Part shown: piece after piece, positions 1 to 64,000 of the stretch
How the letters are laid out: each line of letters opens with the position of its first letter
Position numbering within the stretch: the stretch's first letter is position 1
Notes under the pieces: generated by a model
Database searches by the model: none
What the model was told of the DNA's origin: nothing
What the model saw: only the letters and a program-made list of their open reading frames with translations
Program-made: the position numbers and the translations under genes
Source of the DNA: Candidatus Shapirobacteria bacterium
GTDB taxonomy: Bacteria; Patescibacteriota; Microgenomatia; 0-14-0-10-38-17
Direction of reading: 5' to 3'
Assembly: GCA_018052565.1 (NCBI GenBank)
Contig: JAGPNC010000003.1
Coordinates: forward strand, 587 to 64,586
Length of the DNA: 64,000 nucleotides

Positions 1-1
1 A

Positions 2-289
2 AAAGCACCCTCGCTGGTGGCTCAGTTTGGCCGATTTGTGGTTTCTCCGGAAATTTTTCCTGTCCTCGCCACCCAAAAGCTTTCCCGCGACAACGAACTT
101 TGGTTTGCTGATGCCGTCAACACTTTAGCTAAAAATAAAGTGGCTTTGGCTGTCCCTTTAACTGACGCCGTCTGGATGACCACCGGCGATCCCCTGCGTT
201 GGCTGGAAACTAATCTTGCCGTGGGCCTGCGCCATCCTCAAATTGGCCCGGAACTAAAAAAATTTCTCCAAGAAATTCTTCGCGCCTAA
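2..289 (+). CDS. galU: UTP--glucose-1-phosphate uridylyltransferase, C-terminal fragment (5' end lies outside the window)
   Basis: The open frame runs from the window edge. The C-terminus aligns residue by residue with the GalU C-terminal region (…LTDA…TGD..D.G….GY……GLRHP.IG..FK.FL…). Confidence 0.6.
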   Translation, partial: KAPSLVAQFGRFVVSPEIFPVLATQKLSRDNELWFADAVNTLAKNKVALAVPLTDAVWMTTGDPLRWLETNLAVGLRHPQIGPELKKFLQEILRA

Positions 290-843
290 AGCCCAAATTG
301 CCTCTTGGCTGCCAGAGAATAACGCGCCCCCTCTGGTGAAAGCTTGCTTTCAAAAAGACCGGCTGAAGAAACCCTGAATTCCCTATCGGGAATTTTTGGC
401 AAAGATTTTTTAAAAACTCTTTCTTTTTTAGCAAAGCGCGTCAGGGTAACATGGGGTAAAAATGGCTTGGGGTCAAAGTAAATATCTTTAGCCAAAAGTT
501 CTTCTCCTAACTTTTGCCGAAAAGAGACAAGCCTTGTCTCGTCCTGACCGGCTATTTTCGCCCAAACTCCCCGTGGCCGGCCGGAGCTGGGGAAAAAAGA
601 AAGACCGGCCAAAGAAAGAGTCAAAGGCTTTTCCTTCGCAACCACCCAGAAAAGCACCTCTTCAATTTTTCTTTCTTCTTCTTTGCCTTTTGGGCCAAAG
701 AAAAAAAGCGTCAGGTGAAAATTCTCCAGTACTAAAGGATGGCCGGGGAGCCTTTCGGTTAAGGAAGAAAAAAGCGAGGTTATCTCCTCCGGTAAAAGAA
801 GCGCCAAGAAAAGCCGTTTATTTTTACTGCTTACCACCGTCAT
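286..843 (-). CDS. thpR: RNA 2',3'-cyclic phosphodiesterase / 2'-5' RNA ligase (2H phosphoesterase family)
   Basis: Two H-x-T-x motifs (HLTLFFFG, HVTLTRF) and a typical N-terminus (KRLFLALLLPEEI). I moved the start to the internal Met at 843; the ORF track extends to 915. It overlaps the upstream gene's stop by 20 nt. Confidence 0.65.
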   Translation of the reverse strand: MTVVSSKNKRLFLALLLPEEITSLFSSLTERLPGHPLVLENFHLTLFFFGPKGKEEERKIEEVLFWVVAKEKPLTLSLAGLSFFPSSGRPRGVWAKIAGQDETRLVSFRQKLGEELLAKDIYFDPKPFLPHVTLTRFAKKERVFKKSLPKIPDREFRVSSAGLFESKLSPEGARYSLAAKRQFGL

Positions 844-1768
844 TTGAAAAATTATCTCCCTTAGCAAGAAAACTAACCTTTTCCCCTTTTGCCTTGGGGG
901 CATAGTCCAAAACAAGTTGCCTTGCTTTTTCCTTCACTCCTTTGCTAATCTTTTGGCCAAAAGACCGCGCTAAAACCGTTGGCCCGGGAATTTCGGCCAA
1001 TTCCACTAAATAATCGCCTTTTTCTCCTAATTTTTTAAGTCTTTCGTTTTCTTCTTCATTCCTGCCTACCACAAACAAAACGTTGTTATCCCAAAAATGG
1101 CGGCCTAATTTAAGAAGAGCCAAATCAGAGGCCGTTGGCCGAGGCACAACTCGGAGGAGATCTTTCAACCGCTGGGAAAAAGCCGGATCAGTTAAAAGAC
1201 AACCGCCCGCGGGCGTTTGGTAATTTTTAAGCCCCCACGCCTTTGCCAAAGCTAATTGTTCTTTCCTTTGCTTTCCCTTAATTGAATAAAGCTTTTCCCG
1301 CAAAATGAGTCCTCTCTCTTCCGCTAAAGTGGGGGGTAAAAGTTTTGCCGAAAGGGGACGCAAAACTAGTCTCTCTGCTCCTGCCTCCCCTTCGATTAAC
1401 TTCAACGCGCCAAGGTTTTGGGAAAAAGGGCGTTGGCCCAAAACATCCCCGGTTACCAAAAAAGAAGCCTGCTCTTCTTCCATTATTTCTTTGGCTTTTT
1501 TTAACATCAAGGCATGGCAATCCCGACAGGGATTTAAACCCTTCCCAAAACCATAACGGGGAGACAAAACCAGCGCTAGTTGCTCTTGGGAAATATCAAC
1601 GATTTTTAAAGGAATTCCCAGCTCCTCAGCCTGCTTTCGGACAATGTTTGGAGGATCAAAAAAGTAGCTTTTAAAAGAAACGCCAATTAAACCAATTTTT
1701 TCCTCTTTAACAATTTTTGCCGCCAAAAGGCTATCCAGGCCACCGGAGAGCAAAACCACCGCCTTCAT
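824..1768 (-). CDS. PP-loop superfamily ATPase (ThiI/LarE-like tRNA sulfurtransferase homolog)
   Basis: N-terminal SGGLDS PP-loop, plus a TGDVLGQRPFSQ segment resembling the ThiI ITGESLGQVASQT motif. Confidence 0.5.
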   Translation of the reverse strand: MKAVVLLSGGLDSLLAAKIVKEEKIGLIGVSFKSYFFDPPNIVRKQAEELGIPLKIVDISQEQLALVLSPRYGFGKGLNPCRDCHALMLKKAKEIMEEEQASFLVTGDVLGQRPFSQNLGALKLIEGEAGAERLVLRPLSAKLLPPTLAEERGLILREKLYSIKGKQRKEQLALAKAWGLKNYQTPAGGCLLTDPAFSQRLKDLLRVVPRPTASDLALLKLGRHFWDNNVLFVVGRNEEENERLKKLGEKGDYLVELAEIPGPTVLARSFGQKISKGVKEKARQLVLDYAPKAKGEKVSFLAKGDNFSNDGGKQ

Positions 1769-1854
1769 GTTTATATTATAAAGCCTACATTATAAAGCTT
1801 GCCTTACACAAACTATCATCCGCTTAAAAACTTTAAAACCGCCAAGTTAATTTC

Positions 1855-1878
1855 TCTGAAATACTATGTAGTATTCCA
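1855..1878. promoter_or_regulatory. palindromic operator-like motif, copy 1 (cTGAAATACTA-TG-TAGTATTcc)
   Basis: Inverted repeat read directly from the sequence. It lies about 90 bp upstream of the PP-loop ATPase gene start (minus strand). Confidence 0.4.
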
Positions 1879-1920
1879 AAAAATTCTAAGACATAATTTC
1901 CGCCAACAGAAAACACAACG

Positions 1921-1944
1921 AAATATTACATAGTATTTTAAAAT
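1921..1944. promoter_or_regulatory. palindromic operator-like motif, copy 2 (degenerate, reverse orientation)
   Basis: aaatattacatagtatttta. The reverse complement is aaaatactatgtaatatt, so the same half-sites are present with one mismatch. Confidence 0.3.
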
Positions 1945-1959
1945 AAAAATCTCTTGCGG

Positions 1960-2331
1960 TTATTTCTTCTCTTCGGCGGAGAGAATGCCTAGTTGCTCTA
2001 AAATACGATCAACTTGAGGATGAGAAACGGGCCGGAAACAGTCGGCGGCCATCTTTTTATCAATTTTTTTCTGCCTCTCATCCTCTTCTTGGGGATAAAT
2101 AAAAATTAAATAAATTGCTCTTGCTAATTCCGGCTGGGAAACAAGCAATTGGTGAATTTTACTAATGGTAGTCGGCCCAACGTTGATTTCTTTTTCAATT
2201 TTTTTATATTCATATCCTTTTAAAATTAAAATCGCCACGGCCAATCTTTTGGCAAAAACCTCCCTCTCGCGCGGCGTTAAAAAAATTTCTAAGAAGAGTT
2301 TCTTTTCGAAGGGAGAATCCAGCGACTCCAC
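1960..2331 (-). CDS. TrpR-related YerC/YecD family DNA-binding protein
   Basis: LTPREREVFAKRLAVAILILKGYEYKKIEKEINVGPTTISKI is a conserved YerC/YecD HTH core. The gene is small (123 aa). Confidence 0.65.
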   Translation of the reverse strand: MESLDSPFEKKLFLEIFLTPREREVFAKRLAVAILILKGYEYKKIEKEINVGPTTISKIHQLLVSQPELARAIYLIFIYPQEEDERQKKIDKKMAADCFRPVSHPQVDRILEQLGILSAEEKK

Positions 2332-2732
2332 AAATAAATCAAGATCCGCTAAAATTTTTTCTCGCGTTTTAAAGGAAGCAAAATTTTAGGCAGGCGACTC
2401 ATTTTTCTTTTTAAAACAACTTTCTTTATTCTACAACTTTTTAAAAATTTTAAGAAGAATAAACTTATGAAATATTATGGTGGGAACATAATTCGTCATC
2501 CCGACCCCATTATAAATGACGCTTAGGAGAGGGCTAAAGGGAAGGTGTCATCCTGATGAAAATCAGGATCTGTCTTTAATCTTCAACCAATAATCAATGA
2601 GACAATTTTTAAAAAGACTAATAAATGAAAATTAAAAATTATCTCTTGGTCATGAACCAAGTTCAGGATGGCATTAAACCCCGCCCCGCCGGCAGACAAG
2701 TAAATTTACGACAGCATTAGGAGTTACGCCCT

Positions 2733-2764
2733 AGCTCTAAAATACTATGTAGTATTTCAGAGCT
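2733..2764. promoter_or_regulatory. palindromic operator-like motif, copy 3 (extended: AGCTCTAAAATACTA-TG-TAGTATTTCAGAGCT)
   Basis: Perfect 15-bp arms. It sits in the 0.5 kb noncoding region upstream of the YerC-like gene. Confidence 0.4.
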
Positions 2765-2877
2765 AAAAATGTCAATCATGCCCCTTCTACTACCGCTTTT
2801 TGCTAATGAGCCGCTTGCTCTTTTTAACATTTTTCTCGACAGAAAGCGGACATAAAAAGCCCCTTCCAAATTTAAAT

Positions 2878-3897
2878 TTAAAACCAAAAAAGCGGGCTTT
2901 GGAGACGACGCAAGAATTTCTGGCCGGCAAAATTTAGAGCCGGGTTGGGAGAAGACAAATAATAATTAGCTAAACCTAAATTAGCCCTGTAAGAAGAAGG
3001 GTTTGCCTCGTAAGCTTTTTTAAAAAACCACAAGGCTTTTTCTCCTTCTCCCGCCGTTTGGAAGAAATTGGCCAAAGAGACAAGGCCGCAAGAAGAAGAG
3101 TTTTCTGCCGCTAACTTATTCTCATCTAAAACAATGGCGCTCGCCGCCGGCGAGGAGGTAAAAATCACCACCGCATCATCTAAATAAACTAACTTCCAGG
3201 CGGGATCGTGATAGAGGCGGCTTAAAAAAGTCTGAAACCATGGCGTCTGGTCATGGTGAAAAAGAAAAACTTCCTCAATTTGCCATTTGGCTACTAATTT
3301 TTCCCAAGTCTCGCTGTCTTCTTGAGCCTGACGATATTCTTCCCAAAACTCCGTCGGATAAGCCTCGGGACGGAAGTCGGTAAAAACTGGCCACTGGGGC
3401 CAAAGACAGCCCGCTAAAAAACTGCCGATGTCAAAATTATTGAAAAAATGAGTTCCCGGCACAGAATAAGTTTTAAAAAACTCCACTCCCCTCTCGGCTT
3501 CTTTTTCTCCTCCCCAGCCGAAAGAAGCTTCTCTATCATTAATCAGGTAATAATGGTTACTCGCATAAAAAACGGTAAAAAAGACAAAAGCCAAAAGGTT
3601 GAAAATAACCAAAGCGGGCTTTAACTTTTTGGATAAAGGGGAGTTAATTTTGTCCCAGAGGCGAGGCAAATTTCGGCCTAAAACAAAAAACGAAAAAAGA
3701 GCAAAAAACGGAAAGTGGCGGATTTGCCAAAAGGCGGCTCCTGATAGCGCTAACCAAACGGAAAAAAGCAAGCCATCGCGGCGAAGAAACATAAAGGTAA
3801 GTAAAACCAGAACAAAACAAAGCTTAAAAAAGAAGATGTTGCGAAAACCGCCAAAGCCTCCCAAAAAAAAAGATTGACTGATTTTCCGCAATCTCAT
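2878..3897 (-). CDS. hypothetical membrane-anchored protein with TPR-like C-terminus; possibly the C-terminal part of a frameshifted larger membrane protein
   Basis: TM helices at the N-terminus and a soluble W/F-rich domain. It overlaps the next ORF by 74 nt in another frame, across an A9 homopolymer (3857-3865). Confidence 0.4.
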   Translation of the reverse strand: MRLRKISQSFFLGGFGGFRNIFFFKLCFVLVLLTFMFLRRDGLLFSVWLALSGAAFWQIRHFPFFALFSFFVLGRNLPRLWDKINSPLSKKLKPALVIFNLLAFVFFTVFYASNHYYLINDREASFGWGGEKEAERGVEFFKTYSVPGTHFFNNFDIGSFLAGCLWPQWPVFTDFRPEAYPTEFWEEYRQAQEDSETWEKLVAKWQIEEVFLFHHDQTPWFQTFLSRLYHDPAWKLVYLDDAVVIFTSSPAASAIVLDENKLAAENSSSCGLVSLANFFQTAGEGEKALWFFKKAYEANPSSYRANLGLANYYLSSPNPALNFAGQKFLRRLQSPLFWF

Positions 3898-4609
3898 AAC
3901 CGTAGTTTTCCCAAATCAGAAAAGGCGCCAGCGCCCCCCTTAAGCCATAAGGATTAACTAAATTCGCCAAAATGGCCAAAACCACCGGTATGCTTTGGCG
4001 CGAAAACAGTTTCTTTTCCCTCCAAAGAGAAAAAAAATAGGCTACCAGAAGAAGGTCGCCAAAAACAAAAGAAAGATGGGCATTAACCCAAAACGCCTGG
4101 CAAATCGGTAAAAGATAAAGCCAGCGCTTTTCTCCCCTGTGGCTCTTGGCAAAAACTAAAAGATAAAGGGCGAAAAAGAAAAAGCCGAAAATTTCCGGCC
4201 GGACATCGGTTCTTTCCCGAAAAACCAAAAGAGGCAAAAGAAGAGCCGTAAAAGAAAGAAAGGCATTTTCTTCATCAACCACCAGAAAAAAAATTATCCC
4301 AAAGGCCAGAAGAAAAAGAAGAACCTTAAAGGCAACAAGCGCCCGATCCCCTCCTAAGCTAAAAACCTGATAAAAGACAACCTCCGCCAGCCAATGATGA
4401 TTGGTAAAGGGAAAATCGGGGGAAGTATAGGAAAAAAGATTTGTCCGCGGCAGATAATGCTCTTTTGAAATTACCTCCCCCAACCTTAGGTGGCGGCCTA
4501 AATCCTGACTCCACTCCCGGGTGGTAGTGTGAAAATAAAAAATAAAAACTAAAATAAGACTTAAAATTAGCCAAAAGAATTTTTTCCGGCTCACTTCCTT
4601 GGAGACCAA
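3824..4609 (-). CDS. polytopic integral membrane protein (possible N-terminal part of a split or frameshifted gene)
   Basis: About 8 predicted hydrophobic helices. It ends inside the start of the downstream ORF. Confidence 0.4.
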   Translation of the reverse strand: MVSKEVSRKKFFWLILSLILVFIFYFHTTTREWSQDLGRHLRLGEVISKEHYLPRTNLFSYTSPDFPFTNHHWLAEVVFYQVFSLGGDRALVAFKVLLFLLAFGIIFFLVVDEENAFLSFTALLLPLLVFRERTDVRPEIFGFFFFALYLLVFAKSHRGEKRWLYLLPICQAFWVNAHLSFVFGDLLLVAYFFSLWREKKLFSRQSIPVVLAILANLVNPYGLRGALAPFLIWENYGYEIAENQSIFFFGRLWRFSQHLLF

Positions 4610-5340
4610 AATATTCCCAAGGGGATCTTATCGTTGTTCTCTCCTAAAAATTCGAGTAAAGAGGAGTAGTTTTTCGGAGTGTTTTGGGGGTAATAAATTC
4701 TTTTTCTAAAATATTCTTGGTTATAATCATCGGACCAAACTAAACAGGGCATTATTATTTCTACCAAGGAAAAACCTTGGTGCTTGATGGCGGCTTCAAT
4801 GATAGCAGTGGCTTGGGGAAGATCAAAGGCGAAGGCACGAGAGAGGAAGGCCTTGGGCGAGGCGGCGGCGGTCAAGAGGAGAGGTTGAAGGGGAGGATAA
4901 GGATTGCCTTGAGGGGTGGATTTTGTTGCCAAACCGGCGGGGGTGGCGGAGGAAGCCTGACCGGCAGTAAGGGCAAAAACCAAATTATTGTGAAGCAAAA
5001 CGGTAATATTGTCATTTCTTTGAGCAGCGTGAATCAGATGATTAGCGCCTTCGTTTAAAAGACCGCCATCCCCTGCTTGGGCAATCACCGTTAATCCGGG
5101 ATTGGCCAACTTAGCCCCCACGGCCACCGGCACCGAGCGGCCATGGAGGGTGGCAAACCCGCAAACCCGCAAAAGATTAACCATATTTCCCCCGCAACCA
5201 ATATCATAAGTGACTACCGCGTCTTTTGGGGCAATTTTAAGCTCTACCAGAGCCTGTTTCAAGCTTTGCAAAACCCCAAAATTGCCGCACCCCGGACACC
5301 AGGTAGGAAGCTGGTTGGTAGAATAATTATTTATATTCAT
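4591..5340 (-). CDS. porB: 2-oxoacid:ferredoxin oxidoreductase, beta (TPP-binding) subunit
   Basis: CPGCGNFG cysteine motif, GDG TPP-binding motif, and a length typical of PorB/KorB. Confidence 0.8.
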   Translation of the reverse strand: MNINNYSTNQLPTWCPGCGNFGVLQSLKQALVELKIAPKDAVVTYDIGCGGNMVNLLRVCGFATLHGRSVPVAVGAKLANPGLTVIAQAGDGGLLNEGANHLIHAAQRNDNITVLLHNNLVFALTAGQASSATPAGLATKSTPQGNPYPPLQPLLLTAAASPKAFLSRAFAFDLPQATAIIEAAIKHQGFSLVEIIMPCLVWSDDYNQEYFRKRIYYPQNTPKNYSSLLEFLGENNDKIPLGIFWSPRK

Positions 5341-5370
5341 AATGGTAAGATAAATTTTTTAATGGCCGAG

Positions 5371-6333
5371 CTACCCCCTCTTCACTCTCTCTAAAGTCTC
5401 CAGATATTCCCTTGCGTCGCTAACGCTTTCCATCACAAACATCTCATTTTTATCCCCCCTTAACATTAAACACAATCCTCCCATCTGCCCTCCACCACCC
5501 ATGCCTCTCTTTGGCCCAAACTCATCATCAATTTTATAACACCCCCCAACGATTGCCAAGCGGCTCTTTCCGCCCCGCTGGAAAGAAAGATGCTCTCTGA
5601 CATGGTAATGCCCTAAATAGGAGACATCGGCATCGGGATAGACATGCTCTATAAATCTCTTACAGGCATTTGTCGGATTTAATTTACTCGCTCCCCAAAA
5701 TCTGTGGGTCATCGCTATCTTGTATTCCTGACTGCCATACTTAATCGTCAGCAAGCCCCCGCAGTTAAAGACAGGACAGGGCATATCTCTCAACCAAGTC
5801 CCCTCAAAACTTAACCCCCCTTTTTGGGAAAAGTCTTCGTGGTTGCCAAAGCTCATCGCTATCAGCTTTTCCTGTTTGGCTAATTTTCTCATTAACCCCT
5901 GAACAAGCAACGCCTGCTGTTCGGGAGTAATGCTATCTTCATAGACGCCAGCGGCTTGGGCGGTGTCAACCAAAAAGTTGTCGGCTAAGTCGCCGTTAGT
6001 GATAACATAAAGGTTCGGGGTTTTGCTGACAACCTCATAATCCCTCCAAAAGCCTCCATAATCGGTAAAAACGCTCCCAGCGTGTAAGTCGTTTAAAAGC
6101 CAAATGCCGATGGGAAGTTCGGGATGCTGGGGGTGGATTTCTACCGTTGCCTCTCTCTGGCCAACGGAATTCTCTTGGGCCAATCTTCTTGCCTCAGCTA
6201 AATGAGCCAAAAATCTTTCTTCGTTAAATGTCTGGGTTTTCTTATCTTCAAAAATAATTTCTTCTTGGGGTGGGACGACTATTCGTTTTACTTCCCTTCC
6301 TGATTTGTTGGCAATAATTATCTCTTTTCCCAT
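5371..6333 (-). CDS. calcineurin-like metallophosphoesterase
   Basis: GDLADNF, GNHE and GHYH metallophosphoesterase motifs. Confidence 0.7.
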   Translation of the reverse strand: MGKEIIIANKSGREVKRIVVPPQEEIIFEDKKTQTFNEERFLAHLAEARRLAQENSVGQREATVEIHPQHPELPIGIWLLNDLHAGSVFTDYGGFWRDYEVVSKTPNLYVITNGDLADNFLVDTAQAAGVYEDSITPEQQALLVQGLMRKLAKQEKLIAMSFGNHEDFSQKGGLSFEGTWLRDMPCPVFNCGGLLTIKYGSQEYKIAMTHRFWGASKLNPTNACKRFIEHVYPDADVSYLGHYHVREHLSFQRGGKSRLAIVGGCYKIDDEFGPKRGMGGGGQMGGLCLMLRGDKNEMFVMESVSDAREYLETLERVKRG

Positions 6334-6645
6334 AAAAACCCTTAAAATTTAGCCTCAACGGCTTCACCAAATAGGCCTAAAAGCCGAAAACTATTTTTTC
6401 CTTCCCTATTTTTTCGTACACCGCCTCAAATAAAATCCTCTCTTGCCCAGCGAGGTATTATCAAGATTCTTCCCCTCGCCTCAAATCTCCCCAGATTGGC
6501 GATAAACTTAATACGGGCCGTACGCCGTGGGCTTTCTATAGCTGTCATTCTTCTGGCCAAAGCCAAAATCTGTCTTAATTTAAGATTTACAACCTGCACA
6601 CGCTGGCGAAATCCCACACCGCATGGCACGGGGCAAGGTAAGTTT

Positions 6646-8394
6646 TCATTGGATTTTTCCTCCGGCCCCGCCCCCGGCGGGGTCAGCCTCGGGCAAGAGC
6701 CCCCCTTGGGCGGGAACTTTCTCTTCTATCTCTCCTTCAAAAAACGGCCGGCCATCATCTTTAAGAATCTGCTGGCCAACATTAAGCCCCGTTTCCATTT
6801 TGACTAATCTGGCCAACTGACCGCTACTGTTATTCTCAATGCTAATAATTTTTTTTGCTTTCCCCAAAATTTCTTTTGCTTCCTGAGGAAACGGCCAAGG
6901 CCGCCAAAAATGCAAAAAATTAACCGCCGATCCTTGTTCCAAAAGCTTTTCCTGCGCCCGCAAAACCGCCGCTTTAGTTGAGCCAAAAGAAACAAGGGTG
7001 ATTTTGGCATCTTTCGGGCCATAAAGAGTGCTACCGGGAGAAGAAAACCCCGCCAGCTTTTTTAACAATTTCTCTTTCATTTTAACTCTTGTCTGAGCGT
7101 CCTCTTGAGAAAATCCTTCCTCATCATGAACATAAGAATTAGTTAAAAATGGGGTTTGGCCGGGAAATGCCCGCGGCGAAATGCCGTCCTCGGTTAATTG
7201 ATAGCGCCGGTAAACTTTTAAGTCCGTCGCGTTGGCTAATTTCCCCCGATTAACCTTTAAGCCCCATTTTTCGGCAGAAAAAAAATCGCTTGAGAAAACG
7301 CTTTCGCTTAAATATTTATCGGTTAAAACCACCACCGGCAGCTGGTAAATTTCCGCTAAATTAAAGGCCTCAAAAGTAAGCCGATAAGCCTCAGCCGGAT
7401 CACCCGGGGAAAAAATAATTCGGGGAAATTCCCCCTGCCCGGCGGAGATTAAAAACAGCAAGTCCTCTTGCGAGGTCCAGGTGGCCATACCAGTTGAGGG
7501 ACCGGTGCGCATCCCCTCCACTACCACCAAAGGAATTTCGGCGGCTCCGGCCATGCCAAAAGCCTCAACCATTAAAGAAAACCCGCCGCCGGAGGTGGCC
7601 ACCATCGCCCGCCGGCCGGCAAAAGAAGCACCAATAGCGCTGTTAATTCCCGCAATTTCATCTTCGGGGGTAAAAACAATCATTTTATTCTCCTCTTTTT
7701 TTTGCGCTAAAATCGCCAAAATGGAGTTAATGGGCGTCATCGGATAAATAGCGGCAAAGCCAACTCCGGCTTCCAAGGCCCCCCGGGAGATAGCTTCATT
7801 ACCACTCAAAAACAACTGACTTTTCCCGACCTTCGGCAGCGGGGGAACATCTTTTCCTGCCCAGCTGATTTTAGCGGCCATTTTGTATCCTTCCTCCGCC
7901 GCCTTTTGGTTGCCGCTCACCACTTTTTCTCCCTTAGCACTAAAAGCATTTTTAAGACTCTCTCTTAAGGCCGAAAAAGGTAAGCCCATAAGGCCAAAAA
8001 CAGCGCCGGCGGCTACCGAGTTGCGCGCCAAAAAAAATCCGGCTGTTTTTTGAGCAATTTCGTCCAACGGCAAACCAACTGCTTCGCTATATTGAAGTGG
8101 TTTGTTTTCCCCTGTGTTATATAATAATAATCCTCCCTTTTTTCTCTCCGATAAATACAAGGGAATATTTTCCGGAGAAAAAATCACCAAAAGATCGCTT
8201 TTTTTCTCGGGAAGAGGCGAGGAATGGTCGGCAGAAAAAGAAATCTGGCTCACATTATCACCCCCCCGAATACGCGAAGGATATTCGGGATAAGAAAGAA
8301 CCGAAAAACCTAAACTGCTTAATGCCTCTCCCACCGCCCGTCCGCCTTCCATAATCCCAAAACCAGCGGGAGCGGAAAATTTAATCGAAAACAT
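6646..8394 (-). CDS. porA: 2-oxoacid:ferredoxin oxidoreductase, fused gamma/alpha subunit (3' end altered by a repeat insertion)
   Basis: N-terminal gamma-like domain followed by alpha-subunit motifs (GNEAISRGALEAGVGFAAIYPMTP). The last ~25 codons are the translation of a GC-rich repeat core (6661-6715). Confidence 0.7.
   Translation of the reverse strand: MFSIKFSAPAGFGIMEGGRAVGEALSSLGFSVLSYPEYPSRIRGGDNVSQISFSADHSSPLPEKKSDLLVIFSPENIPLYLSERKKGGLLLYNTGENKPLQYSEAVGLPLDEIAQKTAGFFLARNSVAAGAVFGLMGLPFSALRESLKNAFSAKGEKVVSGNQKAAEEGYKMAAKISWAGKDVPPLPKVGKSQLFLSGNEAISRGALEAGVGFAAIYPMTPINSILAILAQKKEENKMIVFTPEDEIAGINSAIGASFAGRRAMVATSGGGFSLMVEAFGMAGAAEIPLVVVEGMRTGPSTGMATWTSQEDLLFLISAGQGEFPRIIFSPGDPAEAYRLTFEAFNLAEIYQLPVVVLTDKYLSESVFSSDFFSAEKWGLKVNRGKLANATDLKVYRRYQLTEDGISPRAFPGQTPFLTNSYVHDEEGFSQEDAQTRVKMKEKLLKKLAGFSSPGSTLYGPKDAKITLVSFGSTKAAVLRAQEKLLEQGSAVNFLHFWRPWPFPQEAKEILGKAKKIISIENNSSGQLARLVKMETGLNVGQQILKDDGRPFFEGEIEEKVPAQGGLLPEADPAGGGAGGKIQ
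6661..6715. repeat. GC-rich hairpin-core repeat inside the 3' end of porA
   Basis: ccggccccgcccccggcggggtcagcctcgggcaagagccccccttgggcgggaac resembles the cores at 20141, 24223 and 39291. Confidence 0.6.
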
Positions 8395-8411
8395 CTTGTT
8401 TTTCTAAAAAA

Positions 8412-8693
8412 TTAACGCCAAAATTCAGGGATTGAAATTGGCGCTCGCGGTAAAAGTTTCTGCAATAAGGCAATAACATCCAGGCCAATTTCCTGTAATA
8501 AAGGCAAAGAAGCGGGCACAAAAATTATCAAGAGAATAAGCCAAACAAAGCTTTTCTTCACCAATTCAATAAGAGATTTGAGAAGGAAAATGAAGACAAC
8601 CAAGGAAATAATTCCCCCCATCCAATCCGGGAAAACCGTTAAGAACTGCTGCCAAAGAGAATAAAGCTGGTCGAGAAAAAAGTTAAGGGACAT
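8412..8693 (-). CDS. small hydrophobic membrane protein
   Basis: A 93-aa ORF with two TM helices. Confidence 0.35.
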   Translation of the reverse strand: MSLNFFLDQLYSLWQQFLTVFPDWMGGIISLVVFIFLLKSLIELVKKSFVWLILLIIFVPASLPLLQEIGLDVIALLQKLLPRAPISIPEFWR

Positions 8694-8696
8694 GCC

Positions 8697-8830
8697 TTGA
8701 AAAGTTAAAAGTTAAAAATAAAATTCAAAATGCAAAAATCAAAGTTCAAAATTGCAAGTTAAAAATTGAAAGTTTTTACTCTACTTTTGAATTTTTTCAT
8801 TGTAAGTAATTTTGACTTTTGACTTTTTTA
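8697..8830. repeat. AT-rich palindromic k-mer spacer element (aaaagtYaaaagt family)
   Basis: Left arm aaaagttaaaagttaaaaat…caaaattgcaagttaaaaattgaaagt, mirrored by ttttgaatttt…ttttgacttttgactttt. Confidence 0.8.
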
Positions 8831-9026
8831 TTATACCCTCTTGCAAAAGATAATAAGATCTCTAATAATATATCATAAATATCCCTTAAGGTGCGGGCCA
8901 TTGTCATTTTGACGAGAAGGCCAAATTTTAAAAAACAGGGAAGACCCTAATTTTTGGGGAACGGTGCCGCCGCGGTGAAAGTCCGAAGACCTACCTTAAG
9001 GAAGCTGTCCCGGCCAGGACAAGATT

Positions 9027-10007
9027 ATGAATAAAGAAACTCTTGCTTGCGACCCTAACCGTTGGCAAAGCCAAACTGCCCCTTCCCAAATCGAAGCTGA
9101 GCTTGCCTTTTATGGCCTTGAGCACGGTCGCTCCCCCGAATATTTAGGCGCCAACGGTATTTTTGTTATCGGCTATTACTATCGCCTTTATCCCGAAAGA
9201 AATACCATTCACTCCTTTAACCCCCAAACGGGGAAAGAACTCAAAAAAGATGTTCGCGAGATGTTTGACGTGAGCACTCCGCGCGGCCGGCGGGAAAAGA
9301 AAGGCTTTGAAAAACTAACACGGCTTTTTTTTGAGGGAGATCCGGGAGATATTTTTGTTTGGCTAAGCCCGGCCGAAGAAAATCTTTATCCTTATCCTCG
9401 TCTTTATTTTGCCCAAAAGAAAGAGGCCAACCTTATCGAGGCATACGACTTAAACACCGATCTTAGTTTTGCCCAACTTAGAGAGCTTCTTTATCTTCTA
9501 AGCAAACAAGAAATTACGGCCCAAAATAGTGAGGAAATTCTTGGTTTCCCCCTACTGCTTCGGCAAGAAGGCCCCCAAATCATTTTTGAAAGTCTTAAGA
9601 AAGTCGGTGTCAAAGAACTCCATGGTGTCCCTCTTGATGTCGTGGAAAACCAATTCCGGGAAAAAGTTTGGGAAAAGCTTCTTTTGGAGAACCGTTCCCT
9701 TGCTTCTAAGGTTGCCACCGAAGTTTGGGAGAGCGTTGACCAGGAAAATTTTTATCAAGCAAGGCTGTGGGTGGCTTGGTACGAAGAAGCCATCAGAAAA
9801 CAGGGGGGATTCTTTGCTCCCCGATCAAGTTGCGGCGGCGCGTTAACCGCAAACTTTTCCCCAAAAGCGCCCTTTTATTACGGCCTGCCCATTTTCGGTT
9901 TGGAAATTACTCGTTCTCGAACTTGCCCTGTCTGCGGCTGGCCGCTTTTAAGCCCCGTTCCCGTTGGCGGTCATTGCCCCCATTGCGGCACCGAAAGGAA
10001 ATGTTAA
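9027..10007 (+). CDS. hypothetical protein with C-terminal CxxC…CxxC zinc-ribbon
   Basis: A clean 326-aa ORF with CPVCG…CPHCG at the C-terminus. Confidence 0.5.
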   Translation: MNKETLACDPNRWQSQTAPSQIEAELAFYGLEHGRSPEYLGANGIFVIGYYYRLYPERNTIHSFNPQTGKELKKDVREMFDVSTPRGRREKKGFEKLTRLFFEGDPGDIFVWLSPAEENLYPYPRLYFAQKKEANLIEAYDLNTDLSFAQLRELLYLLSKQEITAQNSEEILGFPLLLRQEGPQIIFESLKKVGVKELHGVPLDVVENQFREKVWEKLLLENRSLASKVATEVWESVDQENFYQARLWVAWYEEAIRKQGGFFAPRSSCGGALTANFSPKAPFYYGLPIFGLEITRSRTCPVCGWPLLSPVPVGGHCPHCGTERKC

Positions 10008-10016
10008 AATACCAAT

Positions 10017-10727
10017 ATGGGAAAGAAACCCTTCTTTTCGGTGATCATCCCCGCTTTTAATGAGGAAAAAACTATTGCCCAAACGCTGGAGTCTGTTTTA
10101 AAACAAGATTTTCCCCAAAACCAATACGAGATAATTGTGGTTAATAATAACTCCACCGACAAGACCGCTGCCATTGTTAAAAAATTCCCAAGTATTAAAT
10201 TAGTTAACGAACCAAAACGGGGGTATGTTTATGCCCTCACAAGAGGGGCGAAAGAAGCAAGGGGAGAGGTTCTCGCCTTTACGGACGCAGACACTGTCGT
10301 TCCTCCAGATTGGCTTAGCCGGTATCAGAAAGCCTACCAAAACCAAGGCGTGGTTTACGCCGGCGGCGGGGCTAATTTCCAGCCTAAATTTGGTTTTATC
10401 TTTCTGGTTCAGGAATTTCTTAATTTTTTTGGTTTTGTCACCAAAATTGCTTCGGGCTTTAACTTCTCTCTTCGCCGCTCTACCTACCAAAAAGTAGGCG
10501 GCTTTAACCCGCAAATTAATTTTCATGCCGACACCGATTTAGTCCTCCGCGCCAAAAAAGAAGGCAAGGCCGTTTTCCTTTCAAAAAATCGCGTCACTAC
10601 CTCCAGTCGTCATTACCGCGGCTTTAAAGGAATTGTCTATACGGTTAAGGGAATCGTCAACGCCATTTGGCTGTTCTTATTTAAAAAAACTCTTTTTTGG
10701 CATTTTGGCGAAGTCCGTTGTCTATAA
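10017..10727 (+). CDS. family 2 glycosyltransferase
   Basis: SVIIPAFNEE and DADT GT-A motifs. Confidence 0.75.
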   Translation: MGKKPFFSVIIPAFNEEKTIAQTLESVLKQDFPQNQYEIIVVNNNSTDKTAAIVKKFPSIKLVNEPKRGYVYALTRGAKEARGEVLAFTDADTVVPPDWLSRYQKAYQNQGVVYAGGGANFQPKFGFIFLVQEFLNFFGFVTKIASGFNFSLRRSTYQKVGGFNPQINFHADTDLVLRAKKEGKAVFLSKNRVTTSSRHYRGFKGIVYTVKGIVNAIWLFLFKKTLFWHFGEVRCL

Positions 10728-10742
10728 AGAATAATATTAAAA

Positions 10743-11123
10743 TTGCCAAAAAAAGGAAGAAATGCTAAACTAACAATAATGATGACCAAACTTCTAGCGC
10801 AAGTTGACATTGGCCAAGAAACTCATATTAATCCTACCCAGGGAATCGGCGAGGCTCCTCAATTTAAAAGCATCCTGGGGTTAATTTCTACCATTCTTCC
10901 AAATTTGTATATGGCCGCTGGGTTAATCCTGCTTTTTTTCTTGATTTTTGGCGGCGTTATGGTTATATTAGGAGCAGGCAAGGGCGAAAGCCAACAAGCC
11001 GAGCAAGGCAAGAAAATTATTACCAACACCTTAATTGGCTTTCTGGTTATTTTTCTAAGCTATTGGATTATCCGCCTCGTGGAAATTATCACCGGGGCAA
11101 GAATTTTTAAATCGGGTTTATAA
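10743..11123 (+). CDS. TrbC/VirB2-family pilin-like protein (paralog 1; the true start may be the internal Met near 10779)
   Basis: Two TM segments flank a G-A-G-K-G-E motif. The hydrophobic C-terminal helix is LIGFLVIFLSYWIIRLVE, as in the paralogs. Confidence 0.55.
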   Translation: MPKKGRNAKLTIMMTKLLAQVDIGQETHINPTQGIGEAPQFKSILGLISTILPNLYMAAGLILLFFLIFGGVMVILGAGKGESQQAEQGKKIITNTLIGFLVIFLSYWIIRLVEIITGARIFKSGL

Positions 11124-11129
11124 ATAACC

Positions 11130-11489
11130 ATGGACAAAAAAATAAAGCCGCTTTTAGCGGGAATTGTGGGAGAAATCACCCCCCCCATCACCAGTTACCC
11201 GGATATTGAGCAAGGAGGCCTGGGAAGCTTCTTAAATAACATTTTAAAGCTGGTTACCACGGTGGCAGGTCTTTTTGCCCTTTTTAACTTTATCATGGCC
11301 GGCTATGGGTATATGTCGGCCAACGGCGATGAGAAAAAAATCCAACAGGCTTGGGCAAAAATTTGGCAAAGTCTTTTGGGATTAGTCATTGTGGCCGCTT
11401 CTTTTTTAATTGCCGCTCTGGCCGGCTGGATTCTCTTTAAAGACCCAACCTTTATCATTAACCCAAAAATCTATGGGCCGGGGCAATAG
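11130..11489 (+). CDS. TrbC/VirB2-family pilin-like protein (paralog 2)
   Basis: MAGYGYMSANGDEKK…LLGLVIVAASF motif. Confidence 0.6.
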   Translation: MDKKIKPLLAGIVGEITPPITSYPDIEQGGLGSFLNNILKLVTTVAGLFALFNFIMAGYGYMSANGDEKKIQQAWAKIWQSLLGLVIVAASFLIAALAGWILFKDPTFIINPKIYGPGQ

Positions 11490-11499
11490 TAGGGCGTAA

Positions 11500-11760
11500 C
11501 TTTTAATAAGCAAGCGCAAGGCGCAGCTTGAAATGTCAAATCTCAGGTAGAAATGTCAAAACGGAAATCTCAAAACTCAAAACTACATGTCAAAACTCAA
11601 ATCTAGAAAACAATTTTCTTTAGAAAAGTTTTGCCATTTGACATGTAGATTTACCATTTAAGATTTGCGATTTGAGATTTTTTGCCATTTGCCATTTGAG
11701 ATTTCTACTCGAGTTTTGAGATTTTCCAAAAACTGAGTAATTTAGCAATTGAGCAATTTA
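11500..11760. repeat. AT-rich palindromic spacer element, variant k-mer (aaatgtcaaatctcaaaactc)
   Basis: Arms gaaatgtcaaatctcag…ctcaaaactcaaaac versus gttttgagattt…tttgccatttgagatttc. Confidence 0.8.
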
Positions 11761-12147
11761 GCCATCTATTCTGTGTTTAATAAAATTATCCTCGCCAAAA
11801 CGATAGAAATTGCCCCCAGCGGCGGTCTCGAGGGGCTAGGCCCAACCGCGCCCGCCACTCCGACGGAAGTAGGCGAAAGCACCGCCCATCTTGTCTCTGT
11901 TGTTATTGGCTTTTTCACCCTCGTCGCTGGTCTTTGGTTTCTTTACCAGCTTATTTCAGGAGGTTATGCTTATATGAGCGCCGGCGGCAATAAAGAAAAA
12001 GCGCAGACAGCTAGTCAAAAAATGAGTCAGGCCCTAATCGGGCTGGTAATTGTTGTTTTGGCCATTTTTATGATTAATCTTTTAGGCTACATTTTAGGCA
12101 TTGACTTTTTGAATATTGGTAAAGTGATCCAAAACCTAACTTTTTAA
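11749..12147 (+). CDS. TrbC/VirB2-family pilin-like protein (paralog 3)
   Basis: ISGGYAYMSAGGNKEKAQ…ALIGLVIVVLA. Confidence 0.65.
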   Translation: MSNLAIYSVFNKIILAKTIEIAPSGGLEGLGPTAPATPTEVGESTAHLVSVVIGFFTLVAGLWFLYQLISGGYAYMSAGGNKEKAQTASQKMSQALIGLVIVVLAIFMINLLGYILGIDFLNIGKVIQNLTF

Positions 12148-12160
12148 GTTATTAACTAAA

Positions 12161-12499
12161 ATGGATGCGACACAAAGCGGTAGAATTGGAAATCCAATTG
12201 TCCCTACCGGTCTCCAGCAGCCACCCGCAGGGGCCCCGGGCACTCTTGGCCACATCCTCTCCACCGCTATCGCGTTGGCCTTAATTGGCGCCAGCATTGT
12301 TTTCCTCTTTATTATCATCAGTAGTGGTATTTCCTATATGACCGCCGGGAGTGACAAAGAAAAAAAAGTGGCTGCTTCCGCCCGACTCACCAATGGTGTT
12401 ATCGGCCTAGCGGTCGTTTTTTTCATTTTTGCTATCGCTAAACTTTTCTCTTCCCTTTTTGGTGTTAACCTGCTAAAATTTACTATTCCTAAGCTTTAA
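12161..12499 (+). CDS. TrbC/VirB2-family pilin-like protein (paralog 4)
   Basis: SGISYMTAGSDKEKK…GVIGLAVVFFI. Confidence 0.65.
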   Translation: MDATQSGRIGNPIVPTGLQQPPAGAPGTLGHILSTAIALALIGASIVFLFIIISSGISYMTAGSDKEKKVAASARLTNGVIGLAVVFFIFAIAKLFSSLFGVNLLKFTIPKL

Positions 12500-12517
12500 T
12501 TTAAAAATAAAAAGGAG

Positions 12518-12880
12518 GTGAAAAAAATGTTTAACGTTCTTGCTGTGGCTGGGGAACCAACTATCGTAGTCAGCGCCCCAACGGGATGGGAAGGTCCCGG
12601 AGCCTTAACCGCCGGATCAATTATCAGCGGCGCGATCCAGTTAATATTAATCATCGCCGCTCTTATTTTTTTCTTTCTCTTAATTATCGGCGGTATTCGT
12701 TGGATGACGGCGGGGGGAGACAAGGAAAAAGCGGGCGGAGCGCGGGGTCAGTTGACCTCGGCCTTAATTGGCTTGGCCATTGTTTTTGCCGCCTGGGCTA
12801 TTATTCGTTTAATCGAAACCCTTTTTGGCGTCTCTATCATCAGTGGCTTTACTATTCCCTCTTTCGTGCCAAAACAATAA
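12518..12880 (+). CDS. TrbC/VirB2-family pilin-like protein (paralog 5)
   Basis: IGGIRWMTAGGDKEKAG…ALIGLAIVFAAW. An RBS-like aaaggaggtg precedes the ATG. Confidence 0.7.
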   Translation: MKKMFNVLAVAGEPTIVVSAPTGWEGPGALTAGSIISGAIQLILIIAALIFFFLLIIGGIRWMTAGGDKEKAGGARGQLTSALIGLAIVFAAWAIIRLIETLFGVSIISGFTIPSFVPKQ

Positions 12881-12894
12881 TTTTTAAGCCTAAG

Positions 12895-13269
12895 ATGTCT
12901 CTTAAAAAAGGAGAAGAGGAAGAAAAAAGAATGAGCCTGCTGGCGGCATCTATTACGGGATGGCAAACAAACCCCACCTATGTGGCGGAGGGGGATGTGC
13001 CAACTATTTATGGCCTCGAGGGGGTTGTGACTAATATCTTGAATATCATAATCTCTGTCGTAGGGGCGATCCTTTTGTTCACCCTAATTATGGGCGGGTT
13101 TCGGTATATTACCTCCGGCGGAGACAAAGAACAAACTGCCAAGGCCAAAAAAACTCTCACCTATGGCATTATTGGTCTCCTAGTAGTTATGGGCGCATGG
13201 TTGATTATCCGTCTTATCGAAGAATTTACAGGCTTAAATCTGCATATTTTTCAAATTCCAAAAATATAG
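12895..13269 (+). CDS. TrbC/VirB2-family pilin-like protein (paralog 6)
   Basis: MGGFRYITSGGDKEQTAKAKK…GIIGLLVVMGAW. I trimmed the ORF-track start (12586) to the first in-frame ATG after the upstream gene. Confidence 0.6.
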   Translation: MSLKKGEEEEKRMSLLAASITGWQTNPTYVAEGDVPTIYGLEGVVTNILNIIISVVGAILLFTLIMGGFRYITSGGDKEQTAKAKKTLTYGIIGLLVVMGAWLIIRLIEEFTGLNLHIFQIPKI

Positions 13270-13300
13270 ACACAAACAAAACTGAATTGATAAAAAGAAC

Positions 13301-15436
13301 ATGAAACTCAAGCAAGGGAAAAAGAGTCTTCTGAAAAGAAGAGCCTCTTTTTTCTTACTTCTTTTAATAACGCTTTTCTTGGCGGGGGCTTTTTTGCCAG
13401 AGAAAAAAATTGTCTTTTCTTACGATTACCGCAACGATAGTTCCCATCCCGATCTTAATCTAAATATCAGAAGATACGAACCAATTGATGGCACCAAAGG
13501 GCTCATCGATTTTTCTCATCCCGTTGACGACAAAGCCCCTCAGTTCACTAGCATCTTAGAAAACACCCCTTCCCCGGCAATTATTTCCTTATATCAGGTT
13601 TATAACTGGAGCTGGGAAACAAACTCTCGGGGTAACCTTTGGAAAAAACCCAGCGACGCCCCCGATGACTTTGCCACCCTAATCGGGTTGGAGACCAGCA
13701 ACGGGCAAAACGTTTTGCTCCCGGTATCCGGATATGATATTGGCGGTGGCAACGGGGCAATGGTTATTTATGCAAGCGCCGATAGCGTTACCCTTAAGTA
13801 TACCTGCGAAGACACGATCAGCACCGGTTATACTGTTTATCTTTCCGGTTTTAATGTTAGGCCGGAAGTGCAAAGCCTCTATAATCAGTTGAATCAACAG
13901 GGAAGAGTTTCCCTCCCCGCAGCGCCCGGAGGATATGTCTTGGGAACTGCCACCGGCAATCCTCTTTTAGTCGCGGTAGTTGACACCGGCTCTTTTCTTG
14001 ATCCTCGCTGGAAACGAGATTGGTGGCACGGCGGCGCTTCTTCGGCAAATCAAAGCGCCCAGCTATCTTTTATTAATGTCTGCGAAGTTGGCCTTATCTT
14101 GAAAGGAGCTAGCGACATCTGCTCTCAATTCGAAGTAAGAAGAGAAAGAACAGACAATATTAATAGTCCGTCTCCCATTTCTGAGGGAGAGGAAATAAGC
14201 CAAAGCGTTCTTAACGACGAAATCACCACCATTAACGATTTAATGCCAGATTTTTATTACACTCAAAAGATTATGGCGCAAGTCCTAAAAGGCCTTCTCC
14301 CCCAAGAGCTGGCCGAAAACATCCTTCTTCCCTTTCGCGGCGATGTTTATTTTACCCATTACGCCTGGGGAGAAGAAGCGGGAAACGGCGTGAGTAGCAG
14401 TAACAGTCAAAACAAATATCCCAAAGAAAAAATCTCTCTCACTGCGGAATGGCCACGTCTCGCCGGCGCCGCTCGCGGTCTTCTTTCTTTCTTTCCTCCC
14501 GACAAAAATCCCAACGCCCCCTTAAGCGAATTTAAATTTCGCCTGGAGGATACCGGCTATATAGAAACCGACCCTTATTACTATTGCCGAAAGGGCCAGG
14601 AGACAAAAAAGAAAGTAATGTCTGCGCCGATCGAACAGGATCCGGAATTAAGGCTAAATAATATCTTGGTTAAGGTTATTACCGGTTTCCTTGATTCCCT
14701 AAATAATATTTATTCATATTTTAGAAAAGAGGAAATTAAATATGAAGTCTTTACTATGGGCAGATTGCCCGCCGGAGAAGAAACAACTAAAAACGTTGTT
14801 GATAACGCCAATAAATTCTTGCCCTCTCAAGTAATTGATTCGATAGAAAACTCTTTTAAAAGCGCCCATGATAATGCCAGAGCTATTAAAACCACCTTTA
14901 ATTATAATATCCGCGATGGCGGCGGTGGCGTTAAACCGTCTTCGTTTTTCCTCCTGAATAACTTAAGAGCCCACCACTGCCTTCAGCTTTGTAGCCTCGT
15001 TCCCCCCGATAAAGATGTTTCCTCTCTCGATCCTCTCTGCGTATCCTGCGACCCTAATTACTACCAAACCTATGAGCCGGTGCCTGCTCCTAGAAACATC
15101 CAGAAACTTTGTGTTTGGGATGAACAGGCAGGAGGATGTGATTATTACGACCCCAATGGCGCTCCCAGTTGCAACGGCGATCCTATTTGCGAGGGAGGAA
15201 AATGTAACCCCAATGAATATTTGCTCTCTCCAGATTATGCCAATAATGGCTGTTCTCCGCCATATGGCGAGGGCAACGAGTGCACTAGCGTCTGTCATGT
15301 AGAAACTTTCTCTCCTAATCTTGACGGCACCGGTTACGGTCCTTGTCACTACCTTAACTCTAATGTTTGTGTTCGCAACGATGCCGGAGGCGATTGTAGC
15401 AAGCTTTGCAACTGGGCCTGCTGCGCTTACCAATAA
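13301..15436 (+). CDS. large secreted protein with cysteine-rich C-terminal region (T4SS-associated; possible surface/adhesin component)
   Basis: N-terminal signal/TM segment. The C-terminal 180 aa hold more than 25 Cys, with a GGGG-V motif. Confidence 0.5.
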   Translation: MKLKQGKKSLLKRRASFFLLLLITLFLAGAFLPEKKIVFSYDYRNDSSHPDLNLNIRRYEPIDGTKGLIDFSHPVDDKAPQFTSILENTPSPAIISLYQVYNWSWETNSRGNLWKKPSDAPDDFATLIGLETSNGQNVLLPVSGYDIGGGNGAMVIYASADSVTLKYTCEDTISTGYTVYLSGFNVRPEVQSLYNQLNQQGRVSLPAAPGGYVLGTATGNPLLVAVVDTGSFLDPRWKRDWWHGGASSANQSAQLSFINVCEVGLILKGASDICSQFEVRRERTDNINSPSPISEGEEISQSVLNDEITTINDLMPDFYYTQKIMAQVLKGLLPQELAENILLPFRGDVYFTHYAWGEEAGNGVSSSNSQNKYPKEKISLTAEWPRLAGAARGLLSFFPPDKNPNAPLSEFKFRLEDTGYIETDPYYYCRKGQETKKKVMSAPIEQDPELRLNNILVKVITGFLDSLNNIYSYFRKEEIKYEVFTMGRLPAGEETTKNVVDNANKFLPSQVIDSIENSFKSAHDNARAIKTTFNYNIRDGGGGVKPSSFFLLNNLRAHHCLQLCSLVPPDKDVSSLDPLCVSCDPNYYQTYEPVPAPRNIQKLCVWDEQAGGCDYYDPNGAPSCNGDPICEGGKCNPNEYLLSPDYANNGCSPPYGEGNECTSVCHVETFSPNLDGTGYGPCHYLNSNVCVRNDAGGDCSKLCNWACCAYQ

Positions 15437-15475
15437 AACTTGCTAAAATTAAATTAATGTGTCAGAATAAAGAGG

Positions 15476-16849
15476 ATGAAGAAAAAAATCTTTGAACTAA
15501 TTACTGCCAGTCTTTTCTTCCTTCTGATAAGCGCATCGCCGGCAGAGGCTTTTGTTTCCAGCACGCCCCTAGGCGAAGAGCTTAAGAAGCAAGAATATCA
15601 GGCGGGGAGTTCTGTTTTCAATACCACCAAGGATACTATTGAATCTCTTAATATCCTTATTCTCGGTTCTGGCGACGAAGAGTTGGACCAAAAATTAGGC
15701 GCCAGCGCCATACAGACGACTAATAATCTTATCGCTTCTTTGTATGCCAATCCCCCCGCTTCTTCCGCTTACTACTTAGCTGATATTGGCCAAAGACTTA
15801 ACCTCACCCAGCCGGCTTACGCGCAAGGCGTCGGCTTCCCGGGCCTCACTCCTCTTTTGCCTCTCTGGAGAGCCGCCCGCAATGCCGCCTATATTTTTTT
15901 CATTTTTGTTTTTCTGGTCATCGGCTTTGCCATTATGTTCCGGGCCAAGATTAACCCCCAAACCGTGGTCACCATCCAAAGCGCCATCCCCAAAGCGGTG
16001 GTGGCCTTAGTGTTGGTTACCTTTTCCTACGCTATTGCCGGGCTAATGATTGACCTGATGTATCTGATAATTGGGTTAATGGGTAGCCTCCTTGCCAACA
16101 GCGGCTTATTGACGGGAAATAATTTTCTAAATGAATATGTGGGGATGAATTTTTTTGAGATGATGGGCAAGCTCTTGAAAGAAGGAGAGAGTTCTTGGTG
16201 GTCTATTGCTTTTGGCGTGTGGGAAGGAATGGGAACAGGGAAAGTCGGAAGTAAAATTATTGGAGCGATCACCGGCGCCATTCCCGCTCTTATTTTGGGA
16301 TTAGTTTTGCTTCTTCTAACTTTCAAAATTTTCTTCGCTCTGCTTATGGCTTATATCCAAATAATCATTGCCATTGTCATTGCCCCTTTCCAACTTATGC
16401 TTTCGGCTATCCCCGGCCAAAACACGCTTTCCTCCTGGATGCGTAATTTAACCCAAAATCTTCTCGCTTTTCCCGGAGTAATCTCCGCCCTTGCCCTAGG
16501 AGGAATTCTTGCTAATCTTTCCGGGGACAACCTTTGGATGCCTCCAATTTTAGGGAGCTCAATTAATGCCGATGTCGTTGCCGGTATTCTGTCCTTAGGC
16601 GTTCTCTTGCTAACCGCCAAGATTCCTGACATGATCAAGAGTATGTTTGAGAAAAAGCCCTTTGCCGCCGGCGCGGCAATAGGAGAAGCATTAAAGCCAG
16701 CTAAGACAATGGGGAAAACCGTAGGACTCTATGGAGTAGAAACAGGAGCACAATATATAGAAGGGGCCGCTGAGGCCGCACATAGAACAACTGGTTTAGA
16801 CCTTGGAGCAACGCGAGTAATTAGACGAGTAACCGGACTGAAAAAATAA
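15476..16849 (+). CDS. polytopic membrane protein, VirB6/TrbL-like candidate
   Basis: Signal peptide plus at least 6 TM helices. The position in the T4SS-like cluster is the main argument; the family assignment is by architecture only. Confidence 0.4.
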   Translation: MKKKIFELITASLFFLLISASPAEAFVSSTPLGEELKKQEYQAGSSVFNTTKDTIESLNILILGSGDEELDQKLGASAIQTTNNLIASLYANPPASSAYYLADIGQRLNLTQPAYAQGVGFPGLTPLLPLWRAARNAAYIFFIFVFLVIGFAIMFRAKINPQTVVTIQSAIPKAVVALVLVTFSYAIAGLMIDLMYLIIGLMGSLLANSGLLTGNNFLNEYVGMNFFEMMGKLLKEGESSWWSIAFGVWEGMGTGKVGSKIIGAITGAIPALILGLVLLLLTFKIFFALLMAYIQIIIAIVIAPFQLMLSAIPGQNTLSSWMRNLTQNLLAFPGVISALALGGILANLSGDNLWMPPILGSSINADVVAGILSLGVLLLTAKIPDMIKSMFEKKPFAAGAAIGEALKPAKTMGKTVGLYGVETGAQYIEGAAEAAHRTTGLDLGATRVIRRVTGLKK

Positions 16850-16914
16850 TCTTTTTCTTTCTATCTAAGACTTCAAAATCCCTACGTCTGATAATTTGAT
16901 ACCCTATATTCAAT

Positions 16915-18714
16915 TTATACTTGAAATCTTTCTTTTGAAGAAAAATACCTTACATTCTTGTCTCTTAGGGCCCTTATCAGCGTGCTCCTCTCTAAGAGTG
17001 GTAAATTGATGCTCGGTTTCCGTCTGTTTACATCAGCCACTCCCCCTGTGGCCGCATAAACCGCCCAAGACTTTAGCTTTTCATTTCTCTCAAGGTGTAA
17101 GCGTTTCAAAATATCTAGTAAAGGATCCGCCCATGCCTTGGCCGCACCAAACTTACCCAGTTCTATTGGCTTGCCAGGGTTAAAATATTCAAGTAGGCCA
17201 TTTGCTTTTCTAAGAAGAACAGTTAAATAATTAGTCTTCCACGGATCCGTGCTAACCTGTCTCCAGTCAATCTTTTGCCCCTGTTGTAATCTTAATAATA
17301 AAGTTGGGCCTTCTTCTCCTTCTCTATATTCTTCCCAAAAACTTCTCATCGAGGTGGTCGGATAACATTCGGGGACATAAATTAAAACTTGCCCGTTTTT
17401 AGGCTTATGTTTCCAAAATCTTGAAGGAGAGTCCGCCCCCTCAAACAAAAAGTCTCTTGAGTTCTTTTTCCCTGTTTTATTCTTTATCCTCTCGATCTGT
17501 GATAGCCCCCATTTACCAAAGGCTCCCCACTCTTGCTCTTTACTTGTCTTGTCCTCAAACCTTTCTTGGGGATGAAAAACACTTCGTAAATCATCAGAGC
17601 AAATCGCCGGCGCTAACTCTCCGTGCCTTTTCCTTAATCTCCTGTTGCCAAGACTGCTATACCTCGAATCGACTGATTCCACTAAATTTGAAACCCATAT
17701 CCAATTCCAAGCAATCGCGTCAGCGCTCTTTATTTTAATTCTCAAGGCTCTTAACTCCTCCTCTGCTTTTTTATCGCCTTCTTTAGCTTTTTCAAGTAAA
17801 AGTTTCTCTTGCTCTGCCGTAACGTGAAAAAATCCTCTTTTAAGGGTATACTGGAGGCTCCTTCTAAACATCTGAAATTCTCGACCGCTTGTACACTCAA
17901 CTAAAGATTTTTTTATTCCTCCTCCAATAGGTTCACCTGTTTCTTCATCCCATTCTTCAAATACCATCGTTTCGTCCAATATCGCATTGGCATACCATTC
18001 TAATCCCTCTCTTACTCCCTCAATATTATAAAGAATTTCCATCTGTTCTGTCGTAAGATCAATTAATTCCTGATTTTCAGCCAGCTTTCCAGGGTCTGCG
18101 GAAAAAGCATTTTTATAAAAAGCTGCCCTTGCTAGTCGCCAGCGGGTATCCCACTCTCGACGCCTCTCGGAAGAAAGTCTCGAATAAAAACCAGGCTCCA
18201 TGTTAGGCATAAAGCGGGTATAAAAATCCTGTTGCCATTCTACATCAACCCAGCGTTCTTCTTCTTCTCCCGGGGGTAACCTTCTCAAAATTTCAGCCAG
18301 CGCTTCTTGCGTCTCGCCCCTCTCCACTCCTCCCGCAACGCCTCTCGCTATCTCCCTGTCTGCTGCTTCTCTCAACAGTCTCTCAATTTCCCCGGCAAGC
18401 TCGCCGGCCAAAACCGACCATTCGCCCTCGGGAACTTTCTTATCAAGGTACCAACCATCGCCCTCCTTCAGAAGATTTCCTAAACCTTCTGGGGTTTGCA
18501 TGCGAGGTTGCAAAGCCAGCTGGACCAAACGTAGAAGCTTGTCATTCCCAATCGGCGCCTTTTGGAGAATTTTCCCTTTCTTGTCCTTTTTAGGCTCCAC
18601 CAAACTTCGCAACCTTTCCTCAAAAGGAGGCTCTGCTGGCCGCTCTGGCGATACTACTCTCTGCTGTTGCCCTGTCTCTGATGGTGGTGGCATACCTGGC
18701 TCCCCTTCAGTCAT
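16915..18714 (-). CDS. hypothetical protein (opposite-strand insertion in T4SS-like locus)
   Basis: A 599-aa ORF with long, clean, Trp/Glu/Arg-rich sequence. I recognise no motif. Confidence 0.5.
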   Translation of the reverse strand: MTEGEPGMPPPSETGQQQRVVSPERPAEPPFEERLRSLVEPKKDKKGKILQKAPIGNDKLLRLVQLALQPRMQTPEGLGNLLKEGDGWYLDKKVPEGEWSVLAGELAGEIERLLREAADREIARGVAGGVERGETQEALAEILRRLPPGEEEERWVDVEWQQDFYTRFMPNMEPGFYSRLSSERRREWDTRWRLARAAFYKNAFSADPGKLAENQELIDLTTEQMEILYNIEGVREGLEWYANAILDETMVFEEWDEETGEPIGGGIKKSLVECTSGREFQMFRRSLQYTLKRGFFHVTAEQEKLLLEKAKEGDKKAEEELRALRIKIKSADAIAWNWIWVSNLVESVDSRYSSLGNRRLRKRHGELAPAICSDDLRSVFHPQERFEDKTSKEQEWGAFGKWGLSQIERIKNKTGKKNSRDFLFEGADSPSRFWKHKPKNGQVLIYVPECYPTTSMRSFWEEYREGEEGPTLLLRLQQGQKIDWRQVSTDPWKTNYLTVLLRKANGLLEYFNPGKPIELGKFGAAKAWADPLLDILKRLHLERNEKLKSWAVYAATGGVADVNRRKPSINLPLLERSTLIRALRDKNVRYFSSKERFQV

Positions 18715-18721
18715 ATTTGGC

Positions 18722-19576
18722 TTAATTATAACAAACTTGGCCCGATTTTAGCAAAAAATCTATCACTCGTCTCCCCTCGTCTTCTTTAAGAGCATAATAC
18801 GCTTGCGCCACTTTTTTTTCTAATAATGCCTTCTCTCCCCATTTCTCTTCAGAAAAACAAAACAAGTCTACACCGTCTCTTGGGTTATGACGAGGATAAA
18901 AATTATCGTATGAATGCCTAGGTTCAAAGTCATCTGTCACTTTTACTAGTTTAACTGCCTTCTCTGGCCATAAAGAGCAAAACAAAAGAGTTTTGTTTTC
19001 GTACCAAATAGAAGCCTCATAATAACCGCCTTTTCTCCCTGAATTATGGTAGCAACCTAACTCTACAGAACAACTATTCACCTTAAAATCTTTTGGACTA
19101 ATAAGCGAAAGGGTTTCTATCGTTCCATGCAAACTACCAATAGAATATTCCAGAAAACCATTATAATTTGGCTCTGTTTTTTTATAATCATTATCTTCGC
19201 CAAAATTAAAAAATTCGTTGCCTTCAACAAACTCTTCACCTCTAAAATAAACGTTTCTCCTCTCCCTCTCCCTTATCTCACTAATGCCATACTTGCCTAC
19301 CTTTCCGCGCCTAATAGGGCAAAGATAAGAAACGGCCGCATTAATCTCAACTTCATCTTCTATTCCCGCCGCTTCTTTTAATTCCATTAAAACCTCTATT
19401 GCCCCTGATTGCTGAAGAACTTGAAGATGAGGGCGAACTAATGCCCGTGCTTCTTCGTTTAAGAAGCCAAGCCTTTCTTTAATCTTGCCAATAATTACTA
19501 ATTTCTCTTGGTTTATTTTTTCTTGCTTTGCCTGTTCCTCGGCTCCTAATCGTTCGAGCTCTTTTCTTATACCCAT
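18722..19576 (-). CDS. hypothetical protein (co-oriented with 16915-18714)
   Basis: A 284-aa ORF, 7 nt upstream of the previous one. No recognisable motif. Confidence 0.5.
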   Translation of the reverse strand: MGIRKELERLGAEEQAKQEKINQEKLVIIGKIKERLGFLNEEARALVRPHLQVLQQSGAIEVLMELKEAAGIEDEVEINAAVSYLCPIRRGKVGKYGISEIRERERRNVYFRGEEFVEGNEFFNFGEDNDYKKTEPNYNGFLEYSIGSLHGTIETLSLISPKDFKVNSCSVELGCYHNSGRKGGYYEASIWYENKTLLFCSLWPEKAVKLVKVTDDFEPRHSYDNFYPRHNPRDGVDLFCFSEEKWGEKALLEKKVAQAYYALKEDEGRRVIDFLLKSGQVCYN

Positions 19577-19869
19577 TTTTTATTCAAATAATTAGTTAAA
19601 AATAAAAAATGTTTAATTAAAGTTTGGCCGATAAGGGTTTTCTCTCATAATTATAAGACATTATAATTGTTTATTCCGTCTTTGTCAACGGCTCTTCCGC
19701 AACTCCCGACGTCGATTAGCTTCGAACCTCAGGGTTTTTCAGCACCTAAAATACTATAAGCACTCCATTATCCCGCCTTATGCGTGATCTCTCGGAAAGA
19801 GACTATGTAGTAATGGAGTAAGTTTAGATAGATTCTAAACCTCATGCCAGAGGGGCGCAGAATAGGCTG

Positions 19870-20235
19870 GTTAAAATTTTCTTATTCACTTTTGACTTTT
19901 TATTTGTACTTTTGACTTTTAAATTTTAACTTTTAACTTTTCTTCTCAATATTGCCCCTTAATGCTACACCTTAAGGGTGGGTTCCTGCTTGCCCCCTTG
20001 GCATTCCAGACTATCAAGCTCCGCTCTTGCGCGGCAAGACGATTTATTGTAAGCTAGAATTGTTTAAATTCAAAAGTTAAAATTCAAAATGCAAAATTAC
20101 AATTCAAAATCCAAAATTTTTAATTTTAACTTGCAATTTTTCCGCCAGAGGCGCAGGCCAGAGGTCTGTCGGCCTTGGGCAGAGACCCGCCTTGGGCGGG
20201 AACTTTTGACTTTTAACTTTTGACTTTTAACTATT
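19870..20235. repeat. composite spacer: AT-rich arms + GC-rich nested-hairpin core (core at 20141-20200)
   Basis: The core is tccgccagaggcgcaggccagaggtctgtcggccttgggcagagacccgccttgggcggg, flanked by acttttgacttttaacttttgactttt arms. Confidence 0.8.
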
Positions 20236-20238
20236 TCC

Positions 20239-21108
20239 GTGGAACAGCATCCCATTCCCCAACACATTTCGTCTTACGAGTTTCGCCTTATTGGTGAAAT
20301 GACCCTGGGCCAGTTTGCCCGCGTCGCCGGCGGAGTAATTGTAGCGCTTATTTTTTATGCCCTCCCCCTGCCCGGCTTTATTGGGTGGTTTTTAGTTCTC
20401 CTTTCGGCCGGCTTAGGAATCGCCTTCGCTTTCCTCCCCGTTGAGGGTCGACCACTGGAAGTTTGGCTTCTTGCTTTTCTTCGCTCAATTTATTCCCCCA
20501 CGCAATATGTTTGGCGAAAAGTGGTTGCCTCTTTTGATTTCCAAACCCAAACCCCCTCTCCCGAAGAAACCGTACCAGCAATTTCTGCCTCAAAAACCCT
20601 GACACCCCAAGAGCTGGCCCTTCTGCGCACTTTCGGACAGAAGGATACTGAGTTTTATAGCGAGGAAGAAATTAAGAAAGCCCAGGCGTTTCTCGCTCTT
20701 TATCAGCAGCCTGCCAACGCGACGCCTTCTCCTTCTTCGTTGACTGACATTAAAAAAGAAGAAAAAGCCAAAGAAGCCCGCTTCGAGGAAGGCCTTCCCT
20801 TCCCTGCTCCCCCAGATGAACCAAACATCATTGTCGGCATGGTTATCGATAAAAACGGCAAAATCGTGGAAGGAGCCATTATTGAGATAAAGAGCAGGGA
20901 GGGGGAAACCGTCCGGGCAATGAGGAGCAACAAATTAGGACAGTTTCGGACAATTTCTCCCCTGGTAAACGGCGAATACCGAATTTCCTGCGAGAAAGAG
21001 GGGCTTAATTTTGATATAATGAAAATTAAACTTGAGGGAAAAATTCTCCCGCCGGTAGAGATAAGAGAAAAGGGCCCTAAAACAACAAATAATACCCAAG
21101 AGGAATAG
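20239..21108 (+). CDS. PrgI/VirB3-like T4SS membrane protein with C-terminal carboxypeptidase-regulatory-like beta domain
   Basis: The N-terminus (SSYEFRLIGEMTLGQFARVAGG) matches the PrgI-family pattern, followed by two TM segments. GTG start. It sits two genes upstream of the VirB4-like gene. Confidence 0.5.
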   Translation: MEQHPIPQHISSYEFRLIGEMTLGQFARVAGGVIVALIFYALPLPGFIGWFLVLLSAGLGIAFAFLPVEGRPLEVWLLAFLRSIYSPTQYVWRKVVASFDFQTQTPSPEETVPAISASKTLTPQELALLRTFGQKDTEFYSEEEIKKAQAFLALYQQPANATPSPSSLTDIKKEEKAKEARFEEGLPFPAPPDEPNIIVGMVIDKNGKIVEGAIIEIKSREGETVRAMRSNKLGQFRTISPLVNGEYRISCEKEGLNFDIMKIKLEGKILPPVEIREKGPKTTNNTQEE

Positions 21109-21119
21109 TATATTTAATA

Positions 21120-21275
21120 AAAAAAGGGGCTAAAATAACTAAAATTCAAAGTTCAAAATGCAAAATGAAAAATGAAAAATTAAAATGCAAAAATTATTAA
21201 AAAAAGAAAATTCTTTTTACACTTTACATTTTATTTTATTTTGGACTTTTAAATTTTAATTTTTAACTTTTTTCC
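21120..21275. repeat. AT-rich palindromic spacer element
   Basis: aaaattcaaagttcaaaatgcaaaatgaaaaatg… mirrored by ttttggacttttaaattttaatttttaactttt. Confidence 0.75.
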
Positions 21276-22052
21276 GTGCCTGACCAAAAAAACCCGCCCG
21301 TCCGCGCCTCTACCCAAGAAGCCATACCTGTCGAGGACATTCGCGACAATTTGGTTATTTTAAAAGACGGCTCGGCGGCGATGATTCTCCAGATTAGCGC
21401 CCTAAATTTTGACCTCCTTTCCCAAAGAGAGCAAGAGGCGCTGATTTTTGCCTATGGCAGCCTTCTTAATTCCCTTAATTTTTCGGTGCAGATTTTTATT
21501 CGCTCCCAAAAAAAAGATATCACCGGTTATCTCTCGCTTTTGGACAAAGCCAAGGACAACCAAACCAATCCTCTTCTTAAAAAATTAATCACCGATTATC
21601 AAAAATTTATCAAAGAAGTGGTTACCAAAACAGAGATTTTGGATAAAAAATTTTATCTGGTTATTCCTTTTTCCTCTCTTGAGTTAGGGTTTGGAGCAGC
21701 GGCAAAAAGCATCACCAAAAGCCTGCCGCTTTTCAAAAAAACCACTCCTTCTCAAAAATTGGACCTAATTGAAGTTTCCCAAAAAGCCCAAACTTCTCTT
21801 CTCCCTAAGCGAGACCATTTGATCCGACTTTTCTCCCGCCTCGGCCTTTCTGCCCGCCAATTAACCACCAACGAACTTATTTATCTTTTCTTCCGGATTT
21901 ATAACCCCAATGCCAAAGGAATCGAGCCGGCTCTGACCAAAGAGTATCTCTCTCCTCTAACTACCAGCCTCTTGATCCCACCGAAAATTGAAGAAGGACA
22001 AGCATCGCCAGATCAGGGGAAACAAAAAGAACAAGCAGTTCGTAATACGTAG
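21276..22052 (+). CDS. hypothetical T4SS-associated protein
   Basis: 258-aa ORF with a GTG start inside the conserved TTTTTCCGTGCCTGACC leader. Confidence 0.45.
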   Translation: MPDQKNPPVRASTQEAIPVEDIRDNLVILKDGSAAMILQISALNFDLLSQREQEALIFAYGSLLNSLNFSVQIFIRSQKKDITGYLSLLDKAKDNQTNPLLKKLITDYQKFIKEVVTKTEILDKKFYLVIPFSSLELGFGAAAKSITKSLPLFKKTTPSQKLDLIEVSQKAQTSLLPKRDHLIRLFSRLGLSARQLTTNELIYLFFRIYNPNAKGIEPALTKEYLSPLTTSLLIPPKIEEGQASPDQGKQKEQAVRNT

Positions 22053-22054
22053 GC

Positions 22055-22270
22055 TGTAATCTCAAATCTTAAAACGCAAATGTCAAATCTAAAACGCAAA
22101 ACGCAAACCTGCCTTGCCGGCAGGCAGGATTCAGGATTAAAAAATGCAAAAATCAAAGATCAAAAATCAAAATGAAAATGTAAAATGCAAAAAGAATTTT
22201 CTTTGGATCTTAACAATTTTTGAATTTTAATCTTTCATTTTGACTTTTAACTTTTGACTTTTAATTTTTT
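22055..22270. repeat. composite spacer with GC hairpin core (cctgccttgccggcagg at 22108-22135)
   Basis: k-mer arms (aatctcaaatct…, …ttttgacttttaacttttgactttt) around the GC hairpin. Confidence 0.75.
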
Positions 22271-22274
22271 TTCC

Positions 22275-24128
22275 ATGCCTAATCCTATCAACCAACTATT
22301 AGAAAAAATTAAACCTCCTAAAAAAGAAAGCCCGGCAAAAGAGGCCGCCGCCGCAAAAGAAAGCGGCGAAACTTTCGGCGCCGGCGTGCCCACCATTAAA
22401 GATATCATCGCCCCCTCGGCCATCGAGGTTGACTTTTCCTATCTTAAAATTGACAATAAATATTTGCGAACTTTTTTTGTAGCTGGCTATCCCCGTTTCG
22501 TTTCCGCTAACTGGCTCTCTCCTTTAATTAATTTTGACCACACCTTGGATATTTCTATGTTTATTTATCCGGTAGAAATAAAAGGAACTATGGACGATCT
22601 ACGCCGGAAAATTGCCGAAATGGAAGCGGAAATTTCCACCGATATCCAGCGAGGGCGAGTTGTTGACCCCTCCACCCAGGCTAAATTGGAAGACGCCTTG
22701 GCGCTTCAGGAAGAATTAGCCAAAGGAACCGAGCATTTCTTCCAGTTCGGCCTTTATATCACTATTCCCGCCGATTCCCTCCAGGAGTTGGAAGAGGTAA
22801 GCCGTGAAGTTGAGGCCACCCTGGGGTCGCTTTTAATCATTGCCAAAACAGCGAGCCTGCAAATGGAAGAAGGTTTTAAAACCACTCTCCCTATTGGCAT
22901 TGATTTTTTGAACATCAGCCGTAATATGGATACCACCTCGCTGGCGACCACTTTCCCCTTTACTTCTTCGGAGCTCACGGCCAACGAAGGAATTTTATAT
23001 GGCGTTAATCAACATAATGGTTCTTTGGTTATTTTTGATCGCTTCAATCTGGAAAATTCTAATGCCGTTATTTTTGGCAAGTCCGGCTCAGGAAAAAGCT
23101 ATCTGGTAAAACTTGAAGCCCTCCGTTCTTTAATGATGGGAACAGAATTAATTATTATTGACCCGGAAGAGGAATACCGCCAGCTGAGCGAGGCCGTTGG
23201 AGGAGAATATATTAAGTTTGGCTTTGGCTCACGGGCAAAAATTAACCCCTTTGACCTTCCCAGCCAGCAATTATCATTCCCGGGTGAAAAAACAGAAAAT
23301 GAACTTGGCTTCAAGCTTCTTTCCCTCCACTCTCTCTTAAAAATAATGTTAGGGGAAATGAGCGCTAATGAAGAGGCCATCCTTGACCGGGCGCTGGTGG
23401 CCACTTATAAAAGCAAGGGAATTACCCCCGATCCTGTTACTTACGAACAGGAGCCGCCGCTTTTAGAAGATCTTTACAAAACTCTTCTGGGAATGGAGAG
23501 CAAAGAAGGTCAACTTTTAGCCACCCGTTTGGAAAAATTTGTTAAGGGTTCGCTGACGGGGATTTTTGACCAGCATTCTAATGTTAATCTAAAAAATCCG
23601 TTTACGGTTTTTTCCCTAAAAGACGTTGAGGGTGACTTAAGGCCGGTGGTGATGTTTATTATCCTTGATTACATTTGGACCAAAGTAAAGGCCGAGATTA
23701 AAAAAAGAATCGTCATTGTTGACGAAGCGTGGTATTTAATGCGTTATCCTGATTCGGCCCAATTTTTGGAATCGATCGCCAAAAGAGCGCGTAAATATTA
23801 TTTAGGCCTTTCCACCATCACCCAAGATGTTCCCGACTTTCTCTCCTCGCCCTATGGAGAATCAATTATCACCAACTCTTCTGTGCAAATTTTAATGAAA
23901 CAGCATCCGGCCGCCATCGACCGCTTAGGGGAGGTCTTTTATCTCTCCGAAGGAGAGAAAAATTTTCTTTTATCCGCCAATATCGGCGAGGGGCTCTTCT
24001 TTGCCGGGGACAATCATGTGGCGATTAAGGTAATTTCCTCCCCCCAAGAGCATAAGTTAGTCGGTTCCAGTCCGAAAGAAAAAACAGTCGCGGTGGCCAA
24101 AGAAGCCAAAGAAACGGAAGAAAAATAA
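22275..24128 (+). CDS. VirB4/TraE/PrgJ-family type IV secretion ATPase
   Basis: Walker A GKSGSGKS and Walker B VIVDEAWY. The N-terminal region is typical of PrgJ/TrsE. I set the start at the ATG at 22275; the ORF-track start (22254) lies inside the repeat. Confidence 0.8.
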   Translation: MPNPINQLLEKIKPPKKESPAKEAAAAKESGETFGAGVPTIKDIIAPSAIEVDFSYLKIDNKYLRTFFVAGYPRFVSANWLSPLINFDHTLDISMFIYPVEIKGTMDDLRRKIAEMEAEISTDIQRGRVVDPSTQAKLEDALALQEELAKGTEHFFQFGLYITIPADSLQELEEVSREVEATLGSLLIIAKTASLQMEEGFKTTLPIGIDFLNISRNMDTTSLATTFPFTSSELTANEGILYGVNQHNGSLVIFDRFNLENSNAVIFGKSGSGKSYLVKLEALRSLMMGTELIIIDPEEEYRQLSEAVGGEYIKFGFGSRAKINPFDLPSQQLSFPGEKTENELGFKLLSLHSLLKIMLGEMSANEEAILDRALVATYKSKGITPDPVTYEQEPPLLEDLYKTLLGMESKEGQLLATRLEKFVKGSLTGIFDQHSNVNLKNPFTVFSLKDVEGDLRPVVMFIILDYIWTKVKAEIKKRIVIVDEAWYLMRYPDSAQFLESIAKRARKYYLGLSTITQDVPDFLSSPYGESIITNSSVQILMKQHPAAIDRLGEVFYLSEGEKNFLLSANIGEGLFFAGDNHVAIKVISSPQEHKLVGSSPKEKTVAVAKEAKETEEK

Positions 24129-24129
24129 T

Positions 24130-24355
24130 ACCTAATTCAAAAGTCAAAAGTCAAAATTCAAAATTACAATTAAAAAGTTAAAAGTTTTTCGCTTTACTTT
24201 TAACTTTTAGCTTTTGACTTTTTCCGCCAGAGGCGCACCCGCCTTGGGCGGGATCAGCCTTGGGCAGAGACCCGCCTCGGGTGGGAACTTTTGACTTTTA
24301 ATTTTTAATTATTACATTGCGTTCTAACTTTTGACTTTTAACTTTTGACTTTTTC
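24130..24355. repeat. composite spacer with GC core (24223-24285)
   Basis: Core tccgccagaggcgcacccgccttgggcgggatcagccttgggcagagacccgcctcgggtggg. Confidence 0.8.
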
Positions 24356-24358
24356 CCC

Positions 24359-27300
24359 ATGCCCGACCAAGACAAATTAATTCTTTCCCGCCAAACGGCA
24401 GAACTCTTGCTTCAGGGAATCGCCTTTTTTAAAGAAAACCCGACCGCCAAAAAATGGAAAAACCTAGATAAAGACCTTTTTATTTTTCTTTGCCGCGAAC
24501 TTTGCCAACTCCCCCTTGAGGAAGAAGAAAATTTTGATGAATATCTTGCTCGTGCCGAAGAACTTTTAAAAAGAATCATCGGCGAAGAACTTACTGCCCC
24601 CTCCCTGCCCCAAAACTTGGAAGAACTAGTTGAGGCCTGGGAAAGCTTTGCTACCCAAAAAGATGCCCAAGCCCCTCCTTCTCCAAGAATTAACCTGCCA
24701 ACAGTCGAGGATTGGATTAAAGCTTTAAAAGAAAAAAGAGTTGAAGAAGAAATTGCTCCCCGGGTGAGAAAGGCTCTTCAAACCACCCTCCCCCACCTTT
24801 CCCAGAAAGACCAGGCCAGCCTTGGGAAACAAATTAGCCAGGAAATTGCCAAATCCCCCTTCTTTGTCCTTCCCCAAGAAGAAAAAGAGGCAGTGGTCCA
24901 AAGAGCAGTAGAAAAAAGCCTTGGGGAAAAGCAAATTGTCCTTGGCGAAGAGCAAAAGCAAGCCTTAGCAAAAGCAATGGTAACCCCTTCTCTTCCTCGA
25001 AAAGAGCCGAAGCCAAAAGAAACGATCACCCCTCCTGTTTTTAAAAAATTCCAAGAACAGATTGAACAAGTTTTAAGAACATCCTTAGAGACAACAGGAA
25101 AAATTGACGAAGAAACCCTTGCTGAGTTGAGTCCTTTAATAAGCGGGGCAGTGGCTTCGAATCTCCCTCTTCTATCCCAAGGCGAATTAGAAGCCCTCAG
25201 CCTAGCCGATAAGAGCAAAATTGCCGAGGGAACAACCACCGCCGCCTTAGGAACGATTGGTAAAGCTTTAGTGGCCAAAGGCATTAGTCTCTCCCCCAGC
25301 CAAACCGCCACCCTTTTAGATCAACTCACCATCACCGCCATCTCTAACTTAGAAAGTTTAGCGCCAGTTCTTCCGGAAAACCGCCTTCCCCAGGAAAAAA
25401 CCCCGGAGACGGAAGGAACCGCCACGCCAATTTTAACCTTTTTGCTCCATCCCAAGGAAACCGCCACCCTTATTCTTAACCCCCAAACAAGAAGAAGCCT
25501 TGAAGCTCTCGACAGAGACCCCTCTCTTCCTTTTAGTCTTGTTTTGGAAGGAGAGGAAACCTCTCGGGGAGAACAAATTAAAAATATTTTTCTCCTAAGG
25601 GGGATTAATTTTCAAAGCATTAATTTAGCCGCCCCCCTTGAAGAAGAAACCCAGGCTTTAGTATTGGCGGCCAAGGGAATCACCAGCGCCGATATTAGTT
25701 CCGCCATCAAAGCCGCCCGGGAGGAAAATTGGCCGGCCGAAGAAATAAGGAGGCTTGAGGAAATTTTTAGCCGTCAACTAAAATTTGAAAGAGATTTTCC
25801 TGGATTAACCCAACGGTTCTTTCGTTTCCGAAAAGCAAAAGAAATCATCTCGGGCCAAAAAAATGATCAAAGGCTACCTTCCCGCCCCTATCTTAAAATT
25901 AAAAGCCAAACCAGCTTTGACACTGCCAGATGGAAAGCCCTGAAAATCATTAATAGTTTTTTGGAGAAAATTGGCCTTGTGGAAAAAGAAACCACTGTTT
26001 CGGGAAAAATTATCCAATCCTCCAAAATCTGGTATTATCTCCAAAAAGCCTTCCAGCCGGTAGCTTCTTTTTGGCAAAAAACAAACATCGGGAAAACCAT
26101 TGCGGATTGGCTTTCAAGACAAACTTATCATTTTTGGCAAGACGCCTTGGGGCAAATAAGAGGATTTAGCCAGGCGGGAGTTAAGAAAGCGGTTCAGGAA
26201 GGAACCAAAAAAGGAGTCACTAAAGCAATCACCTGGCTTTCTACCAAATTGGCGGCCACCAAACTGGGAGCTGCTTTAGGCTCAATTGCCCCGGGAATAG
26301 GCAATGCGATAGGGGCAGTGGCCGGCTTTTTGGTTGATTTAGGAATATCTTTCTTTAAAAAGGGCGGCGAATTTTTAGAAAAACTTACCGGCGGCCAAAC
26401 CGAGGCGGAACAAAAGCTTAAAGTCGCCCTAGGACCATTTTCCTTCTTGGTTTCTCCTTTGGCAATTATTGTTATTGGTGCCGCCATTATCCCTCTTTTG
26501 CTTGTTTTTCACGATTCTGCCAACACCCAAAGTCTTTTTTTTGTTTCAGAGGACGGAGGGGGAGGAGTTCTTCCTCCTTCCTCACGCCTTATTTTGCCTT
26601 CTCTAGAATTGGCTGAGATAATCAAAAGGGCAGCTAAAGATATTTGTGTTCCGGAAGCCCTTCTTCTGGCAATCTCCAGAACTGAGGCCGCAAGGGCGTG
26701 GGGGTATTCCTCTGAAGAAGTCAAACTATTTTCTACCCCTAATTGGTGGGAAACACCCGGAGCTCCTATCTGTCGCGGCCTTTGTTATAACACTTGCAAC
26801 CCGGGAGAATGCAGCCAGTGGGACCCGGATTGCGCTTGGACTAATTATGGCGGCATCAGTCAAGAAGCGGATGTGCGGGGAGTTATGCAGTTTGAATTGA
26901 ACACTTTTAACGGTTATCGCAACGAGCTTTTGGGCATTTTAGGAAGAGAACCTCATCGCTGTCTTATTCCCGATTCCATCTATGCAGCAGCATTAAAAAT
27001 AAAAGCCGATAGCGGCACCGACAACACCCAATGCGATGATTGGTCAGACGAAATCGTCCGCAAAGTAGCCAAGGCCTACTGCGGCTCTTGTGATTCTCCT
27101 AATTGTCCCAATTATTGCGACATTGTCCTTTACTACTATCATGATTATCAAAATTCCCTAGATATTATCACTAATCCCTCCAGCAACCCCAACGGCCTAA
27201 TAGCTGAAAAAATCGCTGTTATTATGGCCAGATGCAACCATGATCCCGATGGCTATGGTTTCATTAACGCTTCGACCCAAAACGCCGCCATTGGTTGTTT

Positions 27301-27742
27301 GGAAAATTCTGACCTTGATTCTTCGGTTAAACAAAGACTAATCGCGATTATTAAAGATCAGGTCAGTAGATACGGAACCCTACAGTGCGTTGGTTTTATT
27401 CAGGCAATAGAAGGCAGTCTCTTTCCTTCTTGCGGTTCAAGCGCCAGTGATTGGGCCCAAGAAAAATGCTGGCAAAATAATAATTACTATTTCCTAAACA
27501 ACAATATTAGTCTTGTTCAGGAGGGAGACATCGCCGTAACTGCCGGAAGCAGTCCCGGCAGCAGTGGCCATATTGGCTTTATTACTAAAATCTATAGAGA
27601 TGGTAGCGGCAATATCCAAAAACTTCTTTTTGTTTCTGCTTGGGGTGGCGGCCAGGACGGGAATGGTGGTAATATTAATGCGAAGATCGTGCCCTGGGAC
27701 TATTTCACGAGCAGGGGCTATCTTTTTATCCATCGAAAATGA
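24359..27742 (+). CDS. T4SS cell-wall hydrolase, PrgK/VirB1-like (lytic transglycosylase + CHAP domains) with long N-terminal linker and TM segment
   Basis: SLT-like E…GVMQF segment around 26650-26900. A C-terminal CHAP-like Cys/His pair (C…GHIGFI). TM helix near aa 690. Confidence 0.65.
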   Translation: MPDQDKLILSRQTAELLLQGIAFFKENPTAKKWKNLDKDLFIFLCRELCQLPLEEEENFDEYLARAEELLKRIIGEELTAPSLPQNLEELVEAWESFATQKDAQAPPSPRINLPTVEDWIKALKEKRVEEEIAPRVRKALQTTLPHLSQKDQASLGKQISQEIAKSPFFVLPQEEKEAVVQRAVEKSLGEKQIVLGEEQKQALAKAMVTPSLPRKEPKPKETITPPVFKKFQEQIEQVLRTSLETTGKIDEETLAELSPLISGAVASNLPLLSQGELEALSLADKSKIAEGTTTAALGTIGKALVAKGISLSPSQTATLLDQLTITAISNLESLAPVLPENRLPQEKTPETEGTATPILTFLLHPKETATLILNPQTRRSLEALDRDPSLPFSLVLEGEETSRGEQIKNIFLLRGINFQSINLAAPLEEETQALVLAAKGITSADISSAIKAAREENWPAEEIRRLEEIFSRQLKFERDFPGLTQRFFRFRKAKEIISGQKNDQRLPSRPYLKIKSQTSFDTARWKALKIINSFLEKIGLVEKETTVSGKIIQSSKIWYYLQKAFQPVASFWQKTNIGKTIADWLSRQTYHFWQDALGQIRGFSQAGVKKAVQEGTKKGVTKAITWLSTKLAATKLGAALGSIAPGIGNAIGAVAGFLVDLGISFFKKGGEFLEKLTGGQTEAEQKLKVALGPFSFLVSPLAIIVIGAAIIPLLLVFHDSANTQSLFFVSEDGGGGVLPPSSRLILPSLELAEIIKRAAKDICVPEALLLAISRTEAARAWGYSSEEVKLFSTPNWWETPGAPICRGLCYNTCNPGECSQWDPDCAWTNYGGISQEADVRGVMQFELNTFNGYRNELLGILGREPHRCLIPDSIYAAALKIKADSGTDNTQCDDWSDEIVRKVAKAYCGSCDSPNCPNYCDIVLYYYHDYQNSLDIITNPSSNPNGLIAEKIAVIMARCNHDPDGYGFINASTQNAAIGCLENSDLDSSVKQRLIAIIKDQVSRYGTLQCVGFIQAIEGSLFPSCGSSASDWAQEKCWQNNNYYFLNNNISLVQEGDIAVTAGSSPGSSGHIGFITKIYRDGSGNIQKLLFVSAWGGGQDGNGGNINAKIVPWDYFTSRGYLFIHRK

Positions 27743-28380
27743 CCAAATTATTTTCTTTCCTCCGCTCGATAAACAAAACTGCCATCATCGTGGCCATAAT
27801 AATAATTATTATTATGGCCACTTATTTGGCAAATCATTTAGAAGAACCGCTTTCATTAATAGAGACTACCCCCAAGAATAGCCAAGAGAATGTTTCTCTT
27901 GATACTGAGATTATTCTAACCTTTAATCAGCCAATCAATGATCAGCAGCTGCTTATCAGAACAGAACCTTTTTTTGAATATCAAGTCAAGAAGCAAGGAA
28001 ATAAGGCAATAATTATCCCCAGCCATCCCCTTGTTTCTGGCCAGAGATATTATCTCTATATCAGCTATGGCCAAAACAAGGAAGAGCTGGTTTTTTTTAG
28101 CACGATAGAAAAAAGCAGGCAACAGGTTAATCCCAAAACGATCGATGATTCAAAAATTGCCGAAGATATGGACCAATACATAAAAGAGAATTACCCCCTC
28201 CTTGGAGTCACCCCTAAAAAAACAGCTAACTGGACTGCCGATTATCTTAGCAAAAAGAAATTAATTATTACCTATAAAAAAGGCCTTTATCCAGAAACCA
28301 TTAGGCAAGAAGTCTTTGCTTGGATAAAAAGCTTCGGGCTTGATCCAAACAGCCACGAATATATCTGGGAGGAAAAATAG
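27739..28380 (+). CDS. hypothetical membrane-anchored protein (paralog family with the next two genes)
   Basis: N-terminal TM. The C-terminal W-x-x-S-x-G-L motif is shared with 28791 and 29308. Confidence 0.45.
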   Translation: MTKLFSFLRSINKTAIIVAIIIIIIMATYLANHLEEPLSLIETTPKNSQENVSLDTEIILTFNQPINDQQLLIRTEPFFEYQVKKQGNKAIIIPSHPLVSGQRYYLYISYGQNKEELVFFSTIEKSRQQVNPKTIDDSKIAEDMDQYIKENYPLLGVTPKKTANWTADYLSKKKLIITYKKGLYPETIRQEVFAWIKSFGLDPNSHEYIWEEK

Positions 28381-28790
28381 ATAAACAAGGTAATGTTTAA
28401 AAATAGCTACTAGTAATGTTAAAGTAGCGGCGATAGCCGGAATAAAATCCAAAAGATGTTCCGGGAAAAAAGTCTTGAAGGGCCAAAAAAAGAAAACTAA
28501 GTTATAAAAATTTTGGGTTATGAGTTCAGGCTAAGGCTTACACCTGAGGCCATATTCGCCGACCCATGGGGCACCAAAAAAGGAGTATGCCCGAAGCAAA
28601 ACTATCTTAATAGCATAGAATGTTTCTTTGGCTGCTTACTCCGGGGAGAAACCGGAAGAGAAAAACTGCCCCTCTATCTAGCCAAACAACATTTATATCT
28701 ATTAAGATATAATGATAAAGACTTAACAGCCAAAGAATAGAGTGGAAAATTATTAAATTCAGCGGCCAATATTTGGCCTTACCCTAAAAT

Positions 28791-29258
28791 ATGAAAAGAA
28801 ATAATCTTTTTCTTGTTATCATCTTAGTCTTTGGAGTTGCTTTCTTATTCCTCAGGCAATTTATTGTCCAAACCGAAGAGGAAAATTCTTTATTCGAAAA
28901 AGATTACCACTCCATCTCGCCCACGAAAGAAGTTATTTCGCCCACGAAAGAAGTTATTTCGCCCACGAAAGAAGTTATTTCGCCCACGAAAGAAGTTATT
29001 TCGCCCACGAAAGAAGTTATTTCGCCCACAGAAGAAGAAATAGACTATCTCCAAAAAGAAAAACTCATAAGCCTTCTTCCTGTTAGAAAGTCAGATTTTG
29101 ATATGGAATATCTAGCTCAAGATAACGTCTTTATTGTTTTGATCTCCGCCAATGACTTCAATGCCGGAAAAAGAAAAGCAATCAGTTGGCTGGAAAGCCA
29201 AGGCATTAGTAACTGGGAAAAATTACCTCTTATCTGGGGAAAAAAGGGAGGATTTTAA
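28791..29258 (+). CDS. hypothetical membrane-anchored protein containing 6x SPTKEVI heptad repeats
   Basis: N-terminal TM, a tandem 21-bp coding repeat, and a C-terminal domain paralogous to 29308. Confidence 0.5.
   Translation: MKRNNLFLVIILVFGVAFLFLRQFIVQTEEENSLFEKDYHSISPTKEVISPTKEVISPTKEVISPTKEVISPTKEVISPTEEEIDYLQKEKLISLLPVRKSDFDMEYLAQDNVFIVLISANDFNAGKRKAISWLESQGISNWEKLPLIWGKKGGF
28917..29042. repeat. 6 x 21-bp perfect tandem repeat (tcgcccacgaaagaagttatt), last unit degenerate
   Basis: Read directly. It lies in frame within CDS 28791-29258, encoding (SPTKEVI)x5 plus SPTEEEI. Confidence 0.9.
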
Positions 29259-29307
29259 AAAGCAAAACCATAAAATATCTTTTCGTTAAAAGCAAAAAAC
29301 TTTTAAT

Positions 29308-29724
29308 ATGGGAAAAAGAAAAAATACTCTTCTTTTAATTTGTTTTTTATCTTTTTTAAGTTGTTTGCTGATATTTGGCCGGATTTATTCTATCCGTGAG
29401 AAAGGCGAGATTCCCTCGCCTGCACAAACCAAAACGTCTGGGCAAACATTATTTCTTGACGCTATCCCCTCACCGTCGCCTTCTGCCCCTCCGGTCACCA
29501 ATACTACTAAAAGCTATTTAAAACAAAAAGTTATCAATCTTCTGCCGATAACAACCGAAGATTTCATTATTGAATACTCGCCTGACACCGACATATTCTT
29601 TATTATCGCCACTCATCAGCCAAAAGAATTATGTTACCAAAGAGCTGAAGATTGGCTTAGACAACAAGGATTAACAAATCTGGCAGAAATTAATATCATT
29701 AAGAAGGAAGTAGGAGAAAAATAA
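29308..29724 (+). CDS. hypothetical membrane-anchored protein (paralog of 28791)
   Basis: Same architecture as 28791. The C-terminal segments LLPITTEDFIIEYSPDTDIFFIIATHQ…WLRQQGLTNL parallel LLPVRKSDFDMEYLAQDNVFIVLISAND…WLESQGISNW. Confidence 0.5.
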   Translation: MGKRKNTLLLICFLSFLSCLLIFGRIYSIREKGEIPSPAQTKTSGQTLFLDAIPSPSPSAPPVTNTTKSYLKQKVINLLPITTEDFIIEYSPDTDIFFIIATHQPKELCYQRAEDWLRQQGLTNLAEINIIKKEVGEK

Positions 29725-29735
29725 AAAAGGAGCAG

Positions 29736-30842
29736 TCATTCTTCCTGAAGTCTTACCGGCATAATCACATGAGAAAAAGAGTCACTTTTGGGAAAATAAA
29801 AAAGAGCGGGTGATAAAGAATCGTTTAACGTTATCGCCAGCGACTCTTCTTCGCTTGCCTCAACTAAATCCAACAAAAAACGAAAGTTAAAAGCGATTTT
29901 TTGCTTCGGCCCGGCAACTTGCGCCTCAAGCCTGCTCTTGTTTTCCCCTACCTGAGGAGAATTAGCGGTAATAACCAACTCATTCTCTTTTGCCTCAAGC
30001 TTCACGATGTTGGCCGATTCGCGGGCAAAAATGGCCGCCATTTTTATGGCCCGCCGAAAATCCTCTTTTTCTAAAACTACTTTTGTCTTCCCTTCCTTAG
30101 GAATTACCTCCTCAATATTGGGAAAACTGCCTTCTAAAAGTCTTGAAGAAAGCTCAATATTGGGGAGAAAAAAAACCGCCTGCTTTTCCTCATTTGAAAG
30201 GCCCATTTCCACCTCTTCTTGGTCAGTTTTAACCCGACTAACTTCTGCCAAGGCATTCGCCGGCACAATAAAGCTTTGTTCCCCAAAGGAAGAAGCAAAA
30301 ACAACCCTTTTTAAAGAAAGCCGATAGCCATCGGTGGCGGCCAACTGGCATTCTTTACCTCTAATTTTGAACTGAACTCCTCCCAAAACCGGCCGGCTCT
30401 CATCATTAGTGGCGGCAAAAATAGTCTCCCGGATAGCCTGATTTAAGGCGGTAGTTTTAAAACTTATCTTCGAGGAAGAAATGGTTGAGATTTGGGGAAA
30501 TTCTTCCGCAGGCATTATCGGAAAAAGCGCCTGAAAACCGCCACAGGCAACCTCTAAGCCTTCTTTTTTTAAAAAAAGATCCACCTTCCCGGCCGGCGGC
30601 AAAGAGTTAACAAATTCCAAAAAAGGACGAGCCAAAACGGTTGTTTTTCCCTCATTTTCAATTTTGGCACCTACAAAATAGTTAATTCCCATTTCCAAGT
30701 TAGTAGCCGAGATTTTCAGTCGATTTTTTTCCGTGGCTAAAAGAATATTTCCCAATACCGGTAGTGTTGGCCTTGCGGGAAGAAAACGAAAAACAGTATT
30801 TAAGGCAGAGCTTAGGTTTTCTTGAAGAAGGGTAAGTTTCAT
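29736..30842 (-). CDS. dnaN: DNA polymerase III beta sliding clamp
   Basis: The N-terminus (MKLTLLQENLSSALNTV…TLPVLGNILL) and the length are typical. The gene lies immediately downstream of dnaA. Confidence 0.85.
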   Translation of the reverse strand: MKLTLLQENLSSALNTVFRFLPARPTLPVLGNILLATEKNRLKISATNLEMGINYFVGAKIENEGKTTVLARPFLEFVNSLPPAGKVDLFLKKEGLEVACGGFQALFPIMPAEEFPQISTISSSKISFKTTALNQAIRETIFAATNDESRPVLGGVQFKIRGKECQLAATDGYRLSLKRVVFASSFGEQSFIVPANALAEVSRVKTDQEEVEMGLSNEEKQAVFFLPNIELSSRLLEGSFPNIEEVIPKEGKTKVVLEKEDFRRAIKMAAIFARESANIVKLEAKENELVITANSPQVGENKSRLEAQVAGPKQKIAFNFRFLLDLVEASEEESLAITLNDSLSPALFYFPKSDSFSHVIMPVRLQEE

Positions 30843-31269
30843 TGTTTAAGTTTTTAGATTATATCTTTATGGTATTAGTTTTAGTAGGGAATGTCAATAA
30901 GTGGATTGGGCTTTAGGTTGACTTGACAATTAATGTTGTTTATTTATTTTTACCTGTTTTTTCCGCTTATTTTTTTTCTAATGCCTTGTATTTCCTTTTT
31001 ATTTTTGGGTTTTTTTAGTGAGAAAAAACAGGGGCAAGAAAAGGTTTTTTGTGGAAAAAAATAAGTCCGCTGTTGAAAACTAAAAATAAACTTTTCCACA
31101 ACTAATTTTTGTTTTCGACTAATAATGACTATTCTAACGGAACCATTTTAGCTAAATCAATTAAAACTGGTGTCAACTTATAAGTTGAAATTCAAAATTC
31201 AAAAGTCAAAATTTAAAATTGCAAGTTAAAAGTTAAAAGTTTTTTTGCTTTACTTTTGGATTTTGACTT
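30843..31269. other. oriC: putative chromosomal replication origin (dnaA-dnaN intergenic) with DnaA-box-like 9-mers
   Basis: TGTGGAAAA at 31050-31058 and TTTTCCACA at 31092-31100 are each 8/9 matches to TGTGGATAA/TTATCCACA. A third box lies at 32671-32679, upstream of dnaA. AT-rich tracts are present. Confidence 0.5.
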
Positions 31270-31270
31270 T
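31190..31270. repeat. AT-rich palindromic spacer element (upstream of dnaA start)
   Basis: gaaattcaaaattcaaaagtcaaaatttaaaattgcaagttaaaagttaaaagttttt, mirrored by ttttggattttgacttttaa. Confidence 0.75.
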
Positions 31271-32613
31271 TAATTATTAGCCCCTATCTCTTTTCTAATT
31301 TCTACCACGTGGTGGCGGATGGTTTCATTGGTGGTAAATTCCTGGTTAATTTTTTCAATCGCATGGATAACGGTGCTGTGGTCGCGATTGCCCAAAAGTT
31401 CGCCAATTTTCATTAGCGGTAAGTTTAGATCTTTTCTTAAAAGATACATGGCAATGTGGCGGGCGTTAACTAACTCCGCCTTTCGGCTTTTCCCGCAAAG
31501 ATCGCGGATTTTAAAAGAAAACTCTTTGGCGGTTTGGGAAAGAACTTTGCGGGGGGTAATTTTAATAAGGTTTTTTTGGGGACGGCCGTAAAACTTGCTG
31601 GCAAAATCTAAGGTCAGGGGAGTATTTTCCGCTAAAGCCCGGGTTTTAAGTTGGAGAAGAGCCCCCTCAAGCTCACGGGCATTGCTTTCAATGGTTTGGG
31701 CCAAAAAAGAAAGCACTTCCTCGTGAACGGCAAAACCTTTTTCCCTGGCCTTTTGCTTTAAGATCGCCAGGCGCATTTCGTAGTCCGGCGGCTGGATGTC
31801 AACGGTTAGGCCGCCCATAAAACGAGAGGTAAGACGATTCTCTAGGGGTTGGATTTCCTCGGGCCGCCGGTCTGAGGTTAAAACCACTTGCCGGCCGGCT
31901 AAATAAAGATAGTTGAAGGTATGGAAGAACTCCTCTTGGGAATATTCTTTGCCGGCAATAAATTGGATATCGTCAATTAATAAAACATCAACTTGGCGAT
32001 ATTTTCTTTTAAAGCTGGTTATTGTTTTGCTTTGCAAGGCGGCCACTAACTCATTAGTGAAAGTTTCCGCGGTCGCGTAAAGAATGTTAAGGTTAGGATG
32101 TTTTTCGGCGATGGCGTTGCCAATGGCTTGAATTAAATGGGTTTTGCCTACCCCTACTCCACCCCAAACAAAAAAGGGGTTATAGGCTTGGCCGGGGTTT
32201 TCAACGATGGCTTGGGCGGCAGCATGGGCAAAATTATTGGAAGAACCAACCACAAAGGAGGAAAAATTATAATAGGGGAGCAGGCCGGTTTTAGGATTAA
32301 AACTCTCTTTTCTTTCTTTTTTTTCAAAAAGCGGCCCTATTTTAACGGGCGTTTTTTTAGGACGCTGGCTAATAGTAAAGACGAGACTATTTTTTTCTCC
32401 CGTTTGGCGGTCCAAAATTTCTTTAATTAAAGAGTAATAGCGGCTTTCAACTAGCTCTTGAAGGTAGGCGCTGGGGCAGCCAATGGTGGCGACATTATTT
32501 TCAAGCGATAAAAGTTGGGTTTGGGAGAGCAAGGCCTGATAATTAGTTTTGGAAACAGCAATTTTCAACTCTTCCTGGATATTTTCCCAAAGGGCGTTTT
32601 GATTCATTTTCAA
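31270..32613 (-). CDS. dnaA: chromosomal replication initiator protein DnaA
   Basis: AAA+ Walker A GGVGVGKTHL, LLIDDIQF, and a C-terminal DnaA-box-binding HTH (VNARHIAMYLLR). Confidence 0.9.
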   Translation of the reverse strand: MKMNQNALWENIQEELKIAVSKTNYQALLSQTQLLSLENNVATIGCPSAYLQELVESRYYSLIKEILDRQTGEKNSLVFTISQRPKKTPVKIGPLFEKKERKESFNPKTGLLPYYNFSSFVVGSSNNFAHAAAQAIVENPGQAYNPFFVWGGVGVGKTHLIQAIGNAIAEKHPNLNILYATAETFTNELVAALQSKTITSFKRKYRQVDVLLIDDIQFIAGKEYSQEEFFHTFNYLYLAGRQVVLTSDRRPEEIQPLENRLTSRFMGGLTVDIQPPDYEMRLAILKQKAREKGFAVHEEVLSFLAQTIESNARELEGALLQLKTRALAENTPLTLDFASKFYGRPQKNLIKITPRKVLSQTAKEFSFKIRDLCGKSRKAELVNARHIAMYLLRKDLNLPLMKIGELLGNRDHSTVIHAIEKINQEFTTNETIRHHVVEIRKEIGANN

Positions 32614-32695
32614 AAGAAAAAAGAAAAAGGAGCTTTAACGAAGGCAGGCAACTATACTAATAATAGCAAGTTTTCCACAATTTTCAAGGGGATTT

Positions 32696-33022
32696 TTAAA
32701 GGAGCTCTACCCCTAAGATTATTTCCAAAAGGCGGACAATCCAGTAGCTTAAAAAGATGATTAAAAAACCAATTAGGGCGTTGGTGATTTGGCCCTGGGC
32801 CTTTTTGGCGGCCTCTTCGTTGCCGGCCGCGGTAAGATAATTGAATCCGCCGATTAAAAGATAGACAAAAGTGGCAATACCGGCAAGGGGGAAAACATAA
32901 ACAAGAAGGCGGGAAATGATATCGCCGATAGTGCCCCAGTCTTTAATGGGGGGGTTGTCAACGACAGTCGGCAGATCGATATCTTTGTACTTGGGAATGG
33001 TGATATTATCAACAAGTTTCAT
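32696..33022 (-). CDS. TrbC/VirB2-family pilin-like protein (paralog 7)
   Basis: GGFNYLTAAGNEEAAKKAQGQITNALIGFLIIFLSYWIVRLLE. Confidence 0.6.
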   Translation of the reverse strand: MKLVDNITIPKYKDIDLPTVVDNPPIKDWGTIGDIISRLLVYVFPLAGIATFVYLLIGGFNYLTAAGNEEAAKKAQGQITNALIGFLIIFLSYWIVRLLEIILGVELL

Positions 33023-33170
33023 GGCGGAAAGTCACCGAATTAATAGTTAAATTGTCCTCTTGTTAAATTATTCAATTGCTACGGGTGTTTATGCCAGGGT
33101 GATGGCGTGTTGGCCATTTATTTTATTTCTATTTTGCAATTTTTATACTTAATACATAATAATTAATACT

Positions 33171-34253
33171 CTATTCTAGCCCCGGCAGGCCCAGAATATC
33201 AACTCCGATTAGGCGCAGGAGGAACAAAGAGAGAATAACAAAAATTAAGCCGGTAATGGCGGAAGTAATTGTTTCTTTGGCCCCCTGGATTTTTTGGGGA
33301 TCGCCAGAGGAGATTATTATTTGGATACCGGAGAAAACAATTAAGCCAAAAACGGCCAGCCCGCCGAAACCTAAAAGATAGGGAAAAAGCCACTTTACTA
33401 AATTCATGGGATCGGTGGGGATACAGCCGAAAGCGGTCCAGGCATTGCCATTACTGAAGCAATTACTGCAGGCCTCGTCGCCTTGGCAAATATCGTACAC
33501 TTCCGTGTCGGGCCCTCCTATTTGGGGCTGGCCAATATACCCCGGATTTTCTGCGTTAGGGCCGACAAAGACATGAATGGAGCAAGCAAGATAATTCGTT
33601 GCGCCGCCGCCAGCAAGACTGTAAAGACGAAAGTAATAACTACCACTGAGTTTTGGCTCAAGAGAAACGGCGCTTTTATTTTTCTCGAAACGATCTTCAT
33701 TATTATCAGGCTTGGCGACTTTTATTTGAAAATCTCCCTGGGGAATAACGTCGCTAATATTAGTGACTTTAACATCGATCCTTGTGTTTTTAAAAGGTTT
33801 GTCGGGGGTAATTTCCCACTTACAATTTGTGCTGGGCTTAATGCTAATATCCCCTTCGCAAATGTTTGTTCCGTCTGAATATTCGAGTTTTATTTTATAA
33901 TCTCCAATATAAGTAAAATTGTGGATAACCTCTAAAATTTTGCCTTCTTTTGCTTTTTCCGAAATATCAACGTTAGGAATTGCCCCGCCCCCATCAATAC
34001 TAATTTGATATTCTTCTTCCTTAACGATTTGCTCGCTTCTTATGGTTAAAGTATTATTGCCTAACCGGCCGGGGCTAACTGTTACTGAAGAACAAGAATT
34101 TGCCGCTATTGCCGTCCCGGGATAGCTTAAATAAAAACGAAAGAAAATGGCGAAAATTAAAAGGAGAGGAAGGATTTTTTCTTTTTTCATTTTATTAATA
34201 CTAAATTTAGTTTTTACCCTATCGGGGGATATCCTAATAGTTGTACATATCAT
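33171..34253 (-). CDS. secreted beta-rich protein fused to C-terminal TrbC/VirB2-like pilin module
   Basis: Signal peptide. The C-terminal 80 aa (IISSGDPQKIQGAKETITSAITGLIFVILSLFLL) match the pilin paralogs. Confidence 0.5.
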   Translation of the reverse strand: MICTTIRISPDRVKTKFSINKMKKEKILPLLLIFAIFFRFYLSYPGTAIAANSCSSVTVSPGRLGNNTLTIRSEQIVKEEEYQISIDGGGAIPNVDISEKAKEGKILEVIHNFTYIGDYKIKLEYSDGTNICEGDISIKPSTNCKWEITPDKPFKNTRIDVKVTNISDVIPQGDFQIKVAKPDNNEDRFEKNKSAVSLEPKLSGSYYFRLYSLAGGGATNYLACSIHVFVGPNAENPGYIGQPQIGGPDTEVYDICQGDEACSNCFSNGNAWTAFGCIPTDPMNLVKWLFPYLLGFGGLAVFGLIVFSGIQIIISSGDPQKIQGAKETITSAITGLIFVILSLFLLRLIGVDILGLPGLE

Positions 34254-34446
34254 AGCAAAAAAGAGGAAATTTTGGTAGGATGGAAAAGAAAGTCAAAAGC
34301 CAAAAGTCAGAAGTTAAAAATAATAAACAGAATAAATTACTATTAGCAGTTGGGGATTGGTAATTGGTAGTTAGGGAAAAACATTCTCCCCAATTTCTAA
34401 CTACCATCTACTAACTACTATCTTATCTTAATAGTATCGTTTTACC

Positions 34447-36150
34447 ATGAAAAAATCTTTAAAATTGGTCATGGCGGCCGTTGTTTTCTCTCTCCCTTTT
34501 TATTTTACCTCTTTTTTTCCTCTTTTGGCGCAAAGCAACGAGGAGATTGAAAAAGAACTGGCGGCAATTGCCGAATCCTTACGGCTTTTGGAAATTGCCG
34601 AAAAGCCTTTGAAAGAAGAGCTTTCCCAGTTACGGGCAAAACTTGCCGATATTGAGAAAAGAATTAGTAATGTTTCTGTCAGCATTGACCGCCTTGAGGA
34701 AAGCATTAAAGAAAGAAGCCAAGAACTTGCTTATCAAAAAATGCTTTTTAATCAAAGGGTGCGAAACCAGTATATAAAACAGCGTTCTTCTTCTCCCCTG
34801 CTTCTTTTTTTGGCAACCGATGAGGCCATTGATTTAACTCAGGAAGTTTGGGCTAACCGGATGGTGGCCCGCCGCGATCAGGAAGAATTAATTGAAATTG
34901 CCCAAAATTTACTGGCCTTACAAAAAGACAAGGAATTTTTGGAAAAAGAGAAAGTTAATTTAGCGGGGGTAAAAAAAACTTTTGCCTCGCGGGCCCAATT
35001 TTTGGAAGGAGAGATTAAAGGCGCCGAAAGCTACCGGGCCCAACTTACTGCCCGGCAAAAAGAGTTAATTGCCAAGAAGTTAGCCAGCCTTAATTTACCC
35101 ACCAGCCTTGGCGCCGGGCCGCTTTATTGTGTAGACGATCGGATAGTTGACCCGGGCTTCCGGCCCGCCTTTGCTTTTTTTACTTTTGGTATTCCCCATC
35201 GGGTAGGAATGAATCAATATGGAGCTTTGGGACGGGCTAAAGCCGGCCAGAATTATCACCAGATTTTAGAAAGCTATTTTGCCGGAGTTGGCTTTGAGAA
35301 AAGAGACCCAAACACGAGGATTAAGGTTCAGGGTTATGGAGAGATGGCTTTGGATGATTATCTTTTGGGAATTTATGAAATGCCCGGCAATTGGCCGCTT
35401 GAGGCATTAAAAGCGCAGGTAGTGGCGGCTCGTTCTTACGCGCTCGCCTATACCGATAATGGCGCTAAGGAAATTTGTACCACCCAGGCTTGTCAGGTTT
35501 ATAAGGGCGGCAATAAAGGAGGCGATTGGGAGAAGGCGGTGCGGGAAACCGCGGGCGAGGTGATGGTTTTGGGCGGGCGGGTAATTACTGCCTGGTATGC
35601 CTCGACGGCCGGCGGTTATACTTATCGTTCTTCTGATGTGGGCTGGCAGGATCGGTCTTGGACAAAAAGAATGCAAGATACTACTTCTTCGGCAGGCAGC
35701 TTTGGGGAGCTAATGGAGAAAGCGTATGACCGGGAGTCGCCTTGTTTCTACTCCGCCCAGGGTTGGCGGGCGCAGTACAACAAATCGGCTTGGCTTAAGG
35801 CAGATGAGGTGGCGGACATTGTTAACGCGATTCTTTTGGCCAAGGCCGATAGTGACACCCAGGACCGTCTTTACCAGCCCGATAAGCCTCATCCTTACGG
35901 GGGCGAGGTTTGGAATCAGGAAAGAGTGAAACAGGAATTGCGGCAGAGAGGGATTGCCCCCTTTAATCGGATAGATAACGTCTCTGTTAGTGGTGTTGAT
36001 TGGGGATTGGGGAAAACCACCTCGATTAGTTTTTCCGGCGACGGCGGAAATATTTCTTTCTCCGGTGATGAATTTAAGGATTTTTTTAATCTCCGCGCGC
36101 CGGCCAATATCCAAATTGTCGGCCCTCTTTTTAATATTGAGAAAAAATGA
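34447..36150 (+). CDS. SpoIID/LytB-domain protein with N-terminal coiled coil
   Basis: VGMNQYGALGRAKAGQNYHQILESYF is a SpoIID signature. Signal/TM at the N-terminus. Confidence 0.7.
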   Translation: MKKSLKLVMAAVVFSLPFYFTSFFPLLAQSNEEIEKELAAIAESLRLLEIAEKPLKEELSQLRAKLADIEKRISNVSVSIDRLEESIKERSQELAYQKMLFNQRVRNQYIKQRSSSPLLLFLATDEAIDLTQEVWANRMVARRDQEELIEIAQNLLALQKDKEFLEKEKVNLAGVKKTFASRAQFLEGEIKGAESYRAQLTARQKELIAKKLASLNLPTSLGAGPLYCVDDRIVDPGFRPAFAFFTFGIPHRVGMNQYGALGRAKAGQNYHQILESYFAGVGFEKRDPNTRIKVQGYGEMALDDYLLGIYEMPGNWPLEALKAQVVAARSYALAYTDNGAKEICTTQACQVYKGGNKGGDWEKAVRETAGEVMVLGGRVITAWYASTAGGYTYRSSDVGWQDRSWTKRMQDTTSSAGSFGELMEKAYDRESPCFYSAQGWRAQYNKSAWLKADEVADIVNAILLAKADSDTQDRLYQPDKPHPYGGEVWNQERVKQELRQRGIAPFNRIDNVSVSGVDWGLGKTTSISFSGDGGNISFSGDEFKDFFNLRAPANIQIVGPLFNIEKK

Positions 36151-36189
36151 GATATAATAAAAGAAAATAGTTAAGTTGTTAAATAGCGG

Positions 36190-36310
36190 AAATGATCAAA
36201 AATTTAAAAGTTAAAAGTCAAAAGTTCCCGCCCAAGGCGGATCCGCCTCTGGCGGAAAAATTGCAAGTTAAAATTAAAAATTTTGGATTTTGAATTGTCA
36301 TTTTGCATTT
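36190..36310. repeat. composite spacer with short GC core (36226-36255, inverted orientation)
   Basis: gttcccgcccaaggcggatccgcctctggcgga between aaaagtcaaaagt arms. Confidence 0.75.
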
Positions 36311-36413
36311 TGACTTTTGATTTTTGAATTTAATTAAAAAACACATTTTGATTGGTAGTAATTGATGAGTAATCACGATTTTTGTCAAGGGGGATAATTT
36401 ACCGTTAATTTTT

Positions 36414-37094
36414 ATGCCTGATCTTTATACCTCCTCACCAGCCAAAGAAGCGGAGACGCCCAAAAGAGAGAAAGAAGGAAAGCCGGCCCTTAAGGCTCAC
36501 GTCTCTCCTTTTAAGAAAATTGTCAAGGAAAATCTTCCCCCCAAGTGGGGTTTGGTAATTAATCCCCAGAAAATCAAGTTTGCCAGCCAGGAAAAAGATG
36601 AGGAAGTGCTGCTTTTGATCCGCCGCCACCCGATTACCAATTTTATCTGGATGGCCGCCTTTGTTTTAATGATTTTTGCTCTGCCGGCCGCCCGTCATTT
36701 TCAGTGGCTAGCGCCTCTCCCCTCTAATTTCCAAATGGTGATTGCTTTTGCCTGGTTAACGTTGGCGCTGGCAGTTTTTTGGGGCGGGTTTTTAAGCTGG
36801 TTTTTTAATGTTAATATCGTTTCCAACGAAAGAGTGGTGGACATTGATTTTTATAATCTTATCTACCGGGAGGTAACCGATGCGGAGGTGGGGAAAATTC
36901 AAGATGTCACTCATAAAATGGGCGGCCTCTTTGGGCTAATTTTTAATTATGGCGACGTTTTTATCCAAACGGCCGGGGCTAAACCGGAAATTGAATTCTT
37001 AAGAGTCCCCCGGCCGGCGCAAATAGCGGCAGTTTTGCGCCAGATTAGAGAAGAGGCGGAAAAAATGGAGAAATTAAATAGCATCAATGATTGA
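36414..37094 (+). CDS. membrane protein with bacterial PH (YdbS/YdbT-like) domain
   Basis: Two TM helices followed by a bPH-like segment. Confidence 0.4.
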   Translation: MPDLYTSSPAKEAETPKREKEGKPALKAHVSPFKKIVKENLPPKWGLVINPQKIKFASQEKDEEVLLLIRRHPITNFIWMAAFVLMIFALPAARHFQWLAPLPSNFQMVIAFAWLTLALAVFWGGFLSWFFNVNIVSNERVVDIDFYNLIYREVTDAEVGKIQDVTHKMGGLFGLIFNYGDVFIQTAGAKPEIEFLRVPRPAQIAAVLRQIREEAEKMEKLNSIND

Positions 37095-37326
37095 TCTTCA
37101 AAATTGGCTTAACATATTTCAGGGCTTTTCTTTTTGGTCGGCGGGGCGAATTTTTCTCCTGATTTATTTTTTGGGCTATTTAATTTTTAATCTTATTTTG
37201 GGTCGGCAAATTACTTTAATGAGTCAGCTTTTCGGGACAAGCCTTGAGCCCCTTTTAAAAATTTTTAACTGGCTGCTTTTTGGCTTGGGAGTTTTGGGAT
37301 TTTTGATGACCCTGACACTGGGATAA
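37087..37326 (+). CDS. small membrane protein
   Basis: A 79-aa hydrophobic ORF overlapping the stop of the upstream gene. Confidence 0.3.
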   Translation: MIDLQNWLNIFQGFSFWSAGRIFLLIYFLGYLIFNLILGRQITLMSQLFGTSLEPLLKIFNWLLFGLGVLGFLMTLTLG

Positions 37327-37369
37327 GCATAAATTGGGAAAAAAGAGAGGATTTGTGATATTCTTTTAA

Positions 37370-39151
37370 GTGATGGTTGAAGACAAGAAAAACTGGGCGA
37401 TTAAAGTTGGAAAAATTGTTGGGCCGCAAGACGAGACCCATTGGTCACAAACCCATGTTTTTGTGCCGCCGGAAAAAGAAAAGCGGGAGAAAAAGGGCTC
37501 TCTTTTGGCAGTTTTTTCCCTTGCTTCAGAAAGTTCTTTTCCTCCCGATTTGGGAAAGGAATTGATTTTTCGTCTTCAGGAAGAATATTATGGTCAAGCC
37601 CAGGGTTGGCCAATGCAAAACTTAATTGCCGCGGTGGAAAAGGTGGCAGCCGAGGTAGAAGAAAGCCGGTTGGGAGTGGAACTGGAAATTACGGCCGCAG
37701 TTTTTTGGCGGGGAATTTGGTATTTTATCACCAATGGCGAAGGGCGGGCTTATGTTAAGCGCGGCCCGACTCTTTCGGCGGTTTTATCAGGGGAAGGGAA
37801 AATTTCCTCTTCGTCGGGAAAGGCAGAAGCAGGCGACTTAATTCTTCTGGGCAACAATTTATTTTTCCAAAATTTACCGGCGGAAAGAGTGCGGCAGGCC
37901 CTTGAGACTTTTAGTCCCGCCTTGGCGGCAGAAACGCTAAGCCCATTTTTAGCTAAAGAAGGAAGGTTGGGGGCGGCGGCCTTGGCGGTGAAGCTAGAAG
38001 AAAGAGAAAAAGAAAGTGGCGAGAAAGAAAAAAGCGGGGGAGAAGAAAGACTAAATTTTTCGGGGGTAAAAGCAGGCCTTTCAAAATATGGCAAACCGGT
38101 CGTGCTGGTATTCTTTGTTTTACTCCTCATTTGGGCGGCTTTCTGGGGTGTAGGCAAGAAGAAAGAAAGTGATTTGTCAAAACAGCAAAAAATTTTAGTT
38201 CAGGCGGAGGAGAAAATTTCTCAGGCTCAAGCCTTGGCAGAACTTAACCCTCTTCAGGCGAAAACGATCCTCGAGGAGCAAAAAGCAGTTTTGGAAAAAA
38301 TTAAGGGTGAGGGAGAGTTGGGGGCCAAGAAGGAAGAGCTGGCGATTCGGCTCGAACAGCTTTTGACAAAAGTGAATCAGCCAGAAGAAGAAACCCCTTT
38401 GCCAAAAGAAGAATGGCCGGTTTTTTTAGAGACGCAAGAAATAAGCGATGTGGCTAATTTAGGCAAAACCATCTACATTCTTTCCCCGGAGTCGGGAAAG
38501 ATTTTCCAAATTGATTGGGAGGAAAAAACCAGCGCTGTTTTCTTAGGCGATGAAAAAATTAGCAAAATGCGCCTTATCGTTCCCCAGCTTAATAAAATGT
38601 TGCTTTTGGCTGACGACGGTATTCATCAGGCTGATAAAAGTAAATTGAGCCCCATTATCGAAAAAGAGGAAAGCTGGGGAAAAATAGTGAGCATGAGCTC
38701 CTGGCTCGGTAATCTCTACCTCTTAGATAGCACTAAAGATCAGATTTGGCAATATCCGGCTACTGCTAGCGGCTTTGGGGCAGCAAGGGAATGGATTAAG
38801 GAAAAGAAGCGGGATTTTTCCGAGCAGGCGAGAATGACCATTGATGGCGCGGTTTGGATTGTGGATCAGGGTACGGTTTTTCGCTATTGGAAGGGCTATG
38901 AGGAAAAAGTCTTTTCGCCCGAAGGCTTGGGGAAGGAAGTTCTGCCCTATACCACAGCCGATTTTGACCTTCTTTATCTTTGGGACAAAGAAAAAGGGAA
39001 AATAATTTCTCTAAACAAAGAAGACGGGAAAATTACGGGCGAAAAAAATATTGGCAAAATTGAAGGCGGCAGCAACTTTATTGTTTCTCCTGACCAAACA
39101 ATGGCTTTAATCGGGGCGGGAAAGAAGCTGGTAGAAATAGAGCTAAAATAA
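37370..39151 (+). CDS. hypothetical membrane-spanning protein (N-terminal cytoplasmic domain, one TM, C-terminal beta-rich domain)
   Basis: 593-aa ORF. I recognise no motif. Confidence 0.45.
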   Translation: MMVEDKKNWAIKVGKIVGPQDETHWSQTHVFVPPEKEKREKKGSLLAVFSLASESSFPPDLGKELIFRLQEEYYGQAQGWPMQNLIAAVEKVAAEVEESRLGVELEITAAVFWRGIWYFITNGEGRAYVKRGPTLSAVLSGEGKISSSSGKAEAGDLILLGNNLFFQNLPAERVRQALETFSPALAAETLSPFLAKEGRLGAAALAVKLEEREKESGEKEKSGGEERLNFSGVKAGLSKYGKPVVLVFFVLLLIWAAFWGVGKKKESDLSKQQKILVQAEEKISQAQALAELNPLQAKTILEEQKAVLEKIKGEGELGAKKEELAIRLEQLLTKVNQPEEETPLPKEEWPVFLETQEISDVANLGKTIYILSPESGKIFQIDWEEKTSAVFLGDEKISKMRLIVPQLNKMLLLADDGIHQADKSKLSPIIEKEESWGKIVSMSSWLGNLYLLDSTKDQIWQYPATASGFGAAREWIKEKKRDFSEQARMTIDGAVWIVDQGTVFRYWKGYEEKVFSPEGLGKEVLPYTTADFDLLYLWDKEKGKIISLNKEDGKITGEKNIGKIEGGSNFIVSPDQTMALIGAGKKLVEIELK

Positions 39152-39204
39152 AAAACAGGTGGGTATTATTATTCTTGCGTGTGCCGAGACAAATGGAGCT
39201 TTAA

Positions 39205-39375
39205 AAAATATTTAACGCAAAAATCAAAGATTAGAGATTAGAACCTAAATCAAAGCTCAAAAATATTTTTACATTTTGTTTTTAGTCTTTTCCGCCAGAG
39301 GCGCAGGCCAGAGGTCTGTCGGCCTTGGGCAGAGACCCGCCTTGGGCGGGAACTTTTAACTTTTGACTTTTAACT
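39205..39375. repeat. composite spacer with GC core (39291-39350), adjacent to the tmRNA 3' end
   Basis: The core is identical to the 20141-20200 copy. Confidence 0.8.
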
Positions 39376-39385
39376 TTTCTGCACA

Positions 39386-39749
39386 GGTGGAGATGGGGAG
39401 GAATGACCTCCCGTCCGAAAAAAACCCTTCTGAATTTCTCCAAGCTCAGTTAGCCCTTTAAATTTTCTTTTGGGATTTTCGCTGCTAACCGCTTTTCCCA
39501 AAAATAGCCTTTAATTCTCTGCTTTTTTTCTTAAGGCGAAGAAAAAAAGCGCCTCTTGCCTTCCGTTTTCACCTTCCCTGCCCCGACAAGAGAGGGAAAA
39601 GAAGATGCTTTTCCTTACGCGAAAGCGTAATTCAAAGAGTAGTCGACATTATTGTCGGCATTCTTTTTTGGTGAATTTTGACAGGGTAATCACCTTCCCT
39701 GGCTTGCCCTTCAGAACAGGCTTTCTCCGTCGATTCAAAGAGCATCCCC
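39386..39749 (-). ncRNA. ssrA: transfer-messenger RNA (tmRNA, SsrA)
   Basis: The 5' end GGGGAUGCUCUUUGAAUCGACGG matches the tmRNA consensus GGGGCUGAUUCUGGAUUCGACGG. The 3' end GGACGGGAGGUCAUUCCUCCCCAUCUCCACC closes an acceptor stem carrying the G3·U wobble. Internal tag reading frame: ADNNVDYSLNYAFA-UAA. The gene lies directly downstream of smpB. Confidence 0.7.
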
Positions 39750-39900
39750 AAAAAACTAAATTCAAAATTCACAAGTCAAAAATCAAAAGTACAAGTAAAA
39801 ATTCAAAATTGAAACAAAAACTTTTAACCTTTTACTTGTAATTTTGACTTTTGAGTTTTAACTTTTGACTTTTCTACGCAATTTGGCCATTTAGCAATAG
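39750..39900. repeat. AT-rich palindromic spacer element between smpB and ssrA
   Basis: aaattcaaaattcacaagtcaaaaatcaaaagtacaagtaaaaattcaaaattg… mirrored by ttttacttgtaattttgacttttgagttttaacttttgactttt. Confidence 0.75.
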
Positions 39901-39911
39901 AACAATTTAAT

Positions 39912-40313
39912 TTAATACTCTCTTCTCTCTCTTTTTTCTTTTCCTTTTTTCTTCTTTTTCCCTAATCCTACTTTTAGCTTAATCAAATTGCCCTTATTAT
40001 ACCATTCTAAGGCTAAAGGCGTCAACTTTTGTTGCTTAACTTTGTTATGGAGAGCCAGAATTTCTCTTTTTTTTAAAAGCAGGCGACGGCTTTGGCGGGG
40101 ATTAGGGGGGTTAAGGCCGGCCGCCGGTTGATAAGGGGCGATATAAGCGTTTTCCAAAAAAGCCTCGCCCTTTTTAATATTAATTAAACTTTGGTCAAGG
40201 GTCCCCTGCCCGGCGCGCAAGCTTTTTACCTCCGGACCGCTTAAGGCTATCCCCGCCTCAAGTTCGTCTAAAATTAAATAATCGCGATAGGCTTTATGAT
40301 TTTTGATAAGCAC
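39912..40313 (-). CDS. smpB: SsrA-binding protein
   Basis: YEILDELEAGIALSGPEVKSLR and a basic C-terminal tail. Confidence 0.85.
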   Translation of the reverse strand: MLIKNHKAYRDYLILDELEAGIALSGPEVKSLRAGQGTLDQSLINIKKGEAFLENAYIAPYQPAAGLNPPNPRQSRRLLLKKREILALHNKVKQQKLTPLALEWYNKGNLIKLKVGLGKKKKKGKEKRERREY

Positions 40314-40319
40314 GATAAA

Positions 40320-40410
40320 AGGTTAAAATTCAAAATTAAAAATTTAAAAGTTCAAGTAAAAATTCAAAAGTAAAACAAAAAAAATTTTGACTTTTGACTT
40401 TTAACTTTTG
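40320..40410. repeat. AT-rich palindromic spacer element
   Basis: ggttaaaattcaaaattaaaaatttaaaagttcaagtaaaaattcaaaagtaaaac… mirrored by ttttgacttttgacttttaacttttgaattt. Confidence 0.75.
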
Positions 40411-40451
40411 AATTTGGCTTTTATTTGAATAGCAAGTAATGCCCCCTACTT

Positions 40452-41174
40452 TTGTATTATACTTTATATACTATTATGCCTTTTTCTCTGCTTGATTTTC
40501 TTTACCCCCGTCACTGCCTCTTTTGTGGCCGAGAAGGCAGTTTTTTCTGCCCCGCTTGTTTTTCAAAAAAGCCCCTCATTTCTTTCCAAATTTGTCCGAT
40601 TTGCCAACATCCCAGTTTTTCCGGCCAAACCCATCCTTCCTGCCAGACAAAATTTAATTTAAATGGCTTGATCAGTCTTTTTTCTTACCCCGATTTTTCT
40701 TTGGCGATAAAGAAGATTAAATATCGGCCCTATTATTTTGCCGCCATAGAAGAGCTAATGAGTAAAGTTAACCCTATTTTAAAAAGCGAGGAAAGCTTTT
40801 GGCAATGGCGGCAGTTTGTGGAGGGGCAGCAGCCGGTGGTGATTCCCCTGCCGTTGGCCTCCGGCCGCGAGAAAGAGCGCGGTTTTAATCAGGCAGAATT
40901 AATGGCCCGTTTCCTGGCCTCTTTTTTTAAGCTTTCCTTTGATGACCATCTTTTGTGGCGGACAAAAGAAACGAGGCCGCAGTCTTTGTTAAAAAAAGAG
41001 GCAAGAAAAGCAAATGTTAAAGATGCTTTTGCCGTTTTGCCGGGGAAACGCTGTCCTCAGGCGGCGCTTTTGGTGGATGATGTTTGGACCAGCGGCGCGA
41101 GCCTTAAAAACGCGGCTACTGCCTTAAAACATGGGGGCGCTTCTTTAGTTTGGGGCTTTACCCTTTGCCGATAG
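40452..41174 (+). CDS. comFC: ComF-family competence protein / phosphoribosyltransferase domain (ComFC)
   Basis: N-terminal CxxC…CxxC zinc finger. C-terminal PRTase motif LLVDDVWTSGASL. Confidence 0.7.
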   Translation: MYYTLYTIMPFSLLDFLYPRHCLFCGREGSFFCPACFSKKPLISFQICPICQHPSFSGQTHPSCQTKFNLNGLISLFSYPDFSLAIKKIKYRPYYFAAIEELMSKVNPILKSEESFWQWRQFVEGQQPVVIPLPLASGREKERGFNQAELMARFLASFFKLSFDDHLLWRTKETRPQSLLKKEARKANVKDAFAVLPGKRCPQAALLVDDVWTSGASLKNAATALKHGGASLVWGFTLCR

Positions 41175-41254
41175 AAAGATAGTACGAGATGAACTTATTG
41201 AAGTATGGTTTTCTTTTATTGGCAAAAAAATTACTTTCCTGTGATTGGTTAAGT

Positions 41255-41360
41255 CAAAATTCAAAATTTAAAAGTCAAAAGTGGAAGTTAAAATTCAGAA
41301 GTAAAGCAAAAAACTTTTAGCTTTTAATTTTTAATTTTGAATTTTGACTTTTGAATTTTT
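41255..41360. repeat. AT-rich palindromic spacer element (3' of tRNA-Arg CCG)
   Basis: gtcaaaattcaaaatttaaaagtcaaaagtggaagttaaaattcagaagtaaagc… mirrored by ttttagcttttaatttttaattttgaattttgacttttgaattt. Confidence 0.75.
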
Positions 41361-41364
41361 TTAG

Positions 41365-41438
41365 TGCGCCTGGCCGGATTTGAACCGGCAATCTTTGGCT
41401 CCGGAGGCCAACGCTTTATCCAATTAAGCCACAGGCGC
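41365..41438 (-). tRNA. tRNA-Arg (anticodon CCG)
   Basis: Manual cloverleaf fold: acceptor GCGCCUG, anticodon loop CUCCGGA, T-loop UUCAAAU, 74 nt. Confidence 0.8.
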
Positions 41439-41816
41439 GGAAAAAGTATTAAGTATTATGTATTAGGTATTAAGTTATAGAATCAAAAGTCAAAAAAGAA
41501 CAAAAGGCAAGAGATCATTAAATCACGAGATTAAAAGGATAGCAACTCGTAACTAGTAATACGTCATTCTGACCCCACTCTGACGGGGGAAAAATTTCCT
41601 TCGCTTCGCTCATGGGCAGGATAACGATTGGGCGTAATTTGTTTTTGACAAAAGCGCTCTTAAGCGACGATATACTTTTTAAACCACCGTCTGCGGTGGC
41701 AGGCAGGAAAAATCCGTCGGCTCACGGTTAAAAGTTATCCTCCCACCGCAGATCGTTTTTTAATTTTTTCCTGCCCGCCGAAACCCCATCGTGTACAGGC
41801 ACGCCGGCAGGAAAAT

Positions 41817-42095
41817 TTATAAATTATTTTTCATCCAATCAGTTACTTCTTTTGAAACATTAAAAGTAGCCCAGCCTGTTCGCGTTACATCAATTACTAA
41901 TACCTTATCATTAGCATCAATTTTTGATTTTATTTCGTCTCGAACTTCAGAAACAGTCTTTGTGGTTTTAACAAGCCAAACAGATTGGAGCGGTTTGGCC
42001 CAATAAGGATATGATTTAAGATATTGAGATAGAAGTTTGTAGTCTTCGTATGTTTCGGGCAATCCCAAATCGTAAGTTATTAAAAAAGTATTCAT
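41817..42095 (-). CDS. small protein with Cas2/VapD-like sequence pattern (function unknown)
   Basis: A 92-aa ORF. It starts MNTFLITYDL, then runs …YPYWAKPLQSVW…DKVLVIDV, which parallels the Cas2 layout (ß1 YD, YG-RVQ-SVF, D-x-V-R-Y). Confidence 0.35.
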   Translation of the reverse strand: MNTFLITYDLGLPETYEDYKLLSQYLKSYPYWAKPLQSVWLVKTTKTVSEVRDEIKSKIDANDKVLVIDVTRTGWATFNVSKEVTDWMKNNL

Positions 42096-42105
42096 ATTTT
42101 TCCGT

Positions 42106-42396
42106 TTATTTCTCGCTACTTGCCTTAAAATAATAACCGATTATAAAACCAAGTGGCCCAGACAATATACCAGAGATAGCGAGTAGAAGATCTTTATTAT
42201 CTTGAATGCTATATTCTTTTAAAGTGCTAATCGATAAAGCAGCGGCTACTATCGCAAGGTATGCAATCACATAAATAAGGGCTATGTAGCTTCTTGTTGA
42301 TTCTCTTTTGGTCGCTCTCTGTTCTGCTGGGCCAGCAAGTTGGCTAGCCCCCGGCGGCGTTAAATCATCTATGTTTTGTTTTTCCTTCATCGCCAT
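42106..42396 (-). CDS. small two-TM membrane protein
   Basis: A 96-aa ORF. Confidence 0.35.
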   Translation of the reverse strand: MAMKEKQNIDDLTPPGASQLAGPAEQRATKRESTRSYIALIYVIAYLAIVAAALSISTLKEYSIQDNKDLLLAISGILSGPLGFIIGYYFKASSEK

Positions 42397-42398
42397 AA

Positions 42399-42636
42399 TT
42401 ATAAATCTCGTACATTGATTACTTCTCTTTTGCCATCTTTGGTTTCAATAATAATTTTGTATTCCCCGGCATCCTTAATAGCGTCTATTATTTTTATTCC
42501 TTTAACTAAAACATCTCCAAGCTTATCTTCCGAAATAGAAAGGTAATTGGCTAACTCTTTGAGTTTTTTCAACGCACTATTACCAAAACTAACATCGAAC
42601 CTTTCTTGTGTTTTTCTTTGTTCGGTTGTTGGCTTA

Positions 42637-42647
<11 letters not shown>
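42399..42647 (-). CDS. hypothetical small protein
   Basis: An 82-aa ORF whose start overlaps the upstream gene. Confidence 0.35.
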
Positions 42648-44284
<1,637 letters not shown>

Positions 44285-44462
44285 TTACTTGATTTTTAAT
44301 AATAGTTCAAATTTCGCCAGCGCGCCTGCGCGCGATAGGGTTTCGGTGAGCGGGTAAAATGAAGGGGGCTTTATAGTAAGAAATTTTTCGTCCGCAAGCC
44401 GACAGATTTTTCCTACTCACCGTTGCAAGCAGAATAATGCGGAGAACGCGTCGCGAATAAAC

Positions 44463-44552
44463 TGGCGGAGGGAGGGAGATTCGAACTCCCGTGGACAATA
44501 ATGCCCGCAAGGTTTTCGAGACCTGCCAGATAAGCCACTCCTGCATCCCTCC
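44463..44552 (-). tRNA. tRNA-Ser (anticodon CGA), long variable arm, CCA encoded
   Basis: Manual fold: acceptor GGAGGGA, anticodon loop CUCGAAA, long extra arm, T-loop UUCGAAU, 90 nt. Confidence 0.75.
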
Positions 44553-44599
44553 AAAAAAAACGCCTAAATTTAAACTAAAGACGCTAATTATAGCTAGGT

Positions 44600-44695
44600 C
44601 AAAATTCAAAATTTAAAATTCAAAAGTGAGGTAAAAAGCTTTTAGCTTTTAACTTGTAATTTTGAATTTTGCCTTTTGCATTTTGAATTTTTTTA
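44600..44695. repeat. AT-rich palindromic spacer element (between tRNA-Ser and tRNA-Arg GCG)
   Basis: ggtcaaaattcaaaatttaaaattcaaaagtgaggtaaaaagc… mirrored by ttttagcttttaacttgtaattttgaattttgccttttgcattttgaattt. Confidence 0.75.
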
Positions 44696-44696
44696 G

Positions 44697-44770
44697 TGCG
44701 CCTGGGGCGATTTGAACGCCCAACCGCCAGCTCCGCAAGCTGATGCTCTATCCAGTTGAGCTACAGGCGC
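44697..44770 (-). tRNA. tRNA-Arg (anticodon GCG as read)
   Basis: Manual fold: acceptor GCGCCUG, D-arm GCUCAACUGGAUAGAGC, anticodon stem UCAGC/GCUGG, loop UUGCGGA, T-loop UUCAAAU. Confidence 0.7.
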
Positions 44771-44819
44771 GAGAGAAGTATCAAGTATTAAGTATTATGT
44801 ATTAGGTATTAAGTATGAA

Positions 44820-45000
44820 AAATCTCAAATGTCAAATCTCAAGTAGAAATGTCAAAACGCAAATCTCAAAACTCAAAACTAAGAAATATTTTAAATTTTA
44901 AAAAGTTTTAACGTTTACCGTGTAGTTTTGCCATTTGACATTTGCGATTTGAGATTTTTTTGCCACTTGAGTTTTGAGATTTCTAAGCCATTTAGCGATT
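44820..45000. repeat. AT-rich palindromic spacer element, aaatgtcaaatctcaa variant
   Basis: Same variant k-mers as the 11500-11760 copy. Confidence 0.75.
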
Positions 45001-45068
45001 GAACAATTTAGCTATTCTTTCTTATTATATCAAACCTCACTTGCAAAAGGAGAAAAATTTGTTATACA

Positions 45069-45638
45069 ATGGTTTTAATGGCCGAAGAAAAGAAACCTCT
45101 TCCTAATCTTGAAAAAAGCGATGTCCGTTTTAAGGAAATTTTTTCCTGGGAAGCGCCGGAGCGGCCTTTCAAAAAAAGAAACAAAGAATTTTGGACCACT
45201 CTTCTTTCCCTGGTGCTGCTAATTTCCTTAATTCTTTTTTTTGCTAAAGAATATTTCTTAATCGCCACCATTTTTGCTCTTGTTTTTCTTTTTTACGTTC
45301 TTTCTACCCGTCCGCCCCAAAATATTACCTATAAAATTACTAATCAGGGAATTTTTTTAGCAGAAGCAAGATATAATTGGCCAGTTTTGCATTCTTTTTG
45401 GATTGAAGACGATGAAGGGCAGTCGATTTTGAATGTGAGTACTTACCTTAATTTTCCAAAGCGCTTGATTTTACCCTTAGGTGAGCAAGATGAAAAAACG
45501 ATCCGGCAGGTGTTGGAGAATTTTTTGCCCTACGAGAAGCCGGAACCTACTTTTATTGAAAAAGCAACCAGTTGGCTGGCAAAAACTTTCCCCTTAGAAG
45601 AAAAGCCCCAAAAACAAGCCCCGCCGGTAGAGAAATAG
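45069..45638 (+). CDS. membrane protein with bPH-like domain
   Basis: Two TM helices. The architecture is similar to 36414-37094. Confidence 0.4.
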   Translation: MVLMAEEKKPLPNLEKSDVRFKEIFSWEAPERPFKKRNKEFWTTLLSLVLLISLILFFAKEYFLIATIFALVFLFYVLSTRPPQNITYKITNQGIFLAEARYNWPVLHSFWIEDDEGQSILNVSTYLNFPKRLILPLGEQDEKTIRQVLENFLPYEKPEPTFIEKATSWLAKTFPLEEKPQKQAPPVEK

Positions 45639-45670
45639 CTTTCTGATAGCGGCTTCCTGCTATAATTATA

Positions 45671-47452
45671 GTGATGAGCCAGGTCGATGAAGTCTTAGCA
45701 AAAACGGATATTGTGGAATTAATTGGTGGCTATTTGCCTTTAAAAAAAGCGGGTCGTAATTTTAAAGCTCTTTGCCCCTTCCATACCGAGAAAACGCCCT
45801 CTTTTATTGTTTCTCCCGAACGGCAGATTTTTAAATGCTTTGGTTGCCAAACTGGGGGAAACGCTGTTAAGTTTTTAATGGAATACGAAAAGATGGATTT
45901 TGGGGAAGCGCTGCGGTTTTTGGCCAAAAGGGCAGGGATTACTCTGAAGTCTTATCAGCCCGGTCCGGAAGAAGCCAAACGAGAGCGCCTTTTACAACTT
46001 AACCATCTGACGGCTGAGCTTTATCACTTTTTGCTCTTGGAGCATCGCGCCGGCGAGCCCGGGCGGCAATATTTGGCAGGGAGGGGAATTAAGAGAGAAA
46101 CAATTGAGGAGTTTAATCTTGGTTATGCCCCACCCCATCGTCAGCTATTGGCAGAATTTTTGGTCAAGAAGAAGGGGTTTAGCCGGGAAGAGCTGGAGCT
46201 TTCGGGTTTGGTTTTTAAAGGAAGAAATGGACAATTGGAGGACCGCTTTTTTGAAAGATTAATGTTTCCTCTGACTGATCAGCGGGGGAACGTTTTGGGT
46301 TTTTCCGGCCGGTTAATTTTTCCCCAAGAAGGGGCGGGAAAATATATTAACACTCCGGAAACGTTGCTTTACCACAAGAGCCAGATGCTTTTCGGTTTAG
46401 CGCAGGCAAAGGAAGCCATCAGGCGGGAGAAGAAGGTTTTGGTAGTGGAAGGAGAATTTGACATGATTTCTCCCTATCAGGCGGGGATAAAAAATGTGGT
46501 GGCGATTAAGGGAAGCGCGTTAACCGAAGAGCAGGTGAAACTTTTACATCGCTTTAGCGAGGAGGCTCTTTTGGCCTTGGATGAGGATAGCGCCGGCGAT
46601 GCCGCTACCCGGCGGGGAATTCAGGTGGCCCTTAACGAAGGCTTGAATGTTTTGGTGGTTTCGCTTTCAGGAAAATATAAGGACCCTGACGAGGCGGTGC
46701 GAGCCGATTTGAATTTTTTTAAACAAAGAATGGCGGCGGCGGTGCCTGTTTTTGACTTTTATCTTGCTTCCGCCCTGAAACGTTTTGACATCAACGCGGC
46801 TTGGGGCAAGAAACAGGCGGTGGAGGATTTAGTGCCTACTCTTTCCGGTATCGAAGATGAGGTTTTGCTCTCTTCTTATGTTAAACAAATTGCTTCGGCT
46901 TTGAAAATTGACGAGGAGGCGATTTTGGCTAAAATTGCTAAGGCAAGAAAGACATCTTTGGAAGATAATTTTAGGAGAAGAGATGAGCCGGTTTTAATAG
47001 AGAAAAAAGAAAGTCGGCAGGAAGTGCTGGCCCGCTATCTTTTTGCTCTTTGTTTCCAGACTCATCAGGAGGAGGCGCTTTTAACGCCCGGCCTTGAAGA
47101 GTGGCTCGATAATCCCGGCTACCGGCGTTTCGTTGCCGCCCTAGAAAAATTCCTGGCAAAAGAGAAAAAATTTTCCTCCTTTGACTTTAGCCAAAAGCTG
47201 GCACCGGAATTGAAAGAAATTTTTGACGAGTTTTACTTGGTTCCTTTGCCGGAAAAATTAGACCAGCCGGAAGAGCAGGAAAAGGAGATTAGGCGTGTAC
47301 TAAACGAGCTGAGACAGCTTTACCTAAAGAAACAATTGGGGAAGCTTACCGAGGAATTGGAGGCAAGAGAAAAGGCGGGCGAGAAAGAAGCCCTACCTAA
47401 TCTTGAGGAGAAGATCAATCAAGTCCTGAAAGAGCTGAAAAGAGCAGGGTGA
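45671..47452 (+). CDS. dnaG: DNA primase
   Basis: CHC2 zinc finger (CPFHTEKTPSF) and TOPRIM EGEFD. Located upstream of rpoD. Confidence 0.85.
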   Translation: MMSQVDEVLAKTDIVELIGGYLPLKKAGRNFKALCPFHTEKTPSFIVSPERQIFKCFGCQTGGNAVKFLMEYEKMDFGEALRFLAKRAGITLKSYQPGPEEAKRERLLQLNHLTAELYHFLLLEHRAGEPGRQYLAGRGIKRETIEEFNLGYAPPHRQLLAEFLVKKKGFSREELELSGLVFKGRNGQLEDRFFERLMFPLTDQRGNVLGFSGRLIFPQEGAGKYINTPETLLYHKSQMLFGLAQAKEAIRREKKVLVVEGEFDMISPYQAGIKNVVAIKGSALTEEQVKLLHRFSEEALLALDEDSAGDAATRRGIQVALNEGLNVLVVSLSGKYKDPDEAVRADLNFFKQRMAAAVPVFDFYLASALKRFDINAAWGKKQAVEDLVPTLSGIEDEVLLSSYVKQIASALKIDEEAILAKIAKARKTSLEDNFRRRDEPVLIEKKESRQEVLARYLFALCFQTHQEEALLTPGLEEWLDNPGYRRFVAALEKFLAKEKKFSSFDFSQKLAPELKEIFDEFYLVPLPEKLDQPEEQEKEIRRVLNELRQLYLKKQLGKLTEELEAREKAGEKEALPNLEEKINQVLKELKRAG

Positions 47453-47804
47453 AGAGGTATAATAAAAAAGTATCAATTATCATATATTAGATATTAAGTA
47501 TAAAAATTACAGAAGATAAAAAGAAACTGCCCCTAACCTGTCATCCTGATGAAAATCAGGATCTATCTACAGCAAGGAAATTCCAAATTACAAACAATTT
47601 CTAATAACCAAAATCCTAAATTCAAAATAAAAAGAGAAGGCGGACAATGCGAGTAGCGTTTCTTGTTTAGAAAATTTAGAAATTGGAATTTAGAATTTGT
47701 TTGCGATTTGCCTCCCTGCGGGAGGTCTCTTGTAGGGAGATTATTTGGGGCTTGGAATTTTCTTGCCGTAACAACTCGGTGATAGAGCAATTTACCCGCT
47801 AACG

Positions 47805-48929
47805 ATGGCTAAAAATTTAGACAAAACTAAAACCAGCATCCCCTCTCCGGTTAAAAATGTTCTTTCGCCGGCGGCGAAAGATTTATTAGCGCGGGGAAAA
47901 GAAGAAGGGTTTTTAACCCAAGATGATGTCTTGGTTGTCTTTCCTGATGCTGAAAACCGCCTGGAAGAATTGGATGAATTTTATGATCAGACTCAAAAAA
48001 GAGGCATTGATATTTTTGAGTCGATTGATCTTGAAGAGGCAAAAGAGGAGGATTTTGAAAAATTAAGCCGCCAGATTGAAGAGCTGACCATTCAACAAAA
48101 CGAGCCCTTGGATCCGGTCCGCAATTATTTGCGGGAAATTGGGCGGGTGCCGTTGCTTAAGCCGGATGAGGAGCTTAAACTGGCTGAAGAAGTCGCTGGC
48201 GGCTCTAAAAAAGCGAAAGAGAAGCTGATTGAGGCAAATCTGCGACTGGTGGTTTCCATTGCCAAGCGTTATATTGGCCGGGGCCTGCCATTTTTAGATT
48301 TAATTCAGGAAGGAAACAAAGGCTTGATTCGGGCGACAGAGAAATATGACTATCAGCGAGGCTTTAAATTTTCTACCTATGCCACCTGGTGGATTAGGCA
48401 GGCAATCACCCGGGCCATTGCCGATCAGGCGCGGACCATTCGCATTCCGGTGCATATGGTGGAGACGATCAACAAGGTTTACCGCGCCTCGCGTCAACTA
48501 ACGCAGAAGTTGGGCTATGAACCGAGCGCGGCAGAAATTGCCCAAGAGCTTGGTGCCCCCGTTTCTAAAGTAAAGACGGTTTTTAAGATTTCCCAGGGGA
48601 CGGCTTCGCTTCAGGCGCCGGTGGGCGAAGACGGCGATTCGGTTTTGGGAGATTTTATTGAGGATTCGGTCCAGCTTTCTCCCTACGAGGAGGCCTCGCG
48701 GGAGCTTTTAAAAGAAAACATTGACGAGGTGCTTTCCTCCTTAACTGATCGAGAGGCCAAGGTTTTGCGCATGAGATTTTCTCTTGACGGCGATCAGCCC
48801 CACACTTTGGAGGAGGTCGGTCGCCACTTTGGCGTTACCCGCGAACGAATTCGCCAAATTGAAGCCAAGGCCTTGCGTAAACTAAAACACCCCTCCCGCC
48901 GCCACAAACTGGAAGACTACTTGGGCTGA
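47805..48929 (+). CDS. rpoD: RNA polymerase sigma-70 factor
   Basis: Region 2 ([33 protein letters not shown]) and the region 4 HTH. Confidence 0.9.
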
Positions 48930-49113
48930 TGATTAAAGCCACCAAGCCAAGAGAGTAAAAAATTGAGGAAAGAGCCACCTTTGGCCGGTGCCTTGCCGAA
49001 AGGAGTATTAAGTATAAAAAACTCAAAAGCAAAACAGGCTTCTGACAAATAGGCTCCTATTCTTCTAAATAGTTGCCATCCTGAGCTAAAAATTGTTATA
49101 ATCAGAATATTAT

Positions 49114-49186
49114 TCCTCGGTAGCTCAGTTGGTAGAGCGTCCGCCTGTTAAGCGGCTGGTCGGAGGTTCGAGTCCTCCCCGAGGAG
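49114..49186 (+). tRNA. tRNA-Asn (anticodon GUU)
   Basis: UCCUCGGUAGCUCAGUUGGUAGAGC…CUGUUAA…GGUUCGAGUCCUCC…CCGAGGAG. The cloverleaf folds by hand. Confidence 0.85.
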
Positions 49187-49406
49187 CCCGCATAGGCGTG
49201 GAGGTTAAGAATTCCTTCCGGAACTACTGCGGATTTCCGCAACAAATCCCCCGCGAGGCTTCTGAAGCAAAATAGGTGGAAAACTATGCCACCCCAGGCA
49301 CGAAAGCCCCGACAGGTCAACACAGGCGATTACGGAGGTTAACTCTGCTACCAAGCGCGAAAAAGACGAGTATAATTTTTTTATGAATGTGTTATGCTTA
49401 TAATAT

Positions 49407-52154
49407 ATGACCGATTCAGAGCCGATACCTGGAGCTGTCTCGGGAGGGATTGAATCACCTCAGCCAGTTTCAGCGGCTCCAGAAACTACCAATCAACTAA
49501 GGCCGTTAGTCAGAGAATACGAAACCAGAGCGCGGGAACTTCCAATAAAGCCAGTTCAGAATGGTGATTGGTTGGTTATAGACGGCGTAGAGTATTTCCG
49601 GCTTGGAGGCGAAAAAGGCATTTTCCCAGCCAGCACCGACGAAGCAACTTTCCCGACACGACTAAGCCAAGTTGGAACTTACGACTCAAACAACGATACT
49701 TTGGCTTTTGTCGATGGACAAGGCGTAATGCGAATAGGTCATCTCACAGAAGAAAACCTTGCTGCCTTAGAAAAAGCTGGTTACAGACGAGGAGAAATTT
49801 GGGTGCCATTCTCAAACGGCGAAAATCCCACTGACCCTACCTTGAAACGGCGATATCTTGAATTAAGAGAAAAAGGGCGAGAAGCCAACAAGCAGAGAAA
49901 TATTAGGGAACATCTTAAGATTTACGGCGATATTGCTGAGAGAAGAGGAATAAAACCTGTCAAGGGCGGCTTGTTTATGATGGTTGATGGCGTTGAATAT
50001 CGATATTTAGGCAACGAAACTGGTCGGGTGGATCTAAACACGGATGGTGATAATATGGCAATTAGTCGTGTAGATCAGGTTGGTACTTATGATAGTAATA
50101 ACGGCATAATAGCCTTTGTTGACGGGCAAGGAAAGATGTGGGTTGGCGCCTCAACTGCCGAGAACTGGAGAGCATTAATACAAGCTGGATATAAGAGTGG
50201 TGGCATCTGGGTGCCGTTTTCTAATGGCGAAATGCCTACAAATAGAGCCACCTACGAACAACTTAGAGATGTTTTAACAGGTAAACCTGCGGAACAGCTA
50301 ATAGCAGAGAGAACGGCAAGAGTAGAAGAAATTATCTCCGAAAGGCGTAGGCTTTTTGGTGATACTGCCGTTATACCAGACAAAGATGCTTTGTATATCA
50401 AGGTAGCAGATAGAGCAGAAGGAGATTATGTCGATATAGAAGGACTTGTTCGGGAGAGACTCCGTCCCAAAGTGGAACGAGACAACGCTGGTTTTGAGAG
50501 AAAAGTCTTTACCCTTAATGGGGTTACCTTCTCTTTCAAGGGGCGTGAAGAGTTGCCTATCTATGCAACCCTGACGAGTTCGAGAAGCATTTTTTTAGGT
50601 GAAGCTCCGAACTGGGTAGAGCCAGAAGACTTTCAGAAATATCAAGAGCAGTTACGATTAACCCAAACCCAAAAGAGTGCGCCCGAACACTTTGTTGTAA
50701 ATAAAACGCTAATGGGGGTTGTCGAACTGGCTATTAAATTGGGTAGCAAGGATACTACTTTGTCGCAGCTAAGAGAAGAGCTTGCTGAGGGAGTTTATAG
50801 CCCTCGTTCTTTATTACTTATAGATGCCTTATTTGCATTGAATTATGTTGATTTCACTGGTTTCGGTAGTAAACCAAGCAGTAACGCAGAAGCTGTTGTC
50901 TTGTTATCTTTATTGGGTGATCCTCAGGCACAGAGCGCAGTATCCGAAGCAGTCGAAACGCTCAGAAGACACGAGCGATCTAAACAAGTAAGGGAAGAAA
51001 GGGCCAAAAGTAGTGGAGAATCACTTAGGCCTCAAGATCTTTGTGTTGTACACGCAACAAGGTATGAGCCAGAGAGCACAGAAGATGGTGAGTTCTTAGT
51101 CAAAACAACTTTTGATGCAACCGGAGGAAAAGTCTTGCGCAATACTGTCCACACCGCTTTAAACCATAAAGTTGCTGGGCATATGTATGGTTCTTGGGCA
51201 GATGCTGGTTATGTAGTTATCTCTCCTTTCGAAAGCATGATAAGAAAGAATGGTGTGCCGACAGTATTAAATACTGTCGATACTTATTGGGCGACAAACC
51301 CGGGAGAGCCTTTAATCTTTGCCGATGGCACGCTTGTTGCCCCAGGCGGTGGAGAAATTGAGGGTTTATTTGAAGAGGAAGGAAATATTGTAAAATTCAA
51401 ATCAGAAGGTTTGGATGTACAGGATTTGGTTTCCCTCTCAGAATATGCCCGGAGAAACGGTTACCTTTATGATTTTTCGAGAAGTATTGACTTAGCAGTG
51501 AGCGGGGCGTTGCATCCTTATGGTTCTGCGATGGAATTAGGAGAACAATGGGATTTTGCGGTAACGCAGAAAGCCATAAATCAATTTCTTTATCACGATG
51601 ATAATAACTGGGGACATCAACCAGCTTTGTTGGGTTTTATAACTGCTGAAACTGAAGGTCAAGCACCAACAGATATCGAAACAAGACTAAAAAATCTCAT
51701 TTTAGATTCTGGAGCCGTCAGCGGCTTAAGGCCTGAAGTTCAGGATAGAGAAATGGCTATAGCCACCCTGGCTAAGACATTGGCTGACAAAATTAGATTA
51801 GCCATGTTTATGGAAATAAACGAGTTAACGGTGAGAGAAGTAATAAGGAAAAGAGGCTTTGCTGTCAAACCAGGCGGTATGTGGGCGTGGGGTGATAGCT
51901 GGTCTGTAACCAGGCAAACTGAATTATTAGGTGAAGAACTTGGCGTCCCGGTCGGCGCTCATAGATACATGGTAGACCATGAACTTACCGAGAGATTTAT
52001 GGTTGCTGTCCATCGAGCTACTGAAGGTGAGCAAGGAAAAAGTAGGTTTAACTGGACAAAATTTGAGGCCGAATTCGATGACTTAGTTCCCTTGATAGAT
52101 CAGAAATCTCGCAGGGTTCTTTATGCCTCTGGTTTGTTAATCGCGAGGGGATAA
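49407..52154 (+). CDS. large hypothetical protein with two tandem ~120-aa internal repeats
   Basis: The repeats are VDGVEY..LG…GTYDSNN..AFVDGQG.M..G..TEENL.AL..AGY..GEIWVPFSNGE.PT (twice). GC content is higher than in neighbouring loci. Confidence 0.5.
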   Translation: MTDSEPIPGAVSGGIESPQPVSAAPETTNQLRPLVREYETRARELPIKPVQNGDWLVIDGVEYFRLGGEKGIFPASTDEATFPTRLSQVGTYDSNNDTLAFVDGQGVMRIGHLTEENLAALEKAGYRRGEIWVPFSNGENPTDPTLKRRYLELREKGREANKQRNIREHLKIYGDIAERRGIKPVKGGLFMMVDGVEYRYLGNETGRVDLNTDGDNMAISRVDQVGTYDSNNGIIAFVDGQGKMWVGASTAENWRALIQAGYKSGGIWVPFSNGEMPTNRATYEQLRDVLTGKPAEQLIAERTARVEEIISERRRLFGDTAVIPDKDALYIKVADRAEGDYVDIEGLVRERLRPKVERDNAGFERKVFTLNGVTFSFKGREELPIYATLTSSRSIFLGEAPNWVEPEDFQKYQEQLRLTQTQKSAPEHFVVNKTLMGVVELAIKLGSKDTTLSQLREELAEGVYSPRSLLLIDALFALNYVDFTGFGSKPSSNAEAVVLLSLLGDPQAQSAVSEAVETLRRHERSKQVREERAKSSGESLRPQDLCVVHATRYEPESTEDGEFLVKTTFDATGGKVLRNTVHTALNHKVAGHMYGSWADAGYVVISPFESMIRKNGVPTVLNTVDTYWATNPGEPLIFADGTLVAPGGGEIEGLFEEEGNIVKFKSEGLDVQDLVSLSEYARRNGYLYDFSRSIDLAVSGALHPYGSAMELGEQWDFAVTQKAINQFLYHDDNNWGHQPALLGFITAETEGQAPTDIETRLKNLILDSGAVSGLRPEVQDREMAIATLAKTLADKIRLAMFMEINELTVREVIRKRGFAVKPGGMWAWGDSWSVTRQTELLGEELGVPVGAHRYMVDHELTERFMVAVHRATEGEQGKSRFNWTKFEAEFDDLVPLIDQKSRRVLYASGLLIARG

Positions 52155-52323
52155 AAATAAGCGATTGGCTGATTGTTGAACCTTGCCGATAAAAATTTCT
52201 CTGTTCCTTGTCAACTCAGTTCCGGGTAATCGGTTTTATTTAGCCAATTGTGCCTTCGATAGGGGGCTCGTGGTGTGAGCTATAAGTGTCTTTATCTTAT
52301 TTTTTAAAGTCTTTTGAAATAAA

Positions 52324-52584
52324 ATGAAAATTGAAAAGAAGGTTTGGCCAAAGTATTTTCAGGCAATTTTAGATGGCGAGAAAACTTTTGAGCTAAGGCT
52401 TGCTGACTTTAAATGCGGCCCTGGGGATATATTAGTGCTAAGGGAATGGAACCCTGATACCAGGCAATACACCGGTCGTAAACTCAAGAAAAGAATCACT
52501 TATGTAAGTAAAACTAAAGAGTGTCGTTTCTGGCCCCAAGAAGAAATTGAAAAATATGGCTACCAGGTAATTGGGTTTAAGTAA
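52324..52584 (+). CDS. DUF3850/ASCH-like (PUA-fold) small protein
   Basis: KVWPKYFQAILDGEKTFELRLADFKCGPGDILVLREW matches the DUF3850 pattern. Confidence 0.55.
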   Translation: MKIEKKVWPKYFQAILDGEKTFELRLADFKCGPGDILVLREWNPDTRQYTGRKLKKRITYVSKTKECRFWPQEEIEKYGYQVIGFK

Positions 52585-52826
52585 AATAAATCGGCTAGTT
52601 ATCTCCTTCGGTAAATAAACGCTTTATTCTTAGAAAAATTATCGCTTGGTCTGTTTGCGGTCGCATCTTAATGCTCTCCAAGAATTTAATGACGGCAAAC
52701 TGATTATGGTTATGTTAAAATTTGATTATTATTGAGTCATAAGTTTTTCTGACGCTATAAGCCAAGCGGGGCTTTTGCCTCTTTTGACTTAGGGCCCAAA
52801 AATAAAATAATTTTTTTAAAAAGCAT

Positions 52827-53261
52827 ATGTGTCCTGTTTGTACAGTTGGCGTGGCGGCGGGATTAGGCCTGTCGCGCTGGCTTAAAGTTGACGATGCCAT
52901 CTCCGGCCTTTGGATTGGGGCTTTGATTTTGGCCTTAGCCATTTGGTTTTGGCGATGGCTTTATAACAAGAAATCCCAGAAGTCATTTAGCGCCCTATTG
53001 CTTTTGGTGGTTTCTTTTTGGCTTTTAACCTTCCTTCCCTTAAATTATGCCGGTATTCTTGAGAATTGCCGCTCTCTTTGGGGAATGAACCGCTTAATTT
53101 TAAGCTCCATTATTGGTATGTTGGCGGCGCTCTTGGGCATTTTTCTGGATAAGGATCTGAGAGCCGGCAGGAAGGGAAAGGCGGCCTTCCCGTACCAAAA
53201 GGTAATTTTGCCTCTTGCCCTTCTTATTCTTGCCAGCCTGATAATGGCGTTAGTTTCCTAA
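52827..53261 (+). CDS. integral membrane protein
   Basis: A 144-aa ORF with 4 TM helices. Confidence 0.4.
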   Translation: MCPVCTVGVAAGLGLSRWLKVDDAISGLWIGALILALAIWFWRWLYNKKSQKSFSALLLLVVSFWLLTFLPLNYAGILENCRSLWGMNRLILSSIIGMLAALLGIFLDKDLRAGRKGKAAFPYQKVILPLALLILASLIMALVS

Positions 53262-53268
53262 TTAAATC

Positions 53269-53790
53269 ATGGATCAAGAAGAAATTTTAAAAAAAGTTAA
53301 AAATTTTAAAGAAAGTGACAAGGTTGATCTTTCCTCAAAAGAGGACTTGGCCGTGGCGGTGATGAATCTTATCAGCATCGAAGAGCATCTCTTTTTTACC
53401 TACAATAAAACCGGCGGCAAGAAATATCTAAGCTTATTAAACGAGATCAGGGATTTGCGGAAAAAATACCTCGCCCAAATTGTTAAAAACCCCCAAGGAG
53501 AGCTTTGGTGTATTTCCAAGCACCTGCTGAGCGCCTCGATGAGGTTAATGGAGGTGGGCACCAAGAAATTAAACGAGGGCAAGGAAAAAGAAACCAAGGA
53601 TCTTTTTGAAAAAAGTTATGACCTTTGGAACATTTTTTGGGGCCTTAACTTAGGGCTAATTGAGGTAAAAGATGTCCAGGCCGAAGAGGACGAGAAAGAA
53701 GAGATTAGGCTTGGGAAAGGCAAGAAAGTTTCCGTTTTTGCCAAACTGGGAGACGTTATCCAGAAAGTCTTGGATTGCTGCCGAGAGTAA
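53269..53790 (+). CDS. hypothetical protein
   Basis: A 173-aa ORF, 8 nt downstream of the previous gene. Confidence 0.4.
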   Translation: MDQEEILKKVKNFKESDKVDLSSKEDLAVAVMNLISIEEHLFFTYNKTGGKKYLSLLNEIRDLRKKYLAQIVKNPQGELWCISKHLLSASMRLMEVGTKKLNEGKEKETKDLFEKSYDLWNIFWGLNLGLIEVKDVQAEEDEKEEIRLGKGKKVSVFAKLGDVIQKVLDCCRE

Positions 53791-53841
53791 AACAAAGTCT
53801 AAGCTGGTTCCTTTTTTTTTCTTCAATTTTAGTTTTGAGTA

Positions 53842-54258
53842 ATGAAAGATCCGGTTTGCCAGAAAGATAATTTTGGTTGCGGTGTTGCTTGCCTTGCCTT
53901 TATAACCAACAGATCTTATGAGGAGATTGTAAAAGAATTGGGCGAAGAAAAAGCCAAAAAAGAAGGTTTTTCCTGCCGTCAGCTAGTTGCCTATTTAAAA
54001 GGTTTAGGCTATCAGGCGGAATTTCATTATCTTAATCAAAAGTGGAGACAAAGAATTTATCAGGAAGGGACGATTGTTTTTTTAAAACGAAGCAAAAAAT
54101 TCCCCTTTGGCCACTATCTTGCTCGCTATCATGATTTTTGGATGGACCCTTGGCTTAATTTCTTAAAAGAAAAAAATTTAACTAAAGCCAAAGCAGGTTT
54201 TAGGAAAAGACTGCTCGGCAAGCCAATTTATGGCATTTTTTGTGGGCAAACCGCATAA
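53842..54258 (+). CDS. stand-alone papain-like (C39-like) cysteine peptidase domain protein
   Basis: CGVACLAF Cys motif and a downstream GHY His. Confidence 0.45.
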   Translation: MKDPVCQKDNFGCGVACLAFITNRSYEEIVKELGEEKAKKEGFSCRQLVAYLKGLGYQAEFHYLNQKWRQRIYQEGTIVFLKRSKKFPFGHYLARYHDFWMDPWLNFLKEKNLTKAKAGFRKRLLGKPIYGIFCGQTA

Positions 54259-54300
54259 AGTAAAAAATAATATTATCGAAAAGGTTTGTCATTCTGGTGA

Positions 54301-54324
54301 TTGAAATACTATGTAGTATTTCAA
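54301..54324. promoter_or_regulatory. palindromic operator-like motif, copy 4 (TTGAAATACTA-TG-TAGTATTTCAA)
   Basis: Perfect 11-bp arms, about 110 bp upstream of the nucleoside hydrolase gene. Confidence 0.4.
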
Positions 54325-54433
54325 TAAATAGAGAAAGACGGAGCAGCCGACATTAAATGCTCTAAAGCATTTCAGAATAAGGAAAAGTTGCTTGCTAAAA
54401 AGTAAAGACAGCCGCTTTTGATAAAATCATTTT

Positions 54434-55360
54434 ATGGTGAAAGTTCATCTTGATACCGACTTGGGAGGCGATATTGACGATCTTTGCGCTTTGGCAATGC
54501 TTTTAAAGTGGCCGAAAGTGAGAATTACAGGGATTACCACCGTGGCTGACGACAAGGGAATAAGGGCTGGCTTTGTAAAGTATGCCCTGAAATTGGCAGG
54601 GAAAAGTGATATTCCTGTTAAGGCTGGCGCCGATATTTCTTTAGGGCGTTATCGTGTTCGGCGCGGCTACCAAGACGAGAGATATTGGCCCAAGGAGGCA
54701 ATCAAAAGGGCAAAAAATCCCATTGGTGAAGCGTTGGCACTTTTAAAAAAAAGCATTGCTGAGGGGGCAATCATCATCGGCATCGGCCCGCTTACCAACC
54801 TTTATCTTCTTGGTAAGAAATATCCCGGCATTTTGCGCCAGGCGAAATTATTTTTGATGGGGGGCTATATTTATCCACCCCGAGACGGTTATCCCCGATG
54901 GGGGCAAAATTATGATTTTAATATCCAGGTGGATGTTAAAGCCGCCAAAGAGGTTTTAGAAAATTCCTGCCCTACCCTGGTGCCGCTAACGGTAACAATT
55001 GAGACATTTCTTAGGCAAGCCTATTTGGGAAAACTAAGGCAGTCAGACGATTTAAATAGACTTCTTGCTAAGCAGGCAGAAGTTTTTGCCGATGACGAGA
55101 AAATAGCGGAAAAGTATGGCAGAGTCTGTCCTAAACTCCCTGATGATATTATTAATTTTCAGCATGATCCCTTAACAACAGCGATTGCTTTAGGCTGGCA
55201 TGATGGCGTTGAGTTTAAAGGTTTGCCCTTGCGTTTTAGTATTCAGAATGGATGGTTAAAGGAGATGGTTGATAAATCAAGCCAAAAATTTTATCGGGTG
55301 GTGACGAAAATAGACGGAGAAAAATTTAGCCGCTTTTGGTTAGAAAGAGTAATCGCTTGA
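54434..55360 (+). CDS. inosine-uridine-preferring nucleoside hydrolase family protein
   Basis: N-terminal DTDLGGDIDDLCAL motif (DxDxxxDD). Confidence 0.75.
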   Translation: MVKVHLDTDLGGDIDDLCALAMLLKWPKVRITGITTVADDKGIRAGFVKYALKLAGKSDIPVKAGADISLGRYRVRRGYQDERYWPKEAIKRAKNPIGEALALLKKSIAEGAIIIGIGPLTNLYLLGKKYPGILRQAKLFLMGGYIYPPRDGYPRWGQNYDFNIQVDVKAAKEVLENSCPTLVPLTVTIETFLRQAYLGKLRQSDDLNRLLAKQAEVFADDEKIAEKYGRVCPKLPDDIINFQHDPLTTAIALGWHDGVEFKGLPLRFSIQNGWLKEMVDKSSQKFYRVVTKIDGEKFSRFWLERVIA

Positions 55361-55513
55361 TTTATAATGAAATTATTAAGGCCTTTTTTGACGGCGCCAA
55401 AAGAGGAAGCAGCGCTTTTTGGCCCCTATTTTTGAAGTGGAATTATCGGCTTGGGTTAGCCGGCTTGAAAAGCGTTTAATTAGTTTTTGTGATATAATAG
55501 GGCAATAATAATT

Positions 55514-55783
55514 ATGGAAAGGGAAAAAAGATCCTATATACCCCCCCATATCGGTGAAATACGTATTGTTGTGCAAGAAGGGTCAGGTAGTTTTCTGGTG
55601 ATTGATAAGACTACTGGTAATCAGTTTTTCCGGCCCGGCGGCACCCGCGATTGGTTTTGGTTGGCGGACGTAGGTAGAAGTCCTTTTGGTGAAGATGTAA
55701 AGTTGGGAGGTCAGGGAAAATACTATCTTAATGGTATCGTGGATACGGCAGGATTTAGCCTCAATCATCCCCCCAAGAAATAA
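55514..55783 (+). CDS. hypothetical small protein
   Basis: An 89-aa ORF with a TGTGATATAAT-like promoter upstream. Confidence 0.3.
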   Translation: MEREKRSYIPPHIGEIRIVVQEGSGSFLVIDKTTGNQFFRPGGTRDWFWLADVGRSPFGEDVKLGGQGKYYLNGIVDTAGFSLNHPPKK

Positions 55784-55843
55784 GAGCCTAAAATCTACAA
55801 GCGCGATTGACTTCGGTTTTAATTAATTTTAAAATAGAAAGTA

Positions 55844-56821
55844 ATGGAGGAAGGAAAAACGGCATTGGCGGAGCCGGTGGATGCCTCAAGCTTTCAAACC
55901 GAAAAGCCCAAAGCTTCAAACAGCACGAAAATTAATTGGTGGCTAATCATCGCGATTCTCCTTTTAATCGCCCTCCTGGCGGCAGGCGCTTATGCTTTTT
56001 ACCTGAAAAATCAAAATGAGAAGTTAGCGCCCTTGGAGGAGCAGGAAACGGCGACGCCCAGCGGGCAAACAGCAGCGCCTACCGGCGAGCCAACGGTGGC
56101 TTTTTCTTCTTCTGTTGAAGCCTCCCCTTCCCCATCGGCGGCCCAAAAAGAATCGGAGTTAATTTCTTTAGACGATACTTGGAATAAATATATTAATTAT
56201 CGTCTTGGCTTTTCTATTAATGTCCCCAAAATGATGATGCATGGGAGTGGCGCGTGCCGGTGGGTGCTGGAAGGCGATCATTCCTACCGGCCGGCGCCGA
56301 AATTAGTGCCGGTGAAAGTTTTTGAGGAGGACAATATGGTTTACATCGTTAATGGCTCCTATGCCGAGTTGGGAGGAGAGACAAGGGAAGAAATCGCCGA
56401 GGGGATAAGATCTTATTTTTCCGAATGCAACGAGGTTATCAATTCTTTGGCCAAAGCTAAGGATAAGGAAAATTATTACCAGCGCGGCTGGCAGATTATT
56501 GTGGAGGAGGCCAAAAATGATGAGGATCTGGACCGCTTTATTAAGAAATATTTTGGCCCTGATTGCCGTTTGGGCGACCGGATTCATGATCGCCAAGAGG
56601 GAGTTTACAAGATCTCTATTGATCAGGGAATTAAAAGCCACGAGGTAGGAGAAGCGCCCGAGGAAACCGGCTGTTTTGTGAATTATGCCTACGCAATTAA
56701 GTATTTTCCCGAAAAAAATAAGGTGGCTAGTTGGGATTTAGGGCAGGACTTTACTTTCTATCAGGACATCGACCACCCCTTCGACGCCCAAATGGCCGAA
56801 AGCTTTGAATTTCTGAAGTAA
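55844..56821 (+). CDS. hypothetical membrane-anchored protein
   Basis: One TM helix, a Pro/Ser/Thr linker and a C-terminal globular region. Confidence 0.45.
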   Translation: MEEGKTALAEPVDASSFQTEKPKASNSTKINWWLIIAILLLIALLAAGAYAFYLKNQNEKLAPLEEQETATPSGQTAAPTGEPTVAFSSSVEASPSPSAAQKESELISLDDTWNKYINYRLGFSINVPKMMMHGSGACRWVLEGDHSYRPAPKLVPVKVFEEDNMVYIVNGSYAELGGETREEIAEGIRSYFSECNEVINSLAKAKDKENYYQRGWQIIVEEAKNDEDLDRFIKKYFGPDCRLGDRIHDRQEGVYKISIDQGIKSHEVGEAPEETGCFVNYAYAIKYFPEKNKVASWDLGQDFTFYQDIDHPFDAQMAESFEFLK

Positions 56822-56849
56822 GACGCCAGGGGTTCAGTTTAAAGAAAAA

Positions 56850-57164
56850 TCAGGAGACTTTCTGGGGCCAGGGCTCGCCGCTTTCTTTTTTGGCCTGGTT
56901 GCCAATTTCCCACTGGTCATAAATTTTCTTCTCCACATTTATCTCCACTTTTTTGCCGTCGTTGGTTTCAAAGTAAAGAGTGTAAAGATCCTTTGTGTAG
57001 GGGCTGTCGTCGTCTTCCCATTCCAGGTGCTTTTTGTCCACCAGCTTTCCTTCCCAAACGGATGCTTTTCTCTTCTCGCCTCTTCTCTTGACGGATTTGG
57101 CAAAAAGAAAAACCGGCAGGCCGAAAATAACTAAAACCGCGATTAAAAAAATTAGCGCTCTCAT
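56850..57164 (-). CDS. small membrane-anchored protein
   Basis: A 104-aa ORF with an N-terminal TM. Confidence 0.35.
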   Translation of the reverse strand: MRALIFLIAVLVIFGLPVFLFAKSVKRRGEKRKASVWEGKLVDKKHLEWEDDDSPYTKDLYTLYFETNDGKKVEINVEKKIYDQWEIGNQAKKESGEPWPQKVS

Positions 57165-57224
57165 CTTTAATTATCATTAAGAACCGTTTTTCGGCAGTTG
57201 TCAAGAGAAAATAAATGGCTAAGT

Positions 57225-57300
57225 TGCATGAAAATTCAAAATTCAAAATTCAAAAGTCAAAATTACAAGTTAAAATTCAAAAGTAAGATTAAACCTTTGC
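57225..57300. repeat. AT-rich k-mer spacer (single arm) preceding a TATAAT box
   Basis: gaaaattcaaaattcaaaattcaaaagtcaaaattacaagttaaaattcaaaagtaag. Confidence 0.6.
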
Positions 57301-57329
57301 ATTTTTGCTAATGTAGTATAATAAAACCG

Positions 57330-57908
57330 ATGAAGCCCAAGCTTTTGGTTCCTCTTTTTTTTCTTCTTCTTGCCGGAATAGGGACATGGCTGGTGGTGGG
57401 GAAAGGGAAAGAATTTACCCCAACGGTTTCTGAAGAAGATGAAGACGAAACCCAGCTTTTAAAAAGAATAAATAGCACGCCAACGCCGCTTCCGGAAAAT
57501 ACTCCCACAACAGAGACGCCAACAAGCGCTGCTTCGACGGTTCCCTTGCCGACAGAAGAAGATATTGTCAGGCTCTTTTTTAACCTTATTGACGAGGAAA
57601 GAATCCCCGAGGCGGTGGCGATGATGAGTGTTGAAGCCGTTCCCGATGACAGCTACAGGCAAGCCTGGGGAGTGCAGTTCAACGCCCTTGACTCAATTAA
57701 AGTTTCCAAAATTGAGCCTTATGATCAGGGAAATTGGAGCCCCAGCAGCCATACCTACAAGGTTAATTTGGAGGTGGCGGTTTCCGAAAATGCCGCCAAC
57801 GCCCCCATCCCCTATTATGGCTGGGAGAATGGCGATAACCTGCGCTGGGTGGAAATTGTCAAAGAGGGAGATCTTTGGAAAATTAACCAAATTGCCACGG
57901 GAGCGTAA
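57330..57908 (+). CDS. hypothetical membrane-anchored protein
   Basis: N-terminal TM and a TATAAT-like box at 57318. Confidence 0.4.
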   Translation: MKPKLLVPLFFLLLAGIGTWLVVGKGKEFTPTVSEEDEDETQLLKRINSTPTPLPENTPTTETPTSAASTVPLPTEEDIVRLFFNLIDEERIPEAVAMMSVEAVPDDSYRQAWGVQFNALDSIKVSKIEPYDQGNWSPSSHTYKVNLEVAVSENAANAPIPYYGWENGDNLRWVEIVKEGDLWKINQIATGA

Positions 57909-58056
57909 AATTTCTCCTTAATTCACTAAATATAGATTTTCTTCTACCTAAATACCAGCCTGGGATTTTAATGTTAATTTAATACCCCTCTATCTTCATT
58001 TAGTATCTTCATGGTTTTTAAGTGAAAAAGCGGGGAGATTTTGATAAGATAAAAAT

Positions 58057-59967
58057 ATGGAAAACTTATTAGACAATTTAAAAAACTTACTTAAAAAAGA
58101 CGAACGGCTGGTGAGCGAAGGCGAGCTTTTGAAAAACAAAATTGTTGAGTTAGCTTTAAAATTGGATAAGGACTTGATTGAACTTCTTTTATCTGATGAA
58201 AAAATAAAAGAAGTATTTTTTAGGCAAGTTGGTAAAGCTGCAATTTTTGACAAAGATAAGTTTATTAAGTTTGTTTCCAATAAGCAATTTTTACCGGATA
58301 GTTATACTGCTTTTAAAAATAAGATTGGTTTAACAGTTGATGATGAATTTATTAGCGAGAAAAAAGAAGTTGTTCTTTCTTGGCCTTATAAGGACTGTGT
58401 TTTAGAAGGCGGAATGACCAAGGAAGACCAAAAGCGAGATGAAATTTTCTGGAACCAAACACTTGCGCCGGATGAAATCAGCCGCCTTTTAGACCCGAAA
58501 GTTTTTACTAATGCAAAAAGGATTGATAAAAACGGCGAACATAAATTTGATGGATTTAAAACAGATGAAAACGGAGATATAAAAGACAATCTCATCATCA
58601 AGGGCAACAATCTTTTAGCCCTCCACTCCCTCAAAAAACGCTTTGCCGGAAGAGTAAAACTCATTTACATTGATCCGCCGTATAATACTGGAGGTCCGCA
58701 GGATACTTTCACTTACAACAACAGCTTTAAACACTCTACATGGCTAACCTTTATAAAAAATAGGCTGGAGATAGCCAAGAGTCTTTTACAGGAGGATGGA
58801 TTTATTGCAATAACGATTGACCATGTTGAGCTTTTTTACCTGGGGGCACTAGCTGATGAGGTATTTGGGAAAGAGAACAGGATTGGAATAGTAACAATTT
58901 ATATAAACCCTAAAGGGAGACAGCATGAAAAATTTTTTGCTGCCTCGACTGAGTATATGCTGGTTTATGCAAAAAACATAAAAGCTGCGAAGTTTAATAA
59001 GGTTATCCTGGATGAGGAGAAGGCAAAGAAATTTAATTTAGAAGATGAACGTGGAAGATATAGATTAGAACCTTTTATAAGAGCAAGAACAGATACCCTT
59101 AGAAAGAATAAACCAGATTTTTGGTATCCAATTTATGTAAGTAAAGACCTAAAAGAAATAATTTTAGAGAGAAAACCCAACTATTACGAAGTTTGGCCGG
59201 TTAAAAACGGTAAAGAATTTACGTGGAAAACAATTCCGGAAACTTTTGATGAAAGAAATTCCAAAGGTTATTTTGTTGCTAAAAAAGAAAACGAGAGAAT
59301 TGTCATTTATCATAAATTCTACGAACAGCAAGTTTTAAAAAATATATGGATAGACAAAAAGTATTTTCCAGAATTCCAGGGCACTCAATTACTTAAAAAA
59401 CTTTTAGGGGAATCCAAGTTTAGTTATCCAAAGTCATTATACGCCGTACGGGATACTCTCAAGATAATGACGAAAAATGATGATTTAATACTTGATTTTT
59501 TCGCCGGGTCAGGAACAACAGGGCATGCAACTTTAGAACTTAACAAACAAGATGGTGGGAAGAGAAAATTTATTTTGGTTGAGCAACTTGATGAACATTT
59601 ATCAGTTATAAGGGAAAGAATGAAAAAAGTTTTTGAATATCTAGATGGTGGTGATTTTATTTATTTAGAACTAATGAAATGGAATGAGAATTTTATTGAG
59701 AAAATAAAGAAAGCAAAAACAAAAGAAGAATTAAAGAGATTATGGGAGACAATAAAGGAAAAAGCGTTTTTGAGTTATAAAGTTGATGTAAAAGCGATTG
59801 ATGAAAATGCAAAAGATTTTGCTGATTTATCTATTGAAAACCAGAAAAGATTTTTAGTTGAGTGTTTAGACAAAAATCATCTTTATGTAAATTATAGCGA
59901 AATTGATGATGAAGAGTATGGAGTAAGCAAGGAAGATAAAAAGTTAAATAAGGAGTTTTATGGATAA
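58057..59967 (+). CDS. mod: Type III restriction-modification methyltransferase (Mod)
   Basis: IYIDPPYNTG catalytic motif, FFAGSGTTGHA AdoMet motif, and the overall Type III Mod layout. Confidence 0.8.
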   Translation: MENLLDNLKNLLKKDERLVSEGELLKNKIVELALKLDKDLIELLLSDEKIKEVFFRQVGKAAIFDKDKFIKFVSNKQFLPDSYTAFKNKIGLTVDDEFISEKKEVVLSWPYKDCVLEGGMTKEDQKRDEIFWNQTLAPDEISRLLDPKVFTNAKRIDKNGEHKFDGFKTDENGDIKDNLIIKGNNLLALHSLKKRFAGRVKLIYIDPPYNTGGPQDTFTYNNSFKHSTWLTFIKNRLEIAKSLLQEDGFIAITIDHVELFYLGALADEVFGKENRIGIVTIYINPKGRQHEKFFAASTEYMLVYAKNIKAAKFNKVILDEEKAKKFNLEDERGRYRLEPFIRARTDTLRKNKPDFWYPIYVSKDLKEIILERKPNYYEVWPVKNGKEFTWKTIPETFDERNSKGYFVAKKENERIVIYHKFYEQQVLKNIWIDKKYFPEFQGTQLLKKLLGESKFSYPKSLYAVRDTLKIMTKNDDLILDFFAGSGTTGHATLELNKQDGGKRKFILVEQLDEHLSVIRERMKKVFEYLDGGDFIYLELMKWNENFIEKIKKAKTKEELKRLWETIKEKAFLSYKVDVKAIDENAKDFADLSIENQKRFLVECLDKNHLYVNYSEIDDEEYGVSKEDKKLNKEFYG

Positions 59968-60661
59968 GTTACCGTTCTCCTTAAATTTTTTCAAACAAAT
60001 TGAATGTTTTCAGGAAATCGAGCGTTTAGATAAACAATTTGATGAAATGCTTCTCGAATGGAAAAAGGGCGGATATAAAAAGGGGGGTATTTCAGAAAGT
60101 ATCAACATTAACTATCCTACTTGGGAAATAGAAAAGAAGATTCTTTTTTGGGCATCCAGAGAACATAAGCATCTTGGTTCTCCTATTACAACTACCCATT
60201 TATCTGATGAAAGTTTTCAAAAAGATATACATTGCACAGAAACAGAATTAGAGTTTGCTGGAAAAGAGGAAGTATTAAAAAACCTCACTAGTAGAGGATT
60301 AGCGTCTTGGCAAAATGGCGCTGTTGTATCCCAAAAAGGATTGGACTATGGTCTTGTTATTGCTGATTTATATGAGATAAAAAAGGATGAGAATATTAAA
60401 AGAGGAGAGACGGAATATAGGGAAGAGCTTCTTGTTAAGAGGAAGATTAGATGGTTTGGATATAAATTAATTTACTTTTCTGCTCTCACCTTAATATTTT
60501 CCAGTTTAATCTTTTTAGGGCTAGAGATTTTTAGAGCTGCGAATATTGCTATACCATTTTTGAATATTACTATAAAAACGGGATTAAAATATTTAGTAGT
60601 TTTAATGGGTTTTATTCCAGCTTTTTTATTTTTGTTAGGTTTATTTTTTTCAAATATATAA
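59960..60661 (+). CDS. hypothetical protein with two C-terminal TM helices, inserted between mod and res
   Basis: A 233-aa ORF that overlaps the mod stop and ends 2 nt before res. Confidence 0.45.
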   Translation: MDKLPFSLNFFKQIECFQEIERLDKQFDEMLLEWKKGGYKKGGISESININYPTWEIEKKILFWASREHKHLGSPITTTHLSDESFQKDIHCTETELEFAGKEEVLKNLTSRGLASWQNGAVVSQKGLDYGLVIADLYEIKKDENIKRGETEYREELLVKRKIRWFGYKLIYFSALTLIFSSLIFLGLEIFRAANIAIPFLNITIKTGLKYLVVLMGFIPAFLFLLGLFFSNI

Positions 60662-60663
60662 CT

Positions 60664-63255
60664 ATGCTTTACGAAACTTTTAATGCTAATAAGGAATCAT
60701 TGGGAGAGGATTTTTTTACTTCACGAATCGATGATGAAGTAGTCCGGAATTTGAATCCGAAATTTGAGTTACGTGAATATCAAAAAGAAGCATTAGGCCG
60801 CTTTGATTTTTATTTTAAAAATTATCAAAAACGAGTTTATCCGGCACATTTACTATTTCATATGGCTACCGGAAGCGGTAAAACATTGATTATGGCTGCT
60901 AATATTTTACAGCTTTATAAACAAGGTTATCGCAATTTTATTTTTTTTGTAAACAGCACGAATATTATCGAAAAGACAAAAGACAATTTTTTGAATCCAC
61001 TTTCGGAAAAATATTTATTCGCGTCAAAAATTAAGTTTGGCGGAAAAGAAGTTTTTGTAAAAGAAGTTGATAATTTTGAGGCGGCAAGCCCAGATGACAT
61101 AAATATCCTCTTTACAACAATTCAAGGATTGCATATTCGTTTAAATTTTCCCAAAGAAAACGCTTTGACTTATGAAGATTTTGCCGACAAAGAAATTGTT
61201 TTAATTTCTGATGAAGCGCACCATTTACAAACAATCACCAAACAAGACAAAAAAGAGCTTGAATTAGAAAAAAGTTGGGAATATACAGTTAAAAAAATAT
61301 TAAATAGCAATATCAGAAATATCTTGTTGGAATTTACCGCTACTATTGATTTGGGCAATCAAAACATTAGGCAGAAATATGAAGACAAGATTATTTTTCA
61401 ATACGATTTAAAACAATTTAGATTAGATAAATACTCAAAAGAAATAGAGGTTTTACAGGCAGATTTAGAAGCAGTAGATAGAGCATTGCAAGCAGTAATT
61501 TTAAGTCAATATCGTCGAAAAATTGCTGAAAAATATAAATTGCATTTGAAGCCAGTTCTTCTTTTTAAGTCAAAGAGTATCAAAGAATCAAAAGAAAATT
61601 ATGATGACTTTTTAGAGAAAATAAAAAGTTTGTCTTCAAAAGACATTCAAGAGATAAGTTCACGGGCAAAAGGAACGGATTTAGAAAAGGCATTTAATTA
61701 TTTTAAAAAAGAAAATATAACTTTTGAAAATTTAATTAAGGAGTTGCAAGAAGATTTTCCAGAAGAAAAAGTGATGCTTTTGGATTCTGAAAATGTTGAT
61801 GAAGAAAAACAATTAAAATTAAATTCATTAGAAAATAAAAATAATGAAATAAGGGCAATTTTTGCGGTAAATATGCTTAATGAAGGTTGGGATGTGTTAA
61901 ATTTATTTGACATTGTAAGGTTGTATGATACAAGAGACGGTAGATGGGATAGGAGGCTTAATAAATATAAACCTGGTCCAACTACATTAGGTGAAGCTCA
62001 ACTCATTGGGAGAGGCGCAAGGTATTTCCCATTTCAGTTAGATTCTGTTCAAGATAAATATAAAAGAAAATTTGATGAAGATATTGAAAATGAACTTCGG
62101 ATTTTAGAAACATTACATTATCATAGCGCTCATAACCCAAGATATATTGACGAGATAAAAAGTACACTTACAGAAATGGGGATTATGCCAGAAAAATATA
62201 TTCAGAAAGATTTATTTATTAAAGAAAATATTAAGAAAAGATGGAAAAATGATTATATTTTTATAAACGATAGGGGATTAAACCAACGAAAAGATATAAA
62301 AAGCTTAAATGATGCGAAAATTAAAGAACAATATAGTTATGAGATAAAAACGGGCGAAATTAAAGAGGAATTTATTTTAGGCGAGGCGGGGGAAATAAAG
62401 AAATCGAAAAATATTGTAAAAAAGAGAGTAAAATATAAAATTTCTGATTTTGGAAAAAATCTTATAAGAGGCGCATTGGATAAATTAGAGTTTTATAAGT
62501 TTGAAGCATTTAAAAAATATTTTCCTCATTTAAAATCGATACAAGAATTTATTATCTCTGATAATTACTTAAAAAATGTTGAAATAGAAATAATAGGGCC
62601 GGAGAACAAAATAAAAAGGTTGACACAAGATGATAAATTGGCAATTGTTTTATCTGTGGTTAACGAAATAGCAGATCAAGCAAAAATAAATACCTCAGAA
62701 TACAAAGGAACAACTTTATTTAAAGCGAAAGCATTATGGGAAGTTTTTAAGGATAAAAAAATAAAGATAGACAAAGATGAAGCAGAACAAAAAGAATTTA
62801 CAGATATTGATTTAGAAAAGACAGATTGGTATGGACAAAAGATATTTTATGGGACAAGCGAGGAAAAAAGTTTTATTGATTTTATTAGCGGATTGATAGA
62901 GGAGTTAAAGAAAAAATACTCAGATATTGCCTTATTACGAAATGAAAAGTTTTTTCAAATTTATGATTTTGACGAAGGTAGGGCATTTGAGCCGGATTTT
63001 GTAATGTTATTGAAAGAAAAAAACCATAAAATTACCATTTATCAAGTCTTTATTGAGCCAAAAGGAGAATTTTTAGTAAAAAATGATGAATGGAAGCAAA
63101 AATTTTTACTTGATATAGAAGAAAAATCTAAACTGCAAAAAGATTTAGTAATGGACATGGAAAATAAGGATTTTAAGTTAATCGGGTTACCATTTTATAA
63201 CGAGCAGTTAAAAAAAGATTTTGAAGAAGCATTAGAGAGTAAAATTTTAAGATAA
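60664..63255 (+). CDS. res: Type III restriction enzyme, Res subunit (SF2 helicase-nuclease)
   Basis: Walker A MATGSGKTL and DEAH box LISDEAHHL. Confidence 0.8.
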   Translation: MLYETFNANKESLGEDFFTSRIDDEVVRNLNPKFELREYQKEALGRFDFYFKNYQKRVYPAHLLFHMATGSGKTLIMAANILQLYKQGYRNFIFFVNSTNIIEKTKDNFLNPLSEKYLFASKIKFGGKEVFVKEVDNFEAASPDDINILFTTIQGLHIRLNFPKENALTYEDFADKEIVLISDEAHHLQTITKQDKKELELEKSWEYTVKKILNSNIRNILLEFTATIDLGNQNIRQKYEDKIIFQYDLKQFRLDKYSKEIEVLQADLEAVDRALQAVILSQYRRKIAEKYKLHLKPVLLFKSKSIKESKENYDDFLEKIKSLSSKDIQEISSRAKGTDLEKAFNYFKKENITFENLIKELQEDFPEEKVMLLDSENVDEEKQLKLNSLENKNNEIRAIFAVNMLNEGWDVLNLFDIVRLYDTRDGRWDRRLNKYKPGPTTLGEAQLIGRGARYFPFQLDSVQDKYKRKFDEDIENELRILETLHYHSAHNPRYIDEIKSTLTEMGIMPEKYIQKDLFIKENIKKRWKNDYIFINDRGLNQRKDIKSLNDAKIKEQYSYEIKTGEIKEEFILGEAGEIKKSKNIVKKRVKYKISDFGKNLIRGALDKLEFYKFEAFKKYFPHLKSIQEFIISDNYLKNVEIEIIGPENKIKRLTQDDKLAIVLSVVNEIADQAKINTSEYKGTTLFKAKALWEVFKDKKIKIDKDEAEQKEFTDIDLEKTDWYGQKIFYGTSEEKSFIDFISGLIEELKKKYSDIALLRNEKFFQIYDFDEGRAFEPDFVMLLKEKNHKITIYQVFIEPKGEFLVKNDEWKQKFLLDIEEKSKLQKDLVMDMENKDFKLIGLPFYNEQLKKDFEEALESKILR

Positions 63256-63397
63256 AAAGCCAAACAAAAAGTTGAAGGAGTAATTGAAAAATAAAATTAC
63301 GAAAAAGAAAGGGAAGATTATGAAAGGCAAAGAGTAACCGTCCCCTTTTGGCATTTAGGTAATAGAAAAAAATAAATAACCTGTTATTATATTTATA

Positions 63398-64000
63398 ATG
63401 ATTAAAAAGATTAGCCTTTTGGTTTTTTCTTTACTCCTAGGTTTTGCCGGCTTAACCACTTCGGTTTTGGCGGAGGAAGAACCGGCGATGATTTTTGATA
63501 CCGGCAAGGGTTATTTGGGTGGTTGCGGTTTAACTGATAAAACCACCTGGACTTTGGATGAAGATTTGGAAATTAAACTTTTCCAAATTTGGTATAACTG
63601 GGATGCCAACGAAAAAGAAGTTGGCATTACTGTTAAAAAAGACGGAGAAGAATTTTTAACAGGAACGGCAACGCGGTCGGGATGCGATATTTACCAAAAA
63701 AATTGGTGCAATGGCGATTTAAAAATGGATAAAATTTTTCCAAAGGGAAATTATGAGCTTACAGTTGATAAGAAAAAACAGTGCGCGATTCCCGACGGCA
63801 ACGGAACGATTAGACTTTACGGGGAAAAGTTAGGAGCGGTTGAAAATGAACCGACAATAACAGCGGCACCAACAACAACTCCAACCATAGTTTCTTCCCT
63901 ACCGGCTCAGTCGGCAACTGCTCCTCAAAAATGCTCGGCCGGTTGGTGTTATCCTGTTTTGGGAATTTTAGTTTTTTCTAATCTTATTACCCTATTTTTG
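63398..64000 (+). CDS. secreted hypothetical protein, 3'-truncated by the window end
   Basis: ATG followed by a signal peptide (MIKKISLLVFSLLLGFAGLTTSVLA). The frame stays open to the window edge. Confidence 0.45.
   Translation, partial: MIKKISLLVFSLLLGFAGLTTSVLAEEEPAMIFDTGKGYLGGCGLTDKTTWTLDEDLEIKLFQIWYNWDANEKEVGITVKKDGEEFLTGTATRSGCDIYQKNWCNGDLKMDKIFPKGNYELTVDKKKQCAIPDGNGTIRLYGEKLGAVENEPTITAAPTTTPTIVSSLPAQSATAPQKCSAGWCYPVLGILVFSNLITLFL

Follow-up and report, generated by a model that had tools for sequence, protein, structure and literature searches.

A Type III restriction-modification operon with a candidate immune gene in a variable cargo slot between mod and res

A guilt-by-embedding survey of Hma, BREX, DISARM and Type I restriction-modification (R-M) systems in RefSeq (Payne et al. 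2024, bioRxiv 10.1101/2024.01.29.577857) showed that the majority of genes nested within multigene defence systems serve defence themselves, seven of them validated, and that most are neither housekeeping genes nor mobile elements. Related precedents are the anticodon nuclease PrrC, an R-M guardian embedded in the Type Ic locus EcoprrI (PMC12707154), and the HEPN, RhuM and Fic genes lying inside R-M operons (PMC3710099). In Type III systems such as EcoP15I and EcoP1I, mod and res belong to one operon and res directly follows mod.

The operon described here resembles EcoP15I and EcoP1I in gene order, in the TypeIII_RM_meth and beta-class N6_N4 methylase domains of Mod, and in the SF2 helicase motifs and C-terminal PD-(D/E)xK-like motif of Res. 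It differs from them by a 702-nt third ORF, hereafter X, lying between the two genes, and by a junction that is polymorphic for cargo in this lineage. As with the guilt-by-embedding genes, X is uncharacterised, is encoded on the same strand as the core genes of the defence system in which it is nested, and matches no mobilome, housekeeping or known defence gene. It shares slots with the PADLOC candidates PDC-S13 and PDC-S23 and alternates with an Old nuclease. Unlike the surveyed genes, X resides in Type III and BcgI-like R-M systems from metagenome bins of CPR bacteria and falls outside existing PADLOC candidates; it extends the pattern to Type III/IIB R-M and to CPR genomes, beyond the coverage of the published survey.

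Anatomy and composition of the operon

The mod, X and res ORFs are intact, co-directional and tightly chained (Table 1). Both R-M subunits are full-length and a foreign gene separates them, in agreement with the initial annotation of a Type III R-M operon with a membrane-protein gene wedged between mod and res. The motifs on which that annotation was based can be read in the translations and are backed by domain matches. Mod carries IDPPYN followed by FFAGSGTTG (DPPY before FxGxG) and matches PF12564 TypeIII_RM_meth (2.1e-22, residues 37-92), PF01555 N6_N4_Mtase (9.3e-32, residues 200-518) and the PADLOC model MTase_III (5.5e-144). Res carries the Walker A motif MATGSGKT, the DEAH motif SDEAHH and, near its C-terminus, EPDF...IEPKG, the PD-(D/E)xK-like element, and matches PF04851 (2.8e-31) and PADLOC REase_III (5.8e-131). 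No simple-sequence tract suggestive of phase variation was found in mod.

Table 1. Features of the mod-X-res locus (positions within the window).
Feature	Positions	Strand	Description or basis
Upstream intergenic region, presumed operon promoter (putative)	57909..58056	+	Sequence inspection
mod-X-res block	58057..63255	+	Type III R-M operon, AT-rich and horizontally acquired, carrying cargo between its two genes
mod, Type III methyltransferase/specificity subunit, 636 aa, intact	58057..59967	+	Domain matches, motifs
mod/X junction	59950..59967	+	Shine-Dalgarno AAGGAG 59950-59955, X ATG 59960, mod TAA 59965-59967
X, 233-aa cargo gene, unnamed CPR family	59960..60661	+	Homologues, AlphaFold2 model
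X soluble cytoplasmic domain, aa 1-161	59960..60442	+	AlphaFold2 secondary structure, conservation
X C-terminal membrane hairpin	60443..60655	+	TM1 aa 162-193, short outside loop, TM2 aa 203-232 (AlphaFold2 helices)
X/res junction	60659..60666	+	X TAA 60659-60661, 2-nt spacer, res ATG at 60664
res, Type III restriction subunit, 863 aa, intact	60664..63255	+	SF2 helicase and C-terminal PD-(D/E)xK-like nuclease motif

The block is far more AT-rich than the rest of the window (the whole 64,000-nucleotide stretch analysed), as had been noticed at the outset: its GC content is 0.304 against 0.425 in the remainder, giving z = -5.7 relative to 529 sliding 5.2-kb windows, whose minimum GC was 0.365. 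GC3 is 0.29 in mod, 0.26 in X and 0.23 in res. Judging from the distribution of its homologues, which are 72-89% identical in CPR, DPANN-labelled, Omnitrophica, Nitrospirae and Desantisbacteria bins, the res lineage is highly mobile. This mobility across many phyla and the foreign composition of the block both bear out the horizontal transfer initially proposed for what is an intact Type III R-M operon. Flanking repeats, tRNA genes and an integrase were looked for at its borders and none was found. Upstream of mod, only weak sigma-70-like matches were present (57856-57883 and 57883-57911); such sites were rarer than in shuffles (18 observed versus 24.7), so these matches are not evidence of function.

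The junctions agree with the first reading that X overlaps the mod stop and ends 2 nt before res. The overlap between the X start and the mod stop measures 8 nt (ATGGATAA), and AAGGAG lies 4 nt 5' of the X ATG. Overlaps of this kind are typical of translational coupling, which we infer here; chained in this way to mod on one side and to res on the other, X would be co-expressed with the operon. No Shine-Dalgarno sequence is visible before res, so translation of res plausibly depends on the upstream ORF, that is, probably on translation of the cargo. Related loci preserve this geometry: the gap to the res ATG is 2 nt where the slot is empty (L039), 1 nt after Old (L033) and 5 nt after a 234-aa cargo (L036), all cargoes stopping 1-5 nt before it.

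The X family and its predicted membrane topology

Close homologues of X number 26, with lengths of 230-240 aa, 38-66% identity and 26 invariant positions, and the family is small, comprising 136 clusters at 50% identity among 1.84 billion representatives. All named sources are ultra-small (CPR) bacteria. An identical protein, KBI33_01215, is annotated in an NCBI MAG; otherwise, identity to X in the databases does not exceed 66%, whereas res relatives reach 88-89%. One copy, in L012, is a pseudogene. By these figures, and by the confidence of its structural model (below), X is conserved and evolves under constraint. The chance that it is instead an artefact, either an N-terminal fragment of res or an ORF miscalled through a frameshift or assembly error, is negligible. 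Res is complete, its residues 24-861 aligning with positions 28-860 of the 873 of the REase_III model, and it starts with MLYETF as its homologues do (MLYE(T/I)F); X bears no similarity to res. Full-length homologues of the same size, 26 or more, come from many samples and contexts, and the identical MAG protein adds to them. The fragment or frame-error reading is thereby refuted.

Searches of Pfam, NCBIfam, PADLOC v2.0.0 (5027 models, including PDC/HEC) and PHROGs returned no match to X, nor did any known transmembrane-effector family. The AlphaFold2 model (pLDDT 84.5, pTM 0.80) predicts a soluble domain made of a long N-terminal helix, a winged-helix-like core and a beta-hairpin. Nearly all invariant polar residues of the family lie in this domain (NYPTWExEKK, HKHLGS, E96 and R112). 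The Kyte-Doolittle hydrophobic segments (about 168-201 and 207-233) agree with the two C-terminal helices of the model, which upholds the original description of a soluble N-domain followed by two transmembrane helices, the second containing the invariant P220. Averaged over 26 X sequences, the charge is +3.1 ahead of TM1 and +2.0 in the C-tail, which under the positive-inside rule indicates an N-in/C-in hairpin.

We call the core winged-helix-like because of the order of its secondary structure elements and of weak structural matches. The succession of helix, helix, recognition-like helix (VLKNLxxRG), beta-hairpin wing and helix recalls PadR/MarR-type regulators, and the top Foldseek matches in the PDB were winged helices of PadR/VanR, MarR-like, Pol III C82 and MukF proteins. 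None of these matches reaches significance (E >= 0.8, probability <= 0.23) or is accompanied by a sequence-profile match, and the regulators do not have the long conserved N-terminal helix and membrane hairpin of X. Matches in BFVD were small viral helical proteins, also weak (best E 0.79), and the PDB holds no sequence relative of X. N-domain pI values span 5.1 to 9.8 among family members, so the family has no uniform DNA-binding signature.

Genomic contexts and the slot between mod and res

An R-M gene is found within two genes of X, on the same strand, in 16 of the 25 non-redundant contexts, many of which are short metagenomic contigs. The association has P = 1e-21 to 8e-11 for background rates of 2-10%, which are assumed; CPR genomes may be relatively R-M-rich. 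X is embedded between the subunits of two unrelated R-M classes, namely the Type III mod-X-res of the window and BcgI-like RM-X-S loci (L013, L046, L016 and L018-20). It also accompanies BcgI-like, Type IIG and Type I-like systems and small methylases, its usual position being directly 3' of a methyltransferase-bearing gene. The nine contexts devoid of R-M genes include some that adjoin housekeeping genes (DnaX, Asx-tRNA synthetase, glycosyltransferase), and most of their neighbours are typical of the mobilome or of defence islands (RhuM, DUF2726, PIN_12, PDDEXK_3, GIY-YIG, DUF559, serine recombinase).

The arrangement of the window recurs in part. Mod followed by X is found in two further diverged copies of its Type III lineage (L043/44 and L045); the gene after X is different in each of the three, so X behaves as a swappable cargo and not as a fixed third subunit. 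X proteins of the window, L043 and L045 form one clade that tracks the Type III mod, and BcgI-like contexts are distributed over at least three clades, so X both persists within an R-M lineage and moves between R-M types.

The mod-res junction of this Type III lineage is a cargo slot. Mod and res are contiguous in L039, L041 and L042, confirming contiguity as the normal state, and L039 has a res 81% identical to that of the window. Elsewhere the slot is occupied by an Old-family nuclease (L033-35; res 89% identical, mod 57% identical in L033, PADLOC Old 1.3e-45), by a soluble 234-aa HEPN-like protein with an Rx4H motif (L036-38; res 88% identical, mod 73% identical in L036), by a 145-aa REase-like gene on a Chryseobacterium plasmid or, in close relatives, by X followed by PDC-S23. 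The two genes with which X shares slots, PDC-S13 (5.6e-128) and PDC-S23 (5e-124), are embedding-derived PADLOC candidates. The suggestion of a dedicated composite mod-X-res system is not supported by these comparisons in the form proposed, since in close relatives of this res the slot is empty or filled by other genes and X itself occurs with other R-M types or with none; X is a modular cargo, not an obligate component. Cargoes would presumably be exchanged by homologous recombination between the conserved mod 3' end and res 5' end.

Possible functions of X

X is a good candidate for a new immune gene because it recurs inside R-M operons, at a slot occupied in other loci by known antiviral genes. 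We consider it somewhat probable that X is an independent accessory gene providing a second-line, abortive-infection-type defence inside R-M operons, and the initial idea of an abortive-infection-type add-on is a reasonable one. In this view, an infection cue such as a phage protein or DNA would be detected by the soluble domain, and the membrane hairpin would be the effector, which on oligomerising would make the membrane permeable or depolarise it. Such a pore or depolarising activity is purely conjectural, and at a minimum the hairpin may be solely an anchor, placing X where DNA enters. A soluble domain joined to a short membrane-helix module in a defence context is also found in SLATT 2TM proteins, CBASS Cap15, Pycsar PycTM and RexB. 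Unlike these effectors, X matches no Pfam SLATT or PADLOC effector model, is accompanied by no signal-generating enzyme, and has its hairpin at the C-terminus of a winged-helix-like N-domain.

Its exact position between both subunits, translationally chained and mostly directly after a methyltransferase-bearing gene, could instead mean that X is a partner of the R-M complex, either a PrrC-like guardian, kept inactive by Mod/Res (or RM/S) and freed when a phage anti-restriction protein disables that complex, or a tether that brings the complex to the membrane at the site of DNA entry. The single clade of Type III-associated copies, which suggests prolonged co-inheritance, and a cytoplasmic domain adjoining the membrane fit this proposal, and PrrC/EcoprrI (PMC12707154; PMC3710099) offers a precedent for an accessory gene between R-M subunit genes and for a plausible second-line role once R-M is neutralised. 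We nevertheless regard it as unlikely. The subunits accompanying X (beta-class Type III Mod, gamma-class BcgI-like RM, Type IIG, small Type II-like methylase) are unrelated, which makes a common protein interface improbable; R-M genes are absent from nine of the 25 contexts, and close Type III relatives have an empty slot or another cargo. X also differs from PrrC and RloC in having neither ABC ATPase nor HEPN domains; it has no sequence or fold similarity to PrrC, and it is membrane-anchored.

These same nine contexts, some with housekeeping neighbours, would suit a non-immune passenger, be it a CPR-specific membrane protein (for instance of the envelope, competence or host attachment) or a selfish ORF tolerated at the junctions of mobile R-M cassettes. 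So would the absence of any defence-family match, the pseudogenised copy in L012 and the restriction of named sources to CPR bacteria, which could reflect lineage-specific cell biology. Such a passenger is a still less probable identity for X, given its very strong enrichment beside R-M genes and its repeated embedding between subunits. The genes that accompany X or take its place in the slots have known or candidate defence roles (Old, PDC-S13, PDC-S23, the HEPN-like protein), most neighbours in the contexts without R-M are mobilome- or island-like, and the embedded genes of the published survey point the same way. It is quite improbable that X regulates the operon as a C-protein equivalent, by operator binding or through a coupling that sets res translation and delays restriction relative to methylation, even with a winged-helix-like core and a place ahead of res. 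X has no HTH_3/Xre signature and, at 233 aa with a membrane hairpin, is unlike C proteins; upstream of its X-mod-res genes, one locus (L010) has an HTH_3 gene of its own, coding for 69 aa, and in others X follows the final R-M gene or occurs where there is no R-M gene at all. The coupling geometry belongs to the slot and not to X, since it is unchanged when the slot is empty or filled by an unrelated cargo.

The Type III operon and the X protein family

Examination of the block at 58057-63255 returned three open reading frames at the coordinates that the initial annotation had assigned to them, all on the + strand, with mod first and res co-oriented in a single operon, which is the Type III order, and a third reading frame, X, between them. 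The product of mod matched the Pfam families PF12564 (TypeIII_RM_meth, 2.1e-22) and PF01555 (N6_N4_Mtase, 9.3e-32) and the PADLOC model MTase_III (5.5e-144), and its translation carries IDPPYN ahead of FFAGSGTTG, the beta-class order in which motif IV (DPPY) precedes motif I (FxGxG). The product of res matched PF04851 (ResIII, 2.8e-31) and PADLOC REase_III (5.8e-131, spanning residues 24-861 of 863), with the motifs GSGKT and DEAH and a C-terminal, PD...ExK-like EPDF...IEPKG. As read from these translations, the restriction-modification (R-M) system is a Type III member on every feature tested. In Type III systems, Mod hemimethylates and ATP-dependent cleavage needs two inversely oriented unmethylated sites.

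The start codon of X lies within the overlap with the mod stop (ATGGATAA), with AAGGAG 4 nt upstream of the start, and the stop of X is separated by 2 nt from the ATG of res, ahead of which no Shine-Dalgarno sequence is visible. No phase-variable repeat was found in mod, the terminator scan found no terminator and the promoter scan returned fewer promoter-like sites than shuffled sequences. The flanks of the block contained no tRNA, integrase or convincing direct repeats, the repeat matches being AT-rich chance. The AT-richness pointed out initially was confirmed, with a GC content of 0.304 in the block against 0.425 in the remaining window, 5.7 SD below the 5.2-kb sliding windows (minimum 0.365). 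The res lineage is wide and strongly conserved, with 72-89% identical proteins in bins labelled Pacebacteria, Pacearchaeota, Omnitrophica, Nitrospirae, Desantisbacteria and Edwardsbacteria, taxon labels which, as in the case of Pacearchaeota, may be wrong. Such a spread independently supports horizontal transfer. The best-supported reading of the window system is that of an ordinary, intact and mobile Type III R-M system.

Coordinates of the features discussed, in the window or in the compared locus named
Feature	Sequence	Position	Strand	Remarks
mod	window	58057-59967	+	636 aa
X	window	59960-60661	+	233 aa
res	window	60664-63255	+	863 aa
Old-family nuclease	L033	3401-4999		also L034, L035
234-aa cargo	L036	4291-4995		also L037, L038
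Plasmid Type III region	L040	2659-12445
RhuM-Fic protein	L045	883-1899		PADLOC PDC-S23 (5e-124)
Bro-N protein	L018	2823-3713		L018-20; PADLOC PDC-S13 (5.6e-128)
Long X form	L015	8001-9365		454 aa
Split X copy	L012	7564-8263		119 + 100 aa
ORF after X	L044	1158-1256		33-aa fragment
DP2-like ORF	L021	39-269		76 aa
Single-TM protein	L016	4352-4702		116 aa
Second AT-rich island	window	42637-44260	-	GC 0.33-0.35
Type II methyltransferase	window	43427-44260	-	PADLOC MTase_II 3.2e-136
Type II restriction enzyme	window	42637-43476	-	279 aa; REase_II 1.3e-81; overlaps methyltransferase
tRNA-Arg	window	41364-41438
tRNA-Ser	window	44463-44552
tRNA-Arg	window	44696-44770
tmRNA	window	39385-39749	-	Rfam 121 bits, E 1e-46

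X is neither a fragment of res nor the product of a frame error: res is full length against REase_III and its N-terminus matches that of its homologues, and X for its part shows no relationship to res, while its full-length homologues are many. A word-indexed search recovered 26 of these (230-240 aa, 38-100% identity), the identical one being annotated as hypothetical in a Candidatus Shapirobacteria MAG. The alignment of these sequences, with 26 invariant positions clustered in LPFxLNFFKQ, NYPTWExEKK and HKHLGS, identifies X as a real, conserved gene. No match for X was obtained in Pfam, NCBIfam, PADLOC or PHROGs, the only NCBIfam line (YidC, E 0.01) being far short of the cut-off and due to the hydrophobic helices. 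The defence-library comparison suggested in the initial annotation attributed X to 0 PADLOC families, so that it would represent a new candidate family instead of belonging to one already listed. In 1.84 billion representatives, an exhaustive profile search yielded 136 X clusters; they include variants of about 160 aa with one transmembrane (TM) helix and others that are longer and have more TM helices. The genome-resolved matches all belong to the CPR (Parcubacteria, Magasanikiibacteriota, Uhrbacteria and Falkowbacteria). A phage origin was rejected, with no relatives of X in IMG/VR viral contigs and nothing in PHROGs. Ten distant or short members had no match in Pfam, and a cluster look-up gave 'hypothetical protein' alone.

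A subgroup of about 150-190 aa (P0094, P0106, P0114, P0120 and some 50 similar proteins) has a single C-terminal TM helix and retains the N-terminal motifs ELPIQLxFFxKLExYQ, WxxEKxxLxW, HHHLG and NLxQRG. At the other extreme, a long form from a Falkowbacteria MAG (L015) is extended by further TM helices and by a C-terminal domain of about 140 aa, and its gene is flanked by those of an Mrr_cat restriction endonuclease and of a secreted-type SNase-LTD nuclease; other long forms are P0048 (579 aa) and P0052 (408 aa). In a Parcubacteria MAG (L012), a copy 65% identical to that of the window is split into two ORFs beside a PDDEXK_3 gene and is apparently a decaying pseudogene.

An AlphaFold2 model of X from this alignment was confident (pLDDT 84.5, pTM 0.80) and bore out the two C-terminal TM-type helices described initially. 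The model comprises, in order, a long N-terminal helix, a helical core with a beta-hairpin, a second beta-hairpin and C-terminal helices at residues 162-193 and 203-232. The predicted succession of core and hairpin corresponds to that of a winged helix, an assignment that is only suggestive. Both C-terminal helices are hydrophobic and, since throughout the family they are flanked by positive charge on their N-terminal side and in the C-tail, an N-in/C-in membrane hairpin is predicted.

Genomic contexts of X and the mod-res slot

The neighbours of X in 25 non-redundant contexts, many of them short metagenomic contigs with genes taken from simple ORF calls, were annotated with Pfam, PADLOC and local BLAST. 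An R-M gene lies within two genes and on the same strand in 16 of the 25, far beyond the assumed background rates (P 1e-21 to 8e-11 under a background of 2-10%, which was assumed and not measured). The other nine are without any R-M gene, most of them having island-type neighbours such as RhuM fragments, DUF2726, PIN_12, PDDEXK_3 or a serine recombinase.

Arrangements of X with R-M genes
Arrangement	Where found
Type III mod-X-res	window
Same-lineage Type III mod, then X, then another gene	L043/44, L045
HTH - X - mod - res, different Type III lineage	L010
BcgI-like split system: HSDR_N_2 + N6_Mtase 'RM' gene, X, S gene	L013, L046, L016, L018-20
BcgI-like split system, truncated	L021, L025, L029
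Type IIG enzyme - X - UvrD	L008
GmrSD - HsdR-like - M/S fusion - 199 aa - X	L003
Small N6_N4 methylase two genes upstream of X	L001
Mrr - long X - SNase	L015
X - Bro-N - HsdM fragment	L022

All-against-all BLAST of the neighbours revealed no obligate partner for X, only R-M subunits and Bro-N/PDC-S13 recurring. In a neighbour-joining tree, the three copies that follow a Type III mod form one clade and the BcgI-like contexts fall in at least three, a pattern from which X is seen both to persist within an R-M lineage and to move between R-M classes. The dedicated mod-X-res system envisaged in the initial annotation is not borne out by this association with several R-M classes and by the contexts free of them. 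Recurrence of the triad held in part: mod followed by X was found again (L043/44, L045), but the gene after X is not res. In L044, which carries the X homologue closest to that of the window apart from the identical Shapirobacteria copy (66% identity), the following ORF begins with MKNIKDKRVYAFIDANNLNLG, which is not a res N-terminus and resembles a NYN/LabA-type start, but this fragment had no match in Pfam.

Two further neighbours were observed immediately 5' of X. One, in the BcgI-like operon of L016, is a single-TM protein whose similarity to SLATT_6 is very weak and well under threshold (E 0.059). The other, in L021, matches the catalytic domain of the archaeal DNA polymerase II large subunit DP2 (1.7e-29). 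This match suggests that the contig is archaeal (possibly DPANN) or the assembly chimeric and, when the res homologues labelled 'Pacearchaeota' (88% identity) are considered as well, hints at exchange between domains or at wrong binning.

Since no homologue beyond the identical copy exceeds 66% identity, there can be no orthologous X in the closest res relatives. Res relatives at 81-89% identity have other cargo or an empty slot at the mod-res junction, so that X as a fixed third subunit could not be maintained.

Content of the mod-res slot in Type III relatives
Locus	res identity	Slot
L033-35	89%	532-aa AAA_15/AAA_21 + OLD-TOPRIM protein, PADLOC Old 1.3e-45
L036-38	88%	soluble 234-aa protein unrelated to X, RNLCDH (Rx4H) C-terminal motif
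L039	81%	empty, mod-res contiguous; 2-nt gap
L040 (Chryseobacterium plasmid)	51%	145-aa gene partly matching a Type II REase model; Tiamat TmtA 3' of res
L041 (Thioclava)	45%	mod-res contiguous
L042 (S. salivarius)	42%	mod-res contiguous; GajA after res

The gene of the Old-family ABC-ATPase/TOPRIM nuclease overlaps with the stop of mod, and 1 nt separates its end from res. The soluble 234-aa cargo, ruled out as an X homologue by BLASTP and hhalign, had no match in Pfam or PADLOC, matched phrog_2039 (9.3e-6) and, weakly, PDB 2jpu/2q00 (E 0.13), and may be a HEPN-type RNase, an assignment that is only suggestive. A case of this arrangement from a cultivated organism is plasmid pA2BH1 of Chryseobacterium sp. 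(NZ_MN657149.1), where the 145-aa 'hypothetical protein' matches the REase model at 2e-18 and the TmtA-like protein directly after res has 1612 aa. Slots can hold two or more cargo genes, since the PDC-S23 gene after X in L045 and the PDC-S13 gene ahead of X in L018-20, both candidates that entered PADLOC through embedding, share slots with it. Every cargo, whatever its identity, stops 1-5 nt before the res ATG, which preserves the translational chain into res. The conserved feature is, in the best-supported reading, the slot rather than X, X being one of several alternative immune cargoes.

Proposed role of X and comparison with known systems

The cargo-slot reading agrees with an embedding survey, in which the genes lying inside Hma, BREX, DISARM and Type I R-M systems were mostly defence genes; seven were validated and 145 candidates added to PADLOC (bioRxiv 10.1101/2024.01.29.577857). 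It agrees, too, with two older observations, that of PrrC within a Type Ic locus (PMC12707154) and that of R-M operons with embedded HEPN, RhuM and Fic genes (PMC3710099). Like the embedded PDC/HEC candidates (Payne et al. 2024), X is nested on the same strand between core defence genes, as mod-X-res in the window and RM-X-S in L013, L046, L016 and L018-20, none of these copies being a pseudogene, and it is likewise not attributable to mobilome, known defence or housekeeping functions in Pfam, NCBIfam, PADLOC, PHROGs and IMG/VR; it matches no existing PADLOC PDC/HEC model. Nor does it have a Pfam SLATT or PADLOC effector match that would relate it to known 2TM/TM abortive effectors (SLATT, Cap15, PycTM and similar).

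On balance we lean towards X being an independent accessory defence cargo. Its architecture and context are consistent with a single-gene, second-line system in which the conserved cytoplasmic domain would act as sensor and the membrane hairpin as effector or anchor, the mod-res junction being a cargo slot with X as its present content. It is unlikely that X is instead an R-M-coupled guardian or membrane tether. Guardians of the PrrC/RloC type are kept silent by the R-M complex until anti-restriction factors activate them; they have an N-terminal ABC ATPase and a C-terminal HEPN anticodon nuclease, whereas X has no ATPase or HEPN match and no Rx4-6H motif. An obligate physical partnership is also made less likely by the variety of R-M systems that X accompanies, by its occurrence away from any R-M gene and by the slots of close relatives, which are empty or filled with something else. 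Regulation of the operon is a very unlikely function: controller proteins are dimeric Xre/HTH_3 proteins of about 70-100 aa, usually encoded upstream of the R gene with C-box operators, whereas X has 233 aa, two TM helices and no HTH_3 match. Moreover, in L010 a separate 69-aa HTH_3 gene adjoins X, and the junction geometry is independent of the cargo. There is a rather small chance that X is a non-immune passenger, and the chance that X is an artefact is negligible. Should X prove not to be protective, the locus would simply be an ordinary Type III R-M system that carries a passenger gene.

A bolder proposal, which we consider improbable as a whole, is that X would sense, from the membrane, the methyltransferase-bearing subunit or its DNA across R-M classes and collapse the membrane on anti-restriction attack by a phage, or would dock R-M complexes at the site of DNA entry of ultra-small CPR cells, and that Type III and BcgI-like junctions would be general, previously unsurveyed hotspots exchanging immune cargo by recombination between conserved flanks. 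If true, many defence genes still to be discovered in uncultivated lineages would lie in these junctions.

Type III R-M itself and the phenomenon of embedded accessory defence genes are already known. Within the libraries and literature searched, the X family appears to be new, being absent from all libraries and combining a winged-helix-like domain with a C-terminal membrane hairpin, an architecture unlike those of known defence proteins, as does the limitation of its named sources to CPR. The use of Type III mod-res and BcgI-like RM-S junctions as cargo slots also appears new, the embedding survey having left out these classes and CPR genomes. CPR/Patescibacteria make up a large share of bacterial diversity, are mostly without CRISPR and are thought to lean heavily on R-M, and their immune repertoire is barely charted because the available tools were trained on cultivated genomes. 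The slots of the very mobile Type III lineage and of the BcgI-like systems hold Old nucleases, HEPN-like proteins and PADLOC candidates, and extend the guilt-by-embedding approach to unmined R-M classes and lineages. If X is protective, it would be a new single-gene defence and come with a simple rule for finding others.

Other features of the window

The tmRNA is full length by Rfam, and ARAGORN called none on the same window. The second AT-rich island is a complete Type II R-M pair, bracketed by three tRNA genes (tRNA-Arg, tRNA-Ser and tRNA-Arg), of which the tRNA-Ser falls under the Rfam gathering score and was called by ARAGORN.
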